A DNA stretch of 64,000 nt from a virus, in the IMG/VR virus record IMGVR_UViG_3300028549_001513; one strand, 5' to 3'. Shown here in pieces: positions 1-64,000 of the stretch. Positions within the stretch are counted from its first letter, which is position 1. The number at the start of each line of letters is the position of its first letter. The notes under the pieces were generated by a model. The model was given only the letters and a program-made list of their open reading frames with translations, did not search any database and had not been told where the DNA came from. The position numbers and the translations under genes were made by a program.

Positions 1-7050: not shown

Positions 7051-7067
7051 AATTAAATTCATATCAA

Positions 7068-7502
7068 ATGAAAAGAAAAGCAAAACAAGTACAATTTACA
7101 TCAGAGCACATGCTATTCATATGGAAAAGATTTAGATATATCAAAGAGATAGATCTAGCATGGTATTTCAACGAAAAAGAAATAAGCCAATCAGGATGTT
7201 GCGTGGAAATAAGGAACGAGAGCGCTGAATTAATAGCGTGTGGAACCTTAGTAAAAAACAATCTAGAGTTCTCAGCAGTGGCAGAGTCCGAAAGAGGAAA
7301 AAAATTGCAGTGTCTGTTAATAAAGAAAAGACTTGAATTTCTGAAAGAAAACACAGACTATAAAGAAGCAGAAATGAATGTAAGATGCCAGAATGTGGCG
7401 TCATGGAAAAATGCATTAAACTGTGGATTTAGAATAAAATCCAAAATGAGATTTGATAACGATGACGAAGGGTTCTTATTAACAAAAGAAATTAATCATT
7501 AA
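7068..7502 (+). CDS. GNAT-family N-acetyltransferase-like protein
   Basis: Start trimmed to ATG 7068, downstream of the tRNA. ERGKKLQCLLIKKRLEFL resembles the Q/RxxGxG/A segment. NVASWKNALNCGFRI resembles the GNAT C-terminal motif. Confidence 0.65.
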   Translation: MKRKAKQVQFTSEHMLFIWKRFRYIKEIDLAWYFNEKEISQSGCCVEIRNESAELIACGTLVKNNLEFSAVAESERGKKLQCLLIKKRLEFLKENTDYKEAEMNVRCQNVASWKNALNCGFRIKSKMRFDNDDEGFLLTKEINH

Positions 7503-7505
7503 TTT

Positions 7506-7631
7506 ATGGCAAAAACTGAAAGACAAAGAAAATGGGATGGTTCTTCCGTGAAGGAAAATGATCTACGAAAAGACAAAGCAGAGTCAAGAAAACCAAAGAT
7601 GAAACCATTCACTAAAAAGGAAAGGATTTAA
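7506..7631 (+). CDS. small basic ORF (41 aa, MAKTERQRKW..)
   Basis: Hand-translated. Exactly fills the gap between neighbours (stop 7629-7631, next ATG 7633). Below the track threshold. Confidence 0.35.
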   Translation: MAKTERQRKWDGSSVKENDLRKDKAESRKPKMKPFTKKERI

Positions 7632-7632
7632 T

Positions 7633-8139
7633 ATGGGATGGACGAAAGAAACACTAAAGAAAACTTGCATACTTATTACAAGTAGATCGCAAGGTAAAAG
7701 AGCTTTGGCCTTCTATAAATCATTTGGGTTTATTATACTTGATAAGTACTTCGGAATTGGATGCTTCATAAGGGTGGCTAAATACGACGAAAATATTATT
7801 TCGATACACCCAAACCAACAGGGCAAAACTCAAATAAAAGTTCCTTCAGTTCCTCGTCGTAAATTTCCACGAGAAATGATGGTATCTGATGACAAAAAAA
7901 TCTGGATAAGAAGAATTGTTTATGGTAAAATAAAAACAAATAAGCCTTTTATAGTACATTGGATCTATTCAGAAACATACGAAGGATTTAAGTATGCAAA
8001 AGAACTAGAACAAATTCAAAAAGTTAATTTAGAAGACATAGAGTCTCTATCTGAATTAGCAGGAAGAATGAATGCCTCTAAAAACCCTGACTTTGATTGG
8101 GAGGCATATGAAAAAGCAACATTAGAAAATCAAATTTAA
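7633..8139 (+). CDS. hypothetical protein, paralog of 533..970
   Basis: Shared blocks FYKSFGF, KFPREMMVSDD and FKYAKE. Confidence 0.75.
   Translation: MGWTKETLKKTCILITSRSQGKRALAFYKSFGFIILDKYFGIGCFIRVAKYDENIISIHPNQQGKTQIKVPSVPRRKFPREMMVSDDKKIWIRRIVYGKIKTNKPFIVHWIYSETYEGFKYAKELEQIQKVNLEDIESLSELAGRMNASKNPDFDWEAYEKATLENQI
7861..7895 (+). repeat. second copy of the 35-nt paralog segment (see 800..834)
   Basis: 32/35 nt identical to 800-834. Confidence 0.85.
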
Positions 8140-8188
8140 CTCATTGCAATAGCAATTGGTGGAAGTTGTTCTTAACCGAACAGCCCTT

Positions 8189-8226
8189 GGGTAGCCCTAA
8201 CTCTGCTGGGGAACGGCTACCCATTT
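8189..8226 (+). terminator. hairpin, weak terminator
   Basis: GGGTAGCC(8189-8196)/GGCTACCC(8215-8222) followed by ATTT. Confidence 0.4.
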
Positions 8227-8374
8227 AACTTTAAATAGTTTATTAGTCAATAATAAAAACAAAATATGAATGATTGTAAAAATTGCGCAATAAATAATTC
8301 AAGCATGGCTTTTAGCACTTGTCATTATTGTGATAACAATAGTTGCTTTGTACGGAAAACTAATCAATAGAAAA

Positions 8375-8797
8375 ATGAGCAAAAAAGGCACATTGGCTTG
8401 GAAAAAAGACAAATATTCGCAAGCTTGTAGAATCCTAGACTACATTAACAAACAAGGAAATTTCTGCAATATCCAAAAGAAAAATGGATGTGTAACATGC
8501 GCCAATAGCGCAATGAAAACCAACAGCCTGTGCTGTGGCGGATGCGAAAATCTAACAAAAAATGGATGTAAAGCACAATCGCTATCATGCAAAATTAACT
8601 TTTGTTATTTTGGGACTGGGCCAGAGTGGAATGGATTAGTAAAAACAAATCATCACAAAATTTGGAGTGAAAAAAGAGCGAAATTTATTACTATTCTGTA
8701 TGAATTTCTTTCTATTAATAAAATTCCAATAATCGAAGATAGATGTGGAAAAAAACAAACATTTGTTTATCATAAACAAGAACTAGAAAATGAATAA
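8375..8797 (+). CDS. cysteine-rich protein
   Basis: Likely start MSKKG at 8375. Cys cluster CVTCANSAMKTNSLCCGGCENLTKNGCKAQSLSCKINFC. Confidence 0.6.
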   Translation: MSKKGTLAWKKDKYSQACRILDYINKQGNFCNIQKKNGCVTCANSAMKTNSLCCGGCENLTKNGCKAQSLSCKINFCYFGTGPEWNGLVKTNHHKIWSEKRAKFITILYEFLSINKIPIIEDRCGKKQTFVYHKQELENE

Positions 8798-9278
8798 AGA
8801 CCAAAAAGAAGTTTGTCAGGAATTGATTTTCCATGCGAATACAAAAGGAGAAGTGGTAGATGCCATGAAGGAAACGTTTCCAGGTCTAGACAAAACAGTT
8901 ATATCTGAATATGTCTATACGCAATGGAAGAAAAAGCTACCAGTTAACAAAATTTCTTTAAGAAATACAGAATATGCAGATAGATTTACAATCTTATCTA
9001 GTCTGTTATTTAAAAAAGAGATGGGTGTTATCAAAAAGATTAAAATCAGGTTGAGAAAGTCAATGAATCCAAAGCTAAGCAAAGAAAGCTATGCAGTAAC
9101 AATTGGATCATTAAATCTCAATCAGCCTGGTAGAGAGCAATTACGGGGACAATTAGTAGAATTTCATGGGTTTAGTCCAAATAAAATGAGAATTCAAGTA
9201 TCGGCATTAGATCCTAATGCGATATATGATTTTTCAATTTGGGATATAAATGCTGGATTCTATATTGAAACCGAATAA
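8790..9278 (+). CDS. hypothetical protein (162 aa)
   Basis: ORF track. 8-nt overlap with the upstream gene. Confidence 0.7.
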   Translation: MNKDQKEVCQELIFHANTKGEVVDAMKETFPGLDKTVISEYVYTQWKKKLPVNKISLRNTEYADRFTILSSLLFKKEMGVIKKIKIRLRKSMNPKLSKESYAVTIGSLNLNQPGREQLRGQLVEFHGFSPNKMRIQVSALDPNAIYDFSIWDINAGFYIETE

Positions 9279-9715
9279 AGTACGGCCCGTTAGGTCGTTT
9301 AAGTCGTCAGGAAGACGGGGCCAGCATATGCCCCTACCTCCACCAATTCGGATAGAAAGATAAGGAGCTGTACACGGCGGCCTAGGTCTTCATAGGGTTC
9401 GAATCCCTACTATCCACACATAATAATATATGGGGGTAAAAAGAATTGATTCGGACAAGATGGTAACGAATAGGACTGCACAATCCAATAAATGGAAACA
9501 ATTTTCAAATGCGTAATTACGTTGGCTTAATGTCAGCATAATTACCACTCCTGGGCGGTTTGCCGTGTTCTTCGATGAACCCAGGGGATCAAATGACAAT
9601 GCAAAGTAGGATGATGAATTCTAAGTGATATGAATAGCTAGACTAAAAGTCATATTGACTTAAGCTTAGTATCTGATCCGGTTAATCCGTAAAAGAATCG
9701 TTAATGTTCACAAAT
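9279..9715 (+). ncRNA. ORF-free GC-enriched island with hairpins and a tRNA 3' half
   Basis: Bulged helix GGCCCGT(9284-9290)/ACGGGGCC(9315-9322). CCTGGG/CCCAGG (~9550-9586). tRNA-like T arm at 9393-9417. Only an implausible minus-strand ORF is present. Confidence 0.3.
9393..9417 (+). pseudogene. tRNA 3' half (T arm plus acceptor strand)
   Basis: TAGGG-TTCGAAT-CCCTA-CTATCCA-C. An upstream cGGATAG (9349-9355) could pair with it, but no canonical D or anticodon arm can be folded in between. Confidence 0.4.
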
Positions 9716-9733
9716 TGAGCAACTCACAATTCC
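9716..9733 (+). promoter_or_regulatory. conserved motif TGAGCAACTCACAATTCC (copy 2 of 3)
   Basis: 17/18 identical to 4034-4051. Lies 46 nt upstream of ATG 9780. Confidence 0.4.
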
Positions 9734-9779
9734 AAAATGCATTGTCTTCAAATTAAACTAACTTTAATCATTATCAAAA

Positions 9780-10049
9780 ATGGAAATAACAACATGGCAT
9801 ATCGCCTTATTTATATTGTGGCTAATGTGGACAATAAAAGCAATTTATGTAATGATTAAGTACCCAGATGAATTATTTAAAGAAGATCCAGATTCAATAT
9901 GGTTTGATGATGATGGATATAGTCATTTATATTCATATACTCCACTAACTAACGCATGGATATTATTTCATTCATTTGTGGTAGTAATTCTATTGCTTTG
10001 CGGAATAATTCATATGCCAGAATGGACAAAAGTAATATTTAAAATTTAA
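9780..10049 (+). CDS. small membrane protein (two hydrophobic segments)
   Basis: ORF track. WHIALFILWLMWTIKAIYV and AWILFHSFVVVILLLCGII. Confidence 0.65.
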   Translation: MEITTWHIALFILWLMWTIKAIYVMIKYPDELFKEDPDSIWFDDDGYSHLYSYTPLTNAWILFHSFVVVILLLCGIIHMPEWTKVIFKI

Positions 10050-10060
10050 TCATTATCAAA

Positions 10061-10345
10061 ATGGCAAAGAAAGCTAAACCAATGAGAACCAAACTCTTAA
10101 AAATAGTACAAAAAGGAATTACGCTACACATGGTAACGGAATCAATTATTGACGATATGCTTGTAATACGAAATCAAGTAAAAAAGAGTTCGTTTCCTTC
10201 CGAGGTGTTTGTGTTGGGAGAAGTAGAAAAAGCAAAAGAATTAGTTCGAGAAATACGACTATCTACAGCTCGCGAAATAAAGCCAAAAAAGGGCGCAAAG
10301 CCATTAACACCAGAACAATTAGATCCAACAAAAATAGACGTTTAA
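10061..10345 (+). CDS. hypothetical protein (94 aa)
   Basis: ORF track. The upstream AATCATTATCAAAATG context matches that of 9780. Confidence 0.65.
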   Translation: MAKKAKPMRTKLLKIVQKGITLHMVTESIIDDMLVIRNQVKKSSFPSEVFVLGEVEKAKELVREIRLSTAREIKPKKGAKPLTPEQLDPTKIDV

Positions 10346-10346
10346 T

Positions 10347-10913
10347 ATGTACTATGATTGTAATGGACTGACAAAAGGGAATCTGTATCTATTGCAATGG
10401 TCAAATGTGGCCTTTATAGGCATTTTAACGCACATTACAGCCCGTTATTCTCAGAAGTGGATAGAAACTATATCTGTAGATAAAAAAGGCAAGGAAACGA
10501 TCGAAAAGAGCTTAAAACTCAATAAGCCATTGTATCCTGTATTATGCTTTAAGGCAAATGCACAACCAGATGCAGAAGCAAAGGGGATAGTAAAACGACA
10601 ATTTATTGATAGCAACGAAAAACAGTGCTATTTCACGGACCCAATAGTATCAAAGGAGAATATAGTATCCTTAGGCGCGTATGATTGGTTCATACAAAAA
10701 ATAATTGACGTAACGAATGAAAAGATATCAATAAGAAACTTGGAAGTTAATTTAATAATAGCTCAGAACATGATGAGAAAAGCTGGGGCATCAGAATTCT
10801 CAGTTAATTACGTATCTGATTTACTAAAAAATGTTGCAGTAGAGATTATTGATGAGAAACAAACAAGCTGGCAAGAACTGCTAGATTCACAAGTAAACCA
10901 ACTACCATTCTAA
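10347..10913 (+). CDS. hypothetical protein (188 aa)
   Basis: ORF track. Starts 1 nt after the upstream stop. Confidence 0.7.
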   Translation: MYYDCNGLTKGNLYLLQWSNVAFIGILTHITARYSQKWIETISVDKKGKETIEKSLKLNKPLYPVLCFKANAQPDAEAKGIVKRQFIDSNEKQCYFTDPIVSKENIVSLGAYDWFIQKIIDVTNEKISIRNLEVNLIIAQNMMRKAGASEFSVNYVSDLLKNVAVEIIDEKQTSWQELLDSQVNQLPF

Positions 10914-10915
10914 TT

Positions 10916-11047
10916 ATGGCAAAAAAAATAACAAGACAACTAGAAGAAGACCATGCAGCAATACTAAATGATCCAAATTATATAGTTTTTTGTAATAGAA
11001 ACAAAAAAGCCAAAATAAGATGGAAATTCTTTAAAGCCAATGCATGA
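10916..11047 (+). CDS. small ORF (43 aa, MAKKITRQLEED..)
   Basis: Hand-translated. Fills the gap and overlaps the next gene as ATGCATGA. Below the track threshold. Confidence 0.35.
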   Translation: MAKKITRQLEEDHAAILNDPNYIVFCNRNKKAKIRWKFFKANA

Positions 11048-11567
11048 CGTAGCTCTAATATCAGACCCTCATTTGGGCCACCCAGCTATAGCAAAAATGC
11101 GAGGATTTGACGATATTGATACATACAACGAAGAAGTCATAAGAAGATGGAATCTAGTATGTGGAAAGAAAACGTTAGTCATATTGGCTGGAGATATAGC
11201 AATGGAGAATAGTAAATATTATCATTTGCTAGACAGAATGCTTGGAAGAAAAGTGGTAGTAGGAGGAAATCATGACCTTAAAAAGGACATGGAGATTCTA
11301 CTACAGCACGTAGAAGTAGTAGTAGGCGCATTAGAATACAAACACTGTATTGTGACACATATACCAATTCATGCTCAAGAGGTAGATAGATTTTTACTAA
11401 ACATACATGGACATACTCATGCAGATTTAATAAAAAGATGGAGATATCAAGCTGGAGGTTATGTAGCTACTGAAACGGTCGATAAACGATATTTCAACAT
11501 ATCGTGGGATAGATTGGAAGGAATTCCAATATCATTCACAGAATTAATACAACAAAGCAAACTTTAA
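11040..11567 (+). CDS. calcineurin-like metallophosphoesterase
   Basis: SDPHLGH, LAGDIAM, GGNHD and HGHTH motifs in canonical order. Confidence 0.85.
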   Translation: MHDVALISDPHLGHPAIAKMRGFDDIDTYNEEVIRRWNLVCGKKTLVILAGDIAMENSKYYHLLDRMLGRKVVVGGNHDLKKDMEILLQHVEVVVGALEYKHCIVTHIPIHAQEVDRFLLNIHGHTHADLIKRWRYQAGGYVATETVDKRYFNISWDRLEGIPISFTELIQQSKL

Positions 11568-11571
11568 AGAC

Positions 11572-11778
11572 ATGAATGGGACAATAGTATTTCTAACAAT
11601 AACTTTTGCTATAATATGTGGGTACTACATGTCAGTAGCAATAGGATTTTTAATGATGGGGAGGCATAAAGTGCCTAAATATGTAATTGCAATATGGTTG
11701 GTTGTTTATATAATAGTCTTAATAGTAAACAAAGAATACATATTAAATAATCCATATCAAAACTATTTAATATTTTAA
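11572..11778 (+). CDS. small membrane protein
   Basis: Two hydrophobic segments (IVFLTITFAIICGYYMSVAIGFLMM and YVIAIWLVVYIIVLIV). Confidence 0.6.
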   Translation: MNGTIVFLTITFAIICGYYMSVAIGFLMMGRHKVPKYVIAIWLVVYIIVLIVNKEYILNNPYQNYLIF

Positions 11779-11791
11779 AATTCATATCAAA

Positions 11792-11986
11792 ATGAAAAAT
11801 GTAGTAATGCTTGAAGAAGGGAAACGAGGAAGAGATATCCAAGTTTTACGCGAAGTCGAAAAATGCACATGTTGCGGAAATACGACAGAAGTTATAACAA
11901 TTGACATTTCTGATGGAGAATACTCAGAACTAACGCTTTGTCAAAAGTGTATAGATGGATTCTTCAAAGAGCCGTCAAACGTTTAA
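11792..11986 (+). CDS. small zinc-ribbon-like protein
   Basis: CTCCGN....CQKC pairs. ORF track. Confidence 0.55.
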   Translation: MKNVVMLEEGKRGRDIQVLREVEKCTCCGNTTEVITIDISDGEYSELTLCQKCIDGFFKEPSNV

Positions 11987-12021
11987 AAAAAGGAGGGATG
12001 CGTCTCTACAACGCATAAATT

Positions 12022-12049
12022 GGTTTCTTAGCTCAGTTGAATAGAGCAA
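12022..12049 (+). pseudogene. 5' piece (positions 1-27) of a split tRNA-Arg(UCU)
   Basis: GGTTTCT-TA-GCTC-AGTTGAATA-GAGC-AA. The acceptor strand pairs with AGAAATC at 12622-12628. Confidence 0.7.
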
Positions 12050-12079
12050 AAAAAACGCAGTCTATAACTAGGCTGCGTT
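12046..12079 (-). terminator. intrinsic terminator of the minus-strand HNH gene
   Basis: AACGCAG(12054-12060)/CTGCGTT(12073-12079). On the minus strand the stem is followed by a T7-8 run. The stop codon lies in the loop. Confidence 0.6.
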
Positions 12080-12448
12080 TTGAAAATCAAGAGAATGTCT
12101 AAGTCTGTGACAATTAGCACAAAGAACAACGGTTTTTTCCAGTTCTTTTTCGATTGAAATAGGCTTAAGCATCCTCAATTTACCCCATCCAAATTCTTTA
12201 ATAGATGGATCAAGATGATGAAACTCAAAAATTGAATAATTAGTGTCATTAAGAGGAATACTACAATCTTGGCATTTAGAGCCAAATTGATTTATGTATT
12301 TAATTTTCAATAAGTTCCATCTAATTCCACACTTTTGATTAAAGCATCTTTTGCAATAAGACATAGTTGATCTAGTTTTCTTATTTCTCACATAAAATTC
12401 GGAAACAGGATATTCCTGTTTGCACCTGCAACATTGTTTATTTTCCAT
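12068..12448 (-). CDS. HNH endonuclease
   Basis: FEFHHLDP....VVLCANCHRLRHS. Likely ATG at 12448 (MENKQCCRCK). The track's longer form uses a TTG start. Confidence 0.85.
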   Translation of the reverse strand: MENKQCCRCKQEYPVSEFYVRNKKTRSTMSYCKRCFNQKCGIRWNLLKIKYINQFGSKCQDCSIPLNDTNYSIFEFHHLDPSIKEFGWGKLRMLKPISIEKELEKTVVLCANCHRLRHSLDFQNAA

Positions 12449-12501
12449 AATACATATAACGTAAATACGAATAGAATTGTTGTATCTAATCAAAAAAATA
12501 A

Positions 12502-12576
12502 CTTCCGGTAGCTCAATTGAATAGTAGCGACGCCCTTCTAAGGCATAGGTTCTTTGTTTGAATCCAAGTCGGAAGA
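12502..12576 (+). tRNA. tRNA-Arg(UCU), diverged copy carried next to the HNH gene
   Basis: Acceptor CTTCCGG/TCGGAAG. Anticodon loop CTTCTAA. One mismatch in each of the D stem (C.T), anticodon stem (C.A) and T stem (T.C). T loop TTTGAAT. Confidence 0.55.
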
Positions 12577-12583
12577 CAAAGAT

Positions 12584-12629
12584 CGCCCTTCTAAGGCGTG
12601 GGTCAAAGGTTTGAGTCCTTTAGAAATCA
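12584..12629 (+). pseudogene. 3' piece (positions 28-73) of the split tRNA-Arg(UCU)
   Basis: CGCC-CTTCTAA-GGCGT-GGGTC-AAAGG-TTTGAGT-CCTTT-AGAAATC-A. Confidence 0.7.
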
Positions 12630-12654
12630 CAGTAATTAATTTAATCAACAAATA

Positions 12655-12822
12655 ATGGCAAAAATAAAGGCAATAAAAGAATCTGAAGATTATATTAATA
12701 AAATAAAAGAAGGGGTTGTGTCAGTAAAAGTTATTGTAGTAAACGATAATCACACGACGATATTTCAATCCGAAGATATCTTCAAAAAAAAGACAGCAAA
12801 GCCTATAAAGGGTTTTTCTTAA
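12655..12822 (+). CDS. small ORF (55 aa, MAKIKAIKESED..)
   Basis: Hand-translated. Typical ..AATAATG context. Below the track threshold. Confidence 0.4.
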   Translation: MAKIKAIKESEDYINKIKEGVVSVKVIVVNDNHTTIFQSEDIFKKKTAKPIKGFS

Positions 12823-13324
12823 ATGGCAATCAATCAAACCAAAATAAAGTAATTAATTATGAGGAAAGATGAAAACGACCCCCACGTTGTCCGCGTGGGA
12901 AACAGAAAAGACTGCCAATTGGTCGGTGGAGTGCAGTAAGGGGATATGACTTAGCATTGAAACGCTTTATCCCCACAAAAGATTCAGATCAAAGCAAACA
13001 GATACGACGATAGCAGCCTTATGGGTTTATTGGAATTATCAATCTCATGCAGGAGATTAGTTTGTTAGATGTAGCTATAAAACATGGTGCAACAACATGC
13101 ATGTGTGAATCTATTCCGCTGCAAGGACTGAATCCCAATATTAATAGAATCGCGGTGGGCGTGCCAGGTTGGAATCTTGGGTTTCTATTAGGTTATTTGA
13201 GCAGAAATGCTCACTTAGCCACAAATAAAAGTACCACTTGCAGTGTAGGTTTTTACCTAGGCGGAGTCTCCTGAAAGGTATGGAGGTTAATTAGGAGTTG
13301 TTAACCTTAAATTTTTAAAATCTT
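12823..13324 (+). ncRNA. structured GC-enriched leader or island upstream of the sigma factor gene
   Basis: Helices CCACG/CGTGG (~12881-12897), GGGGATA/TATCCCC (~12941-12975) and TGAGCA-GAAA-TGCTCA (13198-13213). tRNA-like minihelix at 13145-13187. Confidence 0.3.
13145..13187 (+). other. tRNA-like minihelix (acceptor stem plus T arm only)
   Basis: TAGAATC - 12 nt - CCAGG-TTGGAAT-CTTGG - GTTTCTA. 6/7 acceptor pairs. Confidence 0.3.
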
Positions 13325-13927
13325 ATGAATATAAAAGAACTAGTAGAGCAGGCTAAATCCGGATCTGAAAAAGCCTTTACTGCATTATATAATCAATATT
13401 ACAGAACAGTATACTTGAATGTATTTAATATAGTAAGGAACAAGGATGTAGCAGACGACTTAACGTCAGAGACTTTTCTCAAGGCGTTTAAGAATATCAG
13501 TAAGTTTACCAAAGATATTTCTTTTGAAATGTGGTTAAAAACAATAGCAAATAATCATTCGATTGACTTTATTCGTAGCGGGAAAAAAGATCAAGACACT
13601 ATTTATATAGACAATGATGAATTGACGGAGTTTATACACACAGACTATTCAAATCCTGAAAAGGAAATGATCAAAAAAGAAGAATCATTTGATTTCGAGC
13701 AAGCTTTAGCGGAGCTAAGCCCAAGATCAAAAGAAGTATTGACTTATAGGTTTCGTGATGAATTATCTTATCAAGAGATCGCAGACAAATTGGGGCTTAG
13801 TATCGGCACAATTAAACATTACATTCACAGATACAAAAAGAAAATAATCCAAAACATTAATCCAAAAAAAGTAACAAAACATGAAAACAAATCAATTGTT
13901 TTTGGCAGGAGTAAGATTCCTAGCTAA
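13325..13927 (+). CDS. sigma-70 family (ECF-like) RNA polymerase sigma factor
   Basis: Region 2-like DVADDLTSETFLKAFKNI..WLKTIANNHSIDFIR. Region 4 helix-turn-helix LSYQEIADKLGLSIGTIKHYIHRYKKKI. Confidence 0.9.
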   Translation: MNIKELVEQAKSGSEKAFTALYNQYYRTVYLNVFNIVRNKDVADDLTSETFLKAFKNISKFTKDISFEMWLKTIANNHSIDFIRSGKKDQDTIYIDNDELTEFIHTDYSNPEKEMIKKEESFDFEQALAELSPRSKEVLTYRFRDELSYQEIADKLGLSIGTIKHYIHRYKKKIIQNINPKKVTKHENKSIVFGRSKIPS

Positions 13928-14291
13928 ATCGTTTTTAGTGGCTTTTATTGGCATTTTCTGTGGAAGTTCTATGTTAAAGGAAAGTAAACTATTCGTAGAT
14001 GTTGATGAGGCAATTGTAAGCCAAACAACAATCGAAACCGTAAAAAGTTTTGAACTACCAAAAGTGAGCAATTCTTATACAATGAACCAATCACAGAACC
14101 ATGGTGTTTTGCCTCAACAAGAAGTTTATACGTGTATTATCAGTAATGAATCCACGATGAATAAACCTTGTCAGAAAACAAAGAGGCGGCAAAATGGAAT
14201 CCAAATGCCTAGTAACAACTTTAACCGCACCACAGATGTCTGCAGGCTTGATAAGCCGCCACGCGGAGATGATATATTGAATTCGAGTTAG
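13881..14291 (+). CDS. possible membrane-anchored protein overlapping the sigma gene 3' end (candidate anti-sigma; speculative)
   Basis: N-terminal hydrophobic segment SFLVAFIGIFCGSS. 47-nt overlap with the sigma ORF. Coding status uncertain. Confidence 0.35.
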   Translation: MKTNQLFLAGVRFLAKSFLVAFIGIFCGSSMLKESKLFVDVDEAIVSQTTIETVKSFELPKVSNSYTMNQSQNHGVLPQQEVYTCIISNESTMNKPCQKTKRRQNGIQMPSNNFNRTTDVCRLDKPPRGDDILNSS

Positions 14292-14367
14292 CTTATTTGA
14301 CGCCAATCAAAAAATCTTACAAGAATTAACAATCAATTTATTATCAAAATAAAAAAGGAGGTTTAAA

Positions 14368-15285
14368 GTGAAAACAAAGAATTACGAACACTTGCTACAA
14401 ATGCGAATGGACGTAAAAGATTTACTTGAGTATCGTAAACAGTTGGAAACAAAGAGAACGAAACTTGAAAAAACAGGTAATCTTGAAAAATTAGCCCGAA
14501 TCAACAAACAATGCGACGTCATGGACGAAGTATTCGAAGCAGTATGGGCCGCAACAATGATGGAGATGGTACCCGAATTCAGAGCTCTTACGGGCGGTGA
14601 CTTTGACATAGACACATTAAAAATTGCATTGCCTCAGTACGCAAGTACTAATATTACGGAAACAATGCCTATTGAAATTCGATTTGAAGAAGCAGAAATT
14701 GTCGAACACACTCCAGTGCAAGCGACTAGCGAATTCATGAAGGAAATCGAGAAGATGTTGTCACGTAGTTTTACGAAGACAATTGAGCCCGCTATTAAGG
14801 TTTACCTTAGTGGAACTGGAAAATCGCTGCCAGCTGCTGAAGCTTGGAAAGAGATTAAAGATTTATTGACAAACAACAAGCTTATTCCTACTTGGGATCA
14901 GCATATTGCCACTCAATATAGAATGTATGGCCCTGTTGCGGCATATAATGCAGTAAAAAAGCATTTGCCTAAATGGGATGTTATCGAAATCGGCCACCTA
15001 GTGGAAGATGCGCTAACGAGAGCCATTCATGGAGACAAGTGCACTGAGCGGGAGGCTAAACACCTAAGAGCAATCTTAGATCAAAAGCTAACTAGAGTTG
15101 GTGTGCAAATGTACAAAGAGGATGAGGAAAGTATTCGAATCGCAAGAGAAATTTTAGGACAAGGAACGCCTCAGAGAACTATCGAGCAACAAATCGGCCA
15201 CATTGCATATGGACTAGTTCCATACAATCGAGAGCTGCTTGAGAAAAAATCTCCACGTAAACCCTATGTTGAAAAAGGGTATTAA
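14368..15285 (+). CDS. hypothetical protein (305 aa), GTG start with strong SD
   Basis: AAGGAGG(14355-14361) lies 6 nt upstream of GTG 14368. Confidence 0.75.
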   Translation: MKTKNYEHLLQMRMDVKDLLEYRKQLETKRTKLEKTGNLEKLARINKQCDVMDEVFEAVWAATMMEMVPEFRALTGGDFDIDTLKIALPQYASTNITETMPIEIRFEEAEIVEHTPVQATSEFMKEIEKMLSRSFTKTIEPAIKVYLSGTGKSLPAAEAWKEIKDLLTNNKLIPTWDQHIATQYRMYGPVAAYNAVKKHLPKWDVIEIGHLVEDALTRAIHGDKCTEREAKHLRAILDQKLTRVGVQMYKEDEESIRIAREILGQGTPQRTIEQQIGHIAYGLVPYNRELLEKKSPRKPYVEKGY

Positions 15286-15326
15286 TAAGATTTTCAACGA
15301 GTAAATAATATCAAATTAAATACGAA

Positions 15327-15725
15327 ATGTTAAAAGATCTTATCAATCTAATGTGGTACTTATGTGTATTCTTTGTTGGTTTCATTATCAACAACGAAGA
15401 AGCAAAAGCCTACGTTACACAGACATACCGGTCGATAGATGTCGACATAGGACGGGCAAGCATACAAAATGGAGTTAAATCCACATTTGTATACAAAAAA
15501 ATCCCAGAGGTCAAAAAACAAATCGAAACAGAAGGTGTCATGTATTATGGGGGCCAATTAGGCCCAATCATTGTACACGGGCAGCGGATAGTTTCACAAA
15601 ACCAAGAAACAATCGAAACAGCAGAATCATTTGAAGAGGTAGAGCCTCTTGAATGCCCGATTGCCTATATAGAGGTAGCTCCTCTTAATACGCATATTCC
15701 TGAAACGATAGTTTTAAATACATAA
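15327..15725 (+). CDS. hypothetical protein with N-terminal hydrophobic segment
   Basis: ORF track. LINLMWYLCVFFVGFIINN. Confidence 0.65.
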   Translation: MLKDLINLMWYLCVFFVGFIINNEEAKAYVTQTYRSIDVDIGRASIQNGVKSTFVYKKIPEVKKQIETEGVMYYGGQLGPIIVHGQRIVSQNQETIETAESFEEVEPLECPIAYIEVAPLNTHIPETIVLNT

Positions 15726-15729
15726 CTGT

Positions 15730-16095
15730 ATGACACCACAAATTCAAAAAGTCCGCATGTTAAGTGCGAGATTAAGAAGGCTCAAGCGAGCCAAGCTAGA
15801 AGTCGCGGAAGTAAGATATACTCTGATCTTAGGAGATGAATTCCTTTGTAAGCCGCTAGATGAATACCTAGCCCGAATCGACGGGAAAATCGATATGTAC
15901 AAAAAAGAAATAAAAGGTGTTGTATATACGATTCCAAACTATGACAAAACGAAGCACATTGTGATTGAGTATTTGTCCGAAGAGGATACTAAACTAGAAA
16001 TGATTGATATCTCTTTGGCGGGAGATAAAACTGCATTTCTAAACCTGGAAACAGGAGAGATAACCATTAACGAAAGCTATCCAAAACAGGGCTAG
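15730..16095 (+). CDS. hypothetical protein (121 aa)
   Basis: ORF track. 4-nt spacing to the upstream gene. Confidence 0.65.
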   Translation: MTPQIQKVRMLSARLRRLKRAKLEVAEVRYTLILGDEFLCKPLDEYLARIDGKIDMYKKEIKGVVYTIPNYDKTKHIVIEYLSEEDTKLEMIDISLAGDKTAFLNLETGEITINESYPKQG

Positions 16096-17810
16096 TTGAA
16101 ACAGAGACCGCGATAAGCGGGAGGACAATGCTTATCAATGTCGGACACATAGAAGACATTAACTATGTAATCAGCATTACTCGGTCGGTAGAGAGCAGGA
16201 GGCTGTTAAAAAATAATCCAAAGTAGCTACCAAGCGCACAAAAATAAGTCGACCTGTTGTGCCTCAGTTAAAAGGCAGATAAAGTTAAAGAGGATCAACC
16301 TCAAGTGTTTAACAATTTAAAATGTAGATTCCCATGCAACTTGCATAGATACGGAATTAATAAATGCGACAGGGGGCTGCCGCTATATAAAATGCCCAAA
16401 CAAAATGACATGGAGGTAGACGTAGCCGAAGCCTCGATCCTTGAATGGAGAATCTCGTGAATCGGCAAATGCATGGAGAATAGCATGCCAAAATCCCCAC
16501 GGTTTAAGCTTCTAGTGAATCAGAAGTAGGATTGGTGCCTGGGCTCTGGAACCCGTTAAACGCAAACAATCAAGGCGAAAGCCGAGTTAGACTTCTTAAA
16601 AGCAGCCACAGTGGTAATGGAAAAAAATACCACAAACAAAATAGATATGAAGGACACTGAGGAAGACCCGAATTCATATACTCGCCTGAATCAAAACAGG
16701 ACAAAAACTCTGAAGTGCCATTAATAATGTAAGTCTAAGGAGTTATCGCTGCAAAAGTATACCTATGAAAGGGTATAGCTAGCACAATAGGCGATATAAT
16801 TGCAGACAACAATGCAATAAATTGAATAGCCATTCAAGTGAGTTCTATACTCAGTCTCCTGTAGGGGTAATGGAATTCGACCTGTCGAGTTTTACTAAAT
16901 TTTATGACAGACGAAAAAGATGGAAAATTAGACCCACGCGTCACAGTGGTTAAAATGTATTGCGAAAACTAATTTGCTTAGTAAGATATGCGTCCAGCGT
17001 TATTAGGAATATATCAAAAAGAAGTCGAACGCCGCTAGTTCGCATCGCATAAAAGTAAGTTCTCTCAGTTGAGATGCGCTGAAAAGACGAAAACGTCAAT
17101 GCAAAAGTCCTTTTCTGACGGTTAGGAACCTAAGCTTAATAGCTGGTCGTCTAACGAATAAGGCCGAAAGCAAGCCAGTCCAAATGGTACACAAAGCAGA
17201 AATGCCCCTTGCTTGGGATATAAAAAATTGTCACTAAATAGGAGAAGGCAATAGTCAGTAGATCAAATTACCTTAAAATATTGCGCGGGATTCGAGTACC
17301 GCCACAGGATCTTTAGAACACCATGAATCATTATCCATAGGAGCTAATACGAGGGTCGCTAAATCAGTTTCTTTGTCTATTCTTTCAACAAAGTAATAGC
17401 TAAAACAATGTCTATGTAGCTAAATGGCCAATCATGAAGCACGCTGTCTTACAAGCAGCCCAACGATAGACGATACGTAATAAGTGGAGCAGCCTACTAT
17501 TACATTAATTTCGCATTCTAAGTCGTTTTAAACAACTCTAGGATAAAAACAAGTCAAACCCTAAGCAATCAGACAAAGTATCGTTAGAGAGCTTTAAAAT
17601 AGCCTTCACGGGCGCAATACCGAACTAATAACTGTAGTGGGCGAAAAACCTATAGCTTAATCGTAAATTAGGTGTTTATTTCGACAAGGAGTGTAACCAT
17701 GTCGACAAGGTTAAATGTAGCTAGTTCCTTATGAACGCCTATCAGATATTATCAAATAATGTCAAAGGTTCAACATTCTAGCAGTTATCAAAACCCAGTA
17801 TTAAATCAAT
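16096..17810 (+). ncRNA. 1.7-kb ORF-free GC-enriched island, candidate large structured RNA (strand not established)
   Basis: No plus-strand ORF of 60 aa or more, and one implausible 61-aa minus ORF. Sample line 16501-16560 is 28/60 G+C. Hairpins CCGC-GATAA-GCGG (16108-16120), TATACC/GGTATA (16758-16777), CGAAC/GTTCG (17026-17042), CGCATC/GATGCG (17041-17078) and GCGG/CCGC (~17284-17303). GNRA-type GAAA loops. Direct repeat TCGACAAGG x2 (~17671-17709). Confidence 0.35.
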
Positions 17811-17826
17811 TAAAAAAGGAGGAAAA

Positions 17827-18297
17827 ATGTCTCAAAAAGTAAACGAAACCGCAGCGCGGCTTTTCTTAGGTGCAAATATTTTCAGCATTGTTGCTGCAGA
17901 TGTAGATGCAACTCACAAATCAAAAAACGCTAACGAGCGTATCGAAGTAAAGGCAAAACTTTACACGTTGAAAACAACCGAGGTTAACGAGGTTAAACGT
18001 CGCAAGGCGCCAGGTGGAGCAGATGTTGCTATCATCAATGGAGGAGCAGATGCAATAACTATGCCACTGACTCAAACTATTATTAATGACGCATCGAAAT
18101 ATAATGCAGAAGAATTGGGCCAATCGCCTCAGTACTTCGGTGATTATGATATCGCTGCTGATTTCTGCAATGCAGGTAATACTGCAGAAATTATTCGCTT
18201 GGAAACAATTATCGAAGATGCTAAAGCGCAAGTGGTAGCATTGAAAGATGTAGTAGCGGCAAACGACCGCAATCGCGAATTTTACAGAGTAGACTAA
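17827..18297 (+). CDS. hypothetical protein (156 aa) with strong SD
   Basis: AAGGAGG(17816-17822) lies 4 nt upstream of the ATG. Contains motif copy 3 at 17908-17921. Confidence 0.75.
   Translation: MSQKVNETAARLFLGANIFSIVAADVDATHKSKNANERIEVKAKLYTLKTTEVNEVKRRKAPGGADVAIINGGADAITMPLTQTIINDASKYNAEELGQSPQYFGDYDIAADFCNAGNTAEIIRLETIIEDAKAQVVALKDVVAANDRNREFYRVD
17908..17921 (+). repeat. conserved 14-mer GCAACTCACAAATC (copy 3 of 3), inside a CDS
   Basis: Identical to 4037-4050. One mismatch to 9719-9732. Confidence 0.6.
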
Positions 18298-18329
18298 TCT
18301 GTTGCATTAGCAACTAATTCATATTCAAT

Positions 18330-18860
18330 ATGAATAAGCAAAGATTAGACGCAAATGACAAAGCACGTTTACGTGAAATGGTCATAGCGTATATGAACCC
18401 CCCTAAGAATTTTTCAATAAATAACAGGGGCGAAGTGTCAATTAGCTTAAAAGCTATGATTGTAAAATATCTCTCAGGAGAAGAAATTTACAGACATGAC
18501 TTTTTAGGGGTAACCCAAGGCATAATGGATGCTATTATGGAGAAAAAGGAAGGAATTCCTTATGTCATGCAATTACTGGGCAAGTCAATTGGTAGCCTAA
18601 TCGAAACCAATGACAGAGCACAGGTCATTAAAACACTTTACCTTGCACATTTAACAGATGAGCAACCTGGTGAAATCGGATATCAAGGAGGCGAGTATCT
18701 CGAAAGAGAGCCTAGCATTATGATTGAAGAAAGAACGGTCTTTAGACCAAAAGTATCACGTAGCTTCAGCTCTTTTTTGAGCAGAAAGCAGCAGGCAATG
18801 GAAATTGCTGAAAGTTTAAATGCGGCTGACGTGGTAATTGAATTTGAGAAAAAAAGATAA
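18330..18860 (+). CDS. hypothetical protein (176 aa)
   Basis: ORF track. Confidence 0.7.
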   Translation: MNKQRLDANDKARLREMVIAYMNPPKNFSINNRGEVSISLKAMIVKYLSGEEIYRHDFLGVTQGIMDAIMEKKEGIPYVMQLLGKSIGSLIETNDRAQVIKTLYLAHLTDEQPGEIGYQGGEYLEREPSIMIEERTVFRPKVSRSFSSFLSRKQQAMEIAESLNAADVVIEFEKKR

Positions 18861-19004
18861 TACGACTCAAAATAAAAAAAGTAATTATGATGGATAACAC
18901 CTTAAAAATCCAGATAAGGTACATTTGGGTAACACTGTATGTGTACTGAATGACGGTGTCATGCTTATAAATAAAAATAATAGTCAATTTGTCTGAAAGT
19001 ATAA

Positions 19005-19038
19005 CACAATACAGTCCTGTAACAAGGATTGTATTGTG
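19005..19038 (+). other. 14-bp hairpin in an intergenic region
   Basis: CACAATACAGTCCT(19005-19018)/AGGATTGTATTGTG(19025-19038), with one G.U pair and a 6-nt loop. No T-run follows. Confidence 0.4.
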
Positions 19039-19143
19039 ACTATATACAAATAAAGAAAGTGATTTCAATATTTGACACGGGTAGATTATATTTCAGGATT
19101 ACACTAATTAACAAAGAGTATCAATCCAAAATATATAATCAAT

Positions 19144-19596
19144 ATGACAATCAAAAAAACAACACCAACAACTTTCATTCAAAAACGTGATTCATTAGTA
19201 AAAACAATCAAACAGGATTGGGAACGTATTTATTCGAATAATGTATTCCCTAGTGGCATGCAACAAAAATTCGACTTGAATGCAGTTTACAAGTCAATCA
19301 TTAAATCCGAAACCGAGCTTGTAAAAGCTAAAGTTACCATTCAGGCCATTAATATGGGTTTGAAAAAACTATCGGAACTTCCAGAAGACTGCGTATTTCC
19401 TTCAATTTTTACTTTGCAACAGATAAAGGAGCGAATTATCAAATTGGAGCGAATCCCAACGAAAAAAGATGAAGATGAGAACATTGCTCTAACACGCAAA
19501 TTTGTTGAATCTGAATTAATTAAGTTGAACGCCGAAAAAGAAAAAATCGAGATGGAACTCGAAGAGTATAACGACAACACAAATTTCGAAGAATAA
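19144..19596 (+). CDS. hypothetical protein (150 aa, coiled-coil-like C-terminus)
   Basis: ORF track. Confidence 0.7.
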   Translation: MTIKKTTPTTFIQKRDSLVKTIKQDWERIYSNNVFPSGMQQKFDLNAVYKSIIKSETELVKAKVTIQAINMGLKKLSELPEDCVFPSIFTLQQIKERIIKLERIPTKKDEDENIALTRKFVESELIKLNAEKEKIEMELEEYNDNTNFEE

Positions 19597-19597
19597 T

Positions 19598-20431
19598 ATG
19601 ATATTATTTCTATCAAAAAATTTAACAGCTCAACAAAAAGAAAAAATAGCAAATGCATTATTTGATGCAAGCGCCGTAATGCCATATTATGCCGACTACC
19701 AAAAACAAGTGACAAAAATTATGGAGGCAGAAGGAGATATAAGACATCGACACTATATAAAAATAGAAGGCGATGAACTTATTGACACAGAGGCAAAAAA
19801 AAGAGATGAATATCTTAAAAAAATGAAAGACGCTTTTGGCGAAAAATGCATTTCAAAAGTATTCATGGGTAGAGGCTCAATATTCCTTGGAGAGAGCACT
19901 CTCGATAAGCCAATTCTAATTGACAATTTTATATGGGAAGATATGGATGCATTATCTAGAATAAACCCAAAAGAAAAAAATGCAGAAAAAGTAATTATTT
20001 GTGCATTAGGACAAGTAGAGGATGAGGCAAAAGGAAAAGTTTCAATTGAAATAGATTTCTCTGACGAAGATATCGAAACCCAATTAGTTAAAAAGCTAAA
20101 GTCTGATTCTAAGATAGAAATGTCAATAGAAGAAGCATTGGCGGATAACGAAAAAGTCAAGGAAATTGGTCAAAAGAAAATTGACTATATTAACCTAGAC
20201 TTTCATGCATCTACACCAGATCCAACAGAAGAATTTCCAGCAGAAGAGGAGATTGAAGACGGTGGAGAAGAATTAGCCCCGGCAACTGGTATAGAGGCGG
20301 CTTTAACGGAAACTGGAAGAAGTTTGTATGAACAGATTGCAGACCAACAGGTGCGAAACGCATTTAATAATACATACGTAAGAATGATGAACGGAAGTAT
20401 GCGTTCACATGTATCTAGGCGTGCAGCATAA
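19598..20431 (+). CDS. hypothetical protein (277 aa, acidic)
   Basis: ORF track. Starts 1 nt after the upstream stop. Confidence 0.7.
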   Translation: MILFLSKNLTAQQKEKIANALFDASAVMPYYADYQKQVTKIMEAEGDIRHRHYIKIEGDELIDTEAKKRDEYLKKMKDAFGEKCISKVFMGRGSIFLGESTLDKPILIDNFIWEDMDALSRINPKEKNAEKVIICALGQVEDEAKGKVSIEIDFSDEDIETQLVKKLKSDSKIEMSIEEALADNEKVKEIGQKKIDYINLDFHASTPDPTEEFPAEEEIEDGGEELAPATGIEAALTETGRSLYEQIADQQVRNAFNNTYVRMMNGSMRSHVSRRAA

Positions 20432-20436
20432 ACAAA

Positions 20437-20499
20437 TAGAAGCAACGGAGAATGCCAATCTGACAAATTGGTAGGAGGGTCCAATCCCCTCGCTTTAAC
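20437..20499 (+). tRNA. truncated tRNA-like element lacking a normal D arm; anticodon loop CTGACAA (GAC, Val)
   Basis: Acceptor TAGAAGC/GCTTTAA (6/7 paired). 11-nt connector. Anticodon stem CCAAT/ATTGG. 3-nt variable region. T arm GAGGG-TCCAATC-CCCTC. Confidence 0.35.
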
Positions 20500-20760
20500 A
20501 AATTAAACTAGGCAGTCGAAGAAGTAAGATAATCGAATAGGCCACGAGCGCACGTGAAACAAAGTGTGAAGCGAATTATTTTAAATAAGTAAAAATAAAA
20601 GCAGTCTAATTGGACGAAGTATTCAGTCCGCCTAATTGGAACAGAATAGTCAGACAAAACCCGGTCTTCGCGGGCTGACAACCATTGCAATGGTGCGGAA
20701 GACCAATACAAATCATATCAAAGAACTATCAGAGCATACTTAACTTTTAAAAGAAGAGAA

Positions 20761-21327
20761 ATGCTAATAGAACTAGATTTGGACGAGGCTAAACGCCTCA
20801 AAATTACAGTAAATCAGTTCATTCTAATTAAATTAATAATAGAAAAGATAGATATCAAATCGTTAATCAATGTCGTCCGCATTGACGAGTCTGATATTGT
20901 TAATTTAAAAGAACAAGGTATATTAACAAGTGAATCTAGCTTAAATCTAGAAGCAGAATCTAATTTAGTAGTAACAGAAGAATTTATAAAGAAGTTTAAA
21001 GCAAAAGACTTTTTTGATGAATTTTTCGATATCTATCCAACCTCAACAATAAGGCCAGATGGATTAAAAGACTACTTAAGAGGAGATGTCTCTAGATGCA
21101 GGAAATACTATTCAAAAATAGTAGGTAAAAGTAGGGCTAAGCACGAAAGAATGATAGAGAGTCTTAAATTTGAATTAGCAACAAGAAAGCAGTCCAATGG
21201 AATGCAGTATATGAAGAGAATGCCTAAATGGTTATTATCTGAAGAATGGTTGTTATATGAAGAGTTTATAAAAGACAAAACGGTCATTAAACAAGCAGAA
21301 GAAGTTTATGGTACAGGAATCGAATAA
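20761..21327 (+). CDS. hypothetical protein upstream of the helicase (possible loader or initiator; position only)
   Basis: ORF track. Overlaps the helicase gene by 20 nt. Confidence 0.65.
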   Translation: MLIELDLDEAKRLKITVNQFILIKLIIEKIDIKSLINVVRIDESDIVNLKEQGILTSESSLNLEAESNLVVTEEFIKKFKAKDFFDEFFDIYPTSTIRPDGLKDYLRGDVSRCRKYYSKIVGKSRAKHERMIESLKFELATRKQSNGMQYMKRMPKWLLSEEWLLYEEFIKDKTVIKQAEEVYGTGIE

Positions 21328-22291
21328 AAAGACTCTAACCTATAGACACATTTCAACTGCTACAAACGAAATTGTTAAATACATTCATGATAGAAGAACA
21401 CATAAGGTAAAGTCTTTAGCCACTAGATGGCCTAAGTTTAACCGCCTAGCAATGGGCGGAATAGAGCCAAATGTGATTTATACTATAGCCGGAATTTCTG
21501 GCTCTGGTAAATCTTCTTTCGTAAATACACTTGAAACTGATCTGATTGATCTAAATCAAAATGAAGACGTAGTCGTATTATCATTCTCTTTTGAGATGCT
21601 GTCAAGTAGACAGGTAGGCAGAAAACTGTCTTATAAGATGAGAAAGACAACGTCGGAGCTATACAGTGCTACAGGGCATGGAGTAATTAGTGACGAAGAA
21701 TGCCGAGCCGTGGAGGCTCAGGCCAAGACTATAATGGACTATCCAATATATTATGTAGACACGCCAGGAAATGTTACTGAAATAGCAAATACAATAAAAT
21801 TCTTTCAAGATACACTTGCAAAAGGTAAATGGTTAGTAGTAATACTAGACCACACGTTGTTAATACGTGGTACAGCGAGTGAAAGTGAAAGATCAATTAT
21901 TGTTGATTTAGAAAAAGAACTTATAGCCGCCAAAAAAGTTGGTAAGACGTCTATAATACAAATATCACAAATGAATAGAAACATTGAATCGCCAGAAAGG
22001 CTAAACAACAGTTCTATGCATTATCCTCAACGCAGCGACTTGTCTTCAAGTGATGCTGTTTTCCAGGCCTCAGATTATATTATTATAATTCACAGACCTG
22101 AAGTACTTGGACTGCTAACTTATGGCAGCAAGAATCTACCCGTAAAAGATTGCATTTATTTGCACTTCTTAAAAAATCGTGAAGGAGAAGTAAAGATATT
22201 GAAATTTATCAATGACTTGAAATATAACAACCTGAAGGAGCCGGAAATAGAAGAGGAAATACCAACAGAAGAAATTAAAATAAATACATAA
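21308..22291 (+). CDS. DnaB-like replicative helicase (RecA-like C-terminal domain)
   Basis: Walker A GISGSGKSS. Walker B VVILDHTLLI. SQMNR (DnaB SQLNR-like). SDAVFQASDYIIIIHRPE. Confidence 0.75.
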   Translation: MVQESNKKTLTYRHISTATNEIVKYIHDRRTHKVKSLATRWPKFNRLAMGGIEPNVIYTIAGISGSGKSSFVNTLETDLIDLNQNEDVVVLSFSFEMLSSRQVGRKLSYKMRKTTSELYSATGHGVISDEECRAVEAQAKTIMDYPIYYVDTPGNVTEIANTIKFFQDTLAKGKWLVVILDHTLLIRGTASESERSIIVDLEKELIAAKKVGKTSIIQISQMNRNIESPERLNNSSMHYPQRSDLSSSDAVFQASDYIIIIHRPEVLGLLTYGSKNLPVKDCIYLHFLKNREGEVKILKFINDLKYNNLKEPEIEEEIPTEEIKINT

Positions 22292-22303
22292 AGAATTATT
22301 AGG

Positions 22304-22837
22304 ATGACAAAAAATATTAAATTCGCAGTAGAGTTAGCAGAAGGTTCAACAGGTCGTTTTTACAAACAAGGTCTAATGGATAAGGTTATTAATAAATACC
22401 CTTGGCTAACAGTTGCAGGATTAGATGACCCATTCACTTTGAAATCAGGCAAACCTCTACGTGGAGTAGAATATGCTGGCGCAGGCAATGTACTAACATT
22501 TGGAACTGCAAAGAATCACGATGTGAATTGGGTTCAACGCGCAGACTACGCACGCGAAAGAGGTTACGCGCCTGTACTTGATATCGTAAAAGACTGGAAC
22601 AAGATTACAGCAAAACTCGATGCATTTGCAGCAGAACGTAAACCAAAACCTGTATATAGCAACAGCTATTACATCCAACCAACAGCCTCAACATTCTATG
22701 TTAATGGTCAAAAAGTAGAAGTTTTCGAAAATTTCTTCAAAATTGGCTATAACATTATCCCAAGAACAAAATGTGGCTGTTACACTAGCACCCAGCTAGA
22801 AGCAATCAAACAGGTTGTTATTACAATTAAATACTAA
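22304..22837 (+). CDS. hypothetical protein (177 aa)
   Basis: ORF track. Confidence 0.7.
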   Translation: MTKNIKFAVELAEGSTGRFYKQGLMDKVINKYPWLTVAGLDDPFTLKSGKPLRGVEYAGAGNVLTFGTAKNHDVNWVQRADYARERGYAPVLDIVKDWNKITAKLDAFAAERKPKPVYSNSYYIQPTASTFYVNGQKVEVFENFFKIGYNIIPRTKCGCYTSTQLEAIKQVVITIKY

Positions 22838-22927
22838 TTTTAAGTTGCGCAGGCAAACTAAAAGTAATAACAAAAATTTTCAATCATTATCAAATCGTAT
22901 CAATAGTAAGCACTGTGCCTATGGGCC

Positions 22928-23671
22928 ATGATAAACTTACCAACAATTAAAACAAAGCCCAAAGCAACAAATCCTAAATTCTTAGTTTATTTCGGAAAGC
23001 CAAAAAGTGGAAAAACAACGATAGCGTCAATGTTAGATAATAATCTAATCACTGACCTTGAAGATGGAACAGACTTTTTATCTGCGTTAGTAGTTAAAGC
23101 TACTACTGTAGAAGAGTTATCCGAAATAGCAAAGAATATAAAAGAGGCAAATGCAGAAAAAGGAGGATTCGTATACGACTATTTAACGATAGACAACGGA
23201 ACCAAATTGCAGGAACTAATAATGGGATTAGCGCTAAGACTCTATCGTGAAACACCGATGGGGAAAAACTATACAGAAGACGTAAGAAAACTACCAAATG
23301 GTGCTGGATATTTATATATAAGAGAAGCCTTTTTCAAGGTTATTGATTTGTATAAAACACTAGCTAAGCACTTTATTTTAATCTGTCATACTAAAGACAG
23401 TATTATAAGTAAGGATGGTAAAGAGCTTTCAGAAATGTCAATAGATTTAATTGGGCAGCTGGCTAGATTAGTAGCCGCAGACGCAGACGCAATTGGATAT
23501 GTCTATAGAAAGAAAAATCAAACTATTATTAATTTTAATGGAGGGGGAGATTTCATTGTAGAGGCTAGACAAGAGCACCTAAGGGGAAAAGAAATAGTAA
23601 TTGCGGAATCCGATGAGGACAACAAAATAACTACCTTTTGGGATAAAATTTACTTACCAGATAACGAATAG
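22928..23671 (+). CDS. RecA-fold P-loop ATPase (Sak4/AAA_24-like)
   Basis: N-terminal Walker A GKPKSGKTT. hhhhCHTKD Walker B-like strand. About 250 aa and immediately upstream of the SSB. Confidence 0.55.
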   Translation: MINLPTIKTKPKATNPKFLVYFGKPKSGKTTIASMLDNNLITDLEDGTDFLSALVVKATTVEELSEIAKNIKEANAEKGGFVYDYLTIDNGTKLQELIMGLALRLYRETPMGKNYTEDVRKLPNGAGYLYIREAFFKVIDLYKTLAKHFILICHTKDSIISKDGKELSEMSIDLIGQLARLVAADADAIGYVYRKKNQTIINFNGGGDFIVEARQEHLRGKEIVIAESDEDNKITTFWDKIYLPDNE

Positions 23672-23674
23672 GAT

Positions 23675-24274
23675 ATGATATTTTCAACAGAACAAGCCTT
23701 CAATATCGAAAAGAATGACAAATCTTTTCTAGAGGGAGGCATACACGAAGGTGTAAGATTAACAGGGGTTAGAAACGAGAAATCGACAAACGGAAATTCT
23801 TTTATAGAGTTTGAGTTTAATAAAAACGGAGCAGTATTAACACACACTGAATGGGAGCCCACTAAAAGAGCAGACCAAACAGATGAAGAAATGGCTTCTA
23901 AAGTAAACAATCAAGTAGCTAGAGTACTTCAGATAATGAGTGTATTCTACGATAAGGCCACATTGTCAAACTTTACCGCAACAACATTTGCGCAATTCGG
24001 TATATGGGTAAAATCATTACTAGATGCAGCAGATAAAACAAAATTACTTAGAATAAAGGCGATTTACAATCCTAATGGATTTACTTCATTGCCTAAATAT
24101 GCAAAGTATACATTTATTGAATCTATGGACGTAGAATTGGCTGATACTAAAATTAAAAAATTAGGCATCGACACATTTGAAAGGCCAGAGCAAGGAGATA
24201 AAGAAGTTGCAGCAAAAAGCTCAAGCGAAACTTTTACTTCAACACCAATACCTTCATCAGACATTCCGTTTTAA
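23675..24274 (+). CDS. ssb: single-stranded DNA-binding protein-like, with canonical SSB C-terminal tip
   Basis: The C-terminus ...SSDIPF* matches the bacterial SSB D-I-P-F tip. A disordered Ser/Thr-rich linker precedes it. Sits in the replication module. Confidence 0.6.
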   Translation: MIFSTEQAFNIEKNDKSFLEGGIHEGVRLTGVRNEKSTNGNSFIEFEFNKNGAVLTHTEWEPTKRADQTDEEMASKVNNQVARVLQIMSVFYDKATLSNFTATTFAQFGIWVKSLLDAADKTKLLRIKAIYNPNGFTSLPKYAKYTFIESMDVELADTKIKKLGIDTFERPEQGDKEVAAKSSSETFTSTPIPSSDIPF

Positions 24275-24290
24275 TTAAAATAAAGTTAGT

Positions 24291-25268
24291 ATGTATAATA
24301 CTAATAATATTCTAAATAAAAAAGAGCCTGAAAAAATTGACAGAAACTATATATTAAAAAGAGTATCAGAACAAGATATTTTTACTAAATATGTAGGTGA
24401 TTTCAAATTAGGTAGTATTTACAATAGCCCATTGAGAAAGGACAAGAATCCATCCTTTGGAATATTTGTAAGTAATAAAACAGGCAATCTGCTGTATAAA
24501 GATTTAGCAGCAGATGAGTGCGGAGATGTATTTAAGTTTGTAAAAAAGCTTAAAGGATTAAGCACCTATGAAGAAACAATAAAAGAAATTATTTCCGATT
24601 TAAATATACTAAACATGGAAGCCCAAAAGCTTTCTAGTAATAGGAGATTAGTACAGACGGAATCGAAAATATCTATAACCAGAAAACCATTCACAAAGAT
24701 AGAGTTAGAGTATTGGCAACGATTTGCAGTGACAAAATCCATATTGGATTTGTTCAAGGTAAATTCTATCTCTAAGTTCTTTGTCAATGGGCTGCTAAAA
24801 GATACTTCGACAACAGAAAGACCAATGTTTGCATACAAAGTGTTTAATAAATTTAAAATATACAAACCGTTAGACCCAAAAACAACTAAATGGAGAGGAA
24901 ACTTATCTTATTTAGATATTCAAGGGTTCGAACAATTACCAGAGACTGGAGATTTGTTAGTAATAACAAAATCCCTAAAAGATGTCATGACGCTTTATTC
25001 CATGGGATATACAGCTGTCGCACCTTCTAGTGAAGGAATTATGATACCTCAGGTGGTAATAAATAACCTAAAATCAAGGTTTAAAAGGATTTTAATTTTT
25101 TATGATAGAGATAAGACAGGAATGACATTCGCTAGGAAATTATCCAAGACGTATTCATTGAATGGATTCTTTATTAATAAAAAACATAAAACCAAGGATA
25201 TAAGTGATTTTACTGCTAAGTATGGAATTAACAAATCCATAGAGCTAATGAAAGAGCTTTTACAATAA
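24291..25268 (+). CDS. DnaG/Toprim-type DNA primase with degenerate zinc-finger segment
   Basis: SPLRKDKNPSFGIF parallels DnaG CPFHxEKTPSFxV but lacks the Cys/His. Toprim-like LLVITKSLKDVMTL and FYDRDKTG (DxD). Confidence 0.65.
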   Translation: MYNTNNILNKKEPEKIDRNYILKRVSEQDIFTKYVGDFKLGSIYNSPLRKDKNPSFGIFVSNKTGNLLYKDLAADECGDVFKFVKKLKGLSTYEETIKEIISDLNILNMEAQKLSSNRRLVQTESKISITRKPFTKIELEYWQRFAVTKSILDLFKVNSISKFFVNGLLKDTSTTERPMFAYKVFNKFKIYKPLDPKTTKWRGNLSYLDIQGFEQLPETGDLLVITKSLKDVMTLYSMGYTAVAPSSEGIMIPQVVINNLKSRFKRILIFYDRDKTGMTFARKLSKTYSLNGFFINKKHKTKDISDFTAKYGINKSIELMKELLQ

Positions 25269-25413
25269 CTAAACAAATTCGCGTGGAACTCAAAATATAT
25301 ATTATACTAGATGACTGCTACAGGGCAAGACCAGTTATGCGAATATTGTTGAGTTTAGTTTATGGGGCAAAGGGAGTGAATTCCCTAGCTCTTCAATTTT
25401 TAAAAATATCAAT

Positions 25414-26283
25414 ATGAATTTCAAAAAAATTAATCCAACAATGATGGTTGGTATGAGCAAGATAAGTAAATTAAAAGAGGGTCAAGCCTTGCTTATCAAA
25501 GAAATAAAAACAGGAGTACCATGCCTAATTGTGAACGGATTAGTTTGTGATATCAATGGTATACCATTCCCAAATAGCGACTTCCAGGAGGCGTTATCTT
25601 CAATTTCAGAAAGAGTAAAGGTGTGCAAAGCGATAGTAACTGGCAAAATAGTAAGAAGGTATTCTAGCTATGAGCAAGATGGAGGAGATCCATTTAACTA
25701 TGAATTTGCGTCTGCACTTAAAAGAACAGCTGGAAGCGCAAGAACTTTTGATAATTTCAAAATAATTGCAGAGGATATGTTTCTCACATTAAGCGAGAAT
25801 ACAGGAGCAATTCATAGAATGAACATGATGAATGGAATGATAGTTGGAGTAAAGGCAGTTGATCCGACGTGCCCAATAGAAGTAACAAGAGTATTGCACA
25901 TGGACGCTTCTACCAACAAAGAGATATTAAACTTCGCAGAGATAGCAGCAAAGGCCGCTAGCATGATAGAAATACATGACTCAATGGCGAAGTACAAAGA
26001 ACAAAACAAATCAGTAATTATAGATTTACTTGAATTAATGACTGGAAAGGTTGAATCAGTAAAGAAAATAAAAACAATGGGATTTGGAGAGATCAAGGCT
26101 TCGGAAAAGATAGAATTTATTCAAGTTTCATGTAACAATGAGACAGTAAAAATATCTTACCACGCAAAAAAATATTCAGCGTCACAAAAAACATTATCGC
26201 TAATCGAAGAAAAGTCAATTGACTCTATTTTATTTAGAGCGGCAATGATAGACGGAAAAATAAAATACGCAAGAACACTATGA
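25414..26283 (+). CDS. hypothetical protein (289 aa)
   Basis: ORF track. Confidence 0.7.
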   Translation: MNFKKINPTMMVGMSKISKLKEGQALLIKEIKTGVPCLIVNGLVCDINGIPFPNSDFQEALSSISERVKVCKAIVTGKIVRRYSSYEQDGGDPFNYEFASALKRTAGSARTFDNFKIIAEDMFLTLSENTGAIHRMNMMNGMIVGVKAVDPTCPIEVTRVLHMDASTNKEILNFAEIAAKAASMIEIHDSMAKYKEQNKSVIIDLLELMTGKVESVKKIKTMGFGEIKASEKIEFIQVSCNNETVKISYHAKKYSASQKTLSLIEEKSIDSILFRAAMIDGKIKYARTL

Positions 26284-28919
26284 TAAAAGAGGTGGAGAAC
26301 AAAGATTCAGAGCAAATAGTATCAACATTATCAGACGAGAAAATATCAAAAATAATATCAGACGCAATAACTGGACACACCTTGAGAACATTATCGTTTT
26401 GTAGTGCAGGAATAGCGATTTATCCAGAATATAAACATTTATTCGAAGTAGTAAATGCTAGTATGAAAAAAATATTTCCAGAATTTGGAGATATAGTCTC
26501 TGGTTATTTTAAAGATAAATCGACTGAGATTAAGTCTATAAAAATAGACATGAATCAAAACTTAAAAGAATTAATAGAATCAGCAGAAGATTGTAAAATA
26601 AAAAGCGGGCTCATTAATTCACAAAAAATACAAAGCAGGATAGTAAAAGCAGGAAATGTTAATTTTGCAAAGGCTATCTTTAATGACGAGTCTGGGAGGT
26701 ATGAATTCTATGGAGTAACAAAAGATTTTCTTAAAAAGAAATATGACGACTTTATAAGAGCATATCTGCTAAATAGATCATGGACATTATCCCAAGTCGC
26801 AAGAGAAATATATATCTCTGAGGACAAAGGGGAGATTAGATTTTTAAGTAGATTTTGCAGCGAGGTATCGAACAAATTAAATACATATCAAGTATATGAC
26901 CCAAATATATATGCGGTACTTGCAAGCGGAAGAAACATGAGTCCATTTATCGACAGAAAAGGATCTTTATTTCATATGATGTCAGATGAAAAATTGAAAA
27001 AACAATTTATAAAAACTATATTGATTAATGGTACAGTAAAGTTACAATCATACTCAATATCTTCAATTATAAATTCAATAATAACAACACAGGAATTTGA
27101 CGCAGATAGGCTATATGCCCATTCTAGAATTGAAAAAGTTCAAAGCGTAAACCCAATATCTGGATTCGTATCTGAAAAGAACACTAGAATCCCAAAAAAA
27201 GAATCAAAGCTTACTCAGGAAGAAATTGATGTTCTAGCTGAAAATGTTAGACTAAATAACAAATTCTTTGAAAGTATAGCACACAAGATACTTGAAAAGG
27301 AATTAAAAGCAAAAGAATTGGCAACCCCCTCCATTAAATTGGTAGAGGGAAGTGATATTATTGCTTATTATAATATCTCTTCATACAAAAAAGTAGCTGG
27401 AGTAAGTAGGGAAACAGGTGAATGGAATCCATTTTCTGGTGCAACGCCAGGAGGAACTTTATATAATTCTTGCATGCGACACCCGCAAAACAAATTAAAT
27501 ATAAAATTCTATGCAGCTAATAAAGATTTAGTAAGCTTAATGATATGTACAGATGGACATGGAAAGAAGATCACTGCGAGGGCTATCGTATGGAAAGACA
27601 AAGAAAATAATCTATTCTATGTTGATAGAATATTTTCTAGCTCAGAAAAAGCATTGATGCAAATGGTTAATTTCGTGAAAGCGAATGATAATTATTTTTT
27701 TATAAATTCATCAGGCTTATCAAATTCTAGCATAGCTGGGAAAATGAATGAAACGTTCCTAATAAAATTCAATGGAGTTAATCAAACAACGACTACTCCA
27801 TATTTTGATACTATGCGAAACAACGCATATATAAAAGATAATGAATTATATATAGGGAGACACACCTCTTCGTCACTTCCATTAAAAACGGAATTGATGG
27901 TAAAAGGCAAGATATACGATACAAATAAAAGTTTTTATCTTATACCTAAAGTAGATCTTTCAAAGACTCCATTAAGCAATACAGAGATATGTCCAGCGTG
28001 TGGGTATGCGCTAGATCAAAAATTCGTAATAGTAAATGGGAGGAGAATATGTAAAAGACATATGACTGTCGATACAAATGGAGACGCATACATTTACACT
28101 GCAGAAAAAATAATACCTACAGACGGAAAGAAAAATGTTGGAAAGTTCCTATATTCTGGAATTTTATCTGACAGAGGAGACGAAAAAATGTTATTTGAGC
28201 CTAACGATATAACTAGACTCCCAAATGATACTAGAATAATAACAAATGTTATGCGAATCTTTGAAAAGCATAGCAAGTGGAGTTACGAAGACGCTAGAAA
28301 AATAGAGGTAGAAGCAAAGTTGAAAGAAATTGAATCATTTTCAACAAATTCGCTATTTCAATCAAATACCAGATCGGATGTAGGTAAATTAAGCTCATTT
28401 CAGTACGAAAGACCGTCATATGATAACAAATCTATTAAATTGATGCATGTTGGTGGGTCTAGTATAGTAATTCCAGTCAATCCAACAAAAAATGAAATTC
28501 TATTTTTAAGAGAAGTCTTGAAGTTGGAAATTCTGTCATCAAGAAGCACTACGGATGTAGAGTTAGTTAAAGGAGCAAAAGAAAAAATAGTAAACTTGAT
28601 TTCCGCTGGAAAGAGAGAAGGAAAACTAAGCGATCCATATTGCTCGGCTACTGGAAAGTATTCTGACGTAAAAAAAATAATGGAATTGACAAAGAAAATA
28701 ACACTCAGGTCAATGCCAAGAAGTTTTTCATATGGAATGAATCCAGTAACAAAAATAATGGAAAATGGAAACGTGAAGCCAATATTTTTATTAAGCGTAA
28801 ACTTGTACGATGACATGGAAATTCTCCATACAGCGTATATAAACTCGGAATTAGTAGAACTGACAAAAGAAGAAAAAGAGAATATAGAATCGATAATGGT
28901 CAAAAATAAATTAGCATGA
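26280..28919 (+). CDS. large hypothetical protein (879 aa) with an internal CxxC..CxxH zinc-ribbon-like segment
   Basis: ORF track. CPACGYALDQKFVIVNGRRICKRH. No polymerase motifs recognised. Confidence 0.8.
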   Translation: MIKEVENKDSEQIVSTLSDEKISKIISDAITGHTLRTLSFCSAGIAIYPEYKHLFEVVNASMKKIFPEFGDIVSGYFKDKSTEIKSIKIDMNQNLKELIESAEDCKIKSGLINSQKIQSRIVKAGNVNFAKAIFNDESGRYEFYGVTKDFLKKKYDDFIRAYLLNRSWTLSQVAREIYISEDKGEIRFLSRFCSEVSNKLNTYQVYDPNIYAVLASGRNMSPFIDRKGSLFHMMSDEKLKKQFIKTILINGTVKLQSYSISSIINSIITTQEFDADRLYAHSRIEKVQSVNPISGFVSEKNTRIPKKESKLTQEEIDVLAENVRLNNKFFESIAHKILEKELKAKELATPSIKLVEGSDIIAYYNISSYKKVAGVSRETGEWNPFSGATPGGTLYNSCMRHPQNKLNIKFYAANKDLVSLMICTDGHGKKITARAIVWKDKENNLFYVDRIFSSSEKALMQMVNFVKANDNYFFINSSGLSNSSIAGKMNETFLIKFNGVNQTTTTPYFDTMRNNAYIKDNELYIGRHTSSSLPLKTELMVKGKIYDTNKSFYLIPKVDLSKTPLSNTEICPACGYALDQKFVIVNGRRICKRHMTVDTNGDAYIYTAEKIIPTDGKKNVGKFLYSGILSDRGDEKMLFEPNDITRLPNDTRIITNVMRIFEKHSKWSYEDARKIEVEAKLKEIESFSTNSLFQSNTRSDVGKLSSFQYERPSYDNKSIKLMHVGGSSIVIPVNPTKNEILFLREVLKLEILSSRSTTDVELVKGAKEKIVNLISAGKREGKLSDPYCSATGKYSDVKKIMELTKKITLRSMPRSFSYGMNPVTKIMENGNVKPIFLLSVNLYDDMEILHTAYINSELVELTKEEKENIESIMVKNKLA

Positions 28920-30157
28920 TAGATAAAAAATTGCTTATGGATCTAGTATCCATACAGTCTTCTCATACAGAGGATACTGACATAAATAACTACATAGTTA
29001 ATAAGTTGAAGACAATTGACGGAGTAACTACAGAACTAGATTCTTTTGGAAATATCTATGCAACAAAAGGAGAGGGAAAGAATGGATACAAATGCATTGT
29101 ATCTCACACTGACACTGTTCATAGCATAAGAGAAGGTAGAAAGGTGTATATACAAGATGGAATAATGTTTACAATGGCGAAGAGCAACTCAGCATATGGG
29201 CCTAAGCTATCTCAAGCAGGAACAGGGGGGGATGATAAGTGCGGTGTATATGCGTGTTTAAAAGCAATAGAACTAAGAGACGACGTAAAAGCCGTATTCT
29301 TTAGATTCGAAGAGTCGGGTTGTAGGGGATCTAATCAATCCAATATAAAATACTTTGATGACTGTAACTTTGTAATTCAGTGTGATAGAAGAGGAGGATA
29401 TGATTTCATAACACATACAAATGGAATACAGGTCGCAAGCAAGGACTTCGAAGATGCAATGCTTGGAATTGGAGAAAAATATTCATTCAAGAAAGTAATG
29501 GGAGTTTCTACTGACGTAGGAGCGCTAAAGAAGAATGGATTGAATGTTTCTGCATGTAATCTATCTTGTGGATACTATGACCCACATACCATGAATGAAA
29601 CAATAGTATTATCTGAATTAGATAATACATTTGACTTTGTCCTTGATATGTTTGATTCATACGGAGAAACAAGATTTGAGCATAAATACGAAAAGCCAGT
29701 ACAATCAGTATTTAATTTTACTAGCTTTAGAAAGCCAAAAGGGAAGGGATCAAAGAAATTCACAAATTCTGCCTTTTCTAATTTCTTTACAAACCAACTA
29801 AATGAAAACATTATAGATATTGAAATACTAGAATCTTCAAAGTTTGTTCAAATAGGTAACACTAAAATGCACAAAATAGTTGGAGATGATATTTTATTTC
29901 TAGATGATGAAACATGCCCAGTATGTGGAGGTTCGGATTCTATAATCTTTGCAGCGTGTGACGGTAAATTTTACTGCTCAGACATGAAGCACAATGACTT
30001 CATTGAAGATGGAGATGTTTATAAACTATGTATAATAGAGGACGCTGATTCTCTATATATGTATGACAGAATAAACGACGTATGGATTAAAGAAGAAGAC
30101 GCAGCATGGGATATTGCAAAATACACCTATGTCTTGAAATCTTCATTAGTCTATTAA
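28916..30157 (+). CDS. M20/M28/M42-like metallopeptidase-fold protein with C-terminal zinc ribbon
   Basis: SHTDTVH, GGDDKCG and RFEESGCRG follow the HxD / D / EE metal-ligand order. C-terminal CPVCGG...CDGKFYC. Confidence 0.5.
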   Translation: MIDKKLLMDLVSIQSSHTEDTDINNYIVNKLKTIDGVTTELDSFGNIYATKGEGKNGYKCIVSHTDTVHSIREGRKVYIQDGIMFTMAKSNSAYGPKLSQAGTGGDDKCGVYACLKAIELRDDVKAVFFRFEESGCRGSNQSNIKYFDDCNFVIQCDRRGGYDFITHTNGIQVASKDFEDAMLGIGEKYSFKKVMGVSTDVGALKKNGLNVSACNLSCGYYDPHTMNETIVLSELDNTFDFVLDMFDSYGETRFEHKYEKPVQSVFNFTSFRKPKGKGSKKFTNSAFSNFFTNQLNENIIDIEILESSKFVQIGNTKMHKIVGDDILFLDDETCPVCGGSDSIIFAACDGKFYCSDMKHNDFIEDGDVYKLCIIEDADSLYMYDRINDVWIKEEDAAWDIAKYTYVLKSSLVY

Positions 30158-30469
30158 ATAAAAAAGGCTAGCCAGATTGAACCCTAACTAGCCTACTAAT
30201 ACTTTCATGAGCAAAAAGTATTTTTGAGGGTGCTCATATAATAAAAAATTCTGATATACCATACATGAAGTAAGTCGAGTGCAATACATTCTTAGGAATA
30301 ATAATGCGAGTGTCTGAACGAAAGTATAAGGAACAAAAGAAGTGATAGAACACGAAAAGGAGATAAAGGATTTGAATTCGAAACAATATTTGTTAGAAGG
30401 GAACTCGGAATAAGGACAAATACGCAGGTGCTTCATTTTTTATTATATTTTACATTTTAAAATAACAAC

Positions 30470-30835
30470 ATGAACGATAATACGTTTAAAATAGAAGATT
30501 TTATTGAATTCGTAAAGGAATACTCATATAAGGATAAGGATCCGTTATTTTCCATGAATGCAACAGTTGGAGAGTTAGGTGAATTAGCAAACGTAATAAA
30601 AAAGAAAGAGTACTTTGAGCATTTTGAAGAATACAAAAAACAAGTATTTATAGATATATCAAAGGGGAAAAGAGTTGATTTTGACACACAGATGAATGAT
30701 GAAATGGGAGATACTTTATTTTACCTATTTCAACTAATGACGGCGCTTGGACTTAATATACAATCAGTATGTAAGGCTCAAATGGATAAAATAGAAAATC
30801 AATCTAAAGAACTCGATAGAAAATTTATTAAGTAA
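30470..30835 (+). CDS. mazG: MazG-like nucleotide pyrophosphohydrolase
   Basis: VGELGELANVIKK and DEMGDTLFYLFQL match the MazG EExGE and ExxD helices. About 120 aa. Confidence 0.75.
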   Translation: MNDNTFKIEDFIEFVKEYSYKDKDPLFSMNATVGELGELANVIKKKEYFEHFEEYKKQVFIDISKGKRVDFDTQMNDEMGDTLFYLFQLMTALGLNIQSVCKAQMDKIENQSKELDRKFIK

Positions 30836-31842
30836 TGGATATTAAAATACCATATTACGACGATAATACAAGGATATCTAACTCCAGTTTAAATTGGTTT
30901 AGGATATCACCCAAATACTTTAGAGAAAAACTAGATGGGAAAATTGCAAACGATTCAAGCTCTGCAATGGACAATGGAACTATGCGTCATTCATACCTAT
31001 TACAGCAGAATGAATTTAAGAAATTATACAAGATATTGGACTTCTCAATACCAACCTCAGCCCAACAGAAGCAATTCTGTTTAGATTACATAAATAGCAA
31101 GCTAGATAAGCCCATTTTAAAGGCTTCTGAGGCATTCAAATCTAATTATAGTACAAAGGGATCAACTGAAGAGGATATTGCCGCAAAAGGGCTAGAAATG
31201 GCCTTAAAGCTTAAGTCTTATATCAAGTGGCTGAGAACAAAAGATTCAGAGACAAAAACAATGACTTGGAGTCAATTTTCTTCGCTAAAAATAATGAAAG
31301 AAAATGTTAAGCTACATAAAAAGGCTAATGAACTAGTATTAACAGAAAAGAATTCACCAGAGTATATAACTCAAAATGAATTCCATATTAACTGGGAGTT
31401 TCCTATTAAAACTGGAGATAAGCAGAGAGTAGTTTCATGCAAATCATTGCTAGATAGACTTGAAATAGACCACGAGAATAAAATAGTAAAACTAATTGAT
31501 ATTAAAACAACAATAAGTTTAAGTAAATTCGGAAAATCTTTCGAAGAATATAACTATGGACAGCAAATGGCTTATTACTGGATGGCTATCTATTGGTATT
31601 TTGCAAACGAACTAAAGGTAGATATTGGAGAATACGAGCACCAAACTTATATAGTCGCTATCGAAAACGGAAGCAATGAGGTAAGAGTATTTGATGTTCC
31701 TGATGAAACAATAATAGCGAAATCAGAAGAAATAAAACAAATCCTAACAAACATAGATTGGCATATTGAGCACAACCTGTGGGATTTTACAAAAGAGTAT
31801 TATGAAGGTGATGGTGTAGAATCATTACTTTATGATATTTAA
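30835..31842 (+). CDS. PD-(D/E)XK (RecB/Cas4-like) nuclease
   Basis: LLDRLEID....VKLIDIKT (D...D/ExK) followed by QMAYY (QxxxY). Confidence 0.6.
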   Translation: MDIKIPYYDDNTRISNSSLNWFRISPKYFREKLDGKIANDSSSAMDNGTMRHSYLLQQNEFKKLYKILDFSIPTSAQQKQFCLDYINSKLDKPILKASEAFKSNYSTKGSTEEDIAAKGLEMALKLKSYIKWLRTKDSETKTMTWSQFSSLKIMKENVKLHKKANELVLTEKNSPEYITQNEFHINWEFPIKTGDKQRVVSCKSLLDRLEIDHENKIVKLIDIKTTISLSKFGKSFEEYNYGQQMAYYWMAIYWYFANELKVDIGEYEHQTYIVAIENGSNEVRVFDVPDETIIAKSEEIKQILTNIDWHIEHNLWDFTKEYYEGDGVESLLYDI

Positions 31843-32377
31843 AGAAAAAAATAATTTATCGTTATTATTTCTGTTTCCATTGTTAAATTCAAAAAATATT
31901 TTAGATATTTATTTTGGATCAACATTGTTTGAATTAGGAAGAGATGAAGCATTTATAAATGGATATATTTCAGATATAAATAGGCCTCACTTATATAGAA
32001 ATCTATTTTTATTATTTGAAGCCAAAAGGGCTAGAAGTATAAATTACGATGCGTTAGAGAAAATTACTGAGTTTGCTGGAAAAAAGAATATACGAATAGA
32101 TGGGAAATTTTATGTCTTATTTATATACGAGATACAGCCAGACAAGGAAAGAGATTTTGAATTAATAAAAAACGGACACTATTCAAAAATATCTGAAGAT
32201 TCTAAAAGCAAAATAATCGAAAAATGGAAACTATCGAAATCCTCAAAATTATATAATTCATTGATTGCAAAAGACAAAGAACTATTTGAAAAAATAGAAG
32301 ACGAGTTTATTGCAGAAGAGGATTATATAGAGGACATTACTGATCAATTGTTCGGACATAGTAACGAATTAGAATAA
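31832..32377 (+). CDS. hypothetical protein (181 aa)
   Basis: ORF track. Last gene of the plus-strand arm. Confidence 0.65.
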   Translation: MIFKEKNNLSLLFLFPLLNSKNILDIYFGSTLFELGRDEAFINGYISDINRPHLYRNLFLLFEAKRARSINYDALEKITEFAGKKNIRIDGKFYVLFIYEIQPDKERDFELIKNGHYSKISEDSKSKIIEKWKLSKSSKLYNSLIAKDKELFEKIEDEFIAEEDYIEDITDQLFGHSNELE

Positions 32378-32384
32378 CGAAAAA

Positions 32385-32422
32385 AGCGCTGTAAATCGAG
32401 ACTATCGACTACAGCGCTTTTT
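32385..32422. terminator. bidirectional intrinsic terminator at the convergent junction
   Basis: AGCGCTGTA(32385-32393)/TACAGCGCT(32410-32418) 9-bp perfect stem, with an A6 run upstream and a T5 run downstream. Confidence 0.75.
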
Positions 32423-32461
32423 GATTATAACTAGACAATTTATTTAAATGAACAGCAAAAA

Positions 32462-35400
32462 TTATTTTTCTTCTGTATTCTCATCATCTTGTGTTTCCAT
32501 TGGAAGAATTTGATCCAAGTCTTCTTCGAACTGTTCAAAGATTGTTGGCCCAGAGTGTTCGTCTATAGATTCGTCTTCGTATTCAGAGTCTTGTTTTGGA
32601 TACATTATTCCGTCTATTATTCTATACTGGAACCCAATATTAGTTTTTAGATACCTCTCCTTAGACTTTAAATCAGGTGAAATAAAATCTTCTTTTAAGT
32701 GAGTCCAATATGGAACGAGTTTTGATATGTTCCTGTATATTCTATATTGACCATCATATTTACCACCTTCTACGTATTCAAACGATCTTCCCTCTATAGC
32801 CTCAGTTGTTATATTTTTTAGAGATTCTAACTTGGTCTGTGCTGTGGTGGGACTCTTAAATTGACCCCATAAATCTGTAGGAGAGTATGGAGAAGAAAGC
32901 TCCATTACATTTCTAAGCATATATACGTATAATTCGTATGCGTTTCTTTTTAACCACGAATCATCATCGTCATCTCCTTCTGCAAAATTCCTAAGGAATG
33001 ATGTTAATGCAGACGATAATACTATCACGGTTAATTCTGATTTTACTCTATTGAAATTATACCTATTTGCCTGGTCTAATGGAGTCTCGTCTATCATATT
33101 ATTTAGACTTCCTCTAAGCCACAATCCCATCATTCTTAACGAATCCTTAATCTTGGTATTATATACCCCCCTAGATAGCCTTCTGTTCTCGTACGAGTAC
33201 ATTTCGCCATGGAATCTGTCTCCTATCATAGATAGTACGTAATTTCTGTGCATCATTATCAGATTACCTAATTCGCTTCTATGTAATGCTGTCTTTTCTC
33301 CTTTAGACAAAGTTCCATCTATTCTTGATGCAGCACCATCTATCTCCATGCTAATTCTAGCGATCAGATCTGATGTTATAGCGTCTTTATATTTGTCTGG
33401 AACAGATAATAAGCCGTCTTTATCGAACTTCAATTCAGTAGATAATGATTCTGGTATTGAGTCGAATACTTTTAGAGCGGTTTTTCTATCTTTATACTCT
33501 CCTTTAGTAAGTGCAATAAATTCTGCTCTTGATACAAATTTACCATTATATAATTTATTTGCTCTTAGCATAGCAGAAAGCATGGTCCCTTTTGTTAAAA
33601 AATCACCTAATTCGTATGGGCCATAACCAAACATATTAAAAACACCTTCTAGATAGTTTCTGCCTTTTATATTTTTTACTTGTGTGTCAGCCGCTACAGA
33701 AACTCCGAACAGTCTCATTGTGTTCAAAATATGACTCTTGTTTGGATTGGACGTCATTGAATAAAAACCAGTAGCAATTAATTTAGAGAAGAAATCAAAC
33801 CTAGCAGTCGCAAGGTTCTTTCTGTTCATTAACATTCCAGTCGCAGCCTCAGAATTTAAGTTCATCCATGATGAATATATATTAGCCTCTATTGACAATT
33901 TGTTCAAATATAGATTCGATGCCCTAAATGCCTTTAGTATACTTCCGCCTAACTTTGATAGAGTAAAGCTACTCTTCCCGGCTGAAAATGCAACCAAATC
34001 TTTATTTATATCATAAATTCCTTCATTTATTAACCTATCAGCCATTCTAAGAATATTAGCCTCGCCTTTCTTTTTCACTACAGCTCTGCTTAACTTCCCT
34101 ATAATGCTAGCGTCTGGAATTATCTCTGTATTTGCAAGGCCCTCTCTTATTAGATCTACGGTGGGCATTATTCTTGATTTATGCTTATACTCTATAGATC
34201 CTCTATAATAAGAGTAAAGAAGCTCTGGTAAATTAAGTGATATTGATGATGGATCATCCAACATGGCCCTGTGTCTTGTGGGGACATATTTTACGGTAGA
34301 TCTATCTATCTTGTGTTCTATTGTACTCATTTCGCCAAACACCTCATCCTGATCCTTTACTGAGAAAAAATCCTTAAATAACCTTTTAATGGTTTTCAGC
34401 CTATTGTCCGATGACATTATAGATCTAAGTGTGCTTCCTTCTTGTTGTGGAAGTCTATATTTTCCAGGTCTAGTTATATATGAATAAGTTTTATTTGAGT
34501 TAGCCAACATATCTAATGATAATTCATGCATATCCTTTAAATTAGGATTAGACATTACGTCAGAATATTCTTTCTTGTTATCGTATATTGATTTTTTTGG
34601 AACAACGCCGTCATCAGAAAGATTTACATCGTAATTCTTATTAAGAATTTTTGAATCACTAGATATTTCAGACCAAAATGAATTAGGTTGAATTGATATA
34701 TATGATTTATCTATTGGAACCATTTTCATGTAATAGGAATTTGGCACTCTATTCCCCTTTTTATCGGTGTGATGATTATCCTTAATCCACTGCATGTGCT
34801 CAGCTCTCATTTCTGCTGTATACCAAGGCTGTTTAGCCATTTCTTCTGCAGCAGCAACCTTCTGTCCATATGTATCTGTTGTAACAAACTCTGCTATGTC
34901 AAATATTTTTGATGAGCCCTTCTTCCTTGTCTTTCTAAGTATTATATCTATTTCATCTACTATAGACTTAACAGATCTTCCACCAGACATGGTATGCTCC
35001 ATTCTTTCGACATTAACATTCTGAGTATCACTATTTTTATAGAAGTCTACAATCGCATCCCTTCTTTCTTTTAAGTCTTTCCATTCCTTTGTTTGGTCGA
35101 CTTCTTCTAGATTCTTTAGCTTATCGTAAAACTTCTGAGATATTTCTACTCTAGTATTATCCCTCTTCCATATGTTAAATTCTGATTCAGTCATCTTGCC
35201 TGCCTCATACATAGAAGTTATCTCTGCAAGTCTTTCATTAAATGCCTTCTTATTGGATGTAAATCCTCTAAGGGCATTAACTTTGTCATTAAACTCCTTT
35301 ATTTCAGAGGCTATCAATATATCTGAGTCAGTCTTTAATTGACCAGATATAGTATATTTACTAGATAGATTTTTCTTGAATTTATAGGCATCTCTAAGAA

Positions 35401-64000: not shown

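Follow-up and report, generated by a model that had tools for sequence, protein, structure and literature searches.

A tRNA-Arg(UCU) gene interrupted by an antisense HNH endonuclease gene and a second tRNA-Arg(UCU) in a phage genome, and the recurrence of the arrangement in other phages

The window analysed in our study (the whole stretch of 64,000 nucleotides of viral DNA, IMG/VR record IMGVR_UViG_3300028549_001513) was found to contain a tRNA-Arg(UCU) gene in two pieces on the plus strand. The 5' fragment (12022-12049; GGTTTCTTAGCTCAGTTGAATAGAGCAA) holds the acceptor 5' strand, the D-arm and positions 26-27 of the tRNA, and the 3' fragment (12584-12629; CGCCCTTCTAAGGCGTGGGTCAAAGGTTTGAGTCCTTTAGAAATCA) holds positions 28-73, comprising the anticodon arm, the variable loop, the T-arm and the acceptor 3' strand. 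The two fragments abut with nothing lost or overlapping, and when joined they gave 74 nucleotides (GGTTTCTTAGCTCAGTTGAATAGAGCAACGCCCTTCTAAGGCGTGGGTCAAAGGTTTGAGTCCTTTAGAAATCA), which ARAGORN called as a tRNA-Arg(tct) with fully paired stems; the acceptor strands pair at 7 of 7 positions, one of them as G-U, and the energy of the joined cloverleaf was -19.7 kcal/mol. A profile HMM made from 31 tRNA-Arg(UCU) genes was searched with nhmmer, where the 5' piece matched model positions 1-28 (E 0.02) and the 3' piece, as 12582-12629, matched model positions 27-74 (E 4e-7). The 33-mer spanning the join (AGAGCAACGCCCTTCTAAGGCGTGGGTCAAAGG) was uninterrupted in at least 120 metagenome contigs and at least 120 genome contigs, which argues that the join restores a real tRNA-Arg core and is not due to chance. 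Most matches of this core were cellular tRNA-Arg genes, for example those of Pasteurellaceae, and the core is therefore uninformative on the host. The 19/56 pair was found to covary in tRNAs (197 G/C, 11 A/U and 0 mixed), and both outer pieces carry the rare A19/U56 pair. An initial annotation, made from the sequence alone, had described the outer pieces as one 74-nt tRNA-Arg(UCU) with perfect stems, and its loops as consistent with an A19-U56 elbow pair in place of G19-C56. The agreement of ARAGORN, nhmmer and the contiguous 33-mer bears out the single tRNA, and the covariation supports the elbow pair; the stems are all fully paired, as claimed, except that perfection has to be given up for the one G-U pair of the acceptor. 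A default Rfam scan reported a hybrid 'tRNA' at 12548-12629 (36.5 bits), made of the T-arm of the inner tRNA described below and the outer 3' piece. It was not accepted by ARAGORN, and we treated it as an alignment artefact arising from the strong outer 3' half.

The outer tRNA is interrupted at position 27/28 by a cassette of 534 nucleotides (12050-12583). The cassette contains, on the minus strand, an ORF of 126 amino acids (12068-12448 in the ORF list), which we identify from its HNH motif and a curated profile (PHROG 2255, 'HNH endonuclease', E 2e-23) as an HNH endonuclease gene. The protein is laid out as three N-terminal CxxC pairs followed by EFHHLDPS...LCANCHRLRH. All the 16 invariant columns of a 30-member family alignment were kept, including the three CxxC pairs, FHH and CANCH, and residues H77, H78, N112 and H114 together with the six cysteines were invariant across the 30 sequences. 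The family profile matched the HNH motif of McrA in the PDB (E 4e-5); a Pfam search with the window protein gave no match at E<=0.01. The structure was predicted with a pLDDT of 94 and had weak fold matches to T4 EndoVII, Cap5 and Gme HNH (E >0.4), so that the fold search pointed to a generic HNH-like fold and to nothing more specific. An intrinsic terminator of the HNH gene is present on the minus strand (12048-12080), with a stem formed by 12052-12060 and 12072-12080 and a T8 run at 12048-12055. Its hairpin and U-run aligned with the terminator part of an Rfam leader model, and a simple terminator scan missed the hairpin because its outer loop is long. The HNH gene appears to be free-standing, since no intron family was matched and the ORF is separate, antisense and equipped with its own terminator. 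The minus-strand HNH gene with its own terminator had already been proposed for the insert, and the intact ORF and the hairpin with T8 agree with it.

Between the start codon of the HNH gene and the inner tRNA, the plus strand carries a short element (12469-12491; GAATAGAATTGTTGTATCTAATC), which looks like a remnant of an older target tRNA, covering about positions 18-40. The relic probably overlaps the promoter or the 5' UTR of the HNH gene on the opposite strand, where the promoter role is presumed from its place. Similar elements adjoin the HNH start in the related loci L094-L096, and they begin the 3' fragment in L097 and in the phages Bas92, Ptacy1479 and TH38.

The cassette also contains a complete tRNA-Arg(UCU) on the plus strand, the replacement copy (12502-12577 by ARAGORN), which scored 34 bits at 12502-12576 against an Rfam gathering score of 29. 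This inner tRNA has one mismatch each in the D, anticodon and T stems. Its D-arm is GCTC/TAGC, with an extra T in comparison with the outer copy, and its position 26 is G; within 20 nucleotides of the break, the extra T and A26G are the only differences between the inner and outer copies. If restored, the D-arm sequence of the inner tRNA would read ...ATAGAGCA.... A search for the inner-tRNA pattern in IMG/VR gave no match, and so no donor lineage was found. The sister assembly of the window phage, contig L085 (Logan, SRR21758068), differed from the window at only two sites across 8,953 bp, both of them inside the inner tRNA: 12545 is A in the window and G in L085, and 12555 is T in the window and G in L085. 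The chance of both random differences landing in the 75-nt element is about 7 in 100,000. Each of the two changes breaks one base pair of the inner tRNA, and both affected stems, the anticodon stem and the T stem, are perfect in L085; the cloverleaf energy was -15.6 kcal/mol in the window and -21.3 kcal/mol in L085, a cost of 5.7 kcal/mol. Relaxed selection, escape from a tRNA-targeting host nuclease and population polymorphism are candidate explanations of the two changes, which fit poorly with strong selection on a rescue copy. The three stem mismatches listed in the initial annotation are thus present, but two of them are specific to the window, and they reflect in part a recent change there and not a fixed feature of the cassette.

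The window phage is Crassvirales-like, as judged from part of a 4,797-aa ORF that is 34.7% identical to uncultured crAss-like phages, for example cr118_1. A megablast search of 11000-14000 against GenBank phages gave no match. The layout of a tRNA, an HNH gene and a 3' fragment is also present elsewhere in the window, at 3221-3894. In the large ORFs, AGA accounted for 70% of the Arg codons, as expected from the earlier view of AGA as the main Arg codon, and AGG for 21%; the two together make up 91%, so a tRNA-Arg(UCU) is plausibly useful to the phage.

The HNH protein alone as query found no relative in IMG/VR, and an alignment query was needed to find them. In the protein collection, 128 relatives of the window HNH were present, and the family occurs in Crassvirales-like phages, in Kuravirus and in many uncultured phages. 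We surveyed 81 non-redundant loci with an HNH relative. A tRNA was located within 100 nt of the HNH gene in 34 of these loci, and a tRNA-Arg(tct) in 22. Among the tRNAs near an HNH gene, 22 of 49 were tRNA-Arg(tct), against 7 of 198 elsewhere (Fisher odds ratio 22, p 2e-12). The gene was antisense to its neighbours in every close HNH relative examined. Half-tRNAs, as detected with the tRNA-Arg(UCU) profile in nhmmer, flank the HNH gene in many of the surveyed loci. The profile was used in place of our split-tRNA detector, one version of which missed the positive control, while the next over-called chimeras of neighbouring intact tRNAs and gave about equal matches in control loci.

Nesting like that of the window was found in at least five other lineages, in which the HNH relatives are 45-55% identical. 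Two main orders were observed. In type I, the 5' half is followed by the antisense HNH gene, the whole tRNA-Arg and the 3' half; it comprises the window, L305 (break at 27-28), L088-L092, L097 and the E. coli phages Bas92, Ptacy1479 and TH38, and its left junction always comes directly after position 26-28. In type II (L086/87 and L094-L096), the whole tRNA-Arg precedes the antisense HNH gene between the two halves, and the break is at 33/34. L111 has a tRNA followed by a sense HNH gene and a 3' half. The HNH frame of L088 and of the Kuravirus phages enters the antisense of the target D-arm and stops there. The outer halves of the window, L305 and L086 pair perfectly despite the divergence of their HNH proteins to about 50% identity, and the presence of such divergent proteins between undamaged, pairing halves suggests repeated recent invasions of fresh targets.

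For the window phage itself, a close relative with an uninterrupted site was not found in the collections searched, and the exact outer 5' fragment had no match in IMG/VR. The contig L005, the single close relative found, with 79% identity in a flanking protein, contains the locus with neither tRNA nor HNH gene. Scans of metagenomes and genomes for the intact outer tRNA returned only tRNAs sharing the 33-nt core, the nearest differing at 6-7 positions, and in L212, a distant crAss-like contig, the homologous sigma-factor gene is preceded 1.6 kb upstream by an intact tRNA-Arg. Filled and empty sites of the HNH family were found in Kuravirus (phiEco32-like, cultured E. coli phages). LAMP contains an intact tRNA-Arg between the same flanking genes as Bas92 and represents the empty site; the flanks are identical, and the first 22-26 nt and the last ~45 nt of the tRNA-Arg are shared. 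Bas92 is the filled site, with an insert of ~530 nt (HNH gene and inner tRNA-Arg) after position 26, replacing positions 23-31; the HNH homologue of Bas92 is XPK41627.1. The search for an empty site proposed at the outset therefore failed for the window phage and succeeded for the related system, as a presence/absence polymorphism between LAMP and Bas92. In Bas92, Ptacy1479 and TH38, the HNH gene, the inner tRNA and the 3' fragment are ~95% identical, the three 5' fragments are different and the flanks differ on both sides. A cassette of such identity behind three different 5' halves indicates that it moves as a unit, and from the sequences we take the trio as what is left when a cassette is copied whole into differing alleles of tRNA-Arg.

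The D-stem 3' strand reads AGAGC in about 9 of 10 target 5' halves or empty alleles. Among about nine inner tRNAs beside close HNH relatives it was found in none, and TAGC with an extra base, TAAC, ATGC, AAAC and others stood in its place. The presence of AGAGC in the targets and its absence from the inner tRNAs hint at a recognition site and at immunity.

We consider it probable that a free-standing HNH homing-endonuclease cassette invaded the tRNA-Arg(UCU) gene of the window at position 27/28 and brought a variant replacement with it. The initial annotation had seen the insert as a selfish endonuclease cassette, one that breaks a tRNA gene while providing a diverged copy of it; the recurrence of the arrangement, the Kuravirus sites and the mobility as a unit fit this reading, which was largely right, and the window locus belongs to a recurrent class of elements that is present in cultured E. 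coli phages. Where the enzyme cuts, whether the inner copy is immune and which tRNA species is made we infer as follows. During co-infection, uninterrupted tRNA-Arg(UCU) genes in related phages would be the substrate of the HNH enzyme, which would cut them close to where the D stem meets the anticodon stem, near positions 20-35. The break would be repaired from the cassette-bearing genome, with the tRNA halves and the flanks as homology, and the cassette would be copied into the target. The target gene would be destroyed and the cut site removed along with it. Decoding of AGA and AGG, 91% of the Arg codons, would be kept through the cargo tRNA, presumably the species made. The changed D-stem 3' strand of the cargo tRNA would probably give immunity to cutting; in the window, immunity is not obvious, as the extra T and A26G are all that distinguishes the two copies close to the break. 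The wider proposal of a widespread natural 'invade-and-rescue' drive, in which an HNH family specialised on invading tRNA-Arg(UCU) genes where the D stem meets the anticodon stem carries a cleavage-immune, D-arm-altered tRNA-Arg(UCU), is offered as tentative, with a probability that we place slightly short of even.

Mobility may instead belong to the HNH gene alone. The spare tRNA would then have been gained separately, by recombination at the HNH site, which is prone to breaks, or from an adjacent tRNA gene; phages without a tRNA-Arg would be selected to regain one, and the nesting would be a by-product of a recombination hot-spot. The variation among lineages speaks for such a course: the order of the HNH gene and inner tRNA and the break points (26-28 vs 33/34) differ, and there is only a distant likeness among the inner tRNAs of the window, of L305 and of the Kuravirus phages, so the spare tRNA may stem from more than one capture. 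Patchwork fragments in L096 and L094 suggest repeated gene conversion, at least three unrelated HNH genes visit the tRNA-Arg locus of Kuravirus, and phage nuclease genes are reported at recombination boundaries in the accessible portion of the literature. Against separate acquisition, the HNH gene and the inner tRNA occur together at ~95% identity in the three backgrounds of Bas92, Ptacy1479 and TH38, and in nearly all the nested cases the split encloses an intact tRNA-Arg. We therefore regard mobility of the HNH gene alone as unlikely.

Splicing would offer another account of the undamaged outer halves of the window: the 534 nt would be an intron, of group I or another type, and the outer tRNA would be functional, with the inner tRNA and the HNH gene as cargo. 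Group I introns are known in bacterial tRNA genes, and such introns often carry endonuclease genes. However, covariance models of intron families gave no match at E<=10 in 11900-13400 and none at E<=1 in six related loci, the break at 27/28 is within the anticodon stem and not in the loop, and the insert is composed of a minus-strand terminator, an antisense ORF and a whole tRNA. The outer halves of L088, L097 and the Kuravirus phages have positions 23-33 lost or mutated, which would not be tolerable for spliced exons. An intron is very improbable on these grounds. We give even less credence to the view that the outer pieces are unrelated and only seem to fit, being left over either after two tRNA genes had suffered separate deletions or after an integrating element had duplicated its attachment site. 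Integrating elements do leave partial tRNA duplicates, and the 3' fragment is an imperfect match to the 5' fragment in L096, Ptacy1479 and TH38. In the window, the full acceptor pairing and the exact abutment of the pieces, the shared A19/U56 pair and the contiguity of the junction 33-mer in the genome contigs all tell against it; there is no integrase nearby, and the origin by integrase and attachment site was dropped for this reason.

The initial annotation had not recognised the arrangement among the classical homing cases of introns and inteins; precedents do exist in SegB and the mobile ORFs of fungal mitochondria. The accessible portions of two reports describe SegB of T4 and T6 as a homing endonuclease of the GIY-YIG type that is free-standing and encoded among their clustered tRNA genes; it recognises tRNA gene sequence, drives the inheritance of itself and the neighbouring tRNA genes and even the amplification of nearby tRNA genes, and has homologues statistically associated with tRNA genes (PMC2330249; PMC13096335). 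The motif recognised by SegB is the T-stem-loop, which many tRNAs share, and SegB does not prefer any isotype (PMC13096335). In the window, too, the endonuclease gene is free-standing and situated in a tRNA region of a phage. Unlike SegB, which lies between intact tRNA genes, the window enzyme is an HNH enzyme and lies inside a tRNA gene, and a split target with a nested replacement is present in the window whereas none is described for SegB in those portions. In fungal mitochondria, mobile endonuclease ORFs of Allomyces (atp6) and Glomus (atp6, atp9, cox2 and nad3) insert in a needed gene and bring a foreign C-terminus, while the native end is left as a downstream dead remnant (PMC3630166). 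The window endonuclease would follow the same strategy in another setting, invading a needed gene and bringing a replacement; the closest match to the fungal ORFs is the layout of tRNA, HNH gene and 3' fragment at 3221-3894 of the window and in L111. The fungal ORFs encode LAGLIDADG or GIY-YIG enzymes and enter protein-coding mitochondrial genes by in-frame fusion, whereas the window has an HNH enzyme in a phage tRNA gene and its cargo is a whole separate gene.

The cassette resembles intron-encoded HNH genes and group I tRNA introns in that an HNH gene lies within a conserved gene and the host function is preserved. It differs from them in that function would be kept by a spare copy instead of by splicing, in that no ribozyme signature was found and in that the gene is antisense with its own terminator. 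Phage nrdA is split by the free-standing endonuclease gene mobE. In 'fractured genes' with split inteins, a conserved gene is broken by a free-standing endonuclease gene, according to the accessible part of the report (PMC2677866). A conserved gene is broken in two by a free-standing endonuclease gene in the window as well. The pieces of nrdA and of the fractured genes are functional, as subunits or through trans-splicing inteins, whereas the window pieces appear dead and a separate copy would substitute for them. Synthetic cleave-and-rescue or home-and-rescue drives use engineered Cas9 in insects, where the nuclease destroys the resident copy and a cut-resistant rescue is carried. The window cassette shares this design logic as an analogy only, with no relatedness. 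The literature covered, which was incomplete, contained no account of a phage tRNA gene that encloses an HNH gene together with a spare copy, and an earlier report is possible.

Homing endonucleases are thought to persist in conserved genes mainly by means of introns or inteins, or to reside harmlessly between genes. The arrangement described here would be a third solution in phages, in which the gene is broken and a replacement is brought, a strategy so far documented mainly for protein genes of fungal mitochondria. Bas92 as the filled site and LAMP or Bas90 as the empty site are cultured E. coli phages, which makes the reading directly testable. If it is true, a spare gene replaces splicing as the way in which a homing element spares its host. 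Annotators should note that counts of tRNAs close to HNH genes can be misleading. Under the action of the element, phage tRNA-Arg genes would be steadily replaced and would diversify, including odd forms without a D-arm and possibly variants that escape tRNA-targeting host nucleases. Such an element would account for the half-fragments and unusual variants of tRNAs in phage genomes, and in part for the high variability of phage tRNA-Arg(UCU) genes.

Position 19 of the D-loop and position 56 of the T-loop were compared among 209 distinct classifiable tRNAs, taken from the window and all of the fetched loci. The G/C combination was found in 197 tRNAs and the A/U combination in 11, and none was mixed; the covariation was therefore perfect. 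The A/U combination was present in both halves of the split tRNA-Arg(UCU) (12022-12049 and 12584-12629) and in the complete inner tRNA-Arg(UCU) (12502-12577). The initial annotation had proposed an A19-U56 elbow pair in these tRNAs, and the covariation supports that proposal. When 8,953 bp of the window were compared with a sister assembly (L085, from SRR21758068), only two differences were found, at 12545 and 12555. Both were located within the inner tRNA, and each broke one of its base pairs.

An odd form of the tRNA-Arg(UCU)-like gene was found at 3919-3992 of the fetched locus L088 (Rfam, 36.8 bits), at about 1315-1400 of L178 (phage Bas93) and at about 1010-1100 of L180 (phage Bas94). All three contained a perfect 7-bp acceptor stem, a perfect anticodon arm and a perfect T arm. 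The usual place of the D arm contained no D arm, and the anticodon arm was followed by a stretch of 17-23 nt that included TAATTGGA. ARAGORN called none of the three genes. At the tRNA-Arg locus of Bas94, this odd form was the only one present.

The single tRNA-Arg locus of the phiEco32-like phages (Kuravirus; L176-L180 and L310-L313) was found to contain at least three unrelated HNH genes, which differed by isolate. In Bas92, Ptacy1479 and TH38, the locus contained an antisense HNH gene of the same family as that of the window. A tRNA 5' half was followed by a sense-strand HNH gene in Bas93 and O18-011, and an intact tRNA was followed by a sense-strand HNH gene in Paul.

Another tRNA/HNH arrangement was present in the window at 3221-3894. 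A tRNA-Glu(ttc) of 91 nt (3221-3311), whose variable region included an additional hairpin of about 20 nt and whose score was below the Rfam threshold, was followed by a sense-strand HNH gene (3399-3869; 156 aa, PHROG 1271 match with E 1e-18) and a displaced tRNA 3' fragment at about 3870-3894. The fragment comprised a T arm and an acceptor strand (TGGGGCT) that pairs with the tRNA-Glu acceptor. This order of tRNA, HNH gene and 3' fragment looks like the 'replacement end' layout of fungal mitochondrial mobile endonuclease ORFs.

The window also contained about 480 nt of non-coding sequence of higher G+C at 12840-13320, upstream of the sigma-factor gene (13325-13927). Rfam gave no match to it at E<=10, and it may be a structured RNA or a regulatory region. 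In L005, a relative with 79% identity in a flanking protein, ARAGORN called a tmRNA-like gene at 1658-1971 with the tag peptide DNKTIKINNYVGIIAA.

A conserved element, GGATAGAA(N)...TCTAA, was found at 12469-12491 of the window, in the fetched loci L094-L097 and in the phiEco32-like locus L176, where it either adjoined the start of the HNH gene or headed the 3' fragment. The copies of the element in L095 and L096 formed a hairpin, GGATAGAAT-AAAAA-ATTCTATCC. The element is probably the relic of an older target tRNA and probably now serves as the upstream region of the HNH gene.

Follow-up and report, generated by a model that had tools for sequence, protein, structure and literature searches.

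A candidate new family of large structured non-coding RNA in environmental crAss-like phages

In the present study, a stretch of viral DNA of 64,000 nucleotides (the window) was found to contain, between the genes p121 (15730-16095) and p156 (17827-18297), a long ORF-free island that we interpret, with a probability of roughly 0.78, as a conserved folded non-coding RNA locus, constituting a new family common to a clade of environmental crAss-like phages. It is very probable that the locus specifies a structured RNA under selection, and this selection would act on the RNA in its folded form. There is support for about 25 helices, with at least three pseudoknotted topologies, and covarying hairpins extend from 16108 to 17673. 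The series opens with the 5' hairpins and domain A, in which there are three pseudoknots; after a variable middle come domain B5', a T-loop-like hairpin, domain B3' and, last, three or four 3' hairpins. A previous sequence-only reading had proposed a large structured RNA at this position; conservation and covariation support this core claim, while the single-sequence cues proved not to be distinctive.

First, the island contains no recognizable protein gene. No other gap in the window that lacks ORFs of 80 aa or more is as long as the island (1731 nt; the next one compared, 1420-2718, has 1299 nt), and the description of the island as the longest non-coding stretch was therefore correct. The longest ORF within it has 61 aa, and 31-41 stop codons, of all three kinds, interrupt each of the six frames. 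Reassignment of any single stop codon opens at most 107 codons, in agreement with the earlier view that no such change rescues a reading frame, and Pfam and PHROG scans of the six frames revealed neither a protein signal nor an RT; a gene under an alternative code was rejected on these grounds. The broader proposal of a protein gene that is degraded, recoded or broken by introns, of which the sequence-only reading had itself named the degraded gene as a possible refutation, might appeal to the strand composition, which resembles that of the coding + strand, and to the recoding and introns for which Crassvirales are known, including a group I intron in the helicase gene of a relative. This proposal is effectively refuted, as the gap is ORF-free in every relative, the substitutions follow base-pair covariation rather than codon periodicity, and no intron model matches the window or six relatives. 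A group I intron was rejected because RF00028 matched neither the island nor its counterpart in six relatives, while the positive control, the helicase gene of relative L016, was found at 73 bits; a group II intron was rejected because there was no Rfam match at E<=10 and no RT in six frames. Moreover, both flanking genes are complete, p121 having its own stop codon and p156 a start signal of its own, which leaves no exons that splicing could join.

Second, the composition of the island is largely ordinary. The GC content is 0.395, compared with 0.346 in the window and 0.370 in the immediate flanks. The reported GC enrichment (including 28 G+C of 60 at 16501-16560, an exact count) is thus real and recurs in relatives, where the GC content exceeds the locus mean by 1.5 to 4.6 points (mostly 2 to 4), but it is modest. 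Purine richness and GAAA loops had also been taken as cues, and neither stands out: the purine fraction is 0.570 versus 0.585 on the coding + strand generally, and GAAA occurs 12 times against 17 expected. Local folding energy has a mean z of -0.27 on the + strand and -0.31 on the - strand, and is stronger in the coding flanks. Because all of these measures are unremarkable, short perfect helices in a single sequence are at the level of chance, and only comparison with relatives shows significance. The helices quoted previously and the direct repeat TCGACAAGG are all present at the positions given for them. Among the five example helices, CCGC/GCGG (16108-16120, p=0.0016) and AGCAAG/CTTGCT (with compensatory variants) are conserved, CGAAC/GTTCG is borderline (99.3rd percentile), and TATACC/GGTATA and CGCATC/GATGCG are not conserved in relatives. 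No iterons or tandem repeats were found in the island, where repeats are only short two-copy chance ones, and an 18-nt inverted repeat (16580-97/17019-36) is no outlier in the conservation scan of stems. As had been noticed, there is no similarity to the second island of the window (1420-2718), including by the Infernal models.

Third, the locus is conserved among relatives. A syntenic ORF-free gap of 1.5-2.3 kb, between the same two poorly conserved genes, occurs in about 14-16 distinct relatives (environmental Crassvirales), and the order and presence of the RNA units are constant across all of them. The source environment is represented by the sample behind SRR21758068 and by JGI samples of peat or wetland type, in which the relatives occur. 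The earlier reading would have been abandoned had no homologues with covariation existed; they were found in about 16 related phages. Nucleotide conservation reaches 1.31 relatives matched per base in the island, compared with 0.00-0.63 in six neighbouring genes. The neighbouring protein genes have diverged to 35-50% amino-acid identity, while base pairs are kept by compensatory mutation and the short single-stranded segments between helices are nearly unchanged. Infernal models with window-only seeds gave full-length matches in 15, 15 and 10 copies, all on the + strand. A blastn search of 50,697 phage records with the island gave no match, and a metagenome pattern scan returned 8 loci only; the 34 matches of a GTDB genome scan were all rejected as chance by model screening. 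An analogous unannotated 2-kb gap is present in gut-clade crAss-like relatives (Suoliviridae, cr4_1 and relatives; at about 60882-63028 in cr4_1, NC_055893), to which homology of the island RNA was not detected.

The fold itself is argued for by covariation. In the three main covariation tables, whose alignments were fitted to our own structure from single-sequence seeds, 92-96% of cells in the three sub-domains (Infernal) are paired, versus 75-76% when shuffled and 24-50% with partners slid, and compensatory changes occur in 56 of 78 modelled pairs; the set comprises 10-15 sequences, so few and phylogenetically related that shuffle counts are not probabilities. For domain A (alignment A6), the values are 95.4% paired versus 75.3% shuffled and 30-48% slid, and 24 of the 30 pairs have changed on both sides. 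The pseudoknot helices P2 and P6, which were left unmodelled, are nevertheless 80.9% paired versus 68.7% shuffled (0/500) and 33-42% slid. A register-robust cis/trans test gave p<=0.002 for PK1, P2, P3, P6, P7, P8, H5a, H5b and four 3' hairpins, and the top outliers in an unbiased scan of 14087 stems over the whole island are the supported helices. Invariant G·U pairs (e.g. GU:15, UG:12) would be C·A on the opposite strand, and the RNA is therefore placed on the + strand. RNAalifold on plain MAFFT alignments recovered almost no structure, because variable helices are misaligned there. The parts from the 5' end to the middle are as follows.

16096-17826, + strand: candidate RNA locus, the entire ORF-free interval between p121 and p156
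16108-16120, + strand: hairpin H5a, CCGC-GATAA-GCGG, 12 nt past the p121 stop; position conserved; cis/trans p=0.0016; CCGT/ACGG in relative L011
16137-16160, + strand: hairpin H5b, AATGTC/GACATT; z=4.9 in the stem scan; p=0.0008
16366-16397, + strand: hairpin P1 (16366-70/16379-83), loop AGGGGGCT
16374-77 with 16394-97, + strand: pseudoknot PK1, formed by the P1 loop; p=2e-4; z=3.9
16413-16466, + strand: P2 (16413-16/16432-35) interleaved with P3 (16425-29/16462-66), a pseudoknot
16438-40/16447-49, + strand: hairpin P4, enclosed by P2/P3, as is a conserved ATCCTTRRATGGAGA motif
16471-16488, + strand: hairpin P5, GCATG/CATGC; length variable in relatives
16498-16527, + strand: P6 (16498-500/16515-17) interleaved with P7 (16508-12/16523-27), around conserved GGTTTAAGCTTC
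16530-16571, + strand: helix P8 (16530-34/16567-71); 5/5 pairs compensatory
16540-43/16552-55, + strand: hairpin P9 inside P8, conserved CTYTGGAA loop; 4/4 compensatory
16574-16583, + strand: hairpin P10, GGC-GAAA-GCC, GNRA tetraloop
16600-17100, + strand: variable middle region M; sequence conserved in closest relatives only; length varies
16931-16958, + strand: conserved hairpin within region M; z=5.2 for 16938-41/16955-58

Several of these helices have been rewritten in relatives with pairing retained. H5b also appears as CTCGTT/AACGAG, CTCGCT/AGCGAG and ATTCGA/TCGAAT, PK1 as GGGC/GCCC, GGAC/GTCC and GAGC/GCTC, and P6, to which nothing was fitted, as CAC/GTG, CGC/GCG and CTC/GAG. P3 shows compensatory change in all five of its pairs, where 3-4 pair types occur, and 98.6% of its cells are paired; P7 is likewise 98.6% paired, with three compensatory pairs, and P2, outside the model, is 88.5% paired and covaries. 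In P5, four of five pairs are compensatory and only 78% of cells are paired, in a part where the alignment is uncertain. Positions 16503-08 are complementary to the P4 loop (16440-45), with variation only between A-U and G·U. The P10 loop is swapped for an insertion of ~20 nt in three relatives (L007, L008 and L085). Beyond the middle region, the following parts were recognized.

17109-17248, + strand: domain B5', multi-helix junction with closing helix 17109-16/17241-48
17130-35/17142-46, 17147-50/17154-57, 17164-65/17215-16 and 17175-77/17185-87, + strand: inner helices of B5'
17168-74/17208-14, + strand: helix Bd of B5', AGCAAG/CTTGCT; compensatory variants
17196-98/17203-05, + strand: helix of B5' with a GAAA loop, expanded in relatives
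17285-17302, + strand: hairpin GCGG/CCGC with T-loop-like loop GATTCGAGTA; loop nTTCRAGnn in relatives
17308-17357, + strand: domain B3', long irregular stem; outer helix 17308-14/17351-57, inner helix 17321-25/17336-41
17374-17399, + strand: AT-rich hairpin, conserved CAAC loop; p=2e-4
17477-17503, + strand: long hairpin, conserved GGAGnAGCC apex; z=6.8; p=2e-4
17638-52, + strand: hairpin TGGG-CGAAAAA-CCTA, adjoining the next hairpin; p=2e-4
17655-61/17667-73, + strand: hairpin with invariant YGTAA pentaloop; p=2e-4; z=7.3, top of the 14087 stems
17803-17829, + strand: p156 gene-start signal (TAAATCAAT, A-run, GGAGG, ATG), conserved in relatives and outside the RNA proper

Domain B5' (model R3, alignment A10) is 92.4% paired versus 76.3% shuffled (0/500); 20 of its 32 pairs are compensatory, including 7 of the 8 in the closing helix, and its joiners TACACAAAG and GTCACTAAATAG are conserved. 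The T-loop-like hairpin is 100% paired, with 4/4 pairs compensatory and up to four pair types. Domain B3' (model R2, alignment A9) is 96.2% paired versus 76.0% shuffled (0/500), with 12 of 16 pairs compensatory, a conserved internal loop AGAACA//AGCTAATAC and a terminal loop with a conserved CATT.

These domains might belong to one RNA or to several in tandem, and both arrangements lie within the candidate class. Helices linking domains were at noise level only, and since no supported helix joins the domains, the island may hold several RNAs. It is conceivable, and deserves to be kept in mind, that it is a tandem set of independent structured RNAs with separate roles, for example 5'/A (~0.5 kb), B (~0.3 kb) and 3' hairpin units: every domain is closed locally, as B5' is by 17109-16/17241-48, neither the length nor the sequence of the middle region is constant, and three relatives have a weak second domain-A-like match ~550 nt downstream. 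In L007 and L008, the CAAC-loop hairpin is followed by a terminator-like T-run, but this run is missing from the window and most relatives. Against separate units also stand their fixed order and presence in all relatives and the lack of recognizable internal promoters, and long-range pairs are hard to detect with 9-15 sequences.

In every relative, the island directly precedes p156 on the same strand, a position that would also suit a very long structured 5' leader, controlling in cis how p156 and the replication operon behind it are translated, or their stability. The 3' hairpins lie 150-350 nt from the start codon, and the sequence-only reading was right that the island ends at a rare strong SD site: among the 38 long ORFs of the window, only p156 starts within 20 nt of a GGAG or GAGG, and the AATCAAT element is also found upstream of other gene starts. 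Nevertheless, we consider a leader unlikely. No leader known from bacteria or phages comes near a length of 1.5-2.3 kb, the start codon is 0.5-1.4 kb away from A and B, the cores with the strongest conservation, no structure occluding the p156 SD was found, and GGAGG is absent in four relatives that retain the RNA (L013, L008, L016 and L028).

The island heads a replication module encoding an ScpB-like protein, DnaB, an AAA_24 ATPase and a Toprim primase, as might be expected of a replication origin whose transcript serves as a structured primer or R-loop RNA, like ColE1 RNA II or the origin transcripts of phage T4. Such an origin is, however, very improbable here. An iteron-type origin was rejected, as the GC-enriched region has no iterons, repeats or AT-rich unwinding element; the cumulative GC skew of the window has no turning point at the island and reaches its extremum at ~32 kb, where gene orientation flips; and the pseudoknots, T-loop-like and GNRA motifs exceed the needs of a primer RNA. 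With regard to transcription of the proposed folded RNA, sigma-70-like promoter matches in the island were at chance level, no + strand terminator was found, and no Bacteroidota -7 motif was found on the + strand near the island. Because no own promoter or terminator is recognizable, the RNA would probably be transcribed by read-through that starts in the early or regulatory genes preceding the island and runs in the direction of the replication module.

The Rfam/Infernal scan suggested by the sequence-only reading was performed, and the island matches none of 4227 Rfam families. At gathering thresholds, only two tRNAs were detected in the whole window; a permissive scan of 15900-18000 (E<=10) gave only STnc410 and SNORD111, both chance matches, and no match (E<=1) fell in the RNA region of six homologous loci. 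The covariance models of GOLLD, ROOL, OLE, HEARO and raiA (Rfam 15) did not match the island, nor did tRNA, tmRNA, rRNA or RNase P by covariance models and ARAGORN, consistent with the absence of tRNA, rRNA, RNase P and group II signatures remarked on before. Pseudoknots, GNRA tetraloops and T-loop-type tertiary motifs are features that the island shares with other large RNAs, namely group I and group II introns and RNase P RNA. Group I introns are frequently found in phages, relatives of this one among them. The ORF-free 1.7 kb of the island is atypical in size for these RNAs, and the island does not match their covariance models. The features observed, with no ORF in any copy, many covarying helices and pseudoknots, place the locus in the informal category of large ornate non-coding RNA. 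In the literature on crAss-like phages that was examined, no comparable RNA was found. We regard the locus as a new family rather than a member or variant of a known one, because all tests of family membership failed and the mode of action of the nearest analogues is unknown.

Among these analogues, the island is loosely comparable to GOLLD and ROOL. GOLLD is roughly 0.8 kb. Both GOLLD and the island are large, multi-domain, pseudoknotted phage-associated non-coding RNAs in which a variable region occurs alongside unpaired segments of high conservation. The island, in contrast, is about twice as long (1.5-2.3 kb), lacks an Rfam match and adjoining tRNA genes, and belongs to Crassvirales, whereas GOLLD occurs in Lactobacillales phages and lake metagenomes. 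GOLLD is reported to form homo-oligomeric RNA-only complexes (PMC12286853). ROOL (Rumen-Originating, Ornate, Large) shares the loose class of large ornate phage or prophage RNAs, but the island is much longer, belongs to another virus group and has no Rfam match or motifs in common with it. ROOL, too, assembles into homo-oligomers. OLE is likewise a large ornate bacterial non-coding RNA, acting as an RNP with dedicated protein partners; unlike the island, it is cellular (Bacillota), about 600 nt long and has a defined partner gene.

The most likely mode of action of the island RNA would be in trans, as a folded particle or RNP during infection, although a trans role is about evenly balanced against that of a cis leader or an origin RNA. 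The invariant joiners and loops (GNRA, T-loop-like and YGTAA) may serve as contact surfaces. As in OLE, the proteins p121 and p156 could in principle be partners of the RNA. Neither has a recognizable domain, and their AlphaFold2 single-sequence models are too low in confidence for use (pLDDT 48 for p121 and 37 for p156). No close relatives of p156 or p305 were found in IMG/VR, p156 was an orphan in a search of 5.8 billion proteins, and its profile matched neither PDB nor PHROG.

Large folded non-coding RNAs outside the ribosome are rare, and OLE, GOLLD, ROOL and HEARO have each opened new biology or a new RNA architecture. The largest ornate RNAs hitherto known to be associated with phages are about half as long as the present locus; what is new is a family without an Rfam match, while the loose category of large ornate phage RNA is already known. 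Crassvirales are of great ecological and medical interest, and their genomes are mostly unannotated. Herein, we put forward the tentative and rather speculative hypothesis that one transcript of about 1.3-1.6 kb arises from the island, with an activity of its own as a ribozyme or self-assembling particle, and that the 2-kb gaps of Suoliviridae (cr4_1 and relatives) contain diverged members of its family. If so, no bacterial virus would be known to have a larger structured non-ribosomal RNA, and giant structured RNAs would have been overlooked as a general feature of a phage group that is among the most abundant in the human gut.

The island occupies positions 16096-17826, between a 121-aa ORF (p121, 15730-16095) and a 156-aa ORF (p156, 17827-18297), both on the + strand. 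Its 1731 nt make it the window's longest stretch free of ORFs of 80 aa or more, ahead of 1420-2718 (1299 nt), and its longest internal ORF has 61 aa, as expected from the sequence-only reading, which described it as the longest non-coding stretch. All three stop codons occur in all six frames (31-41 stops per frame), and single stop reassignment opens at most 107 codons, so the claim that reassignment rescues no ORF also holds. Pfam and PHROG searches of the six-frame translations gave no match; together with the stop codons, this makes a degraded or recoded gene extremely improbable. The sample line of 28/60 G+C was exact, every helix cited and the TCGACAAGG repeat lay at the stated positions, and the strong SD site at the end of the island is indeed rare, with GGAG/GAGG within 20 nt of the start in one of 38 long ORFs (p156). 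The proposed GC enrichment is evident relative to the window (0.395 vs 0.346) but smaller relative to the immediate flanks (0.370). Two suggested cues to structure did not survive: the purine content (0.570) is not above that of the coding + strand generally (0.585), and GAAA is not enriched in the island. The mean folding-energy z in 150-nt windows was -0.27 on the + strand and -0.31 on the - strand, and the coding flanks were stronger (-1.40). Thus, these internal cues are weak, and the window sequence by itself is insufficient to claim a structured RNA.

No known family was recovered in the Rfam/Infernal check that had been proposed: the scan of the window returned two tRNAs and nothing else, and no meaningful match to the island was observed even at E<=10. 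ARAGORN detected neither tRNA nor tmRNA in the island, RNase P and intron models did not match, in agreement with the earlier reading, and blastn against 50,697 phage records was negative. A group I intron detected in the helicase gene of a relative provided a positive control for the intron models; in L016, RF00028 lies in the DnaB-like helicase gene at 8367-8603 (73 bits, E=1e-16), and this gene is also split in L021 and cr118_1 (MT774379) and uninterrupted in the window. Elsewhere in the window, ARAGORN placed a tRNA-Arg at 12502-12577, overlapping the Rfam tRNA call at 12548-12629, and ARAGORN alone called a 91-nt tRNA-Glu at 3221-3311; the tRNA content of the phage needs curation.

The window belongs to a crAss-like phage that has not been cultured. 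Its minus strand carries giant ORFs (4797, 2063 and 1852 aa within 32462-63097), as crAss-like modules for the virion and RNA polymerase typically do, and the helicase has its nearest named relatives in the Suoliviridae (60-67% identity for the top-listed matches). A 97-kb JGI contig and an independent Logan assembly of SRR21758068 carry the identical sequence. The Logan assembly breaks at 16553-16555, inside the 3' arm of hairpin P9 (contigs end at 16552 and resume at 16556), which population microdiversity or low coverage could explain. Two genes near the island were identified:

13325-13927, phage sigma factor of the sigma-70 family, 2 kb upstream of the RNA
21308-22291, DnaB helicase

The immediate neighbour genes are orphans. 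Relatives were gathered via the helicase (80 IMG/VR loci), with a few further copies from pattern scans, so that the final set comprised the window and 16 non-redundant relatives. Members of the closer clade (helicase identity 72-83%) share the conserved gene order p305-p132-p121-[gap]-p156-p176-p150; their gap spans 1.5-2.3 kb, has stop-free runs mostly below 100 codons, and exceeds the locus mean GC by 1.5-4.6 points, in most cases by 2 to 4. Colinear nucleotide blocks of 69-85% identity were observed in the gap, whereas the flanking proteins share just 35-50% amino acid identity. By blastn, 1.31 relatives were matched per base of the island versus 0.00-0.63 for p305, p132, p121, p156, p176 and p277, and core replication genes were matched in more relatives per base than the island. 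The sigma factor gene is also well conserved in nucleotides (5.1 relatives per base). Profile matches to the island were on the + strand in every case. The elements of the RNA, all on the + strand, are as follows:

16108-20 and 16137-60, two 5' hairpins (H5a, H5b), the first beginning 12 nt past the p121 stop codon
16366-16583, domain A, with helices P1-P10 and pseudoknot PK1, to which the P1 loop contributes; P2/P3 interleaved, enclosing P4; P5 a hairpin; P6/P7 interleaved; P8 enclosing P9, whose loop is CTYTGGAA; P10 a GNRA hairpin
about 16600-17100, variable middle region with one conserved hairpin
17109-17248, B5' junction, closed by an 8-bp helix with compensatory changes at 7 positions
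17285-17302, T-loop-like hairpin
17308-17357, B3', an irregular stem
17374-99, CAAC-loop hairpin, followed by a T-run in some relatives only
17477-503, 17638-52 and 17655-73, 3' hairpins; the YGTAA loop of the last is invariant

In the conserved cores, helix arms differ in nearly every lineage and complementarity is kept, as seen by eye. RNAalifold failed on plain alignments because variable helices are misplaced there, and three alternative approaches were therefore used. First, the best antiparallel complementarity in small windows around both arms was compared between arms from the same genome and from different genomes, by permutation. Support at p<=0.002 was obtained for PK1, P2, P3, P6, P7, P8, H5a, H5b, the CAAC-loop hairpin and the hairpins at 17477-17503, 17638-52 and 17655-73; P1, P4 and P10 are almost invariant and, as expected, were uninformative. 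Second, the same statistic was applied to all 14087 island stems of at least 4 bp, with the bulk of chance stems as the null, and the top outliers were the helices already supported, a stem at 16938-58 and the B5' closing helix. Third, Infernal models seeded with the window sequence alone and our nested structure matched 15, 15 and 10 copies over their full length and nothing in the more distant clade. In the alignments fitted to these models, pairing was retained as follows:

16405-16590, domain A (A6): 95.4% of cells paired; shuffled 75.3% (0/500); slid 30-48%; both-side changes 24/30
17280-17362, B3' (A9): 96.2% of cells paired; shuffled 76.0% (0/500); slid 24-50%; both-side changes 12/16
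17105-17252, B5' (A10): 92.4% of cells paired; shuffled 76.3% (0/500); slid 32-45%; both-side changes 20/32

Because these alignments are model-fitted, the pseudoknot helices P2 and P6 were kept out of the model; in the same alignment they were 80.9% paired versus 68.7% when shuffled (0/500) and 33-42% when slid. The RNA is assigned to the + strand because invariant G·U pairs would become C·A on the other. In addition, the P4 loop is complementary to a conserved TTTAAG (16503-08), with variation limited to A-U/G·U. Taken together, the comparisons show that purifying selection acts both on base pairing and on particular unpaired segments of the + strand RNA; the large folded RNA first proposed from single-sequence cues is thus supported by covariation among relatives instead.

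The island product would then act as a folded RNA, and we favour a trans-acting particle or RNP, with a probability of about one half. A distance of 0.5-1.4 kb separates the best-conserved cores from the next start codon, and four relatives without GGAGG still keep the RNA; both observations favour action in trans and make a giant cis leader of the replication operon unlikely. Pseudoknots, GNRA and T-loop-like modules and expansion segments likewise point to the architecture of an autonomous tertiary fold. Among the peripheral elements, the GAAA hairpin at 17196-205 grows in relatives into a stem of about 5-9 bp, and three lineages carry about 20 nt in place of the P10 tetraloop, so that these elements behave like expansion segments. 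Since no supported helix joining domains A, B5' and B3' was found, the region may be one RNA or several tandem RNAs; several smaller RNAs in tandem, which would agree with the main claim, are a less probable but serious possibility. In one sub-clade, weak second matches to the domain A model occur some 430-670 nt downstream of the main ones (L016 2594-2769, L007 5484-5622, L011 1311-1451; E 6e-4 to 5e-3), hinting that this module was duplicated internally, inside the variable middle region. A role as origin or primer RNA is improbable, more so than a leader, as no iterons, arrays or tandem repeats were found in the island.

No sigma-70-like or Bacteroidota-type promoter was recognisable for the island, nor an intrinsic terminator on its + strand, and no hint of function came from the flanking proteins. 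The region may be transcribed by the phage's own sigma factor or by upstream read-through; the sigma factor at 13325-13927 could direct transcription of a region without host-type promoters. The final 25 nt of the island belong to the p156 gene start, not to the RNA:

17803-17829 including the start, + strand, p156 gene-start signal: TAAATCAAT, an A-run and GGAGG

AATCAAT also lies directly upstream of several + strand starts (e.g. 4107, 5355, 8375 and 19144), which suggests a phage-specific gene-start signal, either promoter or translation signal.

Among known RNAs, the large ornate GOLLD, ROOL and OLE (PMC12286853) come closest, and their Rfam models did not match the island RNA. Full-text literature searches gave no account of a comparable RNA from Crassvirales, and non-coding regions go unmentioned in the paper on the nearest named genomes. 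Because the family models fail and these searches brought up no such Crassvirales RNA, we rate the island RNA as a putative new RNA family. Even the closest analogues have no established function, and the island RNA is therefore not assignable to their way of working.

The second ORF-free stretch of the window (1420-2718, GC 0.403) has no Rfam match, no match to models R1-R3 of the island sub-domains and, as noted earlier, no similarity to the main island; its counterpart is absent from L142, the single relative compared. In the more distant clade, which includes gut Suoliviridae (cr4_1), the replication module is preceded by a gap of 1.3-2.2 kb that is unannotated, free of ORFs and enriched in GC and lies 6-8 kb upstream of the helicase:

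L141 (cr4_1, NC_055893), 1748-3894
L069, 2055-4228
L058, 2156-4150
L079, 2933-4899
L039, 2005-4132

This gap shares no motif with the window RNA, was not matched by model R2 (B3') with filters off, and showed no detectable homology to that RNA. Conservation of the gap among those phages is patchy; in five sequences, 11 of 72 RNAalifold pairs were compensatory, and the stem scan had a heavy tail. This suggests that phages of the group generally carry large structured RNAs at this position; the gap may hold a second family of such RNAs or a diverged one.
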